A stretch of DNA of 46,091 nucleotides from Candidatus Thorarchaeota archaeon (GCA_020348985.1 CP070761.1:1206448-1252538), one strand, 5' to 3'. Numbered from the stretch's first letter, positions 1 through 46,091 are shown. Translations and numbers: made by a program. Notes: a model not told the origin generated them from the letters alone.

Positions 1-1163
1 TCAGTCCTTTTCCACTCTTCTTGGCCGACAGTATAGTAAAAGAGGGTCTTGCCTTGAATACCGTCGCCTCTGAGACATGTGTCAAAGAAGTCTGCATGAT
101 GATGCCAGTGATGCTTGATATCTTTCAGGTCACGATTGATTCGCTTGGGTCTCCGCCGGCCGATCTTGACCGGCTCTGCTGCACCGTGGTTCCAGTCACC
201 AAGAATCGCTATCATTGGATTCTCCAGATTCAGAAACTTGTTGATTACTGCTTCTCCATATCCTGAGTCGTACCAAGAGCAGATCGTATAGATGGGAATC
301 CCTGTGCGTCCCAGGGAGTTAGCATAGGGATAGAGCGATCTTGAAGCTAGGTCCAAACCTTCAGGTGTTGTGTCGTCGCTATAGTCATAGTCTTGCGTCA
401 AGTCATCTACGTATTGATTCTGAGCGTGCTCCTCTACCACAGCTCGGAGTTTGATTTCGTCAGGGTCTGAGTTGACAGGTGTGACACTCCTGAGCAAATA
501 GTAGTATAGAGGCCGTACTTCCTTGAATGCATGACTGCTGTTTAGATCAAGACTTCTTCCAAAGAAAGACCACATTTGCATGAAGCGCTGATCATAGACG
601 CCTCCGGGAAAGACAACGTCTGTATACGCGTCCCAAAATGAATGCAAAGGCATGCATGCACGAGTGGCAGAATGCCCCAGAGCGGCACAGAATTCTGAGG
701 TGCTGCCAACATACGAGACACCAAGAGGAATCACCTCACCATTCGACCAGGGTTGACGGACGATCCAATCAATTATCTCTCTTCCATCCTCAATCTCTGC
801 CTTTGAGAAAGGCCCTTCTGGTCTGTGTCCTGTACTTGCTCCAGTCCCTCGTACATCCACATGAATTGTGGCATAACCCCTGCTGGTAAGGACCTGCGGC
901 ACGGGCCGATTTCCAAACACCTCGTTCACAAACCATCCTAGCGGAGCACGGATTCTTCGCGTCCTCCAATATCGAGTCTGGAAAAGCGCAGCTGGGATTC
1001 TAGTTCCAGAATCCATTCCCTTAGGGAGACAATACGACACGGCAATCTCCACGCCATCCCTCATTGTGATGTACTCGGAATGGACAGTGAGACCTTTGTA
1101 CAGAATCTTCTCCTTATGATCTATGGATGGAAACGGAGTCTCTCTTGAACCATATTCATTCAT
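1..1163 (-). CDS. CocE/NonD family serine hydrolase (Xaa-Pro dipeptidyl-peptidase-like), 3' end runs off the window
   Basis: Absent from the ORF track, presumably because its stop lies outside the window. Manual translation from ATG at 1163 gives MNEYGSRETPFP...YITMRDGVEIAVSYCLP...FQTRYWR, and near 700-780 IDWIVRQPWSNGEVIPLGVSYVG. These are the MRDG, RxxY-like and GxSYxG nucleophile motifs of CocE/NonD. Confidence 0.88.
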   Translation of the reverse strand, partial: MNEYGSRETPFPSIDHKEKILYKGLTVHSEYITMRDGVEIAVSYCLPKGMDSGTRIPAALFQTRYWRTRRIRAPLGWFVNEVFGNRPVPQVLTSRGYATIHVDVRGTGASTGHRPEGPFSKAEIEDGREIIDWIVRQPWSNGEVIPLGVSYVGSTSEFCAALGHSATRACMPLHSFWDAYTDVVFPGGVYDQRFMQMWSFFGRSLDLNSSHAFKEVRPLYYYLLRSVTPVNSDPDEIKLRAVVEEHAQNQYVDDLTQDYDYSDDTTPEGLDLASRSLYPYANSLGRTGIPIYTICSWYDSGYGEAVINKFLNLENPMIAILGDWNHGAAEPVKIGRRRPKRINRDLKDIKHHWHHHADFFDTCLRGDGIQGKTLFYYTVGQEEWKRT

Positions 1164-1283
1164 TCTGTCTTCCGTCCTTCCACTGTGTTATGGCTTTGGT
1201 CGCACTTCGTCTTAAGTCTAGAGGCGCCGAGGGTTCACGTTCCACCCAAAAGATAAATCGAAGGATGTCCCCGAGCCAACGCG

Positions 1284-2321
1284 ATGCCAGAACCCTTCAA
1301 AGTCCTGCAAATCGGATTCGGCACCATTGGAGGTCCGATAGCTAAGGCGATAATCGAACGAGAGAATCTAGAGCTCATGGCCGTCATAGATGTAAATCCT
1401 GATCTTCATGGCAAGTCTGTTGAAGAAATCATGTCTATAGATTCTGAGACTTCAACGGTAATCCACAGCAGCATCGATGCTGCGCTTGGAAAAGACCAGA
1501 CTTCCCCTCCTGATGTTGCACTGGTCATGACACTCTCGGATTTGGAGAAAGTCAGCCCGACCATCATTCAGTGTCTGAGTGTCGGCATGCACGTAGTGTC
1601 TATCTGCGAGGAGTTGTCGTATCCTTTCGAACGACACCCTGAACTATCAAAGAAGATTGATGCTGTCGCACGGGATGCCGGCAAGGCCGTCTTGGGAACT
1701 GGAATCAATCCAGGATACCTCATGGACCTGCTTCCAATTGTGTCAACCGCACCACTTCAGCAGGTAGACACAATTCATGTGACCAGGGTTATTGACTCTG
1801 CAAAGAGACGCGCTTCTTTCCAGAAGAAGGTCGGAACGAGCATGTCAGAGGATGAGTTCAAAGTCGCGATCGAGAACAAGGTAATTACTGGGCATGTTGG
1901 ATTGGTCGAATCAATGCGAATGATCAGTGATGCACTTGGAATGGAGCTGGATCACTTTGAGGAGTTCCCTCCAGAGGCAATCATTGCCTCTGAAGAGACT
2001 GTAACCTCATTCGCCACTGTGGAAGCAGGAAAGGTATTGGGATTGAAGAGCAGAGGCATCGCGGAAAAGAATGGCAAGACTATCATTACTCTGGATTTCA
2101 TTGCACACGCCGGCGCTTCTCCGGAATTCGACGAGATTGAGATTGAAGGATATCCGAATCTAACACAGAGAATCGAAGGCGGTGTAATGGGGGATTATGG
2201 AACGGCAGCTATGGCGATGAACATGATTCCACTTGTCGCTCAGTCTCCTCCTGGCCTCTACACAATGAAAGACTTGCCCGTTCCTCGTAACACTCAAAGG
2301 TTCTGGAAGAACTCAGACTAG
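1284..2321 (+). CDS. NAD(P)-dependent amine dehydrogenase, 2,4-diaminopentanoate dehydrogenase (Ord)/DapB-like family
   Basis: N-terminal Rossmann motif IGFGTIG; VVSICEEL and GTGINPGYLMD motifs; C-terminal GDYGTAA...PPGL. Confidence 0.8.
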   Translation: MPEPFKVLQIGFGTIGGPIAKAIIERENLELMAVIDVNPDLHGKSVEEIMSIDSETSTVIHSSIDAALGKDQTSPPDVALVMTLSDLEKVSPTIIQCLSVGMHVVSICEELSYPFERHPELSKKIDAVARDAGKAVLGTGINPGYLMDLLPIVSTAPLQQVDTIHVTRVIDSAKRRASFQKKVGTSMSEDEFKVAIENKVITGHVGLVESMRMISDALGMELDHFEEFPPEAIIASEETVTSFATVEAGKVLGLKSRGIAEKNGKTIITLDFIAHAGASPEFDEIEIEGYPNLTQRIEGGVMGDYGTAAMAMNMIPLVAQSPPGLYTMKDLPVPRNTQRFWKNSD

Positions 2322-2365
2322 TTGCTATAGAGATTCTTCTCCGAAAAGATAGGAGGCATTGAAAG

Positions 2366-3664
2366 ATGCTTGACAAGTACAAGAGTAGCTCCCCAAAATC
2401 CGGAAATCTTTGGAGGCGCGCACTACAGGTGTTTCCTGGAGGAGTCAACCACAACATCAGGACCTTTGGACTTGATAGTTGCGGCGCCTATCCTCCGTAT
2501 GTCTCAAAGGGCCAAGGGAGTCATATCTGGGACGTAGATGGAAACGAATACGTTGACTGGTGGATGACGCACTACGCGCAGATACTGGGTCACAATGATC
2601 CAAATGTGCGAAAAGCCTTGAAGGATCAGATTGAAAGAGGACTTCATTTTGGAGCACCGAACGAGAGTCAGGTCATTCTTGCTGAGAAGCTGGCCGAAGC
2701 AATCCCGTTCATGGAGAAGATGCGTTTCTGTTCTACTGGCGCAGAGTCGACTATGTACGCCGTCAGACTGGCACGTCTCTTCACAAAGAGGCGCCTTGTG
2801 GCCAAGACTCTAGGCGGTTGGCACGGCGGAAACGATTCTCTCGGATACCATCTCAAGCACCCATTCACCGACGCACCCTTCTTTGATGGAGTCTCATTCA
2901 ACTTCAATGATATAGATAGTTTCGACTCGCTCCTAGCTGAAAACGGAAATGAGTTGGCCGCAGTTGTCATTGAACCAGTCCAAGGAGCTGGAGGTGCGCT
3001 CGAACCTGAATCAGGATTCCTACCCTACATACGCGAAGAGACGGAGAAAAGGGGCATAATCCTGATCTATGACGAGATCATCTCCGGCTTTCGTTTTTGT
3101 TACGGCTCAGCCGGTGACAAGCTGTTTAGCACTGTTCCGGACATGATAACACTCGGAAAGATAGCTGGGGGCGGGATGCATCTTGGTGTGTATGGCGGGA
3201 GAGAGGACATCATGTCCTTGGCAACGCCAGGCATTGAGGGTGGAAGATGGGTCGGCGGAGGAACTTTCTCTAGCCATCCATTGGCCATGGCTGCGGGCTC
3301 AGTCACACTCGACGAACTCCGGTCTAGAAGAGACAAATACGATTCACTTAATCGAAAGGCAACTGACTTCAGGGCCAAGGTCAACGCGGTCTTTGATGGA
3401 CTGAGGGCAAGAGCGATATCGACTGGCTATGGTTCGTTGACTTACATCCATTGGCTTCACACTGACCTGGGAGAACCACCATTTACAGGAAGAGATCTTT
3501 CAGCCGCATCAGACCACGATACAATGGACAAGTTCCAAGGACTTCTGATGCAGGAGGGGATATTTGGATATCACGGACTTGGAGCATTGTCATTCTCTCA
3601 CTCAGATGATGACATAGGATCTACGCTTTCAGCGATAGAGTCTGTTAGCAAGAGTATGGTCTGA
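2366..3664 (+). CDS. Class III PLP aminotransferase (glutamate-1-semialdehyde aminomutase-like)
   Basis: PGGV, WDVDGNEYVD, STGAES, YDEIISGFR, TLGKIAGGG (PLP lysine), GGTFSSHP. Confidence 0.88.
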   Translation: MLDKYKSSSPKSGNLWRRALQVFPGGVNHNIRTFGLDSCGAYPPYVSKGQGSHIWDVDGNEYVDWWMTHYAQILGHNDPNVRKALKDQIERGLHFGAPNESQVILAEKLAEAIPFMEKMRFCSTGAESTMYAVRLARLFTKRRLVAKTLGGWHGGNDSLGYHLKHPFTDAPFFDGVSFNFNDIDSFDSLLAENGNELAAVVIEPVQGAGGALEPESGFLPYIREETEKRGIILIYDEIISGFRFCYGSAGDKLFSTVPDMITLGKIAGGGMHLGVYGGREDIMSLATPGIEGGRWVGGGTFSSHPLAMAAGSVTLDELRSRRDKYDSLNRKATDFRAKVNAVFDGLRARAISTGYGSLTYIHWLHTDLGEPPFTGRDLSAASDHDTMDKFQGLLMQEGIFGYHGLGALSFSHSDDDIGSTLSAIESVSKSMV

Positions 3665-3785
3665 AGTAGAGACATAGCTCACTCAGTTTGAGCCATAGCC
3701 TTAATTCGCTCGACAACTTCCATCAAATCCATATTGCAGCGATGAATTGAATCTCAATGCCTGTGAAAGATTGGAATGGACGACA

Positions 3786-5060
3786 ATGCAGCATGAAACT
3801 GTGAAGGCCAAGTCGCTTCTATCAAAGCCCATAGTGGCTGACGCATGGTTTCATGTCAACCGATCGATGAATGCCTACCGAGGGTGTGAGCACGGCTGTG
3901 TCTACTGTGACGGGATGGCTGAACACTATCATGTTGACAATTTCACCACACACATTAGAATCAAGGAGAACGCCGCAAAGGTACTGAGACGTGAACTGAA
4001 GAAGGATGGATATACATCTCAAACAGAGCTAGAGACCGAGACACTTTGGAGGTTCATGGACCCCGAAGATGCCAAGAGGATGGCTCTCAGAGTCCCCAGA
4101 AAGAAGGTCATTGGCGTCTGTGGAGGAGTCTCTGACGGCTATCAGCCAGCAGAGAAAGAACACAAGATAACTCGTCAGGTCTTGGAGACTCTGCTCGACT
4201 TCCGAATGCCAGTTTTTGTCTTGACAAAGTCAGATTTGGTCCTTAGAGACCTCGATCTTCTGAAAGAGATAAACGAGAGTGCATTTGCCAACATCATGTT
4301 CACGATTACTCTCAGTGACGAAAAGCAAAGAGGGATATTCGAGCCAAAGGCATCGTCAACTCCCGAAAGGTTTGCGGCGCTGAAAGAAATCCGTAAAGCA
4401 GGACTGCCCGGCGGTGTCATGGCCACTCCGATCATACCGACAATTGGAGACAATCTGGAGAACATGACTGCTCTTGCAAAGGAAGCAAAGAGAGCAAAGG
4501 CCGAGTTCATTCAATTTGGTGGAATGACTCTCAAGCCAGGGCGGCAAAAGGGGTACTTCCTTCGAGTTATCAAGAGGAGATTCCCAGACAAGCTTTCAGA
4601 GATCTCCAATATCTACGCTAACAACAACAAGTACGGAACTCCCGACTGGAAACGGCTGCCTGTCAATGTCATGCTTCGTGGCTACAAGGTCTGCAGATCG
4701 GTTGGGATTCGAGACCGGTCTGTCCGCAACAAGCTAAAGAGCGAACCAGACTCAAATAATGCCGTTCTGGGAGTACTTCTTGACATCGAGTTCTACATGA
4801 GATACATGCTGGGAATGCCTTGGAACAAAATCAGGCCGTTTCATGAACTGTCAGCGCGGATTGAACGTGGAATTGAGGACCTGGTAGAACTTCGCAGAGA
4901 GGGACAGTTGAAGAGTCGCCTTCTTATCACTGACAGAATGGTTTCAATTGTGGAGGAGATCATGGACACTGGTTCCTGCAGATACATACAGGATCTCGTT
5001 CAGAAGACGGACTCAAAGGTTGCTGGCGAGACTGTCTTTGTCGCGTTCCCAGATGAATAA
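3786..5060 (+). CDS. SPL-like (spore photoproduct lyase/Rv2578c family) radical SAM protein with C-terminal PolX 8-kDa HhH-like domain
   Basis: NAYRGCEHGCVYC (CxxxCxxC), SDGYQPAE, LTKSDLVLRDLD, FEPKASSTPERF. Start set at ATG 3786 rather than the track's TTG 3747. Confidence 0.85.
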   Translation: MQHETVKAKSLLSKPIVADAWFHVNRSMNAYRGCEHGCVYCDGMAEHYHVDNFTTHIRIKENAAKVLRRELKKDGYTSQTELETETLWRFMDPEDAKRMALRVPRKKVIGVCGGVSDGYQPAEKEHKITRQVLETLLDFRMPVFVLTKSDLVLRDLDLLKEINESAFANIMFTITLSDEKQRGIFEPKASSTPERFAALKEIRKAGLPGGVMATPIIPTIGDNLENMTALAKEAKRAKAEFIQFGGMTLKPGRQKGYFLRVIKRRFPDKLSEISNIYANNNKYGTPDWKRLPVNVMLRGYKVCRSVGIRDRSVRNKLKSEPDSNNAVLGVLLDIEFYMRYMLGMPWNKIRPFHELSARIERGIEDLVELRREGQLKSRLLITDRMVSIVEEIMDTGSCRYIQDLVQKTDSKVAGETVFVAFPDE

Positions 5061-5086
5061 GGTTCACTTCTCTGAGAGAGAATCTC

Positions 5087-5350
5087 TTACTTCCAGGCCG
5101 GCATCTTTGCCATGTACTCGTCTGTCTTCTCTTCAGCGATAGACCGATCGATGTTCTCTCTTGACATCCAGAATCGCACCATTTGCTCTCTTACGACATT
5201 CCGTTCCTTGAGACTGCCATCTTCGTTGCTGCAATAGACACAGCTCTTGTTGCCAACTTTCTGGCCACCATACTCCTCTGGCTTGGTCATCGTCATTCCG
5301 CATGAAATGCAAGCTTTCGTCAAATGATTCACCATCAGCGAGTTGTTCAA
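5087..5350 (-). CDS. Small zinc-ribbon protein (CxSCGM...CxYC)
   Basis: CISCGM...SCVYC...DG and a C-terminal MPAWK. True start is probably a few codons downstream of 5350. Confidence 0.75.
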   Translation of the reverse strand: MNNSLMVNHLTKACISCGMTMTKPEEYGGQKVGNKSCVYCSNEDGSLKERNVVREQMVRFWMSRENIDRSIAEEKTDEYMAKMPAWK

Positions 5351-5408
5351 ATCTGTAGATAAGGAGCTATCCGGAAAAACCTATAGGCATAAGTGCAAAT
5401 AGCTCCAT

Positions 5409-6266
5409 ATGCCTTCGCGAGACCAGGTCCGAGACCAGATCATGATGATGCTTGACAGAGCGCCGTGTCACGGATATGAGCTGAGACGTCAGCTGATACC
5501 GACAGTCGGTGACGTAGAAATCACCAAGCTCTATCGAATTCTTCGTGACATGGAGAAGGAAGGTCTGGTTAACAGTGAGGAGTTCAAGGGTCCTCACGGA
5601 CCCAAGAGACGAGTATACACCGTCGGGCCAACAGGAGAAAGGCGTCTCCAGACAATGCTTGGGGAGGCAATCGGTGTAGTCCTTCATTTCTACGACGCAT
5701 TCAGACACTTCTCAATGATCGAAGAGTTCGGAAAGGCTGAGTCGATGCAGTTTGAGGTGCCGGACGGCAAGGTCCTTGTGAGCATCCTATCTCCACTCAT
5801 GTACCGTGAAACGGGAACGGTTCAGATTCTTGAGCAATGGGGAGAAACGAGACCGTTACACGTCTTGGGCGATTCTGGAATCTGGGAGCAGAAGAAGGCG
5901 AAGTTTGAGCGAGTTGAAGGACTTCCATGGAATGTCTCATCCAAGAGCACACAGTTCAAAGAGTTCTGGATTCTGGGTACCCCGCCTAGGTCTCTCCTGC
6001 CACGGACTATCATGGAGGCCAAGCGGATTCTCGAGCCCGAGGGAATTCTGAGAATGATTGCACCGTTTGCATTCTTTGATGAACCATCCGCCCCGTCGCT
6101 TGAATCATTCATTCGCGTGTCTGCAACTCATAGATTCCCCGAGTTGGGAGTAGTCGAAGGGCAGGAGATCTGTAACGTCTTCGAACAGCTCTTTGAGAAA
6201 TGGGGGACGATCAAATTCCGACCGGGCATGGTCGAGTTCTGGGGAATGAAACAGCCAGCTGATTAG
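5409..6266 (+). CDS. PadR-family transcriptional regulator with C-terminal methyltransferase-like domain
   Basis: HGYEL...LYRILRDMEKEGLV...GPKRRVYTVGPTG (PadR wHTH). C-terminal EAKRILEPEGILRM resembles the class I MTase ExxRxLxPGG motif. Confidence 0.8.
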   Translation: MPSRDQVRDQIMMMLDRAPCHGYELRRQLIPTVGDVEITKLYRILRDMEKEGLVNSEEFKGPHGPKRRVYTVGPTGERRLQTMLGEAIGVVLHFYDAFRHFSMIEEFGKAESMQFEVPDGKVLVSILSPLMYRETGTVQILEQWGETRPLHVLGDSGIWEQKKAKFERVEGLPWNVSSKSTQFKEFWILGTPPRSLLPRTIMEAKRILEPEGILRMIAPFAFFDEPSAPSLESFIRVSATHRFPELGVVEGQEICNVFEQLFEKWGTIKFRPGMVEFWGMKQPAD

Positions 6267-7109
6267 GTGGGATGGTGTTTGCCTGGCAAGGTCAGTGTTC
6301 AAGAAGTTGAAGCAAAGAGCATCATGAATCGTAGCAGAATTCCCACAGTGGACTATGCAATCAATCCTTACACGGGATGCCAACATGGTTGTGTATACTG
6401 CTATGCGCGATTCATGAAACGGTATACTGGTCACATCAATGATGAATGGGGTAGTTTTGTTGACGTCAAGATCAATGGCCCGACTCTGCTTGAGCGGCAA
6501 CTAGGTAGAAGAAGAGAATCGTCAAGAGACAGGGTTGTTCTTTCAACTGTAACGGACCCATACCAGCCACAAGAACGGGAATACGAGATAACGCGGAGAT
6601 GCTTGGAAATTCTTGGGAGATACGACTTTCCGACATCTATCTTGACGAAGTCTGATCTGGTAATGCGTGACGAGGACTTGTTGAGTCAGATTCCTGAGGC
6701 TGAAGTGGGTGCGACGATAATCACTTTGGATGAACGTGTTCGCCGGGTCTTCGAGGCAGGTGCTACTCCTTCTGAACGAAGAGTCAATGCCCTTCGAAGA
6801 TTCTCACAGGCAGGCATACAGACCTATGCGTTTCTCGGCCCGATTATCCCAATCCTAAGCACTCCTTCACTTGATGACCTCATTAGGATGCTTGGGGACA
6901 TTGGAGTATCACACGTCCTCATCGACAGACTCAACATCAAGTATGGAAACAAGCCTCTTGTTGAGAAAGCATTGACCACGCACTTCCCAACGCAGGCACA
7001 GGAAGTACTGTATGCACTCCAGCCGTCAAGCATTTACTACATGGATCTCAAAGACATGATTGAGGATCTTTGCATGACTTATGGTGTGAAGCCGGACATT
7101 ATCTTCTAG
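6267..7109 (+). CDS. SPL-family radical SAM protein
   Basis: INPYTGCQHGCVYCYA, STVTDPYQPQE, LTKSDLV. Start is GTG 6267 or TTG 6279. Confidence 0.88.
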   Translation: MGWCLPGKVSVQEVEAKSIMNRSRIPTVDYAINPYTGCQHGCVYCYARFMKRYTGHINDEWGSFVDVKINGPTLLERQLGRRRESSRDRVVLSTVTDPYQPQEREYEITRRCLEILGRYDFPTSILTKSDLVMRDEDLLSQIPEAEVGATIITLDERVRRVFEAGATPSERRVNALRRFSQAGIQTYAFLGPIIPILSTPSLDDLIRMLGDIGVSHVLIDRLNIKYGNKPLVEKALTTHFPTQAQEVLYALQPSSIYYMDLKDMIEDLCMTYGVKPDIIF

Positions 7110-7185
7110 TTGGACGATTTCCTCAATGTGACCGCTTATTACCAAAGCAAAGAAGTCTTGACAGTCTAGTGTTGGAGGAATCTGA

Positions 7186-8037
7186 ATGGCTATCAGACCT
7201 GCAAAGAGAGTTTCGAGAAGCAACCCCACAATGGAAGGAGCAGGTGTCCGCCTGAAACGAGTTTTTGGATACTACGATGTACCCCACCTCGATCCGTTTC
7301 TTCTTTTGGATCACTTTGGTTCGGAGAATCCTGATGATTACCTAGCTGGTTTTCCCTGGCACCCCCACAGAGGCATCGAGACAATAACCCTGATGCTCAA
7401 CGGAGAGGTCGAGCATGGTGACAGTCTTGGTAATGGCGGAGTCATTGGTTCTTGTGATTGTCAGTGGATGACAGCGGGAAGCGGCATCATTCATCAGGAG
7501 ATGCCCAAGCGGACTGAGGGACTGATGAGAGGCTTTCAGCTCTGGGCAAACCTACCGGCTTCACATAAGATGATGGAGCCACGATATCGAGACGTAAGGA
7601 AGGAAAACATACCGAACGTCTCACCAGACAAAGGTGTAAGCCTGGACGTAATCTGCGGAGAGCTCGAAGGAACCTCGGGTCCCGTGAAAGACATTGTGAC
7701 TGATCCTGAGTACTTCAATGTGAGAATGGATGCCTCTACCGAATTCATTCACAACGTGGACGCTGACCACAATGTCTTCGCGTTCGTCTACGAAGGAGAC
7801 GCCTTCTTTGGACCTAACGGAGAAACTCGAGCGGAGGCTGATCAATTGGTCCTTTTTGATGAAGGAGACGAGGTATACATCAAGGCAGGCAGCAGCGATT
7901 TGAGATTCCTGCTTGTCTCCGGTAAGCCGATTGGCGAACCGGTTGCATGGCGAGGTCCTATTGTAATGAACACGAACGAGGAGCTTCGTATTGCTTTCTC
8001 GGAGTACAGGGATGGCACCTTCATCAAACACAAATAA
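7186..8037 (+). CDS. Pirin family protein
   Basis: EGAGV, DPFLLLDHF, HPHRGIET, WMTAGSGIIHQE, FQLWANLP, GPIVMNT. Confidence 0.95.
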   Translation: MAIRPAKRVSRSNPTMEGAGVRLKRVFGYYDVPHLDPFLLLDHFGSENPDDYLAGFPWHPHRGIETITLMLNGEVEHGDSLGNGGVIGSCDCQWMTAGSGIIHQEMPKRTEGLMRGFQLWANLPASHKMMEPRYRDVRKENIPNVSPDKGVSLDVICGELEGTSGPVKDIVTDPEYFNVRMDASTEFIHNVDADHNVFAFVYEGDAFFGPNGETRAEADQLVLFDEGDEVYIKAGSSDLRFLLVSGKPIGEPVAWRGPIVMNTNEELRIAFSEYRDGTFIKHK

Positions 8038-8388
8038 CTGGTCAACCGCGCACCCGGATGGAGATACCTCTCGCTGCTATACACAGCTACTGCAAATACA
8101 CCCAGTGTGGAAACACGGAACCGAGAAACATAGGAATGCAGGTCAACTGCATTGCTGAGATTATTCCTCCAGGTGATCCCTTCTACCGCTATATGCGAAT
8201 CATGTTGTACCTTTATGGAAGACGGTATCTCGATTTATGAGAGGCGATTTATCCTTGTGCCTACAAGCTCTGGATATCAGAAGTGAAGGAGAAGTCGCTG
8301 ACTCACAGAGAAGGTTTCTATTGACGCAAGTTGATTGCTCTGAGACTAACTGATTTGGTGATTACTAGAAAGGATCTTCTCGAGTGAG

Positions 8389-8823
8389 ATGAAGGAATAT
8401 CCCGAGTCAATCAATCTTGAGGACGTATGGAAACTCTTCAAGGGCTTTCCATTGATTCACTTTGCGACAGTGGACAATGAACAACCCAGAGTCAGAACGA
8501 TGGCTCTAATTGAGCAGGCAGACAGGCTTTGGATAGCCACTAAGACCTCTTGGGCCAAGGTCGAACAGCTGAAGGCAAACAGCAACGCAGAATTCGTGAT
8601 GGGCACTCAAGCTGATGGAAAACCAGGCTGTCTTCGAGTCACTGTTATCACGCGGATTGAAAATGACAAAGATACGAAAAGAATCTTCTCAGAGTATATT
8701 CCATGGTTTGAATCGTATTGGGATTCACATAGAGATCCTGAGTTTACCCTTGTTGAGTTGCTCCCACAGCATATCCGTTATGACAACCCAGAGGATGGTT
8801 TGAAGTACACAGTGAAGCTATAG
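8389..8823 (+). CDS. Pyridoxamine 5'-phosphate oxidase-like FMN-binding split-barrel protein
   Basis: FATVDNEQPRVR, KVEQLKANSNAE, W..YW...DPEF. Confidence 0.82.
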   Translation: MKEYPESINLEDVWKLFKGFPLIHFATVDNEQPRVRTMALIEQADRLWIATKTSWAKVEQLKANSNAEFVMGTQADGKPGCLRVTVITRIENDKDTKRIFSEYIPWFESYWDSHRDPEFTLVELLPQHIRYDNPEDGLKYTVKL

Positions 8824-8878
8824 GCATTGCACAGAGTCACTACTGCCTAGCAGTGGATTTGATTTCCATCCCTCCGTG

Positions 8879-9201
8879 CTATTGAGCTCTGAATACAGGC
8901 TCCTTTGGCCAGACGCCAGTCCTCTGACAGACACCCAGTATGTGGCTGCAGATTAGGCGATGCTTGAAGATTGGGCAGTTGCAGTGATATTGGCCTTTCG
9001 TAATGTCACGTTGTATCTGCCATGCTTTGGAGAATAAACAGCGAAGCGGCAGTACTCCCATTCTCCTTGGGTGTTCTTCTCCCCCTCGACAAACTGTATC
9101 CTCTTGGATTGACGGAGGTGCGATTTGCTTGTCCTATATCTACTAGCGACAAGTCGATCTTTCCTGATCCACTCTGCTATCCATTCAGGCAAATCCAACA
9201 T
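8879..9201 (-). pseudogene. SWIM zinc-finger protein split by a single-base frameshift near 8995
   Basis: The frame starting at ATG 9201 reads ...GRYNVTLRK. The adjacent frame continues KGQYHCNCPIFKHRLICSHILGV (SWIM CxC-xn-CxH). Minus-strand junction is CGA AAG GCC AA. Confidence 0.7.
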
Positions 9202-9446
9202 CAGATCCTCGTATACGGAGAAGCGGGATGCTTACATCGATTGCGGTTGGTAGAATCGAGACGAGATGGCTGCATAGGGGTTTCTTTCAAAGACCTGAGT
9301 CGGAAGATGCTGAATCTATACATCTCAAACTACCTTAAGAGAAGAGCTTGTTCAATTCATCACACGCCCAACCCACACGGAATGCTGAGACTACAAACGC
9401 CGGCTCTGTCATTTTCACAGAAACACTTAGACTAGGTGCCCAGCAA

Positions 9447-9947
9447 TTGAATCACAAAAATGTCAAAGTGGCCATGATTGGTGCAGGGGGATGCGGTAAG
9501 AGCACAATTGCATCAAGATTGGTCACAGGGTCGTTCCTAGACCAGACAATGACAAGAGGGCTCAACATTGACACATGGAGTATTGTTGATTGCGAAGAAG
9601 AAGCAGTGATTACGGCTGCGATTTTTGATTTGGGAGGACAAGAACAGTTTCGATTCTTCCATGAGGACCTCGCGCAAGGTGCCCATATGGTCATGCTTGT
9701 CTTTGATGTGAGCAGATTCAAGACAATGCTAGAGATTGACGAATGGCTTGGACTGATAGAGCACATTCCAAAGGAGAAGTGGATTCTAGTCGGCAACAAG
9801 ACAGACTTGAACGCAACGATAGAGGAGTCAGAGATCAAAGCAAAGGCTGAGGAACTTGGGATTCGATATGTTCTGGTGAGCACAAAGACGGGGGACAATT
9901 TCGAAGAACTTGCGAGTAGTGTGAAGCGGATACTGAGAGATACATGA
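9447..9947 (+). CDS. Rab/Ras-like small GTPase
   Basis: G1 GAGGCGKS, G2 Thr (TMTRG), G3 DLGGQEQF, G4 NKTD, G5 STK. Start probably TTG 9447 (track start is 9348). Confidence 0.92.
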   Translation: MNHKNVKVAMIGAGGCGKSTIASRLVTGSFLDQTMTRGLNIDTWSIVDCEEEAVITAAIFDLGGQEQFRFFHEDLAQGAHMVMLVFDVSRFKTMLEIDEWLGLIEHIPKEKWILVGNKTDLNATIEESEIKAKAEELGIRYVLVSTKTGDNFEELASSVKRILRDT

Positions 9948-9956
9948 AAGGAGGAT

Positions 9957-10778
9957 ATGAGAATGGCGAAAGAAGCCCTAGAGCATGTCTATGCATACTG
10001 CACCAAGTGCAATGAGAATATCCTCTTGGAGATTGACGACGAAGAGATTCAGTCCTCATCTGGAGGCATTACGGCGGTCTTATCGGTACATGGGAGCCCA
10101 CAACACGCCGCTCTTGTCTATGTTGACAAACAGCTAAAGGTCAGGGGCATCGAGTATCCATCCATTGTACAAGTCGCCGAAAATCAGGAAGCTATCACGG
10201 AGGCTGCTGAACTCACTGAAGTTCCAGAGCACAATTTGGAATCGGTGGTCAGCTCGTTCGGAGATAGGCAGGAAAGCGCAGTTGAGACCCTTGCATCAGT
10301 CTTAGTTCAGCTCATGATTCGGAATCCTGTTTACCTCATTCACAACAATCAGGATATGGGAAAAGTGGTCGAGCAGCAACTTGAAGCGCTCTTTGAGAGA
10401 CAAGAGACGCCAATGCAGGTCATCTCCTATGACGAACTAGAAAGCGTAGAAGGGATGAGACCATCAGTCTTTGATCTTCAAACCTATCGCTTTGTGTCAG
10501 AAGGAGCTTCTGTGGATTCAGAGTACTTTGAGGAGCTAATCTATCAGGGCTTGGAAGACGATGCAGGCTTTTCTAGCTTGAAGAGCGAGCTTAGCAAGCT
10601 CACGTACTCCTACCGTCGAATCTGTGACTTGTTGACCGTGGGTGCGAAGAGATTCGAGATTGACAATCTAGCGAGATTAGCGCAGATCAAGAAGTCGCTG
10701 ATGCCGCTTCTGCTAAGAATGGCAGAGGCGGAAGGCGTCGATGTCGGCTCCAGAGTGAGGGGAAGGATCCGAAGCTAG
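9957..10778 (+). CDS. Hypothetical protein with N-terminal CxxC...H...H putative Zn-binding domain
   Basis: Starts 9 bp after the GTPase stop with a GGAGG SD. YCTKC...VHGSPQH...YVDKQLKVRG. Confidence 0.7.
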   Translation: MRMAKEALEHVYAYCTKCNENILLEIDDEEIQSSSGGITAVLSVHGSPQHAALVYVDKQLKVRGIEYPSIVQVAENQEAITEAAELTEVPEHNLESVVSSFGDRQESAVETLASVLVQLMIRNPVYLIHNNQDMGKVVEQQLEALFERQETPMQVISYDELESVEGMRPSVFDLQTYRFVSEGASVDSEYFEELIYQGLEDDAGFSSLKSELSKLTYSYRRICDLLTVGAKRFEIDNLARLAQIKKSLMPLLLRMAEAEGVDVGSRVRGRIRS

Positions 10779-10899
10779 AGGCGAGTCCGAATCTGAGCAA
10801 TCGGATTGCGTCGTTCAACCTCTATTTATCGCGAATCATTGGCTGGTTGCTCTGATAGACGAAACTGTCAATGGATTCATGGATTGAGGTTAGGTCTCG

Positions 10900-11946
10900 A
10901 TGACAAGCGAAGAACCAGAAGTAGCATTCAAGGTGATAGGAGATATTTTGGTTGCGAGCATTCGAAGGACAATTCAAAGTCGAAATGAGCTAATGCCGCT
11001 CTTCAAAAACTTAGAGGAGTCAGTCTCTGAATACATCTGTGGCCCTCCAATGACCATTTTTCATTTGGACACTCCTGTAGAAGGTTTCGATGCTGAAGCG
11101 GCGTTCCCTGTAAGAGAACCAGTTGAAGCAGGTGGGATCAGAAGTAGGATAGTCTCCGGAGGGGAGGCGTGGAGCGTGATGCACTATGGTTCGTATGAGA
11201 ACTTGGCTCAATCTGCCCAGAAGTTACACAAGTACCGTCATTCAAGGGGGCTGGCGACAGCACTGTTGCCAAGAGAGATCTATCACGCGGGTCCATTTGA
11301 AGACAATCCAGAAGATAACGTTACTGAGGTCGTAGACGTCGTTCATGATTGGCAAGACAGGTTCTGGAATGGACTCGGAGAGATATTGGGAGAGGATACC
11401 AGAGCTAAAATAGTTGAAGGTGCAGAAGAAATAACTCCGCATTCGACAGGCTTTGAGAGAGGGGCTTGGGTGAAGACTGCCCTCAAGAGACTAGAGGAAC
11501 ATGCTGACGAAGAGCAAATCTCGGAGATAATCTGCCGATGCGCCCATGTTCGCCCAGGGGCAGACATTGCACAATTCAGAGAGGTTTACGAGAAGAACCA
11601 CGATCTCGACGAACTGATGGCAGCGTATGCAGAGAGTCAAGGATGGATTGAGAAGCCCTACAGAAAAGGAAACGTAATCTACACAACCAAGGTCCCCATG
11701 AACAGAGAAGGGTGGGAGAATGCAACCACGCTGAAGGAAAAGATTCCTCAGTTCTGCTATTGCCCGGTCGTGCATCACCTATTAGACGAGACTCCGAGTA
11801 TCTTCTGTCATTGTGGTGGTGGTTGGGCTCGTCAAGTCTTCGAAGGAGTACTTGGTGTAAAAGTCAAAGTGAAGCTTCTGAAGACCGTCGTCGCTGGTGA
11901 CAACGTGTGCGCATGGGAATTGCATCTGCCTGAAGATTTCGCCTAA
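10900..11946 (+). CDS. GyrI-like effector-binding domain fused to a Cys-rich V4R/DUF6144-like domain
   Basis: N-half has GPPMTIFH, HYGSYENL and PREIY (GyrI/AraC_E_bind-like). C-half has CRCA, CYCP, FCHCGGGW and GDNVC. Confidence 0.72.
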   Translation: MTSEEPEVAFKVIGDILVASIRRTIQSRNELMPLFKNLEESVSEYICGPPMTIFHLDTPVEGFDAEAAFPVREPVEAGGIRSRIVSGGEAWSVMHYGSYENLAQSAQKLHKYRHSRGLATALLPREIYHAGPFEDNPEDNVTEVVDVVHDWQDRFWNGLGEILGEDTRAKIVEGAEEITPHSTGFERGAWVKTALKRLEEHADEEQISEIICRCAHVRPGADIAQFREVYEKNHDLDELMAAYAESQGWIEKPYRKGNVIYTTKVPMNREGWENATTLKEKIPQFCYCPVVHHLLDETPSIFCHCGGGWARQVFEGVLGVKVKVKLLKTVVAGDNVCAWELHLPEDFA

Positions 11947-12046
11947 GAGACCGCTAGCATCTCTGGAAGTAACTTGAATTCGGCGCGGGTACCCATACTG
12001 CGGCTGGCGCTTCCGAAACAACGAGGCAGAGAAGGTGCTATTCAGT

Positions 12047-12511
12047 CTACTCGACTTTTCGGAGAACTACCCTGGATACTCCAGGGATCTTCTTGAGACT
12101 CTCCTCAAGCTCCTTGAGGGTCTTCTCAAGTTGGTCGGGTACGAAGTAGCACTCGTAGTAACACTTCTCGCCACGAAGACATACGCCTGTGGTGAAGATG
12201 ATGTCACTAAGCTTTGCATCATTGAAGGCAAAGTTCAGCTGCTTCAGGAAGTTTCGGGAAAGGTCGCTAATCTCAATTCTGAGGAGGTAAATCTCGTCAC
12301 TGGCAACCGGGAAGATCTTGACAACCCGGTCCTTGTGGTGCATCACAGTCAGAGCTGCGCTTTCTCCCATATCCTTTATGAACTCTGATGGGAATTCGAC
12401 AGACTTGCCACCCTCGAAGTTCAGAATGATTGCAGATGTTGCACCCTCTCTATCAATAACCATCTTTATACTTCCTACAGTAATGGTTGTACTCGGTGAT
12501 GTGTCAATCAC
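12047..12511 (-). CDS. Hypothetical protein, probable AbrB-like plus ACT-like fold
   Basis: Clean 154-aa ORF. C-terminal LKELEESLKKIPGVSRV is ACT/ferredoxin-like. Confidence 0.55.
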   Translation of the reverse strand: MIDTSPSTTITVGSIKMVIDREGATSAIILNFEGGKSVEFPSEFIKDMGESAALTVMHHKDRVVKIFPVASDEIYLLRIEISDLSRNFLKQLNFAFNDAKLSDIIFTTGVCLRGEKCYYECYFVPDQLEKTLKELEESLKKIPGVSRVVLRKVE

Positions 12512-12552
12512 TCTTGATAAATGATTCTATGATAATCGGTGATTATCACGTA

Positions 12553-13812
12553 TCAGGTATCCGAGAGGTGTGCAGAGTCCGAATCCGATGTTTCTGAATT
12601 GCTTTGTCGGTCATTTATGTTAGTGAGCTCACGTTCACTCCGAACTAGCCATGTATCTACGATTTCTTCTCCTTCAGCCACGTAGTAAGAGTCGGAAAGA
12701 TTCGCTGTGAGGCATGAATGGTTAGGGAGTATTCTGACCTTATGACCAACTTGGGCCTTTCTGAGTGGTGAAGTGTTTCCAACCAACACCGTACCATGTT
12801 CCTGAGAGAGCCCCTCGATTAGAGTATCTTGGGCAATTGCACCATTATTGTAGTCGGTGAAGATGCGGCCGTATCCACAGTCAGGATAGAGATGAACTGG
12901 ACCTCGGTCCTTTGATAGTGCTGTTGCACCTGCATCAACCACGATGTGTGTGTTGTAGTTTCCCAGGACAGATGAGAGAACCGTCAGAGCACAGTCACGG
13001 CTCTTGCAGGATCCTATTGCCAGCTGATGATAGTCGAAAAACACGTAGCTCCCAGGCCGGATCTCTGTTATTCCTTCCTTAATGGGCGCGTCATACATCA
13101 TCGTGGGAGTCGATCCAATGCTAACGGTTTCAGGAGTCAAGTCACTACTCTTGTTCGTCAGACGACGCGCAAAATCGATCATGACATGCTGCTCTTGGGA
13201 AGCCACTCGCTGGATGTCTGAAGAATCCTTTGTGTAATAGGAGTGACCAGCATGAGTTAGTATCCCCTCAAAGCCCAAGTAAGGTGAATCCACAATTTCC
13301 TGGGCTATGTCAATGGATTTGGGGCTCTCAGGATCAACGCCGCATCTATGATAACCACAATCCACCTTCATCATTACCTTGAGTTGAATGTCGTTTTCTC
13401 TACATGCCGAATGCAGTGCCCGGACTACGTCCTGAGAGTCAACAAGCACCTTCAAATTCGATTCGGAAGCGATCTCGACGGCTGTTGGGATCCAACCAAG
13501 AGCTAGCGGCACCGCAAGTATCAAATCTTCGAATCCGTTGCCTGTCAAAACCCTTGCTTCGGCGAGAGTAGAGACCGTAAACCCCTTTGCCCCATATTTC
13601 TGTTGGAGATGCACGATTTCCAAACACTTGTGAGTCTTTATGTGAGGACGAAGCGACACGTCATTCAACGCGGCTTTTACCGACATCCGCTCTATGTTTC
13701 TCAGAAGTCGGGGTCTGTCGATTACAGTGGCCGGAGTCACTAGATCACTGAGGTACATGGAAAGCTGTCTACCGTTGTCACCCATATAGGTATCTGTTGA
13801 CTGGTGGACCAT
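12553..13812 (-). CDS. Fold-type III PLP enzyme, D-serine dehydratase/D-threonine aldolase (DSD1) family
   Basis: LVTPA, LRPHIKTHK (PLP Lys), HRCGV, THAGHSY, GSTPT, RPGSYVFFD, SQEHG, PNHSC. Start may be MYLSD near 13758. Confidence 0.9.
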   Translation of the reverse strand: MVHQSTDTYMGDNGRQLSMYLSDLVTPATVIDRPRLLRNIERMSVKAALNDVSLRPHIKTHKCLEIVHLQQKYGAKGFTVSTLAEARVLTGNGFEDLILAVPLALGWIPTAVEIASESNLKVLVDSQDVVRALHSACRENDIQLKVMMKVDCGYHRCGVDPESPKSIDIAQEIVDSPYLGFEGILTHAGHSYYTKDSSDIQRVASQEQHVMIDFARRLTNKSSDLTPETVSIGSTPTMMYDAPIKEGITEIRPGSYVFFDYHQLAIGSCKSRDCALTVLSSVLGNYNTHIVVDAGATALSKDRGPVHLYPDCGYGRIFTDYNNGAIAQDTLIEGLSQEHGTVLVGNTSPLRKAQVGHKVRILPNHSCLTANLSDSYYVAEGEEIVDTWLVRSERELTNINDRQSNSETSDSDSAHLSDT

Positions 13813-13879
13813 TCCAGTTTCGCATCATCCGTAAAAGTCTAATGCAAGATTACTCGCGCGTTCAGAAGAGGATCATATC

Positions 13880-14893
13880 GTGAAACCAGAAACCGCAGCC
13901 GCGAATGCCCTTGAATATGTCTTGGAGGCCCGTGCAGGAGAATCCCTGCTCATTGTGTGCGACGAAGAGAAGAGTGAGATAGGTCAGGCTTTTGCCAGAG
14001 GGGCCCTGGAGATTGGTCTATGGACAAGACTCGAAATTCTCAAGGCGCCGGAGAACGGATACAGAACCGAAGTTCCAAAGCACCTTGTTGAGATGATCAA
14101 TTCACCAAATCCGCCGGACATTTTCATCAATATACTGCGTGGTCCCGCTCAGGAAACTCCATTCCGAATCAAAGTGATCAAGCTCGAGACTCGAAAAGGA
14201 AGATCGCGACTAGGTCACTGTCCCGGGATCACGATGGACATGCTTACGGAAGGTGCATTGGCTCTCACCGGAGAAGAGCATAAAGAGATTCAGGGAACAG
14301 CAAGACGCATTTTGACCACACTGCAGAATGTCGAAGAAGTGCATGTTGTATCTCCAAGTGGTTCAGATTTTACTCTAGGGGTGAAAGGTCGAACTTGGTT
14401 TTCTGACACCTACCTTAACTGGAAAGACATGAAATGGATGAACTTGCCAACAGGCGAGGTGATTGTCGGACCTGTCGAGACTGAGATGAACGGAAGACTC
14501 GTTTGTGATCTGGCGATTGGAGGAATAGGTCCGTTGAAGAAGTCTGTCAACATTGAGGTTGCTAACGGGAGAGTTGTAGAGATCTCCTCTGACGACGGTG
14601 AAGCCCTGCGTATAGTTGAGGAAGCTCAGGCAACCGATGAGATGGCAAAGCACATCGGCGAGTTTGCACTTGGCCTCAATCCAAAAGCGAGAATCGTTGA
14701 GGAGTTTCTAGAAAGCGAGAAGGTGGGCAACACGATTCACGTTGCTTTTGGCAACAACATGGACTATCCAGGCACAGTGGCCAACAACTCTGCCAATCAT
14801 CAGGACTTCCTGGTGGATAAGCCAACTATTACCGTGAAGTACTCTGACGGAAGAGAGCTTGTACTTATGGAAAAGGGCCAGATCAAAGTCTAA
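13880..14893 (+). CDS. M29/aminopeptidase T-like metallopeptidase
   Basis: HCPGIT, NLPTGEV, IGEFALGLNP, ESEK...HVAFGNN, HQD. Confidence 0.85.
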   Translation: MKPETAAANALEYVLEARAGESLLIVCDEEKSEIGQAFARGALEIGLWTRLEILKAPENGYRTEVPKHLVEMINSPNPPDIFINILRGPAQETPFRIKVIKLETRKGRSRLGHCPGITMDMLTEGALALTGEEHKEIQGTARRILTTLQNVEEVHVVSPSGSDFTLGVKGRTWFSDTYLNWKDMKWMNLPTGEVIVGPVETEMNGRLVCDLAIGGIGPLKKSVNIEVANGRVVEISSDDGEALRIVEEAQATDEMAKHIGEFALGLNPKARIVEEFLESEKVGNTIHVAFGNNMDYPGTVANNSANHQDFLVDKPTITVKYSDGRELVLMEKGQIKV

Positions 14894-14967
14894 TCTGCCA
14901 GAATCATAGAGTCAAGAGAAAACAGAATGTGTGATGGCCAATTGCCACCACACATGACTTTAATCTG

Positions 14968-16278
14968 TTATAGATCAGGTCCACTTCGCTGCGCACTGTC
15001 ATAGGCGTTAGAGAGCTCACGTTCCATGGCTGCTGGAATGACAGTCTCTCTGAAGTCACCTTCCTGCCTGCGGATGAACACATAGAGCAACGTAACGTAG
15101 ACGATGTCGAACGTACGTAGGACTAGCGTACTGGGTATACTGGAGAATATGACGAATACTACAGTAATGATCAGCGTCGTTATGAGGTCTCCAGTGAAGA
15201 ACCAACCTATTGCTGCTCCAGCAAGAGCGAATCCAATGAAGAAGATGAAAGCCAGTACACCAAAAGCCCATCGTACAGCGGTCTCTTTTATGATAACGTC
15301 AACGAAGTTGTTCTTAACGAGGCCCGCGCTTCGCTTAATGCCGTCTTTAGCACCGAGTTCTTCTGCAACCATCGCAGGGATGGTGAAGTAGTTGATTAAT
15401 GCCCAAATCCATCCAACGATTCCGGCTGCCGTTCCTCCAACAACTGCACCTACCCCTCCGGCCTCTCGACCTATGCGTCGCAAGATCATTTGTATGATGA
15501 CTACAACAACACTCGCCAAGCTAAGTACAATAATACCTCCGATAACTCCAAGGGCGGCTCTATATCCATCTCCGAGTGTTGGGTCTCGTCCGCGCATGTA
15601 GATATACACTATTCCAGATGTAGTCGCGTACGAGAATTGATAGAAGAATATCGTCATGAAAAGGAACAGGACAAGACCGACTCCTATTGGCCAGCCATTC
15701 TCAATGGTCAATTCCTGTGTGCCCAAAAAGACCTCCACAGGAGTGAACTGAAGGATTATCGCTCCGAACATCATTGCTGAAATGAGTGTGAAAATCATTG
15801 TCAGAAGCGGTGGTACAAAAGTGCCTTTCTCGTCAAGAGTAACCTGCCCCGTCAACTTGATGATTTCTCCAGCTCGACGAACACGATCCTTGAAAACCGT
15901 CAACAGGAGGAGAGTTATTAAGAGCGTGAAGATGCCAGGGATGAAAATAGGCCATGCAGTACTAATTGGAACTCCCAGTATGATTGGGATGATTGCAATT
16001 CCTAGTGTTATCACATTCAGGAAGAACGCTCCTATGTAGATAAGAGTGCCACCAAGTCTTCGAGCTATCATTGAAGCCACGATTGCGAAACCTAGACTCA
16101 AGACTATCAATCCAAAGAAGATGGCGATGATCCCACCTATGTTTGCAGTCAGCCACTCAGGCAAGCCAATGCTCTGAATGGCTGCCATCACTTGGGCACC
16201 GTAAACTGTCCAAAGTGCCCAAAGCGAGTAGGAACCCCAAGCAAAGAAGAGCCCAAATACAATCAAGATCCCAGCCAT
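14968..16278 (-). CDS. Polytopic membrane protein, choline-transporter-like (CTL/SLC44/Pns1; DUF6159-related)
   Basis: About 10 hydrophobic segments with CTL-like motifs (see findings). The frame stays open about 30 codons upstream of ATG 16278. Confidence 0.65.
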   Translation of the reverse strand: MAGILIVFGLFFAWGSYSLWALWTVYGAQVMAAIQSIGLPEWLTANIGGIIAIFFGLIVLSLGFAIVASMIARRLGGTLIYIGAFFLNVITLGIAIIPIILGVPISTAWPIFIPGIFTLLITLLLLTVFKDRVRRAGEIIKLTGQVTLDEKGTFVPPLLTMIFTLISAMMFGAIILQFTPVEVFLGTQELTIENGWPIGVGLVLFLFMTIFFYQFSYATTSGIVYIYMRGRDPTLGDGYRAALGVIGGIIVLSLASVVVVIIQMILRRIGREAGGVGAVVGGTAAGIVGWIWALINYFTIPAMVAEELGAKDGIKRSAGLVKNNFVDVIIKETAVRWAFGVLAFIFFIGFALAGAAIGWFFTGDLITTLIITVVFVIFSSIPSTLVLRTFDIVYVTLLYVFIRRQEGDFRETVIPAAMERELSNAYDSAQRSGPDL

Positions 16279-16429
16279 TGCTCTGCGATGGCTTGGGAAC
16301 TCATTCTGTTCATGATACGTATAGATGTCTGCTTCTACCAGAACAATCCTCTCCCGATTTGTAGCGATTGTCTAAACCTTGCCAACGTACTAGTTAAACC
16401 TTGGCACTGAAGGATATACTAGCTGCGAT

Positions 16430-16960
16430 ATGGTAATGTATTTGAGATGCTTGGGCAGTCAGAAGACTATGGAAGACTCCAAGACGATAGATGAGATTCT
16501 GTACTGTGATCCAGGACGGGTATTCTGCAGGACCCGTGAGGTTCTACTAGGTGTTGATGGTAGTGAAGCCGCGGCACGAGCTGCGACTGTTGCCTTCGAA
16601 CTGGCAGAGATGACAGAATCAAAGTTGTTTATCCTTCATGTTCTCTCAACTCCAACTATCACGCAGTATTCAATGATGTCCGATGCCAACCTCGATGAAG
16701 TGATGGCCAAATACCGGGAGAATGGAAAGAAGCTATTGAAAGGCTACGGAGCGGCTGCAGAAGATTTTGGCGTCAAATGTGAGCTAGTCCTGGAGGAGGG
16801 GCTCCCTGCAGATCGCATCATCAGCGTCGCCAAGGAAAAAGATGTAGATATAATTGTGATGGGCTCTCAAGGTTTGGAAACGGGAAAGAGACCTGGAATG
16901 GGCGGATCTACCGAGAGAGTTATCCTGGGAACCGATTGCCCAGTACTAGTTGTTAAGTAG
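16430..16960 (+). CDS. Universal stress protein (UspA family)
   Basis: VLLGVDGS, LFILHV, G.PADRI...DIIVMGSQG...MGGSTERV...CPVLVV. Confidence 0.93.
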   Translation: MVMYLRCLGSQKTMEDSKTIDEILYCDPGRVFCRTREVLLGVDGSEAAARAATVAFELAEMTESKLFILHVLSTPTITQYSMMSDANLDEVMAKYRENGKKLLKGYGAAAEDFGVKCELVLEEGLPADRIISVAKEKDVDIIVMGSQGLETGKRPGMGGSTERVILGTDCPVLVVK

Positions 16961-17257
16961 CCAAACGGGGGGATTTCTTGTTTTGGAAGATGCCTCGTTC
17001 CATATGGACGAGTCTCTTGCGAGACCAATCAGTTTTCTGATTGAGAGGAATTGCTCAGCGGCCGAAGCATAGACATCTGCGATCTCTTCTGCGAAATCCT
17101 TGGGAATTCCTTGCTTCACGAGTTGCTCTTTTAGTAGCTTCTTCCCATGCTTGACCTGGCCTTGCGCTCTCAGCATAGATGCATAGGCCCTAGCGATTAG
17201 CTTGATGCTGCCTGACAATGCAGTCCAGATGATAGAGCCAACTTCTTGTGCGCTCAT
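16946..17257 (-). CDS. Hypothetical helical protein
   Basis: Third gene of a tight minus-strand operon; motif LVKQGIPKDFAEEI. Confidence 0.6.
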   Translation of the reverse strand: MSAQEVGSIIWTALSGSIKLIARAYASMLRAQGQVKHGKKLLKEQLVKQGIPKDFAEEIADVYASAAEQFLSIRKLIGLARDSSIWNEASSKTRNPPVWLLNN

Positions 17258-17262
17258 TGCGT

Positions 17263-17682
17263 CTAGTCCTCATCATCATCGAAGTCTCGACTTGTCTTTA
17301 TTCCTCGGTCACTAATGCTTACTTGATCCATGAACTTCATGAAGTCCAGACCGGCCACATATTTCTTTGTCAGCTCAAGTGCCATCTCTTCAGGAATGCC
17401 TTCCTCCTTGAGCTTCCGATAGAATCCACCGATGGCTGCTGCCATGCTTGCTGCGGCCTCAGGACTGTAGACGCTTCCAATCAGACCTGAAATGAGTTTC
17501 GGGATTTGCTCTGTAACAACTCCGAGAATCTCTCCAACCTCTTCGGCCTCGGTCTGTTCACCTCGTCTCTTACGTTCTTTCTTAGTATCTTGCTCTTTGT
17601 CTTCACTCAATGAGTGTTCACCATGTTTTACTATGGGGTGGTCACTGGATATACTGTTACTGGTCAGAAGTGGCCACCTCAT
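17263..17682 (-). CDS. Hypothetical helical protein
   Basis: AIGGFYRKLKEEGIPEEMALELTKKY motif; start uncertain. Confidence 0.65.
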   Translation of the reverse strand: MRWPLLTSNSISSDHPIVKHGEHSLSEDKEQDTKKERKRRGEQTEAEEVGEILGVVTEQIPKLISGLIGSVYSPEAAASMAAAIGGFYRKLKEEGIPEEMALELTKKYVAGLDFMKFMDQVSISDRGIKTSRDFDDDED

Positions 17683-17700
17683 TGATCCTGTGAATCGTAA

Positions 17701-18183
17701 TCATTTTGCAAGTGCGAAGAGACGGGCCCGACCGTCCTCATCCTCGATCACTGTGAGAATGCTCCGTTCCACCAGTGTGTTGATTCTCTCCCTGACTATT
17801 CTTCTAGAGGCGGTTCCTCTTTCGGCTCGGACTGATGCAGTGATTTGACTGATATTCAGAGGGCGCGAACCATCAAGAATCTGAATGATCCGCCAGCTGA
17901 TTTCATCCTTTTTGAGATCACCGTATCTAGATTCAAGTCGCTCTGCTCGTGTGAACTTGGACATTAGCTTGACCATGCCATCATAGAACTCAAAGCCCTC
18001 ACGTATTACCCTGGCCGACTCGCTCACCTCATCAATCCCCGGACCAATTCGCTCCATTAGACGTTCTACTCTGGCCAGTCTAGCCGAAATCTCGTCAAGA
18101 CGATCTTGAACATCATCAATTGTCAGCTCGTCGTCTCTTTCGTTTTCATCGTCCTTTGTGGAAGGCTTGCTCTTCTTTGTCAA
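17701..18183 (-). CDS. Coiled-coil plus C-terminal winged-helix protein (putative regulator)
   Basis: N-terminal heptad repeats; IIQIL...LNISQIT...ASRRIVRERINTLVERSIL (wHTH). AGGAG SD upstream of a TTG start. Confidence 0.7.
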   Translation of the reverse strand: MTKKSKPSTKDDENERDDELTIDDVQDRLDEISARLARVERLMERIGPGIDEVSESARVIREGFEFYDGMVKLMSKFTRAERLESRYGDLKKDEISWRIIQILDGSRPLNISQITASVRAERGTASRRIVRERINTLVERSILTVIEDEDGRARLFALAK

Positions 18184-18230
18184 TCAGGAGTCGCCTAACC
18201 ACTCGGTAACACTGACGAATAAGTATCTTG

Positions 18231-18250
18231 GGAAAAAAGCGTTTAAGGAA
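18231..18250 (+). promoter_or_regulatory. Putative archaeal BRE-TATA promoter for the CLC gene
   Basis: GGAAAAAAGCGTTTAAGG: purine-rich BRE-like run plus TTTAAG about 32 bp upstream of ATG 18279. Confidence 0.4.
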
Positions 18251-18278
18251 GAGTTGTCTATCCAGAGGCTGAAGATAG

Positions 18279-19688
18279 ATGAGTGAAGGCCGGCGACCTG
18301 AGAATGTCTTGAATACACTGAAAGAGACGTTCCATTTCGACCACTTCTATCATTACTACCGATCATATGTACCGGCTGCTATCATTATTGGTATAGTGTG
18401 CGGGCTGTTCATGGTCCTTTTCCAGATTCTAATAGACACCACAATCACTGCACTGAGTATCATTCCAGTCTTTATTGCTCCGATCATCGGTGGACTCTTC
18501 TCAGGACTTATGATCTACATCGGCTATGAGGAAGTGAAGGGAAGCGGCATCTCGATGGCAATTGAGATGACTCACACACCTGGAGCGATGAGAGATTCTG
18601 TAGCATTAACAAAGACCGTGGCAACGGCAATATCCATTGGTTCAGGGAATCCAGTTGGCAGAGAAGGACCGGCGGTGCTCATCGGGGCCACAATAGGGAA
18701 TTCAATTGGGAGAAGACTCGGTTTCAGGGATCCATCCTTTCTGAGAGTGTTCCTAATGATGGGCTCGGCCGCAGCAACAGCAGGAATCTACAAAGCTCCA
18801 CTAGGCGGGGCGCTGTTTGCCACTGAAGCACCTTACAGGAGAGATGCCAGGCTGGGATACTTCGTTCCCACAGTCATAGCGGCGCTCACTTCCTACATTG
18901 TGTTTGTGGCATTCTACTTCTTTGCTTTTGGTCACGATATCGAACCACTTCTAGGATTTGACGCGAGCTTTGAGTTGACAATTGGAGACATCCCTCTCTT
19001 GGTGTTCTTCTCGGTGATATGCGGCGTCATTTCCATAACCTTCGCAGGAATCCTTATGGGTTCTCGGAACTACTTCACTATCAAGCTTCCAGACTGGGCA
19101 GATCCTATCGCGGGTTCAATCCTTGCATGCGTGATCATCTTTGCGGTTGGATTCATTGTGATGGATCCAGCGCTGAGCATTGCGGGTTTGGGTTATAACG
19201 TCATAACACTCGTGGCAACATCATCCGTCCCGATTTTGGTCCTTCTTGCTCTGCTTGCAGGCAAGTTGCTTGCGTCTTCGTTTGTGGTCGGTGCCAGGGT
19301 CTCAGGAGGGGTCTTGGCTTCATCTCTTTTTGTTGGCGCAATGCTCGGGAAGATCTTCGGAGACCTGATCGCGCCGGGCATGTCCACGGCATACATGGTT
19401 TTGGGAATGGGGGCTGTTCTTGCTGCGACTACAAACACCCCGGTTGCCACCACTGTTCTGATGCTCGAGATTAGTAGGTCATTCGACCTTGTCATCCCGC
19501 TCGCCCTATGCGTTTGCATCTCTTACCTTGTGAGCGGGGGTACCTCTCTCTATGAGGGACAAAAAGTGTGTCGAGAAGATGAGGACCCAGACTACTATGC
19601 CCCAATCAATATCTTGCCAAATATAGAGCTGGAACTGCGTACTGATGAATCCAATCCAATAGATGTAGACCCTTCCTCTGAAGAATGA
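18279..19688 (+). CDS. CLC chloride channel / Cl-/H+ antiporter (no CBS domains)
   Basis: GSGI, GREGP (gating Glu), APLGGALFATE, SGGVL...LFVGA, terminal SLY. Confidence 0.93.
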   Translation: MSEGRRPENVLNTLKETFHFDHFYHYYRSYVPAAIIIGIVCGLFMVLFQILIDTTITALSIIPVFIAPIIGGLFSGLMIYIGYEEVKGSGISMAIEMTHTPGAMRDSVALTKTVATAISIGSGNPVGREGPAVLIGATIGNSIGRRLGFRDPSFLRVFLMMGSAAATAGIYKAPLGGALFATEAPYRRDARLGYFVPTVIAALTSYIVFVAFYFFAFGHDIEPLLGFDASFELTIGDIPLLVFFSVICGVISITFAGILMGSRNYFTIKLPDWADPIAGSILACVIIFAVGFIVMDPALSIAGLGYNVITLVATSSVPILVLLALLAGKLLASSFVVGARVSGGVLASSLFVGAMLGKIFGDLIAPGMSTAYMVLGMGAVLAATTNTPVATTVLMLEISRSFDLVIPLALCVCISYLVSGGTSLYEGQKVCREDEDPDYYAPINILPNIELELRTDESNPIDVDPSSEE

Positions 19689-19769
19689 CATCATGTATTT
19701 GTGCCAATAGCTAGAGTTACATGCATAGAAGTAGCTTAATATCGGTTGACTTCCATAACCCACGGTTGA

Positions 19770-22532
19770 GTGATGAGTTCGTCGCTTGGTTTTCTTGTGG
19801 GAAGCCAAGATGAGGAGAGATTCGAAATGAGAAAGCCGCTCAAAGGCACGCTTCTAATTGCATTACTGTTGGTACCGTCCATCGCAGTCACAGTCTTCGT
19901 GATACAGAGTCAAACGAATGCTGAGCGCCCAGATTCTCAAACACTGGACTTTGATTATTTGGCGAGAACCTTCGGAGAGGAGATTCCTGTTCTTGCGCAA
20001 TTCACTCAGGAACTTACAGCATCCGAGATTCAGGACATCTACTCATTGGGCCTGAAGTTCAGCTTGGGCTCACCTGAATCCAGTCACTTCAAGGAGTTCT
20101 ATCTCATTTGTGGATCAGCGAAAGGCCTGACTGGATTGACACAGCTCGACTACCTCATATCAGTGGACGTGCAAACACGTGTCAACTCACTTCATGCTAC
20201 TCGTGATGTGTCGATACCAGAAATAGATGCAGATGATGTCTGGGCAGCTCTTGATGGGATTGGTCGCAACATCACTGGCGAAGGAATTCTCATTGCAGAC
20301 CTTGATTCCGGGATAGATTGGATGCATCCAGATTTCTGGTTTGCCGACGGTGCAGAGTACGACTGGATGGAGGCCTCGCCAAATGGCTATGTGGACAGTG
20401 GAAACGATACTGTTGACCTGAATGGCGATCTTATCCAGACTGTCGACGAGCGCGTCTACTACATAGACCTTGATAGTAGTGGTACGTTCAACACGACTAC
20501 CGAATGGATTTGGGCTGACAATGTGACTCAGAATGGAGCATGGGAGGTGGGAGAACCATTCTTTGTGGTCAACGACACAAACAGCAATGACCACCTTGAT
20601 CCTGGCGAAAAACTCGTATTGCTCGACACGCCCAAGACACGTTACATTGTTGAAGGAGACGGAACTGCGTCCAGAGAAATCCAGGTCTGGGATCGCGAGG
20701 GTCTAGGAAATCTTACAAGTTCATCACATAGAGACACGAATGGCCACGGCACTGCAGTCTCAGGGATCTTGCTGGGCGGACAGCTAGGCTTCCGCAAGTA
20801 TGTAGGCATTGCTCCCAGTTCAGAACTAATGATGCTAAAGGTCCTTAGTGATAATTGGGCAAATAACGACTACCTCTTGATTGACGAGGCGCTGATATGG
20901 GCCTCCAATCATGGTGCTGACGTCATCCTCATCGAAGTAGGCTCGTGGACTTATCAGTATCTTGACGGAAGCTCACCCATTGAGGGACTTATCGACTCGA
21001 TGGTATCAAGTGGGATTCCCATTATAGCTCCGAGTGGCAACCTGGGAGCGAAGGACAAGCATGCTCTGTTTGATGCTACAGCAGGCACTGCCTATCAGGT
21101 GGATTTCCATTTACCAGATAATGAGCCTCAGATTGAGACCGTCTACATCACTGTCCTATCAAGAAACGCAACTGACTTCAGTACCTGCAACTTCAGTGTG
21201 ATTCTGAACTTGGCCGACTGGGGCGGAGGAATCACAACAGTCTACCTCAATCCGGGAATAGGTCTTCAGATGTTCACCCTAGATACCACGATTATTATTG
21301 GCCCTAATACGATGACTGTAGAATCGTTCATCTCGACTTCAACTCGTTCAACAAGTATGCTTGGCATTCGTATGACAGCCACGACCACGACATTTCCACG
21401 GACCATCGTTCCGCATGGACCACCCGATCATCAATTCAATGTAACAGCACCTTCCAACACAACGTTCCATGCCTACATCTCCGATGACAAGACCTCATGG
21501 TCGGATGGTGCGATCTGGTCTACTGCGATGAAGAACAACTACCTAATAACTTGGCCTTCAACAGCAGACAGCGCTCTCAGTGTTGCGAGCTATAGGACAC
21601 GAAGCCTAGTCGCCCCAGAAGCAATCGGCGATATCGCAAGTTTCTCGGCAATAGGGCCAAGAATTGACGAAACATCAAAACAGGGCATTGCGGCTCCCGG
21701 CGGCTTTGACATAATCACAGACTACTCTAATGAATCCAGTTGGGCCTCGTGGTACAATGCCTTTGGCACACTTCCGTTCGCCGCCAATTTCGCTGGACAC
21801 CAGCTCTTCAGTGGGACAAGCGCTTCAGGACCCCACGTGGCAGGTGCGGCTGCGTTGATGCTTCAGTTGAACAATTCAATCGGTAGTCAAGTAGCTGACC
21901 TTATCAAATCCTCGGCCCGAAAGGATGGATTCACAGGTTCTACTGCGAACTCGGTTTGGGGACATGGAAAGTTGAACGTGTCTGCTGCTGTTGAATCCGT
22001 AGTACCAGCTGGACCTGATGTAACCGGGCCATCAATTGACGTGCCGAACATGTTGCCGGCTGCCCCTGAGGAACCTGATGATGTGACAGTCAGTGTTTAC
22101 GTTTCTGACCCAAGTGGCGTGGATAGTGTAATCCTGTCATACTTCAATGAGACTCATTGGACTAACGTAACTATGGTCTGGAATGGCACCTTCTTTGAAG
22201 CCATTATTCCAGCTCATCCCAATGGGACTGACATTACGTATCGAATATACTCAAATGATACACTTGACAATTGGAGTGTATCTCCGGACTATAGTTACGA
22301 AGTCGGATCTGCAACCACAACCACCACGACAACTACCACCACTACAACCAACACCACGACTACTACAACAACCACAGCAACTACGACCAACACAACTACG
22401 ACGACGCCAGCAACAACAACTACAACTACACCGCCGCTAGAGGAACCCGACCTACTGTTTCTGGCAACGGCACTTTCAATAGTACTCGCCCTGTGTCTGC
22501 TTTCGGTCCTATTCAATCGTCGCCGAGAATGA
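19770..22532 (+). CDS. Secreted, C-terminally anchored S8 subtilase with Thr-rich stalk
   Basis: Signal peptide from MRKPLK (likely start ~19827). Catalytic DLDSG, HGT, SGN and GTSASGP. Ig-like domain, poly-Thr tract, TM helix and NRRRE tail. Confidence 0.9.
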   Translation: MMSSSLGFLVGSQDEERFEMRKPLKGTLLIALLLVPSIAVTVFVIQSQTNAERPDSQTLDFDYLARTFGEEIPVLAQFTQELTASEIQDIYSLGLKFSLGSPESSHFKEFYLICGSAKGLTGLTQLDYLISVDVQTRVNSLHATRDVSIPEIDADDVWAALDGIGRNITGEGILIADLDSGIDWMHPDFWFADGAEYDWMEASPNGYVDSGNDTVDLNGDLIQTVDERVYYIDLDSSGTFNTTTEWIWADNVTQNGAWEVGEPFFVVNDTNSNDHLDPGEKLVLLDTPKTRYIVEGDGTASREIQVWDREGLGNLTSSSHRDTNGHGTAVSGILLGGQLGFRKYVGIAPSSELMMLKVLSDNWANNDYLLIDEALIWASNHGADVILIEVGSWTYQYLDGSSPIEGLIDSMVSSGIPIIAPSGNLGAKDKHALFDATAGTAYQVDFHLPDNEPQIETVYITVLSRNATDFSTCNFSVILNLADWGGGITTVYLNPGIGLQMFTLDTTIIIGPNTMTVESFISTSTRSTSMLGIRMTATTTTFPRTIVPHGPPDHQFNVTAPSNTTFHAYISDDKTSWSDGAIWSTAMKNNYLITWPSTADSALSVASYRTRSLVAPEAIGDIASFSAIGPRIDETSKQGIAAPGGFDIITDYSNESSWASWYNAFGTLPFAANFAGHQLFSGTSASGPHVAGAAALMLQLNNSIGSQVADLIKSSARKDGFTGSTANSVWGHGKLNVSAAVESVVPAGPDVTGPSIDVPNMLPAAPEEPDDVTVSVYVSDPSGVDSVILSYFNETHWTNVTMVWNGTFFEAIIPAHPNGTDITYRIYSNDTLDNWSVSPDYSYEVGSATTTTTTTTTTTTNTTTTTTTTATTTNTTTTTPATTTTTTPPLEEPDLLFLATALSIVLALCLLSVLFNRRRE
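22314..22430 (+). repeat. Low-complexity (ACN)n tract encoding a poly-Thr linker
   Basis: accacaaccaccacgacaactacc... with varied third positions; about 39 codons, mostly Thr. Confidence 0.9.
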
Positions 22533-22641
22533 AGTCTGGATTCTGACGTGAGCCTTCAGGTTACTCTATCGATTGCGCTTATATGTCACAGTTAAGGAGA
22601 TATGATAGAGTCAGGGAGATACTACTGAGAAGGATGCACTA

Positions 22642-22998
22642 ATGAAAAGCCTTGACAAGTTCCCTCTTCGTCACGCTTCGGGCTCAAGGAGGAAGAGTGC
22701 AGAGGCGGGGATATCCGTCGAGGTGATGACCGATCAGTCCAACACGATAATGATGCTTGACTGTTCTTGTTGTGAGGAGCTACTCTCCAGCAGACTACCT
22801 GGTGGAGTGTTAATCCCAATTGCCTCTACTCTGAAGACTTTCTTCAAAAGCATGGGAATGAGAAACATCGATGTCAGAGTAAGTGGGTCAACTATGATAC
22901 GAACATACCGAGGAGTCATTGACAAGTCGCAAATCCCAGAGATGCGGAAGCTATTGGAGATTGCAGTGTCTGACTTTGCGAAGAAGAGACGACCCTAG
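22642..22998 (+). CDS. Hypothetical protein with CSCC motif
   Basis: Clean 118-aa ORF with an AAGGA SD-like sequence; motif LDCSCCEE. Confidence 0.6.
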   Translation: MKSLDKFPLRHASGSRRKSAEAGISVEVMTDQSNTIMMLDCSCCEELLSSRLPGGVLIPIASTLKTFFKSMGMRNIDVRVSGSTMIRTYRGVIDKSQIPEMRKLLEIAVSDFAKKRRP

Positions 22999-23044
22999 TC
23001 GTCATCGGCTCTAAGGAGCCTTCGCACATTGAAAAGCTGGTGAC

Positions 23045-24139
23045 CTATTGATGCTGTTCTCTGAATTCCTCAAGGAACTCAGAAAGTGCTCGGACTCCCT
23101 CTATTGACATCGCATTGTAGATAGATGCACGCATTCCACCTACTGATCGATGTCCCTTAAGCCCCACAAGACCTCTTGAAAGACCGTCTTTAACACACTT
23201 CTCTTCTAGCTCTGCACCCTTAAGTGTGAAAGTGACGTTCATCAGCGATCGAGAATCCTCTCTCGCATGGCCTTTGTAGAATCCGTCTGACTTGTCGATG
23301 ATATCATAGAGAATCTTCGCTTTCTCACGGTTGACCTTCTCTATTTTCGACACACCGCCGAATTCCTTCCAGTATTCAAGTGCGAGTTTGCAGATGTAGA
23401 TGGCGAAAACTGGTGGAGTGTGAAACAGCGAGTTCTTCTCTGCTTCTGTCTTCCATTTTTGGAGAGTAGGCACACTAGCCGGAACTCTGTCAAGGAGATC
23501 TTCTCTTATAATCACAATCGTGACTCCAGCCGGTCCAAGGTTCTTTTGAGCCCCAGCATATATGACACCGAATTCTCTGACATCCGTCACAGTGGCCATG
23601 AGATTGGAGGACATGTCTGAAACTAGCGGGACGTCTGGTGGAACATCTGGCAGTGACTGGAATTCTGTTCCATAGATTGTGTTATTTCCAGTTATGTGGG
23701 CAAAAGCAGCATTGGGACTGAACTCTATGTCCCTAGGAATGTACGAGTACTTTGAGTCCGCAGAGGATGCGACGATTCTAACGTCTCCGTACAGCTTTGC
23801 TTCCTTGACGGCCTTTGAAGACCATTCCCCTGTATCAACATACTCCATAGGTTTTCCTGAAACCTGGAGGTTGATTGGCACCATGAAGAACTGTGTAGAG
23901 GCCCCTCCTTGCAACCAGAGCACCTTGTAGTCGTCGGGAATACTCATGAGTTCGCGTACAAGAGCTGTGGCCTCATTGTGGAGATTGTCATACTCCTTCG
24001 ACCTGTGAGAGATTTCCAGGACCGACATTCCAGTCCCTTGGAAGTCGAGGAGCTCCTCTTGAGCCCTCTTCAACGCAGGAAGTGGTAGCGTTGCAGGACC
24101 AGCATAGAAATTGTATGTTCTATTTCCCATTTTTGTCAC
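23045..24139 (-). CDS. serC: Phosphoserine aminotransferase
   Basis: YNFYAGPA, EISHRS, GGASTQF, DMSS, YAGAQKNLGPAG, GHRSVGGMRASIYNA. Confidence 0.96.
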   Translation of the reverse strand: MTKMGNRTYNFYAGPATLPLPALKRAQEELLDFQGTGMSVLEISHRSKEYDNLHNEATALVRELMSIPDDYKVLWLQGGASTQFFMVPINLQVSGKPMEYVDTGEWSSKAVKEAKLYGDVRIVASSADSKYSYIPRDIEFSPNAAFAHITGNNTIYGTEFQSLPDVPPDVPLVSDMSSNLMATVTDVREFGVIYAGAQKNLGPAGVTIVIIREDLLDRVPASVPTLQKWKTEAEKNSLFHTPPVFAIYICKLALEYWKEFGGVSKIEKVNREKAKILYDIIDKSDGFYKGHAREDSRSLMNVTFTLKGAELEEKCVKDGLSRGLVGLKGHRSVGGMRASIYNAMSIEGVRALSEFLEEFREQHQ

Positions 24140-24148
24140 CCAAGATAT

Positions 24149-25480
24149 TCAGCGGAGTTTGTTTATCGTGAATCCTGTATACACTTTCGGGTAGAAGAAT
24201 GTGCTCTTCTGCGGCATTGTTTCCAAGTTTCTTGACACTTCTTCAACTTCAATTATTCTCGTTGGATTCATGAAGAACACACACTGCGCAGATTCCTTCA
24301 CCGATTTGATAGCCTCGTCAACCGCATCACCTATTCCCTTGATGTAACTGACAAATCCATCACCTTTCGCAGTGCCTTGAGCGAGTCTCTCCTTGTCAAT
24401 ACCAAGTATCCTATCCAGGACCAAGGTATGTAGAATCGCGACATCCAACTTCCTATGTTCCTCTGACTTGTCAGGAAGAGCCTCATCCATGAACCCCGAA
24501 TCCTTGAGATCAAGTGTGTAGTACTGGCCATCATCCATGAAGAGGCCAAGCACATGGCCACCTTCGGCAAATATCTTGTTCATTCGGCTGAACATCGCAT
24601 CTTTGTCTTCGTGGATACCAACCTCAAAGAATTGCTCCACACTGTTAAGCAGGTGATCTCGAGAGAAACCTTCAAGGTTTTGCACCAATCTGTGTGTTGG
24701 TAGAACAACGAGACCAGGATTTGAGATGTTCACAAATGTAAGCATTCTGTACCTAGCCGTTTCCAAGTCTGGATTCTCTTTTGAAAGAGCCAGTGCGGTC
24801 TTGTATCTATGGTGACCGTCAGCGATTATGATGTACTTGTCCTTCATCAGTTCCATGATTCTTCCGGTTGCCGACTCATCATCAATCATCCAAATTCTGT
24901 GTCGAATTCCTTCCGAATCTGTGACATCCGCGACGGGGGTTTCGTCCATCTTTGCCCTAAGTAGAGAGTCCACATCTCCAGCGTGGTCAGGATATATCAC
25001 GAATATCTGGCCAAACTGTGCCATGGATTCTCTGCAAAGGCTGAGTCGATCTTGTATGTCTTTAGGGAGAGTCTCCTCATGCTGGAGCACACCAGCAAAT
25101 GGGCCAGTCTTTGACGAGTCCGAGGCGAATTCCTCCAGTTCAATGAGACCTATGAAGCCGAAGCGGAACATCCTGGTGCCAAGAACTTCGAAGTCCTGAC
25201 CATAGACGTAGAATGACTCGGTCTCATCCTGCTTCAGTACTCCTTGTTCGATCCATTTGGCCAAATGGTCTCTAGCTCTGGTATACTGGTTGTTGCCCTC
25301 TGTGTCATCATCTCGAGGCTTGTTCTTGATTATCCAGGAGATGTTGTACTCAGACAGCGATTGAAGCTGGTCCACCTTCTTTCCCTTGATAATATCATAT
25401 GGGGGAGCAACTGTCTTCGACAGATCTCCAACCTTTGACTTGTCATAACGGTATGCCTTGAAAGGAATGACTCGTACCAT
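24149..25480 (-). CDS. DUF1015-family protein (ParB/Srx-like)
   Basis: PFKAYRY, APPYDII, HEETL, IADGHHRY, PTHRLV, MPQKSTFFYPK. Start set at ATG 25480. Confidence 0.9.
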   Translation of the reverse strand: MVRVIPFKAYRYDKSKVGDLSKTVAPPYDIIKGKKVDQLQSLSEYNISWIIKNKPRDDDTEGNNQYTRARDHLAKWIEQGVLKQDETESFYVYGQDFEVLGTRMFRFGFIGLIELEEFASDSSKTGPFAGVLQHEETLPKDIQDRLSLCRESMAQFGQIFVIYPDHAGDVDSLLRAKMDETPVADVTDSEGIRHRIWMIDDESATGRIMELMKDKYIIIADGHHRYKTALALSKENPDLETARYRMLTFVNISNPGLVVLPTHRLVQNLEGFSRDHLLNSVEQFFEVGIHEDKDAMFSRMNKIFAEGGHVLGLFMDDGQYYTLDLKDSGFMDEALPDKSEEHRKLDVAILHTLVLDRILGIDKERLAQGTAKGDGFVSYIKGIGDAVDEAIKSVKESAQCVFFMNPTRIIEVEEVSRNLETMPQKSTFFYPKVYTGFTINKLR

Positions 25481-25711
25481 GCGTCTTCCACCCGCTTTAG
25501 GAATTCCTTGAGGGCGCCCGCGACTATGTCCAATCATAAGTGTTTCCTTGTTCGTCCGGAATTACCATAGGCGTGAATCTGGAGGGCAAAGCATTGACTC
25601 TCATTATTTGGAGACTGGAAGCAAAGCAATCCCCTTGGGTGGGCAACATCGACAGCCTTAAATGAAAGTGGTCTTGGAGCACGAAGACCGATTACGCCTG
25701 GGGGCATCAAC

Positions 25712-25975
25712 ATGGAATTCTGTGAGAAATGCGGTGCGCTCATGCTTCCAAAGCGCCAAGAGAAGAAGAAAAGACCAATTCTCAAGTGCCGGGAATGTGG
25801 ACACGAAAAGAGGGTTGGATCATCATCATACAAGGTGGAACATCGTGTTGACCACAGTCCAAGAGAGATGATTGTTGTAGTAGAAGAGACCGATCAGAGT
25901 CGGGAGGAGGTATCGGAGGACGAACGGAGAGAACGACGCAAAGCTATCCTAGAACATTTCGAGTCCGAGGACTGA
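25712..25975 (+). CDS. RpoM/RPB9/TFS-like N-terminal zinc-ribbon protein lacking the C-terminal TFIIS ribbon
   Basis: MEFCEKCGALMLP...LKCRECGH, followed by a charged tail with no second Cys pair. Confidence 0.8.
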   Translation: MEFCEKCGALMLPKRQEKKKRPILKCRECGHEKRVGSSSYKVEHRVDHSPREMIVVVEETDQSREEVSEDERRERRKAILEHFESED

Positions 25976-26081
25976 TTTGCCTCGAACAATCTTTAAGTTC
26001 GGAATCACCACCTATTAAGTAGGCGCTGTTATGGGCTGAAGTTGCTACTATGTTTTCATGTGGCTTGCATGGCAGGAATAG

Positions 26082-26987
26082 GTGCGAAATCGGAATGGAG
26101 GTGCTATTCAATCAATGTCAGCAGTTGAGCTACACTATGACCTTCAAGAATTCGTGAAGGAGAAGGGAACACTCGCAGACAAGCTACGGCTAGTGGCTGC
26201 GGGCTACAGAATCACAGATGATGAAAGAGTCACCATCATTGAGCGGCTAGAGTCAATCCTAAATGAAGACGGCGGTGTGCCTTTTGATTTGGACGTAGGA
26301 AACCCAAGCTCTGTCAAGGAGACAGCCGAAATACTCGCATTGGTTTCGAAATTCAGGAAAGAACATGAGTCCCTTGTTAGGAAGCTAACGAGTTTCTTGG
26401 TTTCTCGCCAGAAGGGCAATGGTGGTTTTGCAGAAACGCTCAATCTGGATCCTTTCATTGAAGACAAATGGGGCGAATCCCTCGGGCGGGAGTTCTATCC
26501 TGTCGGCAAAAGCATTACATGGCTAACAGGGAAAGCACTGGAGGCTCTATGCTTGGTCAAATACGAGGATGAGGAGCGTCTTAAGAGAGCAAGAGACTAC
26601 TTGGTGGGCCTCCAGTACGAGGACGGTCATTGGCCGGACTTCGAAGGACAGGAGGTTTCCGACCCACTGGCGACCGGGAACATTCTGCCTGCATTGAAAG
26701 CGGTCGGCGTCAATGACGACAGTAAAGTGTACGAGGACGGGCGCGCTGCTCTCTTTCAGCATCTCAAGACCTCAGTTGAAAGAGACTGGCAATACGACAT
26801 GGTTGACTTATCGGCTGTGGGAAGGCCGATATCTGATAAGGAAACGGAAGTGATTAGACGAGGGGTGGAATTGGTCGTCCAAACACAAAGCGAGGATGGT
26901 GGATGGTCACACGCGGGGACCAAGAAGAGTGACCCCGAGCTGAGTTCCATTCTGGGATATGTTGTCCAACACTGTGGGAAGTTCTAG
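26082..26987 (+). CDS. Prenyltransferase/squalene-cyclase repeat (alpha/alpha barrel) protein
   Basis: QW-like repeats: LESILNEDGGV, LVSRQKGNGGF, LVGLQYEDGHW, VVQTQSEDGGW. Confidence 0.8.
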   Translation: MRNRNGGAIQSMSAVELHYDLQEFVKEKGTLADKLRLVAAGYRITDDERVTIIERLESILNEDGGVPFDLDVGNPSSVKETAEILALVSKFRKEHESLVRKLTSFLVSRQKGNGGFAETLNLDPFIEDKWGESLGREFYPVGKSITWLTGKALEALCLVKYEDEERLKRARDYLVGLQYEDGHWPDFEGQEVSDPLATGNILPALKAVGVNDDSKVYEDGRAALFQHLKTSVERDWQYDMVDLSAVGRPISDKETEVIRRGVELVVQTQSEDGGWSHAGTKKSDPELSSILGYVVQHCGKF

Positions 26988-27011
26988 ATATCCGCCGGCT
27001 GAGGTGGGCGA

Positions 27012-27515
27012 ATGGCTACAAAAAAAGTTGCAGTTCTAGAAAGAGACGGCCAGTACGTGGCTGGTGTGTTCACTGAAGACGGACTGTACGCCACATCAAT
27101 TCCTAGGCTTAGCATGAGTGAGGCACTGAAAGCAGTAAATGGGAAGGGCCTCGAGAGAGATGACGACAGACGGTCTGTCTCAATCTTGGAAAAGGTGTTC
27201 CAGATTATTGAAGGTAGAGAGGATGTTGACATCAGTGGAGTCAAGCTTGACTTTGCAGATCTTACAAAGAACCAGATCTCAGTCATCAAGTCTCTTCTCA
27301 GAATCCCTCGGGGAAACACAATTACGTACGGGGATTTGGCAAGGAAGGCAGGACTTCCGAAGGCCGCTCGGTTTGTCGGTAATGTGATGGCCCAGAATCG
27401 GTTTGCACCTATAGTGCCATGCCACAGAGTCGTTTCCACGTCCGGGCTTGGTGGTTATGGTTTTGGGTTGGAGATGAAAAAGGAACTTCTAGCAAAGGAA
27501 GGCGCGTATTACTAG
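27012..27515 (+). CDS. ogt: Methylated-DNA--protein-cysteine methyltransferase
   Basis: IPRGNTITYG, AARFVG, VPCHRVV active site, LGGY. Confidence 0.95.
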   Translation: MATKKVAVLERDGQYVAGVFTEDGLYATSIPRLSMSEALKAVNGKGLERDDDRRSVSILEKVFQIIEGREDVDISGVKLDFADLTKNQISVIKSLLRIPRGNTITYGDLARKAGLPKAARFVGNVMAQNRFAPIVPCHRVVSTSGLGGYGFGLEMKKELLAKEGAYY

Positions 27516-27612
27516 GTAATATAGGCTATTCGCGGATTGTTTTCTCACAATCCTTTATTCAGTTCGCTGATAGGAAGCGTACGACCAGAGGGATAGTTCG
27601 GAGTGTGACCGA

Positions 27613-28089
27613 TTGAACCTAAAAGTACGCCAGAACGGAGAGATTGTCGAACTCAGGAAAGTAGAGCTTGAAGATGTTTGTCCTCCTTTGTATAGAACCC
27701 ACATCGGATACAATTCTCTCAAGAGGTTGGGATTCTCCATATCCTTCATTCGTCCGAAGAAAAGCTCATCGGGAGATTTTGAACGTATTCGATACAATTT
27801 CATGGAGAGAGGCGTGATGACGCGCCAGCTTGAAGATGAGCTGGAACCCGATATGAAAAGAGGAATTCTAAATCAGTTACCTCGTGGGGATTTCAAGATT
27901 GTACTTCTTTTGACTCAGATTCCGAGGCGTGGAGTCAACATCAGGCTTGACAAGTTTGAATACGAGTTTCTAGGGTGTATTCTCTTCAGGAATGAAGAAG
28001 TGCTCGACGTTGTCATGAACTCGACACCGACCAAGGAGATCCTCATGCCGATGTACGAAATGGAGGAAGTTGTGCCAGAGGCTGCCTAG
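27613..28089 (+). CDS. Hypothetical protein
   Basis: Clean 158-aa ORF with GGAG SD and TTG start; no family recognised. Confidence 0.6.
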   Translation: MNLKVRQNGEIVELRKVELEDVCPPLYRTHIGYNSLKRLGFSISFIRPKKSSSGDFERIRYNFMERGVMTRQLEDELEPDMKRGILNQLPRGDFKIVLLLTQIPRRGVNIRLDKFEYEFLGCILFRNEEVLDVVMNSTPTKEILMPMYEMEEVVPEAA

Positions 28090-28095
28090 TTCGAT

Positions 28096-28251
28096 TCAGA
28101 GCTTGCGCGTCGTTGGTGAAATCCGCTTCTCTAACTCTTGCAGCTGATCTCTCTTCTTCTTCGTTCGGTAAGCCGCCAGACCGGCTCTACCAAAGAGCAA
28201 CGCAAGTGGGACCCCTATCCATATTATCAGAAATGTCATGTCTGTCTGCAT
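28096..28251 (-). CDS. Putative 51-aa single-pass membrane microprotein
   Basis: Manual translation MQTDMTFLIIWIGVPLALLFGRAGLAAYRTKKKRDQLQELEKRISPTTRKL; fills the gap between two + strand genes. Confidence 0.6.
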   Translation of the reverse strand: MQTDMTFLIIWIGVPLALLFGRAGLAAYRTKKKRDQLQELEKRISPTTRKL

Positions 28252-28350
28252 TTTTCGCCAGTTGTCGTGTCTCAAATCACGAATTAAGCCTGTTGTCTGC
28301 TGCAGAACTTGCGTGTGTTTATCTAGGAGTTCATTGAATGAGAATCAGTT

Positions 28351-30039
28351 GTGATTCATTTGTCGAAGGTATCGAGAGGAGTGCCAAAGGAGATAGCGGA
28401 ATTTGGAGAAAGGCAGTTCAATGATACTGGCGCGGCTCTGGTTGAGATCCTCAGAGTCAAAGCAGCCACGGTAAGAAAGCATTTCAAACAGTTGCAGGGA
28501 GCTACGTTTCTCGTTTCTGTTGCGTCAATGGATAGAGTCCGCATCTACTTTTTCGATAGGGCAGGCAACATGATGATTGCTGAGAACATTGAACCAGAGA
28601 ATTACAATCGAGTGAGGAAGCAGTCCAGACTTCTTGCGAAGTTCGTTAAGCCAAGGCCGCCCACCCCCGAAGAGTTGAGAATGGAAGCAACAGAAGAGTT
28701 GCGGCAGGCACTGTCAAAGGCAATCCGACGCGTGTCCAGAGCGCTGGCAGTCAGTGAACCGGAATTCCCACCCACATTTGTCACGAAATCCGTGAATCAA
28801 GAGCAGACTCAAGGATTTGGAGTCTCATTTGAGGAAGATGGTGCCATTCTGTTTGAGGAGCCTTCGGTCAAGTCAATCTGGTCCGAAGGAATAATGACAA
28901 GGACGGCTTTCTTGCTCTTGCTCGATTGGAAGAAGTCAGAACTTTCATTCAGTGAGTGTGTCGGGAATGCCTTGGCACTATCCCTGGCAAGGAAAAGTGC
29001 AAGAAACGATTGGCTGCAAATTTGGACTGAGAAGTCAAAGAACTCCGAAATGAAACCTGTTGTAGATCATTTCGTGAATCACAGTGATACATACCATACT
29101 GACGGATATAGATGGATTCTTCAATTGATTCAAAGAGGGCCAGTATCTGATCACTTGGAGCATTGGATCAAAGGGCTTACGATAATCCACGAGAATCTTG
29201 AGGTTTCTCTTGGAACCGAAGACTATCACACTATAGCTCGACTCATTTCAAGTCTGTCAGACCCCCGAAAGATATCAAAGGCCCAAGACAAACTTCGGAC
29301 AATCCATCTATCAGCCAGAGCACTCTGTGACCCTACTCCCTTGGGATTGGAGCTAGTGATTGAGGACAAGAAGGATGCCGATCCTGATTCAGATTGGCTA
29401 GCTGTCACGTATCTTGAGGGGGGCAATGTTCGTCGTATTCATATCGGGACAGGGACGGGAGACCCTGTGTATTTGGTTTCATATTTCCTGAGCATTGACA
29501 ACATCTTTCCAAAACCAGGAGGAATCAAGCCTCTTGGTAACGATATCATCAGGTGGGCACTAAAGGCTTTTGGGCTTGAGTCTGAGCTAACACCCACGTA
29601 CTCCTCGATGGTTGAGCTGAAGTCAAGAACGCTCTCTTCCGCTGAGAAAGCTGTCCTGGAGAGACTGATTGAGGGAGAGCAGCAAGTTCTTTATGACACA
29701 CTCGTTGGCTCACCGGGCCGACTAAAATCGCTGATGGACTCAGGAGCCGTCTCAATGGTCCCAAGCTTTCACCATGTCGGATTGAAACCAAATCTGCTTG
29801 TGAAAGGCGGATTTGATCGGCTGAGGGCTGTTGCCGAGGACGCAAGCCTTGAAGCGACAACCTTCGTGTCAAATGACGAAGCGATATCACTTATTTCGGC
29901 ACCAGGAGCGTGGGCTCAGAGGGCCATACGAGCAACCCTTTCGAATGGATGTGCCGTGTATCCTGTTGTTGACATTCTTTCACAAAGAGGTCTAATTCGC
30001 ACCGAGAGAATGACCATTGGAGACTTCGTACCTAGTTGA
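28351..30039 (+). CDS. Hypothetical protein; C-terminus weakly Lrp/AsnC-like
   Basis: 562-aa ORF. LSSAEKAVLERL...RLKSLMDSGAV..VPSFHHVGL recalls the HTH-to-RAM linker of Lrp. Confidence 0.6.
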   Translation: MIHLSKVSRGVPKEIAEFGERQFNDTGAALVEILRVKAATVRKHFKQLQGATFLVSVASMDRVRIYFFDRAGNMMIAENIEPENYNRVRKQSRLLAKFVKPRPPTPEELRMEATEELRQALSKAIRRVSRALAVSEPEFPPTFVTKSVNQEQTQGFGVSFEEDGAILFEEPSVKSIWSEGIMTRTAFLLLLDWKKSELSFSECVGNALALSLARKSARNDWLQIWTEKSKNSEMKPVVDHFVNHSDTYHTDGYRWILQLIQRGPVSDHLEHWIKGLTIIHENLEVSLGTEDYHTIARLISSLSDPRKISKAQDKLRTIHLSARALCDPTPLGLELVIEDKKDADPDSDWLAVTYLEGGNVRRIHIGTGTGDPVYLVSYFLSIDNIFPKPGGIKPLGNDIIRWALKAFGLESELTPTYSSMVELKSRTLSSAEKAVLERLIEGEQQVLYDTLVGSPGRLKSLMDSGAVSMVPSFHHVGLKPNLLVKGGFDRLRAVAEDASLEATTFVSNDEAISLISAPGAWAQRAIRATLSNGCAVYPVVDILSQRGLIRTERMTIGDFVPS

Positions 30040-31696
30040 TGACTTCTACAATTGTTCCAATTGCCCGAGTGTTAGCCTCTCTCAACACAATCTTGTCACC
30101 AACCATTAGCGCCTCAGGCCGAATTAGAAACTCCAATCGCACTCTTGCAAAGTCGCCGACAGTCAAGTAGTCAGCGTCATAGATTTTCCTCAAGACGACA
30201 GCTTGTTGTATCGTATGGCTTTGAAACACAGGTGAGTATCCTTCGGATATTCTCGTAGGATGGCGAGTCACCACTATGTTAGCTTCGAATTGCGGACAAC
30301 TCGAAACCTCAGCATCAGTATCAGATAGGACCTGCCCTCTTCTGACCTCATGTTTGTCCACATCTTTGATGTCAAATCCGAACAAATCCCCGAGCTTGAC
30401 GAGTCCCACTCGTCGCTTGAACATCTCTATGGAGAACAGACGCCCCTCAAGGAACTGACCGTTTACATCAGGACCTAGCAAGAGATTCTGTCCCTTTTTG
30501 AAGACCCCTGACTTGACAGTACCAGTAACGACGACATTGGTTCCCCGGATTCCTCGATACACTTTGTCTACGTATGCACGTGCAGGTCTTTCGAAGTCAA
30601 TCCTGTCTGTTGTGGAAGGTAGCTGGCTAAGGAGTTTGACCAGTATTGAAAGCGATGACATGTCTGTTGCAGCAGTATGAAATATTGGAACAACAACACC
30701 GTTGTGTATCTCTCGCAGCACAGGTGGAATATCATCTGCATCCGAAATACCGACAGGGATGCGACCAATCTCCTTCAGCGTATCTCTTAGAACCTCTTCA
30801 ACTAGATTAACATCTTCATCCTTGGCTCTGTCTGTCTTAGAAATTGCGACAATGAATGGAGATTCTTGAGTAGACATTAGGATGAGATGTTCTCTGGTAA
30901 TATCATCAAGTCGACGAATTCCTGAACGATCTTCTTCAGCGCGGATTAAGTTAGCTTCTTCAGGAGCCGGCACTAGGATCAGCCCATATTGAGCATCAGC
31001 ACCAAGTATGCTTCGTATCATCGTCTTACTGTACTCTTTGTGTCCTGGTGCATCGAAGAAGGTGAGAATTCTCGCAGACTGATCCAGAACACGTGCGGAT
31101 TCTTCCTTGTTCAATGGATTTTCGATGTGTATGCTTTGCCCTTCCTCGTCGAAGCCCATGAATGCCAGATGAATATCTGCCGTCTGCCCTCGTGTAATCT
31201 CCTGAGGATGAATGAGAAGGAATGACCGTGACCTACCGCTGCCATCGTCTGGAGTTCCAGTGACTAGAGCTCCGATGAGAGTTGACTTGCCAGAGTTCAC
31301 CCTTCCTGCCACGTTGATTGAGCATGTCTCCTTGATTTCGGGGGCTTCAATCCTCTTCAACAGGTAAATGCCAACAAACCCCTTCTCTGTTTCTACCCTT
31401 TCCTCTTCTACGATTTCCACTTCGGCCTCTGCGCATACTTCAGCGAGAATTGAGGAAGCACTTTCCAGATCATCCTCGCTGAGACCGTACACCTTCCATT
31501 CCTTTCCATTTACGTCTTCAATCCCAACCAAGAATGTTCCTTCAAATGGGCTCTCACAAGTCATGTATCTGATTCTTGTAACAAGTTTCTGAAACCGATC
31601 TTTCTTAAGGTCGGTGTCAGAGAGTATCCTCTTGAACTCGGTATTCCGGGTCTCACCAATCCGCAGGATCTCTTTGATATCTTCTACAGATGTCAT
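30032..31696 (-). CDS. GTPBP1/2-like translational GTPase with N-terminal AlbA/Schlafen-like domain
   Basis: NTEFK...FQKLVTRIRY...LVGIED N-terminal domain. G1 GRVNSGKS, G2 RGQT, G3 DAPGH, G4 SKTD. EF-Tu-like domains II and III (HPTRISEGYSPV...AIGTI). Confidence 0.88.
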   Translation of the reverse strand: MTSVEDIKEILRIGETRNTEFKRILSDTDLKKDRFQKLVTRIRYMTCESPFEGTFLVGIEDVNGKEWKVYGLSEDDLESASSILAEVCAEAEVEIVEEERVETEKGFVGIYLLKRIEAPEIKETCSINVAGRVNSGKSTLIGALVTGTPDDGSGRSRSFLLIHPQEITRGQTADIHLAFMGFDEEGQSIHIENPLNKEESARVLDQSARILTFFDAPGHKEYSKTMIRSILGADAQYGLILVPAPEEANLIRAEEDRSGIRRLDDITREHLILMSTQESPFIVAISKTDRAKDEDVNLVEEVLRDTLKEIGRIPVGISDADDIPPVLREIHNGVVVPIFHTAATDMSSLSILVKLLSQLPSTTDRIDFERPARAYVDKVYRGIRGTNVVVTGTVKSGVFKKGQNLLLGPDVNGQFLEGRLFSIEMFKRRVGLVKLGDLFGFDIKDVDKHEVRRGQVLSDTDAEVSSCPQFEANIVVTRHPTRISEGYSPVFQSHTIQQAVVLRKIYDADYLTVGDFARVRLEFLIRPEALMVGDKIVLREANTRAIGTIVEVIN

Positions 31697-31698
31697 TA

Positions 31699-33699
31699 CT
31701 AGTTCTCCGAGAATATGCTCCCAACCAGTTCTGAGGCTCCCATGTAATCAGCAGTCGCAACTGAATCATCACTGGCAGGATAGGCTACTTCATACTTTTG
31801 AGTGAACTCGTGAAGCCGATACCTAACGTCAAATGTCTCTTGATTCGCTATCAGTGTCACAATCCTAGTTGATGTGTGCTCCATCATCAGTGTGAATCCT
31901 TCGTGATTAATAGACCGAAGCAGTCCGATATCGCCCAGTAGCTCTTCCGAGAAGACCGAGATGGCCGAAACGAAACCTCCCAGAAGAGAGCTGTCCATCT
32001 TGAGCTTCTCGTCGAAGTAGTGGACAAACTCAGGAAGTCCGGAGCTACGGCTCAGAGCGATTAGTGCATGAAGCACTGGAGATGGGACCTCTCTGAGCTT
32101 CCCCACCGGCCTGAATCCTGAAACCCTGTTTAGCGACTGTTTCATTCCTGCTTGGTCAATCTCAGATGCGGCAGGGACAACCTCAGAATAAGTCGCCATT
32201 CTCTTCTTCACTTCAATCTCCAATCGATCATCTGCCAGGAAAGTGGCAACACTGGAGACTTTCTCCAAGTCTGTCTTGGCTTCAAGTGTACGACCGCCGT
32301 GTCTTCTGATTTCGCTTCTTAGAAGAAGTGCTTCAGCGAAGAGAGCCTGAAGTCCTTGTTCCTTGGCAATCTGTATCAAGTCATCCAAGTGATAGGCGGC
32401 GGTTGCCAAAGACTCCGCATCACCTAAAGACAGGAATGAGTCTAAGTGGGTTCTTGCTATCTCAAGTTTCGACTGAATGAGGATCTCGAAGAGTTGGTTC
32501 TCACGCGAGAGTCTAAGAGCCTCTTCCAGCGACTGAATGGCCGCAACTATGTTCCCAGCATGAGCTTCGCACACACCCCTTGTGTGCAAGAAAGTGGCTC
32601 GCTGCATGGGGATTTCTGAAGACTCAGCGATTCGTCCAGTCTTCTCAAGATACTTGCTCGCTTGGCTATGTTTCCCTTGTTTGGCGAGTAATACTGCGTA
32701 GAAAGCAAATGCTTCTATGACACCGGATTCGGTCTTCTCCTCTAGTCTCACTGCCTCCTTCAGGTATTGGGTAGCTTCATCGAGCCGTCCAAGAAGCGTG
32801 GTTAACTGGCCCAGATTCGCAAGTGTAACCAACTTAGTCGCGTCAACATCCATGTATGTAAGTGATTCTTCGAAATACTCCAGGGCCTCTTCCAATCTAA
32901 GTGAGTTTAACATGAGAGTCCCCATATTGTTCGTTGCCATGCCCAATCCAATTCTGGATGACACTTCTTCACTGATTCTCCTGAGCTCTTCATAATGCTC
33001 CTGTGCCTTGGCGAAATCACCTTGGTAGTTTGCGATATTGCCTCTGAGGTTCTCAACCAATGCCGAAGTTGTTCTCTGTCCAGCGGTTTTGGCCATGCCT
33101 TCGAGAGTTTCTGCTATTCTCACTGCTCGCGACGATTCACCAACTTGATTCAGCAGAGACCCCACAACATAGAGCGTAAACATTGTGACAATCAGTGGTT
33201 TGTCAACCTGCTCGGGATGTGCCTCAAGTAGATTGTCAAACTCCATAACCGCCACTATGACGCTTGTGTCCCTTTCTGCTGCGGCTTTCAGGACCTTGGT
33301 TGTGCTAAGCCGAACGAGGTCTGAAGGAGGAGAATCCTCAGATACGAGTGACTCCATCACAGATAATACTTCGCCCAATCCTTTACTATCCATGAGAACG
33401 AACAATGCGATTGTTCTGAGACCCAAGACCTCGATGTCCTGTGAGTCTGTTGATAGGAAAAGTGCTTCAGCAATCCTTCCTCGGTCCAAGCACGCTTTCA
33501 TTCCAAGTGTGATAATTGCGGGGTCAGGTGATTCCTTCATACATTCTTTGGTTGCAAGCTCAACAGCAAGGTCTGTGAAAGCCTCATAGTAGGAGACATC
33601 TTTGCCAGACTTCTTCTCAGCCTCCTTGATCAGCCTAGCCCAAGGAATCGTCTCTCTCTCAACGAGATAGACGAGTTCCGACGGGACCTTTCCTTTCAT
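31699..33699 (-). CDS. TPR-repeat protein with C-terminal longin-like domain
   Basis: TPR motifs (NLRGNIANYQGDFAKAQEHY, NNMGTL...EEALEYFEESL, ANLGQL). Tail SSGLP...MDSSLLGGFVSAISVFSEEL...LRSINHEGFTLMM. Confidence 0.78.
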   Translation of the reverse strand: MKGKVPSELVYLVERETIPWARLIKEAEKKSGKDVSYYEAFTDLAVELATKECMKESPDPAIITLGMKACLDRGRIAEALFLSTDSQDIEVLGLRTIALFVLMDSKGLGEVLSVMESLVSEDSPPSDLVRLSTTKVLKAAAERDTSVIVAVMEFDNLLEAHPEQVDKPLIVTMFTLYVVGSLLNQVGESSRAVRIAETLEGMAKTAGQRTTSALVENLRGNIANYQGDFAKAQEHYEELRRISEEVSSRIGLGMATNNMGTLMLNSLRLEEALEYFEESLTYMDVDATKLVTLANLGQLTTLLGRLDEATQYLKEAVRLEEKTESGVIEAFAFYAVLLAKQGKHSQASKYLEKTGRIAESSEIPMQRATFLHTRGVCEAHAGNIVAAIQSLEEALRLSRENQLFEILIQSKLEIARTHLDSFLSLGDAESLATAAYHLDDLIQIAKEQGLQALFAEALLLRSEIRRHGGRTLEAKTDLEKVSSVATFLADDRLEIEVKKRMATYSEVVPAASEIDQAGMKQSLNRVSGFRPVGKLREVPSPVLHALIALSRSSGLPEFVHYFDEKLKMDSSLLGGFVSAISVFSEELLGDIGLLRSINHEGFTLMMEHTSTRIVTLIANQETFDVRYRLHEFTQKYEVAYPASDDSVATADYMGASELVGSIFSEN

Positions 33700-33859
33700 T
33701 TCACTTGCACTCTCAGTCGCCTAACGCGGACTCGTATTGGTTTTCCGGTAATTCCCCTTTGCTTGACTTTCTTTGGTTCAGGAACCGAATTGCACTCTCT
33801 GGCGTTTAACGTAATCTTATTAGAGTAATGGGAATGTCGCCACATTAACATCCTACCTT

Positions 33860-35266
33860 GTGGAGCTGACTTGTTTGTTCGACGAGCTAGAAAAAGCTGT
33901 AGAAACCGGAAGGAATCTCGGAGCTGAGTATGTTGAGCTCCGAGGTGAATCAGGGTTCATAGAGTATATTCAGATGGAGGATAGAAATGTAAATGCCCTG
34001 ACTCAACGACTCGAAAGAGGCATAGCCATCAGAGTGCTGGTCGATGGCGCCTGGGGTTTTGTGTCAACAGGAGATCTCTCAGCGATTGATTTCGGAGTTG
34101 AGAGTGCCTTCAAGATGGCGAAAGCTGCTGCAAAGACTAGGAAGGACCCAATTGCGTTGGCTGAGGTTAAGGCATTTGAGAAGAAAGAAACACTGGATAT
34201 CGAAAGAGATCCTAGACATGTTCCAATCGAAGAGAAAATCAAATACATGGACGATATGACGACTCACATTCGCGATTTCGATGATCGGATTACTGCCGTT
34301 ACAGTCAAAGTGAGGACAGCATCTGGACACAAGTACTTGGTAACATCAGAGGGAACTAGGATTCAGTCTCAATCCACTCTTGTATGGGCCTACCCGTGGG
34401 TTAGTGGAAAGGAAGGTACGAAGCTAAGCGCAGCGCGCTACGAGGAAGCTTCAACTCACCAAGGCTGGGAGTATCTCGAACAAGTAGCAACCCCAGAGTA
34501 TGTTGGTCTAAATGCCGCAGAGAAGGTGAAGCTGCAGCTCGAGGGAACTCCGGCCAAGGGCGGCTCATTTCCATGTGTGCTTGGTCCAAGAGTCATCGGC
34601 GTTTTGGCACATGAGGCGCTTGGCCATCTCGCTGAAGCGGATCTGACCATTAATAGCTCTTTCAACGGAAAGGTTGGAGAGGTTGTAGGAGCGGAAGGAG
34701 TAAACATGACAGACGATGGTAGAATGCCGGGGATGCTTGGAACTTCAGGATTCGATGACGAGGGAGTGCCTTCTAGTAGGGTTGAGATCATAAAGGACTC
34801 GGTTCTCAAAGAGCTTATGACCAACAGGGAGTACGCCGCCAAAATCGGTCAAAGACCCACCGGCAATGCTCGGGCAGAAAGCTATCTGTTTCCACCCATC
34901 ATCAGAATGAGGAACACAATGTTTGAACCGGGTGATTTCTCGCCTGACGAGCTCTTTGAGGGCATCAAGTTCGGCTATTACTGTGCAGATTTCCGCGGTG
35001 GCCAAGCTCAGATGAATGCTAGTTTCCAAGTAGGAATTCAGGAGGCATATGAAATAGTGGATGGTCAGCTCGGACAGCCTGTGACTGATCTATCCATTTC
35101 GGGCATTGCTACTGATTCATTGTTCAAAATCGAGGGAGTGGCAAAAGAGGAGTTTCCGTGGGAAGCAGGCCGTTGTGGGAAAGGTCAGGAAGCCTTCGTA
35201 TCATCAGGCGGGCCGAGAATCAGATTCCTCGAAGGAGGAATTACATTCGGAGGAGTTACCAACTAG
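33860..35266 (+). CDS. tldD: TldD metalloprotease subunit
   Basis: GIAIRVLVDGAWGF, HEALGHLAEAD (HExxxH), FDDEGVP, GNARAESY...RMRNT, C-terminal CGK. Confidence 0.93.
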   Translation: MELTCLFDELEKAVETGRNLGAEYVELRGESGFIEYIQMEDRNVNALTQRLERGIAIRVLVDGAWGFVSTGDLSAIDFGVESAFKMAKAAAKTRKDPIALAEVKAFEKKETLDIERDPRHVPIEEKIKYMDDMTTHIRDFDDRITAVTVKVRTASGHKYLVTSEGTRIQSQSTLVWAYPWVSGKEGTKLSAARYEEASTHQGWEYLEQVATPEYVGLNAAEKVKLQLEGTPAKGGSFPCVLGPRVIGVLAHEALGHLAEADLTINSSFNGKVGEVVGAEGVNMTDDGRMPGMLGTSGFDDEGVPSSRVEIIKDSVLKELMTNREYAAKIGQRPTGNARAESYLFPPIIRMRNTMFEPGDFSPDELFEGIKFGYYCADFRGGQAQMNASFQVGIQEAYEIVDGQLGQPVTDLSISGIATDSLFKIEGVAKEEFPWEAGRCGKGQEAFVSSGGPRIRFLEGGITFGGVTN

Positions 35267-35279
35267 GAGATTGAAAAAG

Positions 35280-36638
35280 ATGCCAAACGAAAGAGAACTG
35301 GATGAACTGTGCAAGTACATTGTTACCAAGGGAAAGGAGTTGGGGGCTACTCACGTGGAAGCGCGTGCTCAGTCTGGCGTGGAGCTTGAGACCGAAGTTG
35401 AGCTCGGTCAGGTAAGCACTGTGAGCAACAAGATGAATGAAGAAATCGCTATCAGACTCTACGTAGGAAAGAAGATGGGATGTGCCTTCACGAACATACC
35501 CACTCGAGAGGCAGCAGATGAGGCTTTGGAACTAGCTATCGCTGCTGCCAATGCCACAACTGAAGATGCCGATTGGGTTGGATTACCCGTGAAGAGCAAA
35601 TACCCCAAGGTCGAAGAGCTATGGGATGATTCTGTTCCTAAGAGCGATTCCTCAGACGTGGTGAGGATTGTCGGGACTCTAATAGACAGGGCATCATCAG
35701 CTGTTGAAGGTCTCATTCCAGCATACGGCGCATCAGGTGCACTGGCATATCATAGTGCCTACGCAAACAGCAATGAAGTTGAACACTCCGAGAAGAGCAC
35801 CAATGGATATGTTGTGATTGGCGGCGTGAGTCAGACTGAAAGCGGAATGACTCCCATGGTTGTGTCCTATGACATTCGTAGGGGTCTGAAGCTTGATCTA
35901 GACTTCGTAGTGGAAGATTTAGCAACAATGATGAAGCTGTGTAAGATTCCGAAAAAGGGGAAAACAGGAAAGCACACAGTCGTCATCGCCCCACATGCAT
36001 ATCAGCAAATCTTCGAGTACACTCTGCTCCAATCGGTTCGTGGTGACAATGTCGCCAGAGGCAAATCCAAGATTGGTGACAAGATTGGTGAAGCAATCGC
36101 CTCTGAAAAGATCACAGTTGTTGATGATGGGTTGAATCCACGTGGAGTTAACACGTCATGTGCAGATGATGAAGGCGTCCCAAGACAGAAGACCCCCATT
36201 ATTGAGGACGGCATTCTGCGGTCTTTCCTCTGGGACACATACTGGGCGAACAAGATGGGAGTGAAGAGCACTGGAAATGCTAGACGCAATATGCGACAAG
36301 GACTTGTCGAAATCGCTTCCACAACGATTGTTGTTGAACCTGGTGAAAGAGAGATCGAAGAAATCATCTCGGGAATTGAACACGGCTATTACATTAGAGG
36401 CGTACAAGGAGCGCACAGTTCCAATCCCGAGTCCGGCGACTTTAGTGTTGTAGGCAATCCTGCAATCCTGATTGAAAATGGAAAGATGGTTGGGGCAATT
36501 GATGGACTGATGGTTTCGGGCAATGCATTCGATATTCTAAAGCAAGTTGAGGAAGTTGCCAGAATGCCGTTCTATCTGCAGGGCACAATCGGACCGGAGA
36601 TTGTCTTTCGCGATGTCGATATCATCGCAAAGGAGTAA
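35280..36638 (+). CDS. pmbA: PmbA/TldE non-catalytic subunit
   Basis: DDEGVP, STGNA, NPESGDFS; no HExxxH. Start is ATG 35280 or TTG 35271 rather than the track's 35106. Confidence 0.9.
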   Translation: MPNERELDELCKYIVTKGKELGATHVEARAQSGVELETEVELGQVSTVSNKMNEEIAIRLYVGKKMGCAFTNIPTREAADEALELAIAAANATTEDADWVGLPVKSKYPKVEELWDDSVPKSDSSDVVRIVGTLIDRASSAVEGLIPAYGASGALAYHSAYANSNEVEHSEKSTNGYVVIGGVSQTESGMTPMVVSYDIRRGLKLDLDFVVEDLATMMKLCKIPKKGKTGKHTVVIAPHAYQQIFEYTLLQSVRGDNVARGKSKIGDKIGEAIASEKITVVDDGLNPRGVNTSCADDEGVPRQKTPIIEDGILRSFLWDTYWANKMGVKSTGNARRNMRQGLVEIASTTIVVEPGEREIEEIISGIEHGYYIRGVQGAHSSNPESGDFSVVGNPAILIENGKMVGAIDGLMVSGNAFDILKQVEEVARMPFYLQGTIGPEIVFRDVDIIAKE

Positions 36639-36744
36639 CAAGAAGCAGACACGAAGCCTCTGATTGCTTTGGGATATCAGGCAGGCAAAAGCATATCAGT
36701 CGGACAAATCGAACGAGAGCTCCACGAGCACTGAGGACTATTTG

Positions 36745-39700
36745 ATGAAGACACGCGTCTTGCTGCTGACACTTTTGCTCGGGAATCTACTGATCATCCC
36801 GACTCTAGGTGTTGTCCATTCGTCCGGGGTCTCAGCTGTTTACTATGAGAGTGGACCAATGGTTGAATCTAGACTGAGGTTGGAACTCGCGAGCAGGAAG
36901 GTCTCTTTGACTCTATCTTCAGAGCCTAGCACTCGAGCCGTTCTTGAATTCGAGGATGAGCTTACGGTTCTGGAGATACAGGAGATTGAGAGAGAAGGAA
37001 TACAATTCGAGCGGCGTTGGGAGGGAGTCGTACATTCAGGGAGAATCTACAGTGCGAAAGTCAATAGTCTAGAGTCTTTGCAGAAGGTCGGCAGATTGGG
37101 ACTATTACGTGCTACATCAGGATCGAAGAAGTTCTACCCTGCCATTTCAAGTTCAGTTCCGGCCATTGGAGCGACGGATGTTTGGACGAATCTCAGAAAA
37201 GATGGTGACCAGATTGACGGGTCGGGTGTTACCATTGCTGTGATAGACACAGGAGTTGCATGGCTACATCCTTCTTTCTGGCGAGCGAGTACAGGTCCAA
37301 TCACAGTAATCGAGGATGGCGGTGATTATTTCGCAGACCTGAACAATAATTCCATACCCGATTCTAATGAAGGGCCAATCTACACAACTGGTGATGAAGT
37401 CACAAGCGCATCCATCTATACAGACTACTTGTTCATCGATGTGGGAGGAGATCAGAGTTTCGATTTTGATCACGGCGACCGTTGGCTGGGAGGAATCGAT
37501 TCAGATTCTAACAACGAGATTACAATCCCCTCAGAGGAGGTAGTAGTGCTTGGTGAGTCGAAGATATCATATCTGTATGACCAAGAATACAACAGTGTCT
37601 ACGTTAGAGGCGTGAATCTCACCAGTGCACCTTCCGCGAGCGATTATAATGGCCATGGATCCCACATTGCTTCAACTGCTGCAGGAGGACAGTACGGACA
37701 TACTGCAATGGTAGGGGCTGCGCCTGGCGCGGACCTAATAATAATCAAAAGCCCGCTGGAATCCAGTGACGTTCTGGACGGCATCTACTTCGCCGTCGAA
37801 CATGGCGCAGACGTCATCAATATGTCATTCTCAAGTTATCTAGGGTTTCTAGACGGTACCGACCTGGAAGACCTAGCTGTCACCGAAGCTCTCAGAGCAA
37901 GTGGAACCTTGACGACCTTGGCTGCTGGAAACCTTGGAGGCAGAAACAAGCACGCCAGATTCCAAGTGCCAGGTGGCCAGTCATCAGGTGCAACCTTGAC
38001 TGTTCATGCTCCTCCTGATTATTCGTTCCTCAACATCTTGTGGCATAGTTCAGATGATGACGAACATGTTATTCTGAATTCGCCATCTGGATATCCAATT
38101 GACCTCGGAGAAATCGCAACAGTCACCGGCTCGGCATGGGAGCTAGAATTTGACGAGCTGAATGCCTACGCCTTCGCAGATACGAGCTCACGAGGAACCA
38201 ACCGGATAATAGTGCAGGTTTCAACGGACGCCCACAATTGGACCGGCGGAAGCTGGACAGTGACTGTAACGAACCCAAGCGGAGATTCGGTTTGGGTCGA
38301 TGCGTACGCATGGGACAACACGTGGACGGGGTCATCATTACAGTTCACATCCATGACAGATTTGCAGCGTACAATAAGCTCACCCGGAACTGCGGACCTC
38401 GGGATTGTGGCGAGCTCCTATGATGAATCCGGCGATACTATCAGCTCTACTTCAAGTCGAGGACCGCGCATTGATGGGGCCCCACTTTCGATAGTAGCTG
38501 CACCTGGAGTTGGAATAAGCGCTGCGTCTAGAAGCCTTTCGTCATTGTGGTCAACAAGAAGTGGATCGAGTATGGCCGCTCCTCATCTGGCGGGGGTTCT
38601 AGCTCTTATACGCCAGGCGTCAGACAGTGACAATGGATGGAGAGACCTGTCCGCACTAATTCAAGGAGCTGGAGGAAATGATGACCACTTTTCCCCAGTG
38701 GATCCTTCATGGGGATACGGTCTATGCGATGCAGTGTGGTCGGTGCATCACGTTTTGGATTTCTCTTTTGCAGGCGAAATCGGTGCGTGGACGGGCGTGC
38801 CATCAGCATTCCAAGGTGCGTCCAATCTCTCGATTGACGGCTCTGTTGACATCACTGAAGTGAGAATCTATCCGGAGGTGGGGTCCCTCAACATTGCAGT
38901 AGAACTCAGAGCGGATTCGAATTTCAGTACAGATGATGTGCTCAGCGTTCACTGGGATGTTGACAATAATCCAGCCTCAGGAGACGACGGGATTGATATT
39001 CTTGTCAACATATCTAGCAACCAAGCCTCTATCTTTGAATGGGTTGTTGATCACTATCAGTCGTCATCGCTTTCTGTCAATTGGTTGAACAGGTCTAGTC
39101 ATGCATTCCTGAGATTCCAAAGAACTGATTCATCTCAGCTCGGAAGTCTGACTTTGGCAACTCATAACTCCAGTCACAGCAATCTGGATATGACAACTGC
39201 GCTTCCAATTCCCACGCTTTGGAGACCCACAATCAGTGAATTGACCTTGGATGCTCAGGAAGATGAGTTTAACGTCTTGTTGGTCTTGGACGACAAGGAT
39301 ACGCCATCTGGAGACTTGAACATTGACTGGACGGTCGCAGACGGTGCGCTCTCGACACTTGAATCAGAGAGCCAAGACGGCAGCACAGTGAATGTGTCAG
39401 TTGAGTTGTCCAACTACAACATAGATGAAGTTCTCAGTGTCATCTTCAGCATATCAGATGGAAGCAACTGGCTCTACTTGCCACCTGTAGCACTATCTAC
39501 TGGTTCGGGGCTTGAATTTGGAATTCTCAGTGCCCATCTTGACCAGACATCTATTCGCGTGGGACCCTTCATTCAGGAACACCTAACGGGCGAGATCGTG
39601 ATTGCCGGCGCGGATTTCGTAGATGAGGTAGAGCTTGCACTCCTCGCATTCTATGGATCTTGGCTCAACTTCACTCTCATTGGATCAGGAGGTACCTTCA

Positions 39701-39912
39701 CCATCGACATATTACTCGCGGGCGTCTCTCCAGGAGACTACGAGCCATATGCAGTTGCTACTAGCCTACTTGGGACAATGGATGAACGCCAATTACCCAC
39801 TCTCAGTGTGGTTGAGGACTACTCAATGGTCTTTATAATCGGTGGAATCATGCTTGGAGTAATACTCATCATTGGGATTGCATACATCAGAACAAAGAGG
39901 TCAGCGACTTGA
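36745..39912 (+). CDS. Secreted, membrane-anchored S8 subtilase
   Basis: Signal peptide MKTRVLLL. Catalytic VIDTG, HGSH, AAGN and GSSMAAPH. Beta-rich C-terminal domains, then a TM helix and RTKR. Confidence 0.9.
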   Translation: MKTRVLLLTLLLGNLLIIPTLGVVHSSGVSAVYYESGPMVESRLRLELASRKVSLTLSSEPSTRAVLEFEDELTVLEIQEIEREGIQFERRWEGVVHSGRIYSAKVNSLESLQKVGRLGLLRATSGSKKFYPAISSSVPAIGATDVWTNLRKDGDQIDGSGVTIAVIDTGVAWLHPSFWRASTGPITVIEDGGDYFADLNNNSIPDSNEGPIYTTGDEVTSASIYTDYLFIDVGGDQSFDFDHGDRWLGGIDSDSNNEITIPSEEVVVLGESKISYLYDQEYNSVYVRGVNLTSAPSASDYNGHGSHIASTAAGGQYGHTAMVGAAPGADLIIIKSPLESSDVLDGIYFAVEHGADVINMSFSSYLGFLDGTDLEDLAVTEALRASGTLTTLAAGNLGGRNKHARFQVPGGQSSGATLTVHAPPDYSFLNILWHSSDDDEHVILNSPSGYPIDLGEIATVTGSAWELEFDELNAYAFADTSSRGTNRIIVQVSTDAHNWTGGSWTVTVTNPSGDSVWVDAYAWDNTWTGSSLQFTSMTDLQRTISSPGTADLGIVASSYDESGDTISSTSSRGPRIDGAPLSIVAAPGVGISAASRSLSSLWSTRSGSSMAAPHLAGVLALIRQASDSDNGWRDLSALIQGAGGNDDHFSPVDPSWGYGLCDAVWSVHHVLDFSFAGEIGAWTGVPSAFQGASNLSIDGSVDITEVRIYPEVGSLNIAVELRADSNFSTDDVLSVHWDVDNNPASGDDGIDILVNISSNQASIFEWVVDHYQSSSLSVNWLNRSSHAFLRFQRTDSSQLGSLTLATHNSSHSNLDMTTALPIPTLWRPTISELTLDAQEDEFNVLLVLDDKDTPSGDLNIDWTVADGALSTLESESQDGSTVNVSVELSNYNIDEVLSVIFSISDGSNWLYLPPVALSTGSGLEFGILSAHLDQTSIRVGPFIQEHLTGEIVIAGADFVDEVELALLAFYGSWLNFTLIGSGGTFTIDILLAGVSPGDYEPYAVATSLLGTMDERQLPTLSVVEDYSMVFIIGGIMLGVILIIGIAYIRTKRSAT

Positions 39913-41192
39913 AGATAGTAGTTGTCGGCTATGGCCCAGGAGGTGCAAACGCTGCCTTCATGGCCCGCATCTTTGACCCCAATGTAGAGGTCACCATAAT
40001 CACACAGGAGGAAGTCGAGGCACATAGAAAACCAGGCGCTTCGATGGCCCTCGAGTTCCCTGAGTCGTCCGATCTGCTGATTGGTGACTGGTCATACGCC
40101 AAGCTAAAGGAGAGAGGAGTAAACATTCTACCAGGAGTCAAAGTCCTGAGTGGAGACGTTTCAACGAAGGTTCTTGAGATCGAGGATTCTAGAGGCAAGA
40201 AGTCCAAGATCGAATATGACAAGCTTATCTTGGCGACCGGCGGAATACCCTCCGTTCCGGACCTTCCGGGCACTGACCTTGAAGGAGTCTTTACAATATC
40301 GGATATGATTGACGCCAAAAAGATTGGTGAGAAACTCTCAGGATTGAACAAGATCATTATCGTGGGAGCAGGATTCAGCGGACTCGAAACAGCCGAGAGG
40401 TTGATGACCCTAGGGAAAGAAGTCCATATCATCATTCGATCTAGGCTCATGAGACGTCTACTTGAGGAACCGATGTCTCTTGAGCTACAGTCACGCATTC
40501 CAAAAGACATCATCTTGCACATTGGCAGATCCCCAACAGCAGTACTAGGAGACGAACGAGTAACTGGAATTGCACTGGACGGGGATGAAATCGAGGCAGA
40601 TGCGGTCCTCTTCATGACTGGTGTGAGACCGAACAAGAAACTGGCGAAATCACTTGGACTAGAAATCGGATCTCGCGGCGGTGTCAAAGTCAATTCCGTG
40701 ATGCAGACCTCCAACAAGGACATCTATGCGGTCGGAGATTGTGTCGAGCTAATTGACTCAATGACAGGCAAGCCATCTCTACTCCCTATAGGAAGCGCGG
40801 CAGCCCGGGCGGGTATGCAGGCGGGTGTCATAGCCGTCGGTAGAAACCGTCAATACGAGAACATTGGACTCAGGCTTCAGTATGACAGAATCTTCAACAC
40901 CGACATCATCTGTGTTGGTCAGTCTTCTACTACCGCAGCGGATGCGGATATTGAGACCGAGATTCATTACTCCGAAGATCCTGCAGAGTATCTCAAGGTT
41001 GCACTATTGACAACCAAAGACGGGACGTTGATTGGTGGACAAGTCTTGGCGTCCAGAATGGGAGGAAGGGTAGCGTATCAAATCATGGAGAGAGTCCAGT
41101 CTGGCGCTAACCTGAAAGACAGACCGCTTCTTCAGCCAAGACACAAGAGACTAAGAGAGCACCTTGAAGAGATGCTCGGACCTATTCAATAG
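39909..41192 (+). CDS. FAD/NAD(P)H-dependent oxidoreductase (NADH oxidase/CoA-disulfide reductase-like)
   Basis: VVGYGPGG, YDKLILATG, IVGAGFSGLE, TGVRPN, TSNKDIYAVGDC. TTGA start/stop overlap with the upstream subtilase. Confidence 0.88.
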   Translation: MKIVVVGYGPGGANAAFMARIFDPNVEVTIITQEEVEAHRKPGASMALEFPESSDLLIGDWSYAKLKERGVNILPGVKVLSGDVSTKVLEIEDSRGKKSKIEYDKLILATGGIPSVPDLPGTDLEGVFTISDMIDAKKIGEKLSGLNKIIIVGAGFSGLETAERLMTLGKEVHIIIRSRLMRRLLEEPMSLELQSRIPKDIILHIGRSPTAVLGDERVTGIALDGDEIEADAVLFMTGVRPNKKLAKSLGLEIGSRGGVKVNSVMQTSNKDIYAVGDCVELIDSMTGKPSLLPIGSAAARAGMQAGVIAVGRNRQYENIGLRLQYDRIFNTDIICVGQSSTTAADADIETEIHYSEDPAEYLKVALLTTKDGTLIGGQVLASRMGGRVAYQIMERVQSGANLKDRPLLQPRHKRLREHLEEMLGPIQ

Positions 41193-44079
41193 CAGGAGGA
41201 GCTCCACTGGTATCCTCCCATCTGGGTTCCCACTCTCTTTGAGGCCTGCGACCAATGCCGAGTCTTTTGATAGCTACAAAGCCTAGCCCGACTGCAACTA
41301 CTGCTACCAAGGATACCACAACGGTGATGATGAAAGTATCATCAGCAAGATTTACTGGGACAAGAAACGTTCGGGATAATATCTTTGTATTCCCAGAAGT
41401 ATCGCGTGCAGTGAGGACAACATCATAGAAGCCGCCTGAAACCAGTGTGAACTCTGAGACGAACATGTATCCGAGCGATTCAACCGCCGGAGGACTGATG
41501 TTCGTCCCATTCGGAAGAGAGATCTCTATCCCAACTGATTCTAGCGTATCATCAAAGACGTATGCTGTGACATTCGCAATATCACCGATTTTCCCAGTGT
41601 TGAAATCGACTGCAAGAACAGAGGGTCTCTCGGGGATGAGGGCAGCAGCCACATTTCGAAGCAATGCCAGATTGTCTGCACCGTATCTTATTGCGTCGTA
41701 AGTTGTGCTGTCATATAGCGCTGACCCGTCAGATATCGCGATTACCTTCCCTTCACCGAAGTCAACTGTAGCCACAATGGCATGTGTCTTTGCGGAGTCG
41801 GTCCATAGTAGGCCCTGGGCGCCAGCAACGTTTGGATCAACGCTCAACGTACTACCCGCAATTATGAACAGATTTCTTACACCTTCTACAAGTGGATGGT
41901 CCTCAACCGCCCCCCCATAGTCAGCTCCGTAAATGTCGCCGGTTAGATCAGTAGGGAGGCCCCCGATGCCGCGTCTCTCGCATTGGATCCCATATGGTTC
42001 AAGAATCTGATTGTAGCTTTCAAAACCAAATGATGCCACGTCCGTACTGGTGTCGTAGAACTCTGAAAGTATCAGTAGGACACCGCCGTCTTCCACATAG
42101 TCATGAATGGCCTCAATCTCGTCGACAGAATATGCTTCTTCGGTGTCCATCACCATGAAAGCGTCTGAACTCGACAGGGATGCATAGCTAGCAGGGATTG
42201 GTCTGTCCGGACTTCCTAATTCGTCAATAACCATTCTCTGGTCACGAAGATACTCGCGCAAGAACTTGTAGAACGTTGGGTCATCTGGATCATCTGCTGA
42301 ATGGTGAGACATGTCGACGAGAACCGAACCTCCGAAGAAGGTTATCTCGAAGGAGAGGTCCATTCCAGTAATCTCGGTCGTGCCGTCCATCAAAGCAAGT
42401 CTTCCAGTGTACTCTCCAGCGGCTGTAAGGGGCAGCAAGTCAGGTATATCTAGAGTAATCCCGAAATAGGAGTATCCCACGTTTACACGGACACTTCCCG
42501 CGTCAGTTGTGATGAACTGACTTGCGTTGCCACTCATTTCAATCGCCAGTGTTCCTCGGTTGACGGTGGACAATACAGTAACATTCTGTGGATCTCGTTC
42601 ATCTCCCGCCACGAACGCAAGCGGACTTCCAGGAAGTGCTGGAAACCGCATTGGTGCCAGCAAAGTGAAGACACCTGAACTCGATTCGAGTAGTTCTGAA
42701 CTCCTGGTGACATTTGCCAGTCCCCATCCTTGTGCCATTGGATCGTCACCCAGGTCTGTGGCTCCTGCCATGAGCGCCGTCTTAATCTCTAACGGAGAGA
42801 GTCCAGGGTGTTTGTCCATGAGTAGAGCGACCAGCCCCGCAATCTGAGGAGTTGAAGCTGATGTGCCTGACCAAATCGTATAGCTGGTCCCGAACTGGCT
42901 CGAGTTGTAGATGGGAAATTCCTCTGCAAGAATTCCGACAGCTCTTGCCGACATTACCTTGTAGCCAGGCGCAGAAACATCGGGTTTTGCAAACATTCCC
43001 AAAGGAGGAGTGATTAATCTTTGAACTGGACCGCGGCTGCTGAAACCAATCACTCCGGACGCACCTGAAGTGGATGCTATTGTGATTGCCTCCTCTGTTA
43101 CGCCGGGAGAGTTCAATGTGAGAGCAGCAGGACCATCATTACCTGCTGCTATGACGACTGTGATTCCTTCCGCAACCGCAGACTCGCACGCAGCAATTGT
43201 TGGATCAGAAAGGAGTGGAATCTGTATCCAGTCCCCACCGACACTGAGGCTAATAATATCTACACCACTGTCACGTGCATACTCGATTGCTTCCGCCAAG
43301 AGTGTGTTGGCTGCTTCACCTGCGGCATCGAGAGACTTAATGATCAGGAGGTCTGCTCCTGGAGCCATGCCCGTGTACACCCCACTGGAAGCAGCTCCAG
43401 TTCCCGCAACCAACCAAGCCACAGCAGTTCCGTGACCATTGTCATCATAAGCTGCAATCCCATCGCTTGGGTCTAGGTCATCTTGATTACCTATCATGTC
43501 TCGGAAGCCGATGATTCGACCGTCCAAGTCAGGGTGGTCACCATCAGCTCCACTGTCGATGATCGCCACTGTAACTCCGGATCCGTCATAGCCCTGGTCT
43601 CGGAAGTCATCAGCGTCTAGCAAGACATCAGGGTGTGTGTATCCGAGTGCGCCGGGTACTTGTTGGCTTGATAGTACAGTATCCGTGCTGAGTGCTCTGA
43701 CTTTCTGGTCGAGTGATATGCCGACAAGTGAACTAATCTTGAGAGCTTCCTCAATTGCTCCTGCAGTCGCAACTGCAGACACCTTGGGCATGATGTGAAA
43801 GATGTGTCTGATTGAAAGTCCAGGTAGAGATTCCCGTTCCAATTCAGCTTCCATTTCCTCCGATGTGAAGCCCTCGGGAAAGTGCAACACAATCGGTATG
43901 ACTGAATCAGCAGACGACTTCTGAATCTCGGCTGCGAGAGTCGGACCAATAATGGGTCGACCAACAGATGAGCCGGATGATATCGAAGTCGCGAGCAACA
44001 CTGGTGAAGGTGCAATTAGTAGAGTAAGCACTGCAATCACTAGTAGTCTTCTAGGAAATGGAAAGAAGGTCTCTGACAT
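41182..44079 (-). CDS. Membrane-anchored S8 subtilase with Site-1 protease (MBTPS1/SKI-1)-like architecture
   Basis: Signal peptide, prodomain, IIDSG/HGT/AAGNDGP/GTSASTP, Ig-like domain, GATase1/DUF4350-like domain, TM helix and cytoplasmic tail. Confidence 0.85.
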   Translation of the reverse strand: MSETFFPFPRRLLVIAVLTLLIAPSPVLLATSISSGSSVGRPIIGPTLAAEIQKSSADSVIPIVLHFPEGFTSEEMEAELERESLPGLSIRHIFHIMPKVSAVATAGAIEEALKISSLVGISLDQKVRALSTDTVLSSQQVPGALGYTHPDVLLDADDFRDQGYDGSGVTVAIIDSGADGDHPDLDGRIIGFRDMIGNQDDLDPSDGIAAYDDNGHGTAVAWLVAGTGAASSGVYTGMAPGADLLIIKSLDAAGEAANTLLAEAIEYARDSGVDIISLSVGGDWIQIPLLSDPTIAACESAVAEGITVVIAAGNDGPAALTLNSPGVTEEAITIASTSGASGVIGFSSRGPVQRLITPPLGMFAKPDVSAPGYKVMSARAVGILAEEFPIYNSSQFGTSYTIWSGTSASTPQIAGLVALLMDKHPGLSPLEIKTALMAGATDLGDDPMAQGWGLANVTRSSELLESSSGVFTLLAPMRFPALPGSPLAFVAGDERDPQNVTVLSTVNRGTLAIEMSGNASQFITTDAGSVRVNVGYSYFGITLDIPDLLPLTAAGEYTGRLALMDGTTEITGMDLSFEITFFGGSVLVDMSHHSADDPDDPTFYKFLREYLRDQRMVIDELGSPDRPIPASYASLSSSDAFMVMDTEEAYSVDEIEAIHDYVEDGGVLLILSEFYDTSTDVASFGFESYNQILEPYGIQCERRGIGGLPTDLTGDIYGADYGGAVEDHPLVEGVRNLFIIAGSTLSVDPNVAGAQGLLWTDSAKTHAIVATVDFGEGKVIAISDGSALYDSTTYDAIRYGADNLALLRNVAAALIPERPSVLAVDFNTGKIGDIANVTAYVFDDTLESVGIEISLPNGTNISPPAVESLGYMFVSEFTLVSGGFYDVVLTARDTSGNTKILSRTFLVPVNLADDTFIITVVVSLVAVVAVGLGFVAIKRLGIGRRPQREWEPRWEDTSGAPPAIE

Positions 44080-44226
44080 CTTCGAATGTCCGTCCGCCTG
44101 AATTTGCGCGGGTGCAAAGATAAGGATTCTGATGTGTGAAACGTCAAAGATCCGAGAAGAATCGTATAGCTCGGCATTCCCGAGAAATGAGAAGATATCA
44201 CTTCAAACATAAGATAACTTGAGGGC

Positions 44227-44559
44227 GTGAACAGAACGCCCACCTTAGATAAGGAGAGCAAGAAGAAGTTGGGTGATAGACCACAACAATATGAGAGGCG
44301 GCTGCAGGTTAAGCACTTCTTTGATGATAAGCAGACTGGCGCCAAGCGGCGAACGTGGCTAGAGCTGCAGTTCTTGCCGCCTGAGAAGACCACAGAAGGA
44401 TGGGTCAATGATGGCAAGATTAGATTGTCCTTGGGAGAAGACCGGGACATCAAAGGAGCGTTCCTACTTTCGATTGATGAAGCTTGCAGATTGTACAAGG
44501 CCCTGGAAATGATCGTCGAGGACCACGAGGCTGAGAAAGGAAGACTCTGGAGTGAGTAG
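44227..44559 (+). CDS. Small hypothetical protein, possible Whirly/PC4/PUR-like fold
   Basis: Four predicted beta-strands followed by LSIDEACRLYKAL helix. Start may be TTG 44269 after AAGGAG. Confidence 0.6.
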   Translation: MNRTPTLDKESKKKLGDRPQQYERRLQVKHFFDDKQTGAKRRTWLELQFLPPEKTTEGWVNDGKIRLSLGEDRDIKGAFLLSIDEACRLYKALEMIVEDHEAEKGRLWSE

Positions 44560-44621
44560 GGCTTGAGCCCAGAATTGACCCGATCGTAGCGATCGGGCCG
44601 TCCTCGAGTTTCTTTTGAGGA
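44559..44621 (+). terminator. Cluster of three inverted repeats after the 44227 gene
   Basis: GGGCT-TG-AGCCC; CCCGATCG-TAG-CGATCGGG (44579-44597); TCCTCGAG-TTTCT-TTTGAGGA. Confidence 0.35.
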
Positions 44622-44686
44622 TGTCTGCACACCATTTTTAACGCGCCAATCAGACTATGTGACTGTAGATTCGAGGAGGATTTCCT

Positions 44687-45781
44687 TTGGTTATTCCCAC
44701 TACAGAATCTGGAGCCATACCATTGATTGAATTTGAGTTCCCGGGCAGTGATCTAGTTGCAGTAATGCCCTACGTTTTGCCGCTTCTCTTCATTGGAGCA
44801 CTTCTGATCTTGTATCAGAGGTTCATGGATAGAACGGAGAGAAAGAGAAACGCGATTCTAGGTGGCGGGATTGTATGCGTGCTGTTCTCAATTGGATTAA
44901 TCGCCTACGCTGGCTTTGGCTCAGGTTGGTGGAGAGCTGATCAGCAGTCATTTGGATCGTGGTGGGAATTCATGGCAGTCATTCAGTGGCTGACGGATAC
45001 TCTGTTCGACTCTGTCTACGTTGGCACAATCTACGTCTTTGCGATGTTGTTCATAGTGGCGATAATCGGCCGGTCCATAATCGCACCTCCCAATCCTGAC
45101 TTCGTGAAGCTCAACGATGAGCTCAAGGAAGCCAGGTCCGTAGCTGAAGGTGCAGGAGCCAGGATTCAAGAAGCCGAGGTCGAGAACAAGAGGTTGAATG
45201 AGTTCATCTCTGAGAAAGAGTCTGCGTTAGGTGAACTCCAGACTCAAGTAGATTCGCTACAGGAAAGGATAGCCGTCCTCCAGTCTCAGTTGGCAGAACC
45301 CACAGCTGTTCCTACGGACGCCACTAGAGAAGAAGAGCTTCTCACCGTAATCTCGCAGAAAGACCAGACCATCACCTCATTACAGGCAGAGATAGCCACA
45401 CTCAAACAATCAGCAGAGACGGGGGTTGTAGTGTCAGCTGTAGGAGTTTCTGAAGATGTAGCACGTCTACAGAGCCTGATTGCTGAGAAGGACGAAAAGT
45501 TAGACGAGTATGGACGGAGAGCTGAGACGGCGTCAGAGGTTTCAGACAGTGTCATCTCAGACCTAGTGGAGCTCATATCACTTGTGGAAGGAAGCAGTCT
45601 TGAAGTTCCTGCTAAGAAGGCACTAACGGGATTGATCGAGGGACTTGGTCGGGCAATTGGAAGAGTAGCAGGACCCCCAGATCAAAGAACAAAAGAAGAC
45701 CCGAAGATTGAGATGATAGGTGCTGTCATGATGGTTCATGAAATGGTTGACGGCATCAAGAGACTGGCTCGTGGTTCCTAG
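44687..45781 (+). CDS. Membrane protein (about 3 TM) with long cytoplasmic coiled coil
   Basis: Hydrophobic N-terminal third, heptad-rich middle and a helical C-terminal domain; GAGGAGG SD. Confidence 0.75.
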   Translation: MVIPTTESGAIPLIEFEFPGSDLVAVMPYVLPLLFIGALLILYQRFMDRTERKRNAILGGGIVCVLFSIGLIAYAGFGSGWWRADQQSFGSWWEFMAVIQWLTDTLFDSVYVGTIYVFAMLFIVAIIGRSIIAPPNPDFVKLNDELKEARSVAEGAGARIQEAEVENKRLNEFISEKESALGELQTQVDSLQERIAVLQSQLAEPTAVPTDATREEELLTVISQKDQTITSLQAEIATLKQSAETGVVVSAVGVSEDVARLQSLIAEKDEKLDEYGRRAETASEVSDSVISDLVELISLVEGSSLEVPAKKALTGLIEGLGRAIGRVAGPPDQRTKEDPKIEMIGAVMMVHEMVDGIKRLARGS

Positions 45782-46091
45782 AGAGACTATGAATTCCGGA
45801 TTAGCTCTGTCAATTGCTAGACATCGAAGTAACATCTTGCGAACATCTATTCATCTAGCTCTCTGTTGAGTCTATCTCACGACTCTGGAAGCAAAGAACA
45901 CTTAGACGCCACTATCGCTGTAGTCCGCAATACACACTCTTTCGCACGGTCTTGACTCGGAAGCGCTGCTATGAGAGCCCATTGTGGCAGATTCGGTCTT
46001 ATCAATCCAGAATCTCCCGGCCATTTTGACGCAAGCCTTAATAACAATGACTGACCCGAACGATGCTAATCACAAAAGAAGTAGAGAATGC

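What the first reader, a model, noticed from the sequence alone, without database searches (positions are those of the whole stretch)
41182..44079. Archaeal Site-1 protease (MBTPS1/SKI-1)-like enzyme
Seen: signal peptide, prodomain, S8 domain, Ig-like domain, alpha/beta domain, TM helix and tail. Compared from memory with human S1P, similarity extends outside the catalytic core. MDTEEAYSVDEI resembles VDSEEEYFPEEI; GGVLLILSEFYDT resembles GLSLVIFSDWYNT; QNVTVLS resembles VNVTILN; GNDGPAALTLNSP resembles GNDGPLYGTLNNP; IKTALMAGATDL...QGWG resembles MKQALIASARRL...QGHG. Established: S1P initiates regulated intramembrane proteolysis of SREBP and ATF6 in the Golgi. Inference: a prokaryotic orthologue or precursor of S1P that may process membrane-tethered substrates.
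Basis: partly seen in the sequence, partly recalled or inferred. Interest (0 to 1): 0.8.

Follow-up and report, generated by a model that had tools for sequence, protein, structure and literature searches.

The report
Thorarchaeal membrane subtilase built like S1P
This Asgard (Thorarchaeota-type) gene encodes an intact, membrane-anchored, probably sugar-coated subtilisin-type protease whose outer head has the same three-domain build as the eukaryotic site-1 protease, which hints at an archaeal root for that body plan, but neither direct descent of S1P from this protein nor any signalling role is shown.

Summary
The ORF at 41182-44079 (-) is real: 965 aa. It reads signal-type helix, propeptide, S8 domain (triad D175/H216/S407, oxyanion N314, all invariant), beta-sandwich, GIFT (GATase-like) domain, filamin-like Ig domain, TM helix and a conserved tail.

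For S1P:
- Human S1P is the best full-length Foldseek match in the PDB (E 2.8e-37, 776 columns).
- The post-catalytic part aligns colinearly with S1P by hhalign (96.7-99.1%).
- A near-invariant N-glycan sequon aligns with human N515.
- The loop that packs on GIFT in S1P carries an insertion found only in S1P and this clade among 129 S8 domains.

Against orthology:
- There are no Pfam hits to MBTP1_N or MBTPS1_3rd.
- The S1P signature GNDGPxYGTxNNPADQ is absent.
- The catalytic domain is closer to Tk-SP, and the GIFT domain closer to IFT52.
- In the best S8 tree S1P sits weakly with Heimdall-type Asgard S8-GIFT proteins, not with this clade.

The family is near-universal in the window's own family. 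Relatives occur in Loki-, Odin-, Heimdall-, Asgardarchae- and Ranarchaeia. No evidence links it to regulated intramembrane proteolysis. The scan had already found the same kind on other genomes.

The parts
41182..44079 (-). Whole gene, 965 codons plus stop: membrane-anchored S8-GIFT subtilase
43975..44079 (-). N-terminal signal-type region (residues 1-35; hydrophobic helix 8-22)
   Evidence: sequence; helix in model
43690..43962 (-). Propeptide, residues 40-130, alpha/beta fold like the Tk-SP N-propeptide
   Evidence: phmmer and VIA alignments to ProN-Tk-SP 3afg start at residues 40-43; secondary structure
43639..43689 (-). Variable, disordered linker 131-147 holding the presumed autoprocessing site
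   Evidence: pLDDT under 50; no conserved motif
42685..43638 (-). Peptidase S8 catalytic domain, residues 148-465
   Evidence: Pfam E 1.8e-52; invariant D175, H216, N314, S407
43555..43557 (-). Catalytic Asp175
   Evidence: invariant in 33 homologues
43432..43434 (-). Catalytic His216
43138..43140 (-). Oxyanion-hole Asn314
   Evidence: aligns with S1P N338
42859..42861 (-). Catalytic Ser407
42988..43029 (-). 14-residue loop 351-364 between SSRG and KPD (P-x-G-Y/M motif): an insertion shared only with S1P
   Evidence: equivalent S1P loop 372-384 packs on GIFT (PMC11231238)
42313..42672 (-). Beta-sandwich domain 470-589, in the position of the S1P P-like subdomain and of the Tk-SP beta-jelly roll
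42577..42585 (-). N499-V-T sequon, present in 31 of 33 homologues, aligned with the invariant S1P sequon (human N515)
   Evidence: for the role of N515
41626..42312 (-). GIFT (GATase1-like) domain 590-818
41356..41622 (-). Filamin-type Ig-like domain 820-908
   Evidence: model; profile hits to filamin repeats E 3e-7
41260..41340 (-). Transmembrane helix 914-940
   Evidence: model helix 914-940; hydrophobic stretch followed by basic residues
41185..41259 (-). Cytoplasmic tail 941-965: basic patch, conserved EWE motif, near-invariant C-terminal PPxIE

Best explanation
The gene encodes a type-I membrane protein: an active subtilisin-type serine protease displayed on the outside of a Thorarchaeota-type Asgard cell.

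Inferred mechanism:
- It is exported through its N-terminal signal.
- It folds with the help of its N-terminal propeptide and removes that propeptide autocatalytically.
- It is N-glycosylated at five conserved sequons.
- It stays tethered by a C-terminal TM helix.
- Its conserved cytoplasmic tail (EWE...PPxIE) contacts an unknown cytoplasmic partner.

The protease head consists of S8 + beta-sandwich + GIFT. This is the same three-domain plan as eukaryotic S1P, where GIFT buttresses the oxyanion-hole loops. I take that plan to be homologous between a pan-Asgard S8-GIFT superfamily and S1P. This protein belongs to one clade of that superfamily and is not demonstrably the clade nearest to S1P.

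I lean (about 55:35) to limited proteolysis of the cell's own surface or secreted proteins rather than bulk protein digestion for food. Shown: gene, domains, intact active site, family distribution, alignment and fold matches. Inferred: topology, glycosylation, autoprocessing, homology of the whole plan, substrates.
For: - Intact ORF with an invariant triad and oxyanion Asn.
- hhalign is colinear: 491 columns across S8, sandwich and GIFT. C-terminal part alone: 90%, 96.7% E 3.6e-10. Pan-Asgard profile: 98-99.1%, E down to 1.2e-18.
- Five conserved sequons, and N499 aligns with S1P N515.
- Shared loop insertion.
- Orthologues in 70 of 85 genomes of the window's own family, with conserved gene neighbours in all seven Thorarchaeota loci compared and a conserved tail.
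- Named relatives occur in six Asgard classes.
- The best constrained tree joining S1P with the Asgard S8-GIFT group has a higher likelihood than the free quick tree. The careful tree puts S1P with Asgard S8-GIFT clades at 87/95 and 82/79.
Against: - No Pfam hit to MBTP1_N or MBTPS1_3rd, and MBTPS1_4th scores 26.8 bits against a cut-off of 27.
- The S1P signature GNDGPxYGTxNNPADQ is absent.
- In a pattern-seeded, capped sample of GTDB genomes, the S8 domain of S1P scores better against generic archaeal and bacterial subtilases without GIFT (E 5e-41) than against Thorarchaeota (2e-27).
- In the careful tree this clade lies on the side of the generic subtilases.
- AU tests reject nothing: p 0.45, 0.30, 0.90.
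- The relative domain orientation differs from S1P (rmsd 8.5-10 A, TM 0.38-0.48).
- No experiment exists.
Confidence: 0.7

Rival explanations
1. One reading: this protein is the prokaryotic orthologue or direct precursor of S1P and performs site-1-type regulated cleavage of membrane-tethered substrates, followed by an M50 site-2 protease.
For: The body plan, TM anchor, aligned glycan sequon and GIFT-contact loop insertion are shared with S1P. Two M50 genes exist in the genome. The AU test does not reject S1P + this clade (p 0.30).
Against: M50 is found in all 14 control genomes, so it carries no information, and it is not linked to this gene. There is no conserved R-x-x-L-type motif at the propeptide junction. 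The Pfam S1P-specific models and the catalytic signature are not met. The careful tree separates this clade from S1P. Neighbours are a small unknown protein, a membrane coiled-coil protein and an oxidoreductase, none a recognisable tethered regulator.
Confidence: 0.1
2. Convergence: S8 and GIFT domains were fused independently in Asgard archaea and on the eukaryotic stem, so the resemblance of the plan is analogy between two widespread prokaryotic modules.
For: GIFT/DUF4350/GldG-type domains are common: 1017 representatives at E<=0.001, many without S8. This GIFT is nearer to IFT52 than to S1P. The S8 domain is nearer to Tk-SP. The S8 phylogeny is unresolved. Some Asgard paralogues carry GIFT about 640 residues away from S8, which shows that the architecture is plastic.
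Against: The order of three domains, including the intervening beta-sandwich, is the same, with a colinear alignment. A sequon aligns at the position of S1P N515. The rare loop insertion is shared. All named prokaryotic S8-GIFT proteins recovered are Asgard. The best trees join S1P to Asgard S8-GIFT clades.
Confidence: 0.25
3. Same protein, different job: a cell-surface feeding protease that digests environmental proteins in bulk, as proposed for other envelope-anchored archaeal subtilases. The extra domains would serve only for stability or substrate and glycan binding.
For: The closest solved relative is the hyperthermophile's secreted Tk-SP. The window alone holds two more large S8 genes, and the genome holds at least five S8 loci, which suggests an expanded proteolytic arsenal.
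Against: The orthologue is essentially single-copy and kept at about 50% identity across the family. It has a strongly conserved cytoplasmic tail and conserved neighbours. These fit a specific cellular role better, but this is weak, indirect evidence.
Confidence: 0.35

Closest known systems
Eukaryotic site-1 protease (S1P / SKI-1 / MBTPS1; PDB 8UW8, 8UWC, 9CSD; PMC11231238)
   Same: - Same order: signal, propeptide, S8, beta-sandwich, GIFT, TM, short tail.
- Top full-length Foldseek match.
- Colinear hhalign through all three ectodomain domains.
- Aligned N-glycan sequon (human N515).
- Extended SSRG-KPD loop that contacts GIFT in S1P.
- About 30-34% identity in S8.
   Different: - No match to the Pfam S1P propeptide or third-domain models.
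- The S1P catalytic signature is absent.
- S1P GIFT carries large insertions.
- This protein has an extra filamin-like Ig domain.
- The tail is acidic/aromatic with PPxIE rather than basic.
- Domain orientation differs (rmsd 8.5-10 A).
- No SPRING, SREBP or ATF6 context.
- Not sister to S1P in the best tree.
Tk-SP, subtilisin-like protease of Thermococcus kodakarensis (PDB 3AFG, 9UES)
   Different: Tk-SP is soluble and ends after the beta-jelly roll, with no GIFT, Ig, TM or tail. Its SSRG-KPD loop is 7 residues shorter.
GIFT domains of IFT52 (5FMR/5FMS) and OST48/DDOST (6S7O, 8B6L)
   Different: Those proteins have no protease domain and act as scaffold subunits of IFT-B and oligosaccharyltransferase.
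Other Asgard S8-GIFT subtilases (Heimdall-, Odin-, Ranarchaeia- and Asgardarchaeia-type; also a 1480-aa paralogue in this genome)
   Same: S8 followed by beta-sandwich and GIFT. All are membrane proteins annotated only as 'S8 family serine peptidase'.
   Different: Only 15-29% identity in the C-terminal part. They have a 7-residue SSRG-KPD loop and different C-termini, for example zinc ribbons. In the careful tree some of them, not this clade, sit next to S1P.

Membership tests
Peptidase S8 (subtilases) | Asp-His-Ser triad in that order plus oxyanion Asn, and a match to the S8 model | tested here: met
   PF00082 E 1.8e-52; D175, H216, N314 and S407 invariant in 33 homologues
S1P / MBTPS1 | S1P-type propeptide (Pfam MBTP1_N, PF23001) | tested here: not met
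   No hit for residues 1-165 even at E 10. True S1Ps from metagenomes hit it. The propeptide resembles Tk-SP N-pro instead.
S1P / MBTPS1 | Third, Ig-like (P-like) domain (Pfam MBTPS1_3rd, PF23094) | tested here: inconclusive
   No Pfam hit. A beta-sandwich sits in the same place, and hhalign aligns it with S1P 501-616, including the N515 sequon. With the diverse S1P profile only its last strands align.
S1P / MBTPS1 | Fourth, GATase-like (GIFT) domain (Pfam MBTPS1_4th, PF23090) | tested here: inconclusive
   26.8 bits against a cut-off of 27. hhalign 96.7-99.1% to S1P GIFT. IFT52 scores higher.
S1P / MBTPS1 | Catalytic-domain signature GNDGPxYGTxNNPADQ conserved in eukaryotic S1P | tested here: not met
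   P0001 has GNDGPAALTLNSPGVT. The signature was used as the search pattern, and the further ADQ/ADN and SSRG-loop context is conserved in the S1P genes it recovered.
S1P / MBTPS1 | Extended 13-residue loop between SSRG and KPD that packs on GIFT | tested here: met
   The loop is 14 residues here with P-x-G-M/Y, against 13 in all S1Ps. It is 1-10 residues (mostly 6-7) in 73 non-GIFT S8 domains and 7-10 in the other 30 Asgard S8-GIFT proteins.
S1P / MBTPS1 | C-terminal TM anchor with a short cytosolic tail | tested here: met
   Helix 914-940 plus a 25-residue tail. The tail sequence is unrelated to the basic S1P tail.
S1P / MBTPS1 | Catalytic domain branches with S1P in a phylogeny | tested here: inconclusive
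   The careful tree places S1P with Heimdall-type and other S8-GIFT clades (82/79, 87/95) and this clade on the other side. AU tests do not reject S1P + this clade (p 0.30) or S1P with generic S8 (p 0.45).
S1P / MBTPS1 | Cleavage after R-x-hydrophobic-x motifs, and a role upstream of a site-2 protease | not testable with these tools
   Needs enzymology. M50 presence is uninformative. No conserved motif at the propeptide junction.
GIFT domain (GldG / IFT52 / OST48 / S1P clan) | GATase1-like alpha/beta fold with the conserved D-x-E...GG core | tested here: met

The most novel reading that the evidence does not exclude
The pan-Asgard S8 + beta-sandwich + GIFT membrane subtilases are the archaeal stock from which eukaryotic S1P descended vertically. 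That would make S1P an overlooked eukaryotic signature protein. On this reading the clade of this gene retains ancestral S1P features that other clades lost (the GIFT-contact loop and the N515-equivalent glycan site). The GIFT-Ig-TM module would also be kin to the ancestors of OST48 and IFT52.
Probability: 0.3. Interest if true: 0.8.

Novelty: new variant of a known kind. Interest (0 to 1): 0.55.

Why it matters
S1P gates sterol, ER-stress and lysosomal signalling in eukaryotes, and its three-domain head (S8, P-like, GIFT) was regarded as unique among secretory-pathway convertases (PMC11231238). A conserved, apparently active family with the same head in Asgard archaea would push the origin of this body plan, and possibly of the GIFT modules of OST48 and IFT52, before eukaryogenesis. 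It would also give a tractable prokaryotic model for how GIFT supports a subtilase. Public records name these proteins only 'S8 family serine peptidase', and no paper in the held library describes them. The claim is still architectural: descent and function are open.

Tried and rejected
1. A profile of residues 465-915 searched against 1.84 billion representatives found 1017 hits. None of the nine S8-GIFT hits scanned matched any MBTPS1 Pfam model, and S1P scores too low with this profile to be listed.
2. With vertebrate-only S1P, the tree joined S1P to other long branches. AU tests were uninformative.
3. AU test of 'S1P with generic S8' on the careful tree did not finish, so no result.
4. GC-rich metagenome ORFs with MBTP1_N + S8 but no GIFT were suspected to be prokaryotic S1Ps. 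Rejected: in both contigs checked (L116, L102) the GIFT part lies in a separate frame downstream, and L116 carries Sec62, so they are intron-bearing eukaryotic genes.
5. M50 site-2 protease search: present, but universal in the controls.
6. Search for an R-x-x-L-type autoprocessing motif in the linker: not conserved.
7. ORF 44040-44630 (-) as an upstream partner: it is the antisense shadow of a conserved 110-aa gene on the + strand.
8. Rfam on 43900-44800: nothing.
9. The Heimdall-type C-terminal profile is not closer to S1P than the Thor-type profile (95%, 131 columns against 96.7%, 237 columns).
10. Reverse search of the S1P S8 domain in GTDB genomes returned generic subtilases with NosD, PKD or DUF5667 tails as best hits.
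11. Literature searches found no prior description.

Note on method: the query was a 72-residue stretch of human S1P copied from the tool output.
Full report
**Observation.** The ORF at 41182-44079 (-) is open for 965 codons. The window lies in a single 3.16-Mb contig. Its closest protein relatives are labelled Thorarchaeota. Pfam finds Peptidase_S8 at 166-453 (E 1.8e-52). It also finds, below threshold, four related GATase-like/GIFT models at about 600-790: MBTPS1_4th, DUF4350, ABC_transp_aux and IFT52_GIFT. In an alignment of 33 homologues (A1) the triad D175/H216/S407 and the oxyanion N314 are invariant.

The AlphaFold2 model (pLDDT 80, pTM 0.71) gives these parts:
- a signal-type helix
- an alpha/beta propeptide (43-128)
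- a disordered linker
- S8
- a beta-sandwich (472-589)
- an alpha/beta domain (590-818)
- a second beta-sandwich (820-907)
- a TM helix (914-940)
- a 25-residue tail

**What S1P looks like.** The cryo-EM paper describes S1P as signal peptide, pro-domains A and B, S8, a 'P-like' beta-sandwich (479-616), a GIFT subdomain (617-998), a TM helix and a short tail. It states that GIFT is distinctive for S1P among the convertases. It also reports that S8 loops 338-348 and 372-384 pack on GIFT, and that the N515 glycan in the P-like subdomain is needed for maturation (PMC11231238).

**Structure and profile comparisons.**
- With the full model, Foldseek ranks S1P first in the PDB: 9csd_A E 2.8e-37 over 776 columns, and 8uw8_A 4.7e-34. 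This is ahead of Tk-SP (1e-33). TM is only 0.38-0.48 and rmsd about 10 A.
- So the propeptide, S8 and first beta-sandwich are most like an archaeal Tk-SP-type subtilisin. S1P is the only solved protein that also covers the GIFT part.
- A separate model of residues 465-915 (pLDDT 87) hits S1P (6.5e-13) and OST48 (1.4e-12) almost equally in Foldseek, then IFT52.
- At sequence level a single sequence gives S1P E 0.39 and the family profile gives 0.016.
- A profile of the C-terminal parts of all Asgard S8-GIFT clades (A5) gives IFT52 1.7e-16, S1P 4e-11, filamin repeats 3e-7 and OST48 8e-5.
- hhalign against vertebrate S1P is colinear over 491 columns, from S8 into GIFT.
- For the post-catalytic part alone, hhalign gives 90% and 98% with A5.
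- Against a diverse eukaryotic S1P alignment (A6; see the next section) it gives 96.7% (E 3.6e-10, 237 columns) and 99.1% (E 1.2e-18).

**Getting S1P diversity.**
- A 72-residue human S1P stretch printed retrieved vertebrate S1Ps only.
- A DNA pattern for the S1P signature GNDGPxYGTxNNP, scanned over metagenomes, returned 80 loci.
- Many of these carry intron-less, full-length S1P genes with the complete Pfam set MBTP1_N, S8, MBTPS1_3rd and MBTPS1_4th.
- One GC-rich group looked like 'S1P without GIFT'. It proved to be intron-bearing and eukaryotic: in the two contigs checked the GIFT part lies in a separate frame, and one of them carries Sec62.
- Against these true S1Ps, P0001 lacks MBTP1_N and MBTPS1_3rd hits, and its MBTPS1_4th score is 26.8 against a cut-off of 27. 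It also lacks the signature.

**Discrete shared characters.**
- Five N-glycosylation sequons are conserved in the ectodomain: N392 in 28/33, N456 in 32/33, N499 in 31/33, N518 in 33/33 and N836 in 30/33 homologues. This fits an extracellular, glycosylated protein.
- N499-V-T aligns with the S1P sequon of human N515. That sequon is invariant in the 17 diverse S1Ps.
- Among 129 S8 domains, the loop between SSRG and KPD is 1-10 residues (mostly 6-7) in 73 non-GIFT subtilases and 7-10 in the 30 other Asgard S8-GIFT proteins. It is 14 residues in all 21 members of this clade and 13 in S1P, with a common P-x-G-Y core.
- It is the only indel shared by S1P and any prokaryotic group in the alignment.
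- It is constant in the metagenomic S1Ps.
- It corresponds to the S1P loop 372-384 that packs on GIFT.
- This is suggestive. But it is a single loop character with an obvious functional reason to arise twice.

**Phylogeny of the S8 domain.**
- A reverse search with S1P as reference found generic archaeal and bacterial subtilases as best matches (E 5e-41 to 1e-37). Their tails are NosD, PKD/Calx or DUF5667. A Heimdallarchaeota S8-GIFT protein scored 3e-29 and Thorarchaeota 2e-27 and weaker. The search was pattern-seeded and capped.
- In the window's own genome S1P hits P0001 best, but only by 2 bits (59 against 57), plus a weak second match in GIFT.
- With vertebrate S1P only, the tree was dominated by a long branch, and the AU test did not reject S1P with generic S8 (p 0.45).
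- With 13 diverse S1Ps, the quick tree put S1P outside the Asgard S8-GIFT group.
- The tree constrained to join them had a log-likelihood 26 units higher (p-AU 0.90).
- The careful search (lnL -33328) placed S1P with the Heimdall-type clade and the clade of this genome's 1480-aa paralogue (82/79). That sits inside a larger S8-GIFT group (87/95). The clade of P0001 (100/98) lay on the other side, with the generic subtilases.
- S1P + this clade is not rejected (p 0.30).
- A last AU test did not finish.
- The Heimdall-type C-terminal profile is no closer to S1P than the Thor-type one.
- In sum, the catalytic domain weakly favours a link between S1P and Asgard S8-GIFT proteins as a whole. It does not single out this protein.

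**Distribution and context.**
- Strong orthologues (most with E below 1e-100) occur in 70 of 85 genomes of the window's family.
- Weaker S8-GIFT relatives occur in many other Asgard families. The largest sampled family has almost none (2 of 135).
- Named members come from Thor-, Loki-, Odin- and Heimdallarchaeota, Asgardarchaeia and Ranarchaeia.
- Gene order is conserved in seven Thorarchaeota loci: a divergent 110-aa gene, then a membrane coiled-coil protein upstream, and a convergent pyridine-nucleotide-disulphide oxidoreductase and a second large S8 gene downstream. None of these suggests a substrate.
- M50 proteases exist but are universal.
- The tail is conserved: a basic patch, then EWE, then a near-invariant C-terminal PPxIE. 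This argues for a cytoplasmic partner.

**Interpretation.**
- The best-supported reading is an active, glycosylated, C-terminally anchored ecto-protease. Its head is built on the S1P plan.
- I hold homology of the plan between Asgard S8-GIFT proteins and S1P at about 60%, and convergence at about 25%.
- Direct orthology of this protein with S1P, with a site-1-type signalling role, stands at about 10%.
- Function is inferred only: limited proteolysis of own surface or secreted proteins (leaning) against bulk feeding.

**Prior work.**
- No paper in the held library describes this.
- The scan's own notes show that the same kind was reported on at least 38 other genomes with similar verdicts.
- New here: the loop-insertion character, the aligned N515-type sequon, the diverse S1P set taken from metagenomes, the careful tree with AU tests, the tail motif and the conserved neighbours.

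Noticed in passing
window 44227-44559 (+): Small gene of about 100-110 aa, divergent from the protease gene. It is 63-74% identical in seven Thorarchaeota loci and has no Pfam family. The 196-aa ORF 44040-44630 (-) is only its antisense shadow.
   Followed up: partly
window 44687-45781 (+): 364-aa protein with an N-terminal hydrophobic region (probable TM segments, by eye) followed by a long coiled coil. It is a conserved neighbour of the protease in Thorarchaeota (42-51% identity). Only weak coiled-coil Pfam hits.
   Followed up: partly
window 36664-39912 (+) and 19770-22532 (+): Two further large subtilase genes (1082 and 920 aa) in the same window. Their S8 domains are stretched or split by insertions (Pfam span 186-667; two stretches). 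The first is also a conserved neighbour in Thorarchaeota loci.
   Followed up: no
L213:749-5191 (+) = G000:C1:2856248-2860690: Second S8...GIFT paralogue in the same genome: 1480 aa, with about 640 residues between S8 and a weak GIFT match. In the careful S8 tree its clade lies nearer to S1P than the clade of the gene studied.
   Followed up: partly
window 41185-41259 (-), residues 941-965: Cytoplasmic tail with conserved EWE and a near-invariant C-terminal PPxIE across 33 homologues. No known motif could be assigned. It suggests a cytoplasmic binding partner.
   Followed up: partly
L096, L099, L101, L106, L111, L131, L138, L155, L165, L166, L168 (metagenome contigs): Intron-less, full-length S1P genes (917-1403 aa), presumably from microbial eukaryotes. 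All carry the 13-residue WELPxGYGRVKPD-type loop and the invariant N515-type sequon. They are useful for rooting S1P.
   Followed up: yes
alignment A5 (pan-Asgard C-terminal parts): The profile also matches the C-terminal half of OST48 (E 8e-5, OST48 240-398), and structurally OST48 aligns over GIFT plus the following Ig-like domain. The GIFT-Ig-TM-tail module therefore parallels the OST48 body plan.
   Followed up: partly
L029:3192-5918 (+), Heimdallarchaeota contig RDOB01000002.1: 909-aa Heimdallarchaeota S8-GIFT protein. It was the best-scoring Asgard match to the S1P catalytic domain in the reverse search (E 3e-29), and it groups near S1P in the careful tree on a long branch.
   Followed up: partly
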